Source: Girardia tigrina (Eukaryota). From it: a stretch of 64,000 bases of DNA. The stretch spans positions 7,738 through 71,737 of the forward strand of contig MQRK01236447.1 in NCBI GenBank assembly GCA_001938485.1. The letters run 5' to 3'. Under the pieces are notes generated by a model. The model saw nothing but the letters and a program-made list of their open reading frames with translations, did not search any database and was not told the DNA's origin. Made by a program: the position numbers and the translations under genes. The number at the start of each line of letters is the position of its first letter. The stretch's first letter is position 1. Of this stretch, positions 1 through 64,000 are shown in pieces.

Positions 1-34
<34 letters not shown>
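1..34. repeat. (AT)n microsatellite
   Basis: Pure AT dinucleotide run. Similar runs occur at ~20266-20301, 39072-39218 (spanning a gap), 42809-42840 and 60186-60207. Confidence 0.95.
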
Positions 35-37
<3 letters not shown>

Positions 38-547
38 GTACTATATTTATATAACAATAATATATTAATATTCATGGTTGATATTGTGATCATTCTTCAG
101 TAAATAGTTGATGATACACATAGTGATTGTATATAATATATAATAATAATATTATATATATGTTACATATAATATATGTCTAACATATATATATATTAAA
201 ATGTTCATTTTTTGAAAGGTTGATAAGGTAATGGTTGATACAATTAGGGTTACTTTTTATTGCTGTTAAGGTAGATTTGAAGGTTTTTATATACAAATGG
301 CTGTTCATGAGGTGATTTTGATGGTTGACGATATGGTTGTTAAGGTATATTTGATAGCTGATATGGTACTTTTAATGGTTGATAAAGTATATTTGATAGT
401 TGATATGGTAATTTTTGATGGTTGCTGGTATGTTTGATAAGGTATATTGGATAGTTTATAGTATGATGGTAATGGTTGATAAGGTAGTTTTTATAGTATT
501 TTATATATTATTCAGCATTTTCTGTATTTTTTACATATTCAGTTTTG

Positions 548-2357
548 CATGACGATATCACCTTGGATACGTTCATGTTTTGAATGCTTGATACGATATT
601 GGTTGATAAAATAGTATAATATCATAATATAATACATATCTATAATATAATATTTGTACACATGATGTGCATATATTCGAAAAAGCACTAGGTATCGATT
701 TTTTCAAAAATGTTGATATTGAATGTGACTATTCATATATGAGTTACTATCCATGTGTTCAAACAGATTTTTAATATTTTGCTGTCTTCACCTTCTGCCT
801 AGGGCCTAGGCTATACCTTATGAGAGTTTTCCACCCCTTTGCACTGTAAAACACTACATCCCCTTAATCGATTAGTGTACATTTCTTCAAAAATCTAAGA
901 TCATATTCCGACTATTAATCTATGGATTTCTATACATGTGTTCAAACAGATTTTCGATATCTTACTACCTTCGACATCTGGCTAGCTGGTACATTATATA
1001 GAAAACGTAAATATAGTACACTTTGCCCAATTGTGAACTTATTGATTTTGCATACTTGCACACGTGAAGTATCGATTTGCACATGTGCAGTATTGATTAG
1101 CACATGTACAGACGAGTGCAGTATTGATTTTTTGCACTTTTTGTGTAATTTTGGTGGTTTTTACAAGTTTTCGATGATTTTGAAGGTGCTTTTCATGGTA
1201 AGGGTGATGGTTTCTAAGCTGTTTTCGATTGTTTTTATATATAATATTAAAAGGTTATGTATCATGGTTACGGTAACCAAGGTACTTTAGATGGTTGATA
1301 CCTAGTCTCTGGTACTTAGCTGATTATGCAGATGTTATGTATAATGTCGATGCATGTTTTAAGTACTATAGGAGTTTTATATATGCAGTTTTTATATATA
1401 ATATAAAAGGTTATTTATCTTGGTTACGGTAACCAAGGTACTTGTGATTGTTGATGCCTAGGCTGGGGTACATTAGGCGATTTATGAGGTATTGTTTGAT
1501 TGTAAATAACATACATATATCATAGGGGTTTTATATATATATACAAAAAAAGCACTAGGCACCGATTTTTGAGCACTTTTTTAAGAATTTCAGAAATATT
1601 CGAAAAATGCAATTTATCAGCACTTTTTCGAAAATGTTGATATGGAATCTGAATTAATGTATATGGGTTACTATTCAAGTGCATCAGCATATTTTTGATA
1701 TTCTGCTTTCTTCTGTCTCTAAAATCGATGTGCATTTTGTGTAAATTTGCACATTATGGTAATTATATGGACAATTAATAAATATATGAAATTTCTAATG
1801 GCACATTCAAATAGAGAATCAAAATGTGCATCAAACACATAATATTGATTTTTGACACAGGCACTTAAAAAATTTTATGTATTGATTTTTTACACTTTGC
1901 ACATGTGCAACTTAAAAAGCACTGTGGTAGCACATTAGAAATGTGCGGCACAATGTACAATATCGATTAGCACATCTGGGCACTGTGCAGCCATCGATTA
2001 GCACTTTTTTCTTCGGTTGCTAAGTAAAGGGTAACGGTTGCTATGAATGCGGTAACCGTTACCATGATTACAACAACCTTGAATGACTGTATCCGTTGCT
2101 AATGAAAAAAATCCTTGGTTACCGTTGCCATTGGTTGATAAGTTGGAACCGAAACCATTGCTAAGGAACCGGGAACCAATCAGAAGTGTTTCCAAGGTAC
2201 CGAGGACCAATCGGAACCGTTGCTAGGGTGGTCGGAACCGTTGCTGCCTAGGCTAGGGTGATCGGAACCGTTTCTATGGTAACCGCGACCGTTGCCATGT
2301 CAAGGGGTGACCCCGCTGGGGGGTGTTTGGCCGAATGCCCATTTTCCCCCTACTTCT
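548..2357. mobile_element. Long terminal inverted repeat (~1.8 kb) of a Polinton-like element, copy 1 (terminus at ~2354-2357)
   Basis: 548-690 is a direct match to 7620-7760. 1500-2350 is an inverted, diverged match to 2710-3560. The minus-strand end reads AGAAGTAGGGGGAAAATGGGCATTC versus AGAAGGGGAAAAATGGGCATTC at 2707. 5'-AG termini are typical of Polintons. Confidence 0.75.
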
Positions 2358-2757
2358 GCTCTTCGATGAACGTTATCTCTTCTTGTGTGATTCTGACTGT
2401 TTCATCTCTTGGACAGTAATAGAGCATACTTCTTACGAACGTACGTGATTCAAGTTCTCTATTAAATTTCACGCACCAATATGTAGTTATCCAATCTTGA
2501 AGGAAATTGTAGGATATGTTAACACAACAGATTTATCACCATGTAAATATTTACGAGACCATTTATTTGCCGAATCAATACACACTTGAAAAATCTTCTT
2601 AGTGGTAATCTCTCTTTAGAGTTTGCTCTCTTTATTTGTAAGTTAAACAACTCAAAAGTGTTTTTAGTATATTGTTAATTATGTTTTGCACCTTCATACA
2701 AATCTTAGAAGGGGAAAAATGGGCATTCTCCCCACATGACCCCCCCGGGGGGAGGCC

Positions 2758-2862
2758 GTTGCCATGGCAACGGTCGCGATTACCATAGCAACGGTCACGG
2801 TTACCATAACAACGGTCGAGGTTACCATGGTAACGGTCGCGGTTACCATAGTAACGGTTCCG
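2758..2862. repeat. 21-bp tandem array (5 units) of X-box-like palindromes in the TIR
   Basis: Unit cores are GTTGCCATGGCAAC, GATTACCATAGCAAC, GTTACCATAACAAC, GTTACCATGGTAAC and GTTACCATAGTAAC at 21-bp spacing. Confidence 0.9.
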
Positions 2863-4430
2863 GTTCCCTTGGTGATGGTCCCCATGGTCTTCGTAACCAT
2901 AGCAACGGTAGCCAAGGGACGTTTTTCATTAGCAACCGATACAATGATTCAAGGCGGTTGTAACCATGGTAACGGTTCCCGTATCCACAGCAACCGTAAC
3001 CCCATCACTAAGGACCGTAGAAAGAAGTGCTAATCGATCACTGCACAGTACCCAGAGACGCTAAGGGATATTTTGAAAGTGCTAATCGGTAGTGCACATT
3101 TTGCCGCACATTTCTAATGTGCTAGCACAGGGCTTTTCAAGTTGCACATATGCAAAAGTGTATAAATCAATACATAAAATTTTTTAAAAGTACTAGTGTC
3201 AAAAATCGATATCATGTGTTTGATGCACATTTTGATTCTCTATTCGAATGTGCAATTAGAAATTTCATATATTGATTACTTTTCTCTATAATAAGCATAA
3301 TGTGCAAATTTGCACAAATTTCACTTTGATTTTAAAGGTACAAGGAAGCAGAATATCAAAAAAGTAATGATGCACTTGAATAGTAACCCACACACGTACA
3401 TTAAGATTCAACATCAACATTTTCGAAAAAGTGCTGAAAAATCAATTTTTTCGAAAATTTCTGAAATTCTCAAAAAAGTGCTCAAAAATATATATTTTCG
3501 TATATATCTGAAACCCATATGATATATGTATGTTGTTTTCCATCAAACAATACCTCATGAATCTCCTAATGTACACAAGTATAATCACAATTATCACGGT
3601 TACCGTAACCAAGATACATAATATTTTATTTTACATGTAAAATCTACATGTAAAAACTACTATTGTACTTCAAGCATGCATCAATATAATACATAACATT
3701 TTNNNNNNNNNNNNNNNNNNNNNNNNNNNNNNNNNNNNNNNNNNNNNNNNNNNNNNNNNNNNNNNNNNNNNNNNNNNNNNNNNNNNNNNNNNNNNNNNNN
3801 NNNNNNNNNNNNNNNNNNNNNNNNNNNNNNNNNNNNNNNNNNNNNNNNNNNNNNNNNNNNNNNNTATGTATATTATACAAAAACCTTAGAAACCATCATT
3901 GTTATCTTAAAAACTATGAGAAATGCTTTAAAAATCATGGAAAACATGTAAAAACCGTCAAAATTACACAAAAAGTGCAAACATCAATACTGTACTAAGC
4001 CTAGGCAGGCTGCATAGGCTGCAAATGTGCTTATCAATACTGTACATGTGCAAGTGTATGAACTTATTAATTTCAATAAATAAGTTCACAATTGTAAAAA
4101 GTGCAATGTATTCATGTTTTAATATAATATTGTGTAAAATGGGGCCGAATGCCCACAGTGGTGGAGAATGCCCATAGGGTATATAAGGAGAAACAAGCAA
4201 AATATCAAAAATCTCTCTGAACACATAGATAGAAACCCATAGGTAAATAGTAGGAATATGATCTTAGATTCTTGAAAAAATCAATACATAGTGCTTTTTC
4301 GAACATATGCACATTATGTATGTAAATATTATATTATAGATATGTATTATATTATGATATTATACTATGTTATCAACCAGTATCGTATCAACCATTCAAA
4401 ACATGGCCGTATCCAAGAAGATATCGTCAT

Positions 4431-4520
4431 GCATCCATCATGTTAATGTATTGCATTCATCATGTCAACGTATTGCATCCATGATGTCAACAAATTGTAT
4501 TCATAATGTCAACGTAATGT
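4431..4520. repeat. 22-bp tandem repeat (4 units) at the inner TIR boundary
   Basis: gcatccatcatgttaatgtatt / gcattcatcatgtcaacgtatt / gcatccatgatgtcaacaaatt / gtattcataatgtcaacgtaat. Inverted counterpart at 7572-7620. Confidence 0.8.
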
Positions 4521-4694
4521 ACAGTTGAATATTTTATATCTTATACATTTTTATATTATATATTTTATGTTATATTTTATATGTTATATATAACAAAAGT
4601 TGTTGTTTACAAGTTCATGAATAAAGACAGGTATAAGGCAAGTATGTTCAACAAACATTTATTTACATATGTTCAATATTTACAAGTATATCAT

Positions 4695-7282
4695 TCACAA
4701 ATGATAATATCCATGAGGTAATGTACTTATTTCATCTGGCAAAATATGTCGTTTATCGTCAAACCAGTCAAGGCTTTTCTTTCGCATCATTACTGTGGAG
4801 ACCTGATGTTCTCTTGATTGGATCCTTCGCATTTCAGAAATTATATTAATTTGTTCCCGCAGCACTCTCATATAATCATGGAATCCGATTTGGTTTGCTA
4901 ATGCTGCCGTTGAACTCCCGTTGCCCTCTTTTTGATCTTGCCATCCAAATCAATGGCATACATCTTAGACCGTAGTATCACAAATCTAGAGATGATTTGA
5001 CCATTGACTTCATCCTTAAACTTTCTAAGGACCTTTTTTTTGACGTTGAATAATTTGGGTGGTCCTTTGGATAGTCTAAGGTATCCATATGTTGAGACAT
5101 TTGAAAAAACTCCGCAAACAGATCTTCTGTATGAATCTGATAGACAAAGCTATCAGTATCCATATACATTAGCTGTAAATTGTGGTTGAATTTAGAGACC
5201 ATGATGTCATAGTGGAAGTCGTACATCAAGGTCTTGGATAGATCCAGGATTGACATCCCCACATATGTCGGCTTATTAAACACCAGTGATGTCTTCAGCA
5301 TATGTATACTCACCAGGTTTTCAGTGTATATGATGTTGCTGTGGAAATTTGATTTGGCAATGAGTTTCTTTGCGCGCTTCCAATCACATACCAGCTCGAG
5401 GTTGATTCTGTTCCGGATATTCTCCATCTCTTAAGTGTCACATCCCGAAAGCTCTCAAAGACATCTGTAAGAAGCAGCACATCTTTTTGGAGGTATACAT
5501 CACTATATTCCCCAAGTTTTTTGCATTTGAAAGTTTGCCAGACATTTTGCGCATGTTGATAATCAGCATCACTAATGTCGGTGTCATTAAGCTTGTTGTA
5601 AAATGCTTCTTTTACTGGTAATGCTGTTTCATCCAGCGATCGCCATGATGTTATATAGTCATAGGGGAATACTCCTTTCCTTTTGACCAAATCAAATGTA
5701 TTTGGGAAGAACTTTTTAGTTTCCTTCAGTTCATCTGCTGGAAGGTTCTTAACAAGACTGTCCAGCGATGATGACATGAATCGGAAACTATTGATGAATC
5801 GGAGCTTAATTCTTCCCACATGCTTAGTAAATGTGATGTATTTTTCCTCACTGTTTGGAATAACATCTATGTTCCCTTTGATTTTTCCCAATTCTCTTAC
5901 TATGAAATGGGAGTCATATCCACTAAGATTGTGGAANACAACAGGAATATTTGTAGATGTTTTACATCGCAAATTGCAGCTATTACATGCTGCTCCTCGA
6001 TATTTTCCAGTGAAATGACAATGGTCTTTGACTTTGTAATTTTCCTTTGTGAATGGCTTTTCACACATGTAACATTGCGTTGCCTTGTTCCATTCACATT
6101 TTTCTTGCCATGCCATTATCATGTTGAACTTGTGTTGCTGCAACATGTCTTCAATTGTGTGGGCATAAGTCTCCATACGTTTCATAAAATGTTCCGCTGC
6201 ATCTGGACTTCTGTATAGGAATGGTTCATTGTCAATACCCAATGTATACATACAGTATGATGATAGCTCATGATACTGGTATGCTGTCGTACTGCTAAGT
6301 TGCGGATCAGGATTGCATGTTTGGACTGGGTTTAGAATGGCTTCAAAGTCACAATATATGATAATTGGCACTTTCTGCATCTTTTCATATTTTTTGAATT
6401 CGATATAATCTTCTTTTGGAAATTCCGCTCTGATGCAATGATTGTTATTGCAATAGACCTTGTGCTCCTCCAACTTCATTATAGCTTCAGAACCATTAAA
6501 ATGTGTAAAACATCGTTTACAAATCTCGATACTTCCATGTTGTTTCGATATTTGGCATCTTAGAAGTCGTTCAAAGTTTTTGATCCATATAAAATGCCTC
6601 TTTTCTCCATCATCTAGCAGTAGTAAATCCCTATGGTCTTTCAATTCTTCCTTACATATAAGTAAGGGATAAAATTTTTCATTCTTCAATCCAAAAATAT
6701 TGATTGATACATTGTTGCGGCTTCCAAATTTATTGATGTCTTCCAGGCTCGGTGAGAATTTTATACAGTTGAAGTCATATGGGTACTGCAGATTGTTATA
6801 TATCCATACCAGTGATGCATGCTTCTGATCCTCAACAAATTTTGACAACATTGCATACTTGAAGCACATGTTGTCTTCATTGTGAACATTGATGCATGCC
6901 TTTTTCTTGACTATCCATTCAGGAAGCGGAATGTGGGAGCTGCCCTTCCTTGGGGAGTATTTATGAACATGTATAATCAACTGATTTACAGATGCAAGAG
7001 TCCATCCACTCTCCTTTTCCTTGCTTTCATCGGCTTCCTTCATTATCTTGGCATGTTCTTCCTTGAGCCAGTCCGTAATATCATCAGATTCCAATATTGG
7101 TCTATTTTTGGTCTTAAAGGCTCTATATGATAATTCATCTTTAACATTGGTGAATGTTGCCTACAATTTTAGGTTGACTTTGATGGCTTTGAAATCAACC
7201 ATGTTGTCTTGTAGAATCTCCATGGTTTCCTTCTTGGAATATTCCAGAAACTCATGGAGACTTGTGACTTTGCTGCCTAGGC
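4695..7282 (-). pseudogene. Polinton/adintovirus-type protein-primed family B DNA polymerase (pPolB), with frameshifts, a stop and an internal deletion
   Basis: Motifs: ESGWTL, CINVHNEDNMCFKY and HFIWIKNFERL (N-terminal region); IIYCDFEA (ExoI); CYMCEKPF..DHCHFTGKYRGAACNSCNL (endonuclease VII/HNH-like insert); FHNLSGYDSHF (ExoII); RKGVFPYDY; YMDTDSF (Pol motif C); LRSKMY; DDKRHILPDEISTLPHGYYHL* at the C-terminus. The sequence jumps from DVFESFRDVTLK to MENIRNR, so motifs A and B are missing. Confidence 0.92.
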
Positions 7283-8343
7283 NNNNNNNNNNNNNNNNNN
7301 NNNNNNNNNNNNNNNNNNNNNNNNNNNNNNNNNNNNNNNNNNNNNNNNTTTATGAATTGGTCTCTGTCTTGAGCTTTTTGATGGAATATTTGAGATATTT
7401 GTATCATTTACACGTTTTGATGGAATATTTGAAGCCTTGGCTGCCTGGCCTGCCTTGACTGTATTTGGAACAGGTATCTGCATTGAAAAATTTGTAAAAT
7501 TTACATGTTTTAAAGGAACTTTTACCTTATTTGAGCCATTTTTCTCAATTGAAACATTCTTCTCAATTGCTGATGCAATACGTTGACATGATGAATGCAA
7601 TACATTAACATGATGGATGCATGACGATATCTTCTTGGATACGGCCATGTTTTGAATGGTTGATACGATACTGGTTGATAACATAGTATAATATCATAAT
7701 ATAATACATATCTATAATATAATATTTACATACATAATGTGCATATGTTCGAAAAAGCACTATGTATTGATTTTTTCAAGAATCTAAGATCATATTCCTA
7801 CTATTTACCTATGGGTTTCTATCTATGTGTTCAGAGAGATTTTTGATATTTTGCTTGTTTCTCCTTATATACCCTATGGGCATTCTCCACCACTGTGGGC
7901 ATTCGGCCCCATTTTACACAATATTATATTAAAACATGAATACATTGCACTTTTTACAATTGTGAACTTATTAATTGAAATTAATAAGTTCATACACTTG
8001 CACATGTACAGTATTGATAAGCACATTTGCAGCCTAGGCAGCCTGCCTAGGCTTAGTACAGTATTGATGTTTGCACTTTTTGTGTAATTTTGACGGTTTT
8101 TACATGTTTTCCATGATTTTTAAAGTATTTCTCATAGTTTTTAAGATAACAATGATGGTTTCTAAGGTGTATGTATCATATACATANNNNNNNNNNNNNN
8201 NNNNNNNNNNNNNNNNNNNNNNNNNNNNNNNNNNNNNNNNNNNNNNNNNNNNNNNNNNNNNNNNNNNNNNNNNNNNNNNNNNNNNNNNNNNNNNNNNNNN
8301 NNNNNNNNNNNNNNNNNNNNNNNNNNNNNNNNNNNNNNNNNNN

Positions 8344-8382
8344 ACGCGTTTCGAGATAATAAAAATCCCATCATCAGGTCAC
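8344..8382 (-). ncRNA. Minimal type I hammerhead ribozyme (Penelope-like element type)
   Basis: Minus strand reads GUGAC CUGAUGA U GGGAU-UUUUAUU-AUCUC GAAAC GC GU. This has the catalytic core, a 5-bp stem II and the palindromic ACGCGU mini stem III. The cleavage-site C lies in the gap, but GUC is visible in the copy at 59381. Confidence 0.75.
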
Positions 8383-9039
8383 AAAATGTACCAAGCAGGT
8401 ACACTATATGGAAAGTGAAATAAAGTTATTTTCATCCAAAAATTTATTGGATAAATTTTATTTATTTTCGGCAAGTTTCCATATAGTGTACCTGAAACAG
8501 CAACAACAGCGCATAATGAAATTTTAACGAAGCGCATAATCTGCTCTAAGTTAACAAATAACAATGCCACAAGTTAATAAAACACAACAAACAGATGCAC
8601 CAAGTCCACACATAGACATAACATTGCCATAAGTTTCGTAGTACACAGTAAACATAATAATAGATGAGAAGGTATCGAGTTATAGTTTAGGAAAAATATC
8701 ATCCCCGAGCGACACTTTGCTAGGTGGGGGGCCCTTAGCTCATCCTGTCTATATCCGAACCCGATGGCCCTTCAGACTCGGCACTGTCAGGCAGATGTCG
8801 AGCAAGAAGAGGCGTCCGACCCTATAATGTATAGTAGAGAGAATAAGTATGGTAAAGAGTTGTAGTTAAATAACAAATTGAGATTGGGTTGTGGCTGACC
8901 CTTAATAGCCACTGGGGGCTCTGAGCACTTAAAATCGTTATGAACAAAAGGGTCGTGACAAATGCAACAACGAACGGCCCATCTTCCTTTTCAATATCGT
9001 CTAATTCTTTATAATGTTGGGGTTTCGAGAGATGCATAT

Positions 9040-10671
9040 GAACACTTTTGACAAAATTTTATGTAGAAAAAATTTTAAAATAATTATTTTGGTAAAATTA
9101 ATAATTTCAAACAAAATAATATTTAGTTTAACAAATTTGGAATTGAAAATTAAAAATATTTTAGTCTTTGTTTTATTTTATTAATTTTCAAGGCTGATGA
9201 AAACCGCTATATAAACAGCAGCAAATTTAGTTTAGTTTGCCCAAAAATTCAATTAACAAGAAAACAAAAAGAAAGGAGTCAAGTGAATTTATTATAAAAA
9301 TTTATTTTTACTTATTATTCTTTAAAACATTTTTTTATAAAACCAATAGTATCCCGTATGGGACAAAAGGGTTTTTATTAAAAAATTAAACTATCGTTCG
9401 TTTTGAGATTCACAGTTTTTACTGTAATCTGTTAACTCGTACGAAATATTTATTTGTGTTTGTGTCCTGTCATCAAGAATTGAATTATTATTATTATTTT
9501 TGACGTGTTTATTAAGAACATTTAAACAAGTCTCGTTTGAATCTTTATTGCAATTACATTTAGAGTCATTAAAACTCTCAGAAGGTCTTTCATCGTTTGC
9601 CATCGTTCTAATTGGTTTTCTTATTTCTGTTTTTAATCACGATTATTCGAACAATTTTTCTAAGTTATTTTTTAAAATATTTAACCTCTAAAAAATATTA
9701 ATTAAAAATATTAATTTTTACCATTTTTCAATAAATGCCCAAATAATAAAAATGACATCAAATTATTAAAAATGCATTTAATTTAAATTTTACTAAAAAT
9801 TATTAAACTTAATTTTAATTGTGAAATAAGATATGAACTTATAAAATGATTATTTTAATTATGTTCGAATAGTTAATCACTTTAAATTTAATAAAAAATA
9901 CCAATTTCCATCTGGGTGGGAGAATCACCATTCTAAATTCAACATACTTAAATCAAAATGCAACATCCATACATTTACACATTCAATTATTTATATGAAT
10001 CTTGTTCTTGATCAACGACTTGCCTTTTCTAAGAATTTCAAATATTTCCTTAAGTTTGATGAAGTTTTTATTGTCAAACAATCTCTTAATTTCAGCCATT
10101 GTCACTTGTAAAACCTGGTTTTGTGATCCACTGCAAGAATGACCTTCAATTGTTTTGAATGAAACAACATCATCACTCGAATTTAAAAACAACAAATAAG
10201 CACGAACCGAACACTGAACGTCTCTATACGTTGGGTTCTTACATCTGAAATATCTTTTTTCTACTGCCAAAGTTTGATTTGAAAACCATTAACCAAAATT
10301 TTTTCAAAAAATCAAAATCATTTATCGAAAAATTAACTCATCAAACTTTAGATAAAATATTAAATGAGTCAAATAGTAATAATAAAAATCTTAATAATAC
10401 GATTCATCAAACCATTTCCCTAATACAAATTATAATCCACTTGAATCAAGGTATATCTTATCGATTCCTTCTTCAGAGGGTTTTAAACATTTAAAATTAT
10501 CAATTTTGAAAAGTGTGATCCCAAATACCATGAATCTAAAAATTATTTCCCAATCATATTAAATTCGTGATATGTTCAGTAATAAATCTCCCACTCCTCT
10601 CGGTTTGTGTTTCCGATTTCCGAGACTAAATTTTCCGCGATTTAATTTTTGAGACTTAAAAGTCGTGCTCC
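9040..10671 (-). mobile_element. Degenerate DNA transposon, MULE-like, with a WRKY/FLYWCH-like zinc-finger remnant
   Basis: ORF 9983-10270 reads RYFRCKNPTYRDVQCSVRAYLL...HSC. Subterminal short repeats at 10600-10670. The ~450-bp part 9505-9985 recurs at 28235-28705 (+) and ~44985-45395 (-). Confidence 0.45.
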
Positions 10672-12299
10672 GGCTTGACACGCATATTTCAACACGACCT
10701 ATTTCGCTCTTTTAAACGTTAATTAAGGTTTTGTACTAATAGGATTAAATAGTAAAGGTTATTATATAATTATATAATTATAAATTACTAGATTAAGAAT
10801 TATTATCAAAATTAAAAACAAGTCAATGCTTCAAAATTTATTAAAACCACAACAGCTTAAATTTGTTACTTAAACTAATTTTCATTTTTATTTTTTACAT
10901 CAAAATAATAATTTTATTATAATATTATTATTCAAATAACCAATAATAACTAAAATAGAATTTTTAATTAAATACTGAAATTCTAGAATTATTTAATCAT
11001 GAAATATTTTTCTTAATAATCAAAAGCTATTTTTACTTAAAAATAATTAAAAATATTATTCATTTAAATACTTAAATTGCTGAGCATTTACTAAAAATAC
11101 TAAAAAAATAATTAAACTACTAATAAATTGAATTAAAAATACTGAGTATTTACTAAATTTACTGATGAATTAATTATACTTCATTTAAATACAAATGCAA
11201 TTTAATCAAGACCCATAGATTCTTTATAATTATTTCCGACCCATAATTGACTAATATAATCGCAAAGATATATTAATCCAGAGAAATATCAATTAGTGAA
11301 TGCAATGTTGAGAATTGTTGCAAATGCCATTGTAACATTAAATATCTAAAAAACCAAATTTGTGTACTTCATACTTATCAATTGGTACCAAATTGACTTA
11401 TGTAATAAAATTCTGTTGTGTAATAGTTATACGAATAAACTAAATCTTTTTCCATTCTTGTTATTAGCTTGCTTTAAATATATTTATATCCATCGAAATT
11501 AAAACTTATTTGGAGGCCCTTTACTCAATCAATTTTCTCCAAACCTTGCACACTTACTCCTTTTCGAGACAATAAATGATTATGTGAAAATTTGATCTAC
11601 AAAAACTTTTTAAGGTCTCGAAATTGGAACAAAACGGTCCTAACGGAGTTCCTGAACAATATTAGCATAAAAAGATCTACCTATAAATTATAAGTAGTTT
11701 ATATAATCTCTTTACTAATATTACCCAAAATAAATTGAAAATAAATAAAGCCCTGTACACGAATTTAAAGTCTATTTAGTAAATCAAAAAAATATTTGAT
11801 TATATCCATGCTTTATGCGGGCTGAAATCGGCTTTTGATTTTTTTAATTTTTTATTGTTTTTTGAAAATAATTTTTTAATTAAAATTTTGTTGTCAAAGT
11901 AGACTTCTGTCTGAATAAATTTTGGACATTTTTTTAATTTACCAGTTTCTTTCTTTCTTATTAGCTTTAACCATTCAATTTCCGGGCCCCCTGTACAAGG
12001 GAAACAAAGATATGACCAACATTTTTATGTTTTACACAGAAAAAAGATTTTCTTTAGTTATATGTAAATGGTCATTAAACTTCCTGAGAAAAAATACCGT
12101 CAGTGAATTCGATTCCATGATTTAAATATAGAAATCTAATTTTTGTCCCAAAATGAGAAATTAAAATCCATATATATATAATTCTTATTTTCATAAAACT
12201 AATATATATATATATATTATATTCGAACTAAATTAAAATTTTGTTTAAATTTATAAAAAATATTTTCGCACCGTTTAAAATAGCACCAATTCGTTCGTG

Positions 12300-63668
<51,369 letters not shown>

Positions 63669-63702
63669 GTTAGAAAAATGAGATATAAAATAGATAAAAA
63701 TA

Positions 63703-64000
63703 TGGATGTGCCGGAGTTGATTTTTTGAAATCCTGCCAGAGCCGGATTTTTGACGAATTGAAGTAAAGAGCTACTTATGCTAAATTAAAGAAAATTTTTA
63801 AGAATAACTGGAAATTGCACCTATTAGAAAAAGGAATTGAAAATAATAAATAATTAATAATAATTATTTGAAATATTTTATTAATTTTTTTTAAATCCAT
63901 ATTGTACTTCAAAAAAATTAGTCTTGAAACATTTTCTGGAAGGGATCTACTCCTGTGATCATTGAATGCAATATCGTTCAATGAAACGTGGGTAAGCAGT
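63703..64000 (-). mobile_element. hAT element end with a dimerisation-domain remnant
   Basis: DHRSRSLPENVSRLIFLKYN* and a GATGTGCCGG terminus-like sequence with GCCGGA subterminal repeats. Confidence 0.6.

Follow-up and report, generated by a model that had tools for sequence, protein, structure and literature searches.

In the available text of four descriptions (PMC8097293, PMC6431247, PMC5718144, PMC4028283), Polintons (Mavericks) have terminal inverted repeats (TIRs) with AG-type ends, 6-bp target duplications, a protein-primed DNA polymerase (pPolB), an rve-type integrase, an ATPase, a protease, and capsid-type genes, with all genes carried on one molecule of 13-25 kb. The Girardia family described here is alike in gene content and ends, but its genes appear to be divided over two units with a common TIR, and its end reads AGTAGG instead of the (AGT)2 of described Polintons and bears arrays of X and Y boxes. 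A bipartite architecture is absent from the available text of the same four sources, and the words "bipartite" and "segmented" are absent from PMC8097293 and PMC4028283. A lineage of Polintons with a mini-TBP, represented by the metagenome loci L314, L318, L345, L353, and L362, shares with the Girardia family a TBP-fold protein of ~145 aa with an SSB-like neighbour, an identical gene order in the B module, and a TATA-like late box. It differs in that the TBP gene is followed by the ATPase gene, with pPolB on the same contig in L314, L318, L353, and L362. No X-box array was seen in these mini-TBP metagenome loci, most of whose contigs stop short of the TIR.

Sites for host factors are already known from the ends of viruses and transposons. 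Per the available text of PMC5760533, RFX1/3 bind the AAV ITR (its D-sequence) and the EF-C enhancers of HBV and polyomavirus, so that a terminal repeat or enhancer carries RFX sites acting in transcription; each of these has one RFX1/3-bound site, whereas the sites described here are predicted and form a variable phased array of up to ~20 half-sites together with CCAAT. The MHC class II X-Y enhanceosome and other RFX/NF-Y modules similarly place an X box and a CCAAT box at phase-keeping distances: in the parts of the sources available, RFX5 acts together with NF-Y under distance constraints (PMC4889920, PMC4381081), and ependymal-cell RFX1-3 peaks are enriched for Y boxes (PMC7498320). Unlike the class II enhanceosome, the array comes without an X2/CREB site and without CIITA, and the published 29-bp RFX/NF-Y peak was measured differently from the distances given here. 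Clusters of heat-shock elements in Caenorhabditis Helitrons, as the available text of PMC6927752 has it, are likewise a mobile, high-copy source of one host factor's sites, although these elements are Helitrons and not Polintons, and their occupancy was shown whereas our sites are predicted. The literature searches made here turned up no description of an RFX array at a Polinton end. The nearest analogy to the split itself is offered by the bidnaviruses, which have two segments with common terminal sequences and a Polinton-derived pPolB, and which have ssDNA, a parvovirus-type capsid, and no integrase; the Girardia family, unlike them, has an integrase.

The array and the two insertions in the window

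The window, i.e., the whole 64-kb stretch of Girardia tigrina DNA that was analysed, contains the following features of this family:

546-2354, minus strand: TIR copy A, the end of a separate insertion, pointing left, with an AGTAG terminus at 2354
2016-2299, minus strand: array of TIR copy A, with X-box half-sites, one near-full box (2270-2283), and CCAAT at 2176-2180 and 2207-2211
2355-2706, no strand: 352-bp stretch between the back-to-back termini, outside the family (self-match only among the tested loci)
2707-2757, plus strand: terminus of copy B (AGAAG, a variant of the AGTAG family end), the conserved terminal core, and a length-variable C-run/G-run
2707-4690, plus strand: TIR copy B, outer and inner parts, ~2 kb
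2758-2855, plus strand: five X-box-like 14-mers in exact 21-bp phase, the modular array of TIR copy B
2893-2994, plus strand: more full X-box-like sites (2893-2906, 2960-2973) and half-sites (2931-2936, 2989-2994)
4720-7500, minus strand: broken protein-primed PolB gene with an endonuclease-VII insert, a unit A derivative
7572-8186, minus strand: inverted inner-TIR copy, 99% identical to 3865-4479

The original prediction had described a phased array of RFX X-box palindromes just inside an element terminus, and the array does lie ~50 bp inside a Polinton TIR end. The perfect 18-bp palindrome CCGTTGCCATGGCAACGG (2756-2773), the X-box-like 14-mers GTTGCCATGGCAAC (2758-2771) and GTTACCATGGTAAC (2821-2834), and GTTTCTATGGTAAC (2270-2283, in the array of TIR copy A) were all found where they had been placed. 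Its 21-bp repeat is borne out by five units at exact phase, far above chance, and its extension of sites to ~3000 by the further boxes up to 2973 and half-sites up to 2994; the fixed, non-repetitive block of the TIR starts at ~2907. The RFX consensus is GTNRCC(N0-3)RGYAAC, and strict matches to it occur at five distinct sites in the 64-kb window, all within 2758-2973. With at most one mismatch, GTTRCCATRGYAAC has 12 strand matches (8 sites) in the window as opposed to 0.06 expected, and none of 100 shuffles reached 12 matches.

The account of a second TIR stood only in part. Of its two CCAAT boxes, that at 2207 was placed correctly and the first starts at 2176, not 2177; a diverged TIR with X-box motifs is indeed present, but it belongs to another insertion and is not the same element's other end. 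TIR copies A and B are 76% alike, and their termini (2354 and 2707), 352 bp apart, point away from each other, which makes them the ends of two different insertions.

Inner parts of the TIR are variably present among other copies of the family. The pPolB gene in the window retains an open frame at 5310-7043, lacks ~690 bp at 5428 relative to sister copies, and contains a frameshift and stops; this unit A derivative is without the SSB, mini-TBP, and Y genes, and no outer TIR was found beyond the 7572-8186 copy. Sister copies of the inner TIR are 85-92% alike, whereas 3865-4479 and 7572-8186 are nearly identical, which may reflect either an assembly effect or a local inversion and duplication of recent date. 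By eye, the inner TIR was also seen to contain two inverted copies of a portion of the terminal core motif (4141-4180 and 7866-7910), possibly sites for an element protein. At AG sites (window 2247, 4000, 8033, and 8046, and many loci), a 9-bp insertion with CCTAGG in it is found repeatedly, often inside a half-site, in which case the half-site is regenerated and the phase is shifted by almost one turn; this is perhaps the footprint of another transposon. As for transcripts, contigs of four runs (two recorded as RNA) cover 29-30 of 30 bins across window 2700-7570, with no start, strand, or level readable from them, DNA possibly present, and shares below 0.2.

Genome-wide (1.43 Gb), the 22-nt terminus pattern is matched exactly 4,161 times (control: 0), and for two full boxes set 21 bp apart there are 11,381 strand matches. 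Each of the 15 tandem X-box loci sampled (13 contigs) has an AGTAG-type terminus within 250 bp upstream, and inward-facing terminus pairs are bounded by a 6-bp target duplication that is exact in five of nine cases, has one mismatch in two, and is missing in two. A Helitron or Helentron end lacks a TIR pair and a target duplication and has a 3' hairpin plus CTRR; this identity is contradicted by the TIR pairs, the 6-bp duplications, and the terminus near 15/15 loci. The AGTAG ends and TIRs of 1-2 kb are those of Polintons/Mavericks, with the vertebrate (AGT)2 form not exactly matched. The pPolB homologues are annotated PF03175/PF02945, and the protein is 25-38% identical to the pPolB of complete Polintons. 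AG-type ends, 6-bp duplications, and pPolB are the hallmarks given for Mavericks in the available text of PMC8097293.

Just past the invariant core, nt 17-35 of the terminus vary block-wise between subfamilies, with 21 six-letter types in 67 arrays, and both units show the same types. Other Polinton families coexist in this genome, with at least five complete elements (L172-L191, ~13.5-16 kb, pPolB 25-36% identical). These begin AGTAGT, and no strict X-box was found in any of the five, so the array is no general Polinton need. Targeted insertion into complete Polintons was considered and rejected (2/126 flanks versus 1/122 control tiles). A search of IMG/VR retrieved no close pPolB relative, one distant match to TBP, and no tandem X-box pair.

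Array build, constraint, and candidate readers

To describe the array across copies, 59 loci were picked by TIR sequence outside the array; 46 reach the terminus, and 44 are unique and N-free. Each of these 44 arrays holds 2-20 half-sites, 41 have at least one strict X-box, and 31 have ATTGG. The modules are few, namely a 21-bp unit (a full box or the right half-site alone) and a unit of 31-32 bp that includes CCAAT. A set of 67 arrays was chosen irrespective of array content. In this set, where the module types are few and events are not independent, half-site spacing deviates by no more than 1.5 nt from a multiple of 10.4 in 265 of 282 cases (28% expected) and still in 84 of 101 when multiples of 21 are excluded (again 28% expected), and ATTGG, present in 42/67 arrays (75 on the array strand and 3 on the opposite one), follows a half-site by 7, 27, or 28 nt in 76 of 89 distances.

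We compared column entropy over 486 units of the 67 arrays, with the RFX consensus of the original prediction as reference. The mean is 0.62 for the eight RFX-invariant columns, 1.14 for the six degenerate ones, and 1.19 for the seven spacer columns; by permutation, p is 2e-4 among the 21 columns and 0.006 within the 14-mer, although neither columns nor units are independent of one another. GGT, the first three bases of the spacer, is conserved nearly like parts of the box. Recurrent-type changes fall on invariant columns in 9 of 79 cases as opposed to 48 of 186 for private changes when a three-array threshold is used (p 0.009), and the same test at a two-array threshold gives p 0.41. In the fixed block (42 copies, with the mis-anchored L139 and L149 left out), shared variants occur in 2 of 18 box columns versus 32 of 86 neighbouring ones (p 0.05, borderline), and p is 0.38 when box columns are compared with the whole aligned region. 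The expectation that motif columns diverge more slowly than spacers is therefore upheld for entropy at the RFX-invariant columns and depends on the threshold or comparison in the tests of shared variants. Together, these results give moderate support to selection on replicating master copies at the motif. Private changes do not spare boxes (1.83 per column versus 1.47 in neighbours), and since they are as frequent there as in neighbours, a host benefit from inserted copies is unsupported; selection would target the replicating masters rather than the inserted copies.

Array length would change by slippage, through both growth and shrinkage, and the array might accordingly be read as a neutral minisatellite that slippage grew from one chance X-box-like palindrome, with the host factor irrelevant. 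The wide range of half-sites per array fits such a reading, tandem duplication alone yields multiples of 21 bp, and the private changes and the p of 0.41 at one threshold are also in line with it. However, variation is concentrated at the degenerate consensus positions (the p of 0.006 within the 14-mer), modules of 30-32 and 51-52 nt preserve the helical phase, and there is a second recurrent motif, CCAAT, in one orientation and with three variants of its flank, all fitting the NF-Y consensus. We consider a neutral minisatellite quite improbable.

We turn to proteins that may read the array. The original prediction depended on the host having RFX genes, and these were found: profile PF02257 has six matches in the genome, which represent at least three different genes, and in one exon 52 of 61 residues are identical to the RFX1 domain of 1dp7 (human RFX1), showing a conserved DNA-binding domain. 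The best named matches of this exon are cestode and trematode RFX1/2/3 proteins, and NF-YA domains are present in the host genome as well. From the motif and these genes, we predict that host RFX is probably the reader of the array. Co-reading by MYB at an overlapping YAACNG was also considered and seems unlikely; nothing in the bases after AAC points to it, and the best translated PF13921 matches are CDC5L-like or unplaced. In the available parts of the planarian literature, Polintons are piRNA targets that are de-silenced in differentiation to epidermis and neurons, in a text that does not mention RFX (PMC8532177), NF-YB is active in spermatogonial stem cells (PMC4909293), and CCAAT occurs in tissue promoters, with the caution that a motif alone proves no regulation (PMC10558129).

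The array could instead be read by a protein of the element itself. Transposases bind subterminal repeats, and the presence of the array at every end of both units resembles such repeats. The pPolB cysteine-rich N-terminus (with Cys/His-rich repeats), the Y protein, or the integrase would then be the reader. Scanned against profile libraries, the Y protein and the pPolB N-terminus gave no match. ORF X, which was tried as an RFX-like domain, has no match to the host RFX domain and resembles SSBs of the T7 gp2.5/Enc34 type, the mini-TBP has a candidate box of its own, and the variation in the array tracks two host consensus motifs. We regard an element-encoded reader as very unlikely, slightly more so than a neutral minisatellite, and retain host RFX as the preferred one.

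Two roles had been proposed for RFX binding, namely as an origin co-factor or as an enhancer. Adenovirus origins need strict spacing. Under the first role, RFX would be a direct co-factor of the origin, as NFI and Oct-1 are at the adenovirus ITR, and would recruit the terminal-protein/polymerase complex. This reading is favoured by the start of the array at ~50 bp from either end in both units and by its retention at both ends of four of five short gene-less elements, and a signal on all ends suits a role in replication. Yet the end of the first box lies 53-134 nt from the terminus, with 40 distinct values in 66/67 arrays and no phase, and the C/G runs in between vary in length by single bases; the host-factor site at a fixed distance that marks an adenovirus-type auxiliary origin is not found here. 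At the adenovirus origin, NF-I binds nt 23-36 (in the available text of PMC6410123). One 987-bp element with a target duplication at a TA-rich site (L112) has an end without an array. Given the variable distance, this array-less end, and the other Polintons without a box, a rigid contact at the origin is unlikely, and we judge the direct co-factor reading quite improbable as well, on a par with the minisatellite. An enhancer fits the variable distance better. The nearest gene start is ~2 kb away from the array, and internal promoters of the family yielded no X-box. An enhancer or chromatin-opening role remains, as judged from the motif arrangement, and a looser origin role, in which the array would keep the end free of nucleosomes, merges with this RFX/NF-Y enhancer explanation.

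Two units with one terminal repeat

The genes of the family are likely split over two separate units with common ends:

Unit A, roughly 8-10 kb: TIR-Y-pPolB/SSB-like/mini-TBP-TIR
Unit B, about 9 kb: TIR-ATPase-integrase-minor capsid-major capsid-protease-exonuclease-TIR

For unit A, the TIR adjoins pPolB on its 5' or 3' side in many loci, the small Y region between TIR and pPolB is next to another family part in 30/30 loci, and a TIR part follows TBP in 18 of 30. The TBP-fold gene has at least 152 matches among those listed. Its product has the TBP fold (PF00352, E 4e-14), and the model of a 92%-identical homologue has pLDDT 92 and a Foldseek E of 5e-9 to TBP. The neighbouring gene X is divergent: its top four VIA matches have a middling Z of 6.3-7.9, with Z 7.0-7.9 for the T7 gp2.5/Enc34 type and Foldseek E above 0.09, and the structural comparison makes an SSB fold of this type probable for its product.

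Unit B was located with proteins of metagenome relatives. Its candidate genes, all in one direction, are ATPase, PX, integrase, minor capsid, PZ, major capsid, protease, and exonuclease; the ATPase has at least 151 matches among those listed, the integrase at least 144, and the major capsid at least 109. Integrase, ATPase, protease, and capsid are assigned by homology to L314/L342 proteins, and capsid, protease, and exonuclease are putative names given on gene order and known motifs; Pfam gave no match for the L314 capsid candidates. Among 14 loci holding the exonuclease gene, an X-box TIR follows it in nine and pPolB in none. C223974 reads TIR-B-TIR over ~9.0 kb, is bounded by a duplication matching at 5 of 6 positions, and lacks pPolB and TBP, and C224105 and C233042 agree with the unit B layout as far as the contigs reach; all three copies have breaks or gaps.

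The two gene sets were not found together. Contigs shared across units number 0 in six cross-unit pairings, versus 40, 14, 4, and 4 within units. The match lists of pPolB and integrase have no contig in common, and 149 TBP contigs compared with 149 ATPase contigs gave 0 matches. Among 400 loci of the own genome, A genes occur in 112, B genes in 69, and both in none, so that pPolB and integrase lie within one TIR pair in 0 of 181 loci, and no copy among them appears autonomous as a single molecule. In this fragmented assembly most loci span 3-4 kb, and searches scored the best 40-150 candidates each, so rare unsplit copies could be missed.

This bears on another explanation, in which units A and B are mere classes of deletion derivatives mobilised by rare unsplit copies outside the sample. 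Besides the fragmented assembly and best-candidate searches, many derivatives in the family are gene-less, and only two TIR-to-TIR copies with genes and a duplication were found, namely C233872 (with a gap and insertions) and C223974. Unsplit relatives do exist, since 34 of the 80 TBP loci from metagenomes also have ATPase, integrase, or capsid. On the other hand, the junctions recur (a TIR part after TBP, and a TIR but never pPolB after the exonuclease), TBP and ATPase contigs do not overlap, and selection on shared variants is seen in both units. The close relatives L306 and L308, with TBP 68-70% identical, also show TBP and then the same TIR, without ATPase. Deletion derivatives are thus an unlikely explanation, albeit one to be taken more seriously than the alternatives for the array, and we prefer the split into two units. 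An earlier idea, a pPolB-only element moved by other Polintons, was dropped once the TBP, SSB-like, and Y genes and unit B had been found. A Pox_A32 search retrieved, among the matches listed, other Polinton families only.

Some further features of these units were observed. Relative to the SSB-like/TBP and Y genes, pPolB is found pointing either way (L281 and L282 versus L290 and L304; also L407 and L414), as if a polymerase cassette had inverted between short internal repeats. A piece of ~100-120 bp from the pPolB-flanking region is also found upstream of the unit B ATPase. In C233872 (7831-9573; L061:432-2174), an intronless frame of 581 aa resembling asparagine synthetase (weak PF00733) sits beside an N stretch and within the duplication-bounded element; it may be a captured host gene or a scaffolding artefact. 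In C223974, a small acidic ORF lies between TIR and ATPase, and a similar-looking one, by eye, follows TBP in L306 and L308.

Proposed interdependence of the units and its meaning

Promoter motifs and coding variants bear on how the units may depend on each other. B genes have a TATAAAC no more than 110 nt from their start in 81 of 98 upstream windows, as opposed to 0 of 40 for the TBP and SSB-like (X) genes and 6 of 427 in the background. In pPolB (32 copies including that in the window), shared variants are 79 nonsynonymous and 168 synonymous versus 449 and 136 for private ones (p 6e-34). Shared variants are also mostly synonymous in the integrase (p 4e-6) and TBP (p 8e-4), and the test for the major capsid, near-duplicate loci included, gives p 0.13. 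Given the complementary gene content, the split in TATAAAC, and the selection on shared variants, each unit appears to be without what the other holds.

On balance, we lean towards the explanation that the TIR array is an RFX/NF-Y docking cassette activating both units of a split Polinton. Host RFX, aided by NF-Y, would bind the arrays and open both units in the same cells, with the array acting as an enhancer that activates an early unit A. The polymerase and SSB of unit A would replicate both units from their common ends, its mini-TBP would read the TATAAAC promoters of unit B, and the integrase and capsid of unit B would serve both units. A more far-reaching and more tentative idea, for which we put the chances somewhat below even, is that the family is a bipartite Polinton virus, with obligately complementary, separately integrating segments that the RFX/NF-Y array wakes together in sperm-forming or ciliated cells.

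Polinton activation in animals is little understood, and this family offers a concrete host-factor candidate along with a simple test, in a group of animals for which RNAi and chromatin assays are standard practice. The thousands of tandem RFX boxes genome-wide are a possible sink for RFX, the cilia regulator, or a possible source of rewiring. If the proposal is true, the RFX/NF-Y array would solve the co-activation of a split genome scattered across host chromosomes, and the family would be a model for how genome parts scattered in a host stay coupled. A two-segment Polinton would then also be a natural model for the origin of segmented DNA virus genomes.

What the first reader, a model, noticed from the sequence alone, without database searches (positions are those of the whole stretch)
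2707..8186. Single-gene TIR-pPolB-TIR element with ~1.8-kb TIRs and no integrase, ATPase or capsid
Seen: near-identical inverted arms (inner boundaries 4479 and 7572) enclose only ~3.1 kb, almost all of it one Polinton-type pPolB reading region plus a 66-N gap. The left arm runs 2707-4479 and begins with AG. Established: canonical Polintons/Mavericks are 15-20 kb with pPolB, integrase, packaging ATPase, protease and capsids. Linear invertron plasmids and segmented bidnaviruses also pair pPolB with TIRs. Inference: this is a polymerase-only replicon, one segment of a multipartite Polinton-like system, or a deletion derivative. The gene fills the inter-TIR space cleanly and its C-terminus ends ~215 bp from the TIR, which favours a real architecture.
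Basis: partly seen in the sequence, partly recalled or inferred. Interest (0 to 1): 0.82.

Follow-up and report, generated by a model that had tools for sequence, protein, structure and literature searches.

The report
Decayed Polinton remnant: polymerase pseudogene between repeats
This is most likely the dead, internally deleted remnant of an ordinary Polinton/Maverick virus-like transposon in an animal (probably arthropod) genome: a broken polymerase gene next to one complete long terminal repeat and a partly assembled second one, not a new polymerase-only replicon.

Summary
The core observation is real but smaller than claimed. The near-identical inverted repeat is 615 bp (3865-4479 vs 7572-8186; 6 mismatches), not about 1.8 kb. 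Both outer ends stop exactly at assembly gaps, and nothing after the right gap matches the outer kilobase of the left arm. The 1.8-kb arm is still a real module. A third, diverged inverted copy (546-2354) matches the left arm from its AG terminus almost to its inner boundary. Only one terminus of the element (2707) is in the window, so no target-site duplication can be read.

The enclosed gene is a phi29-like, protein-primed family B polymerase, but a pseudogene. It has three frame changes, one in-frame stop and one internal loss of about 230 codons. Its relatives in 80 metagenome contigs are 1100-1390 aa. In the longer contigs they sit in multi-gene arrays with an rve integrase directly downstream and an A32-type ATPase, the canonical Polinton set. 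None of those genes is detectable elsewhere in the 64-kb window.

Best reading: a deleted, non-autonomous Polinton/Maverick remnant. A scaffolding artefact is the main rival. A true polymerase-only lineage is not excluded, but nothing here supports it. Interest is low.

The parts
2707..4479 (+). Left arm (terminal inverted repeat) of the element, 1773 bp as written, including the assembly gap at 3703-3864. It starts 5'-AG.
   Evidence: The inner 615 bp is 99.0% identical to the reverse complement of 7572-8186. The whole arm is collinear at 76-85% with the inverted copy at 546-2354. Similarity to that copy begins exactly at the AG terminus.
2707..2728 (+). Terminal 22-mer, AGAAGGGGAAAAATGGGCATTC. 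It is the only terminus of this element in the window.
   Evidence: The degenerate 22-mer occurs twice in the window, here and at 2333-2354 (-). None is expected by chance.
2758..2865 (+). Subterminal array of a 21-bp repeat (5 copies). A related array lies in the neighbouring arm at 2014-2060. It is a candidate protein-binding array (inferred).
   Evidence: Tandem Repeats Finder and the raw sequence.
4480..4694 (.). AT-rich non-coding spacer between the arm and the polymerase stop codon. It holds 22-bp and 7-bp tandem repeats. Under the deletion reading, the junction would lie here.
   Evidence: Neighbour-gene proteins of relatives give no tblastn hit outside the polymerase.
4695..7268 (-). 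[quoted passage not shown] It has three frame changes, one of them together with an internal loss of about 230 codons, plus one in-frame stop and one unread base. The C-terminus is complete. The N-terminal 95-270 residues of relatives are unmatched.
   Evidence: tblastn outer bounds and counts with 10 database relatives and 24 metagenome relatives. 1382 relatives were found with the longest open piece. Some relatives match PF03175, and this copy and its relatives match an Endonuclease_7-like zinc motif. The model of relative P0003 matches phi29 DNA polymerase best.
7283..7348 (.). Assembly gap of 66 N. Continuity across it is untested.
   Evidence: No collinear homology on either side.
7349..7571 (.). 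223 bp of unique sequence joined to the inner end of the right arm. Together with that arm it forms an 838-bp contig lying between two gaps.
   Evidence: No similarity to relatives' loci.
7572..8186 (-). Right arm. Only the inner 615 bp is present, and it ends at the gap 8187-8343.
   Evidence: 99.0% identical to 3865-4479 in inverted orientation, with 6 mismatches. Sequence from 8344 onward does not continue the arm.
546..2354 (-). Neighbour: a third, diverged copy of the same arm (1809 bp) in inverted orientation, ending ...CT at 2354. It is the right end of another element or a solo arm. It faces the element across a 352-bp spacer (2355-2706).
   Evidence: Collinear blastn matches at 67-85%, the terminus alignment and the inner-boundary alignment. 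Sequence left of 546 is simple and tandem repeats with no polymerase homology.

Best explanation
This is a dead remnant of a Polinton/Maverick-type virus-like transposon in an animal, probably arthropod, genome.

**The parent element (from established knowledge of the family).** It carried about 1.8-kb terminal inverted repeats with 5'-AG ends. It copied itself by protein-primed DNA synthesis and was inserted by an rve-type integrase.

**This copy.** It keeps one complete arm, a polymerase pseudogene and, as assembled, the inner 615 bp of the second arm. Everything that lies behind the polymerase in relatives (integrase, packaging ATPase, capsid and fibre genes) is gone. The loss is most simply one internal deletion running from just after the polymerase stop to the inner edge of the far arm. 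The polymerase has since decayed, or had already decayed. The copy cannot replicate or move by itself.

**Shown here.** The identity of the polymerase and its breaks, the three arm copies, one terminus, and the absence of other element genes in the window.

**Inferred.** The gene set of the parent, the single-deletion route, and the non-autonomy.
For: **Polymerase identity**
- 1382 relatives in arthropods and corals, at 37-52% identity.
- Pfam PF03175 is on record for some relatives.
- A model of relative P0003 (pLDDT 71) matches phi29 DNA polymerase at E 5e-15 and TM 0.54-0.58. Primer-dependent family B polymerases score E 8e-7 or worse.

**Brokenness**
- There are three frame changes, an in-frame stop and one internal loss. 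The loss is about 230 residues against database relatives and 217-275 against 24 metagenome relatives.
- The C-terminus is complete.

**Relatives are multi-gene elements**
- Their polymerases are 1100-1390 aa, in dense gene arrays.
- An rve integrase lies directly behind the polymerase, and a Pox_A32 ATPase is present.
- 13 of 27 relatives with at least 1.5 kb downstream have that integrase.
- 17 of 18 relatives with at least 800 bp on both sides have no inverted repeat around the polymerase.

**The arm is a discrete module**
- Its terminus and inner boundary are shared by a 76-85% identical third copy.

**Precedent in the literature**
- Insect Polintons with about 2-kb terminal repeats, and derivatives that have lost genes (10.1101/2025.02.07.637071).
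- Hessian fly Maverick copies fragmented by deletions, carrying only the polymerase or only the integrase domain (PMC8504770).
Against: - The two arms differ by only 1% while the gene carries several breaks. This fits damage that predates the insertion, which would mean a derivative copied after its deletion. It equally fits draft-assembly errors.
- No full-length parent element, no second copy of this derivative and no right terminus or target-site duplication could be examined.
- The relatives whose context was seen are only 31-46% identical and come from metagenomes of unknown host. The gene order of the true parent is therefore inferred.
Confidence: 0.6

Rival explanations
1. The inverted arrangement is a scaffolding artefact. 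The 838-bp contig 7349-8186 carries the inner end of an arm plus 223 bp. It belongs to the far end of this element or to another copy of the family, and repeat-confused read pairs placed it here. Alternatively, one of the gaps is much longer than written. What is really present would be one arm plus a polymerase remnant, or a longer element.
For: - The right arm is a small contig lying between two gaps.
- Both arm copies break at the same repeat position, where the third copy has a 156-bp tandem duplication.
- Sequence after the right gap does not continue the arm, although 1158 bp more would be needed and only 157 N are written.
- No homology links the two sides of the 7283-7348 gap.
- 5 of the 6 arm mismatches are transversions, which is unusual for real divergence. 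The number is small.
Against: - Gap sizes of 66, 157 and 162 look like read-pair estimates rather than placeholders, which implies that real links exist.
- The right contig has its own junction between the arm's inner end and unique sequence, so a second arm copy does exist somewhere in the genome.
- No other element genes lie anywhere in the next 55 kb.
Confidence: 0.22
2. A genuine minimal lineage: a repeat-polymerase-repeat element that is either propagated as a polymerase-only replicon or is one segment or satellite of a multipartite Polinton-like system. This copy would be a recently inactivated member.
For: - The arms are 99% identical, so the insertion is recent.
- The polymerase homology, with a complete C-terminus, fills the interior.
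- The longest open piece is 594 codons in a genome of about 30% G+C, which argues against long decay.
- One relative, L026, has a decayed polymerase bracketed by a short, diverged inverted repeat.
Against: - The only copy seen is non-functional and lacks about 230 codons that all full-length relatives have.
- Relatives with enough flank are multi-gene elements, and 17 of 18 lack any bracketing inverted repeat.
- The second terminus is unseen.
- A polymerase alone gives no route to integration, yet this copy sits in a chromosome between host-like and transposon sequence.
Confidence: 0.12
3. An endogenous piece of a bidnavirus-like virus, or an integrated linear invertron plasmid. Both kinds pair a protein-primed polymerase with terminal inverted repeats.
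For: Both kinds combine this type of polymerase with terminal repeats. The bidnavirus polymerase is itself derived from insect Polintons (PMC4061559).
Against: - The interior has no room for, and shows no trace of, the parvovirus-type helicase and capsid genes of a bidnavirus segment, or the RNA polymerase usual in linear plasmids.
- The relatives' neighbours are an rve integrase and an A32 ATPase, which is the Polinton set.
- The 5'-AG terminus fits Polintons.
- No direct comparison with a bidnavirus was run, because fetching an animal virus is barred.
Confidence: 0.03

Closest known systems
Polinton/Maverick elements (polintoviruses, adintovirus-like) of insects and other invertebrates
   Same: - Protein-primed family B polymerase with a zinc-binding, Endonuclease VII-like insert.
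- Long terminal inverted repeat. About 2 kb is documented in butterflies (10.1101/2025.02.07.637071).
- 5'-AG terminus.
- Relatives of the polymerase sit beside an rve integrase and an A32-type ATPase.
   Different: This copy has no integrase, ATPase, protease or capsid genes. It spans about 5.5 kb as written, against 15-25 kb for canonical elements (PMC6431247). Its polymerase is broken, and only one terminus is visible.
Fragmented or deleted Maverick copies in insect genomes (for example Mayetiola destructor) and gene-loss derivatives of butterfly Polintons
   Same: [quoted passage not shown] Derivatives that keep their terminal repeats after losing genes (10.1101/2025.02.07.637071).
   Different: The butterfly derivatives described lost the polymerase and kept the rest. 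Here the polymerase is what remains. As assembled, it lies between the inner ends of both arms rather than as a one-ended fragment.
Bidnaviridae genome segments and linear invertron plasmids
   Same: A protein-primed polymerase plus terminal inverted repeats on a molecule of 5-7 kb.
   Different: Those are free linear molecules with further genes (helicase and capsid, or an RNA polymerase). This is a chromosomal copy with a pseudogene, and its relatives carry Polinton-type neighbours. Not compared directly.
phi29 DNA polymerase (PDB 1xhx, 2ex3, 2pyj)
   Same: The best structural match of the modelled relative P0003, at E 5e-15 and TM 0.54-0.58. It shares the exonuclease plus polymerase fold of protein-primed enzymes.
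   Different: Sequence identity is 12-13%. The element's enzyme is about twice as long, with an N-terminal extension and a zinc-motif insert. Sequence searches of the PDB did not find it.

Membership tests
Polinton/Maverick (autonomous element) | [quoted passage not shown] | tested here: met
   Present but broken. Relatives and Pfam PF03175 in some relatives. The fold of a relative matches phi29 polymerase. A YxDTDS-type motif is seen in one open piece.
Polinton/Maverick (autonomous element) | Retroviral-type (rve, DDE) integrase | tested here: not met
   No open frame of 110 aa or more other than the polymerase lies near the element. 388 proteins from relatives' loci, integrases included, gave 0 tblastn hits outside 4480-7571.
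Polinton/Maverick (autonomous element) | [quoted passage not shown] | tested here: not met
   Same tests. Sensitivity is limited for fast-evolving capsid genes.
Polinton/Maverick (autonomous element) | Terminal inverted repeats at both ends | tested here: inconclusive
   The left arm is complete. Of the right arm only the inner 615 bp is present and it ends in a gap. Nothing after the gap continues it.
Polinton/Maverick (autonomous element) | 5'-AG...CT-3' termini and a 6-bp target-site duplication (Kapitonov and Jurka 2006, from my own knowledge) | tested here: inconclusive
   AG lies at 2707, and the neighbouring arm ends CT at 2354. The right terminus is absent from the window, so the duplication of aatctt cannot be checked.
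Polinton/Maverick-derived non-autonomous or decayed copy | Retains family-type terminal repeat(s) and part of the gene set, with the rest deleted, and has relatives that are full elements | tested here: met
   Arm plus polymerase pseudogene. Relatives sit in arrays with an integrase and an ATPase. A full-length parent in the same genome could not be looked for.
Bidnaviridae-like endogenous element | Parvovirus-type SF3 helicase and jelly-roll capsid genes beside the polymerase | tested here: not met
   There is no room and no further open frames between the arms. No direct comparison with the virus was made (barred).
Linear invertron plasmid | Free linear molecule with terminal protein, usually with an RNA polymerase gene | not testable with these tools
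   The sequence is embedded in a 64-kb scaffold that also holds a reverse-transcriptase fragment and a host-like exon. Free ends would need read data.

The most novel reading that the evidence does not exclude
The repeat-polymerase-repeat unit is a real, recurrent architecture in this host. It would be a minimal Polinton derivative that keeps only the replication gene and about 1.8-kb arms, and that was copied after the loss of all other genes with the help of full elements. It would be the mirror image of the polymerase-lacking derivatives described in butterflies.
Probability: 0.12. Interest if true: 0.6.

Novelty: new member of a known kind. Interest (0 to 1): 0.22.

Why it matters
**As it stands.** This is an ordinary piece of transposon decay in a draft assembly. 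Its main value is as a caution:
- Only a third of the claimed inverted repeat is verifiable.
- The end of the finding is a gap edge.
- The gene is a pseudogene.

**Minor points of use.**
- It documents a Polinton family with about 1.8-kb, internally repetitive, non-coding arms and a well-defined 22-nt AG terminus.
- It shows that this arthropod and coral polymerase clade lies in multi-gene arrays in environmental contigs, beside an rve integrase in about half of those with enough flank and, in some, an A32 ATPase.

**If polymerase-only copies proved recurrent in the source genome.** They would show that Polinton derivatives can persist with the replication gene alone, which bears on how bidnaviruses and linear plasmids acquired such polymerases.

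Tried and rejected

The genomic context of the closest relatives, which are arthropod proteins at 44-52% identity, could therefore not be read.
- Pfam on the separate open pieces of the polymerase gave only an Endonuclease_7-like zinc motif.
- Sequence searches of the PDB, with the longest piece and with two profiles, gave only zinc-finger noise. The fold search was needed to get a named polymerase hit.
- Rfam found nothing in the window.

**Searches that came back empty**
- Search for the missing right terminus, using the terminal 22-mer with up to 3 mismatches.
- Sensitive blastn of the outer arm against 8344-14145.
- Search for the arms or the non-polymerase interior in the 80 relatives' loci. 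This gave one trivial 33-bp match.
- Search for remnants of integrase, ATPase, capsid or fibre genes in the window, using 388 proteins from relatives' loci.
- Test for coding continuity across the 7283-7348 gap. It gave only weak, non-collinear matches.

**Readings considered and rejected**
- The three arms as a tandem array of like units. Rejected because the sequence left of 546 is unrelated to the element's interior.
- A snap-back defective genome. Rejected because the inverted repeat stops at the natural inner boundary of the arm and does not include polymerase sequence.

**Not run on purpose**
- A scan of the viral contig collection, and any fetch of a bidnavirus or adintovirus comparator. 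Both could fetch a virus of animals.
- The large all-protein representative search. Relatives were already plentiful.
- No gap was filled.


Full report
**Nature of the window.** The window has about 30% G+C and twelve runs of N. It holds a reverse-transcriptase fragment and a host-like exon. The polymerase's closest relatives are from arthropods and corals. I take it for a draft scaffold of an animal genome, probably an arthropod. Nothing suggests human sequence.

**Observation: the inverted repeat.**
- The repeat finder reports arms 3708-4479 and 7572-8343, but their outer 157-162 positions are N paired with N.
- A self-blast gives the true repeat: 3865-4479 against 8186-7572. It is 615 bp with 6 mismatches and no indels. 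This cannot be chance.
- Both outer ends coincide exactly with gap edges.
- After the right gap (8344 onward) there is no significant similarity to 2355-3702, even with 7-base words.
- The 22-nt terminal sequence occurs only at 2707-2728 (+) and 2333-2354 (-).
- So the '1.8-kb TIR pair' is not shown. One complete arm and the inner third of a second are shown. The finding's right end, 8186, is a gap edge.

**The arm is nevertheless a real module.**
- A third copy lies inverted at 546-2354 and is 67-85% identical. It is collinear with 2707-4433.
- Aligned, the two termini become similar exactly at AG(A/T)AGGGG.AAAATGGGCATTC. The flanks are unrelated.
- At the inner end, the two near-identical arms part at 4479/7572. 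The third copy parts 46 bp earlier, where a 22-bp tandem repeat begins.
- The arm carries a 21-bp subterminal array with 5 copies.
- It has no detectable coding content.
- The third copy ends ...CT at 2354 and faces the element across 352 bp. It is therefore the right end of another element or a solo arm. Sequence left of it is simple repeats.

**Gaps, tested first.**
- 3703-3864: both flanks are collinear with the third copy, which has a 156-bp tandem duplication just there. This supports order and orientation, and explains why both arms broke at the same point in assembly.
- 7283-7348: polymerase homology stops before the gap. Relaxed searches found only weak, non-collinear matches beyond it. 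The open frame through the N run reflects only its length of 66.
- 8187-8343: the arm does not resume.
- No gap was filled.

**The gene.**
- The longest open piece, 594 codons, finds 1382 relatives at 37-52% identity. They include proteins of mayfly, kissing bug, planthopper, aphid, spiders and Porites corals. Some are on record with Pfam PF03175, and many with an Endonuclease_7-like zinc motif.
- A model of relative P0003 (pLDDT 71, pTM 0.68) matches phi29 DNA polymerase best, at E 5e-15 and TM 0.54-0.58. Primer-dependent family B enzymes are far behind.
- tblastn of 10 database relatives and 24 long metagenome relatives against the window agrees on the following:
  - Homology lies only on the minus strand, with outer bounds 4698-7268.
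  - It runs in three reading frames, so there are three frame changes.
  - One frame change goes with an internal loss. The loss is about 230 residues against database relatives and 217-275 against metagenome relatives.
  - There is one in-frame stop and one unread base.
  - The C-terminus is complete to within a few residues.
  - The N-terminal 95-270 residues of relatives are unmatched.
- A conserved stretch that every full-length relative has is therefore missing. The gene could not give an active enzyme even if its frames were open.

**Relatives' context.**
- I used the single metagenome scan with an alignment of natural relatives. It found 542 relatives and kept 80 contigs.
- I only read and counted these contigs. 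They are uncultured, of unknown host, and some look like virus-like genomes. I record this here in case the operators count that scan under the bar on fetching.
- Polymerases in these contigs are 1100-1390 aa. In long contigs they sit in dense gene arrays.
- An rve integrase lies convergent directly behind the polymerase, and a Pox_A32 ATPase follows.
- 13 of 27 contigs with at least 1.5 kb downstream have that integrase.
- Others carry fibre-like genes (C1q, F5/8 type C, Peptidase_S74) or a glycosyltransferase.
- In the majority of the contigs of about 8 kb or more (11 of 17), the polymerase starts within about 1.5 kb of a contig end and reads inward.
- Of 18 contigs with at least 800 bp on both sides, 17 have no inverted repeat around the polymerase. 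The exception, L026, has a short diverged one around a decayed gene.
- None of 388 proteins from these loci hits the window outside the polymerase.

**Interpretation.**
- The polymerase belongs to a Polinton/Maverick-type clade whose members are multi-gene elements.
- In relatives the polymerase is commonly the end gene, with the integrase abutting its stop. One internal deletion, from just behind the stop to the inner edge of the far arm, would therefore leave exactly arm-polymerase-arm. The clean fit is thus no argument for a designed single-gene architecture.
- Insect Polintons with about 2-kb terminal repeats and gene-loss derivatives are described (10.1101/2025.02.07.637071).
- Maverick copies reduced to the polymerase or the integrase domain are common in the Hessian fly (PMC8504770).
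- Canonical features are summarised in PMC6431247.
- The bidnavirus polymerase derives from insect Polintons (PMC4061559). Nothing else bidnavirus-like is present here.
- I put 0.6 on the deleted, decayed remnant, 0.22 on a scaffolding artefact or hidden sequence, 0.12 on a true polymerase-only lineage, and 0.03 on a bidnavirus-like or plasmid origin.

- Pieces of the broken gene were searched apart, each in its own frame. Scripts printed only counts and outer bounds.
- One possible slip: notebook entry 1 copies the coordinates of the separate open pieces as the ORF listing printed them. These coordinates bracket frame changes.

Noticed in passing
window 546-2354: A third, diverged (67-85%) inverted copy of the 1.8-kb arm, ending ...CT at 2354. 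It faces the element's AG terminus across only 352 bp. It is the right end of another element or a solo arm, and sequence left of it is simple or tandem repeats.
   Followed up: yes
window 1231-1538, and the gaps at 3703-3864 and 8187-8343: The diverged arm has a 156-bp tandem duplication exactly where both near-identical arms break into assembly gaps of 162 and 157 N. The gaps probably mark a repeat that the assembler could not resolve.
   Followed up: partly
window 3865-4479 vs 7572-8186: Five of the six mismatches between the arms are transversions. This is unusual for real divergence and may reflect draft-sequence errors. The number is too small to test.
   Followed up: no
window 8396-8494: A 99-nt imperfect palindrome immediately after the right gap, possibly a small foldback or MITE-like repeat.
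   Followed up: no
window 56068-56400: An open frame matching reverse transcriptase (RVT_1, E 4e-14). It is a retroelement fragment.
   Followed up: no
window 29730-30134: An open frame next to a gap with weak matches to PRMT_C and the proteasome subunit 7 OB domain. It is probably host exon sequence.
   Followed up: no
window 1-53, 20266-20304, 39071-39235: (AT)n-like simple repeats recur, the last set flanking the gap at 39121-39170.
   Followed up: no
L026:924-1153 and 6210-6484: A metagenome contig with a decayed relative of the polymerase bracketed by a short, diverged (71-88%) inverted repeat. It is the only one of 18 informative relatives with any such repeat.
   Followed up: partly
L016:3783-4934, L018:3266-4327, L050:3147-4271, L053:6655-7521, L021:5354-6376: Relatives without an adjacent integrase carry fibre-like genes (C1q, F5/8 type C, Peptidase_S74 chaperone) or a GT4 glycosyltransferase directly behind the polymerase.
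   Followed up: partly
polymerase of the window and its relatives (for example P0003, P0005, L008:2-3916): An Endonuclease VII-like zinc motif sits between exonuclease motifs. Some relatives also have an N-terminal C2H2 finger or a Rho_N/SAP-like domain. Their function is unknown.
   Followed up: no
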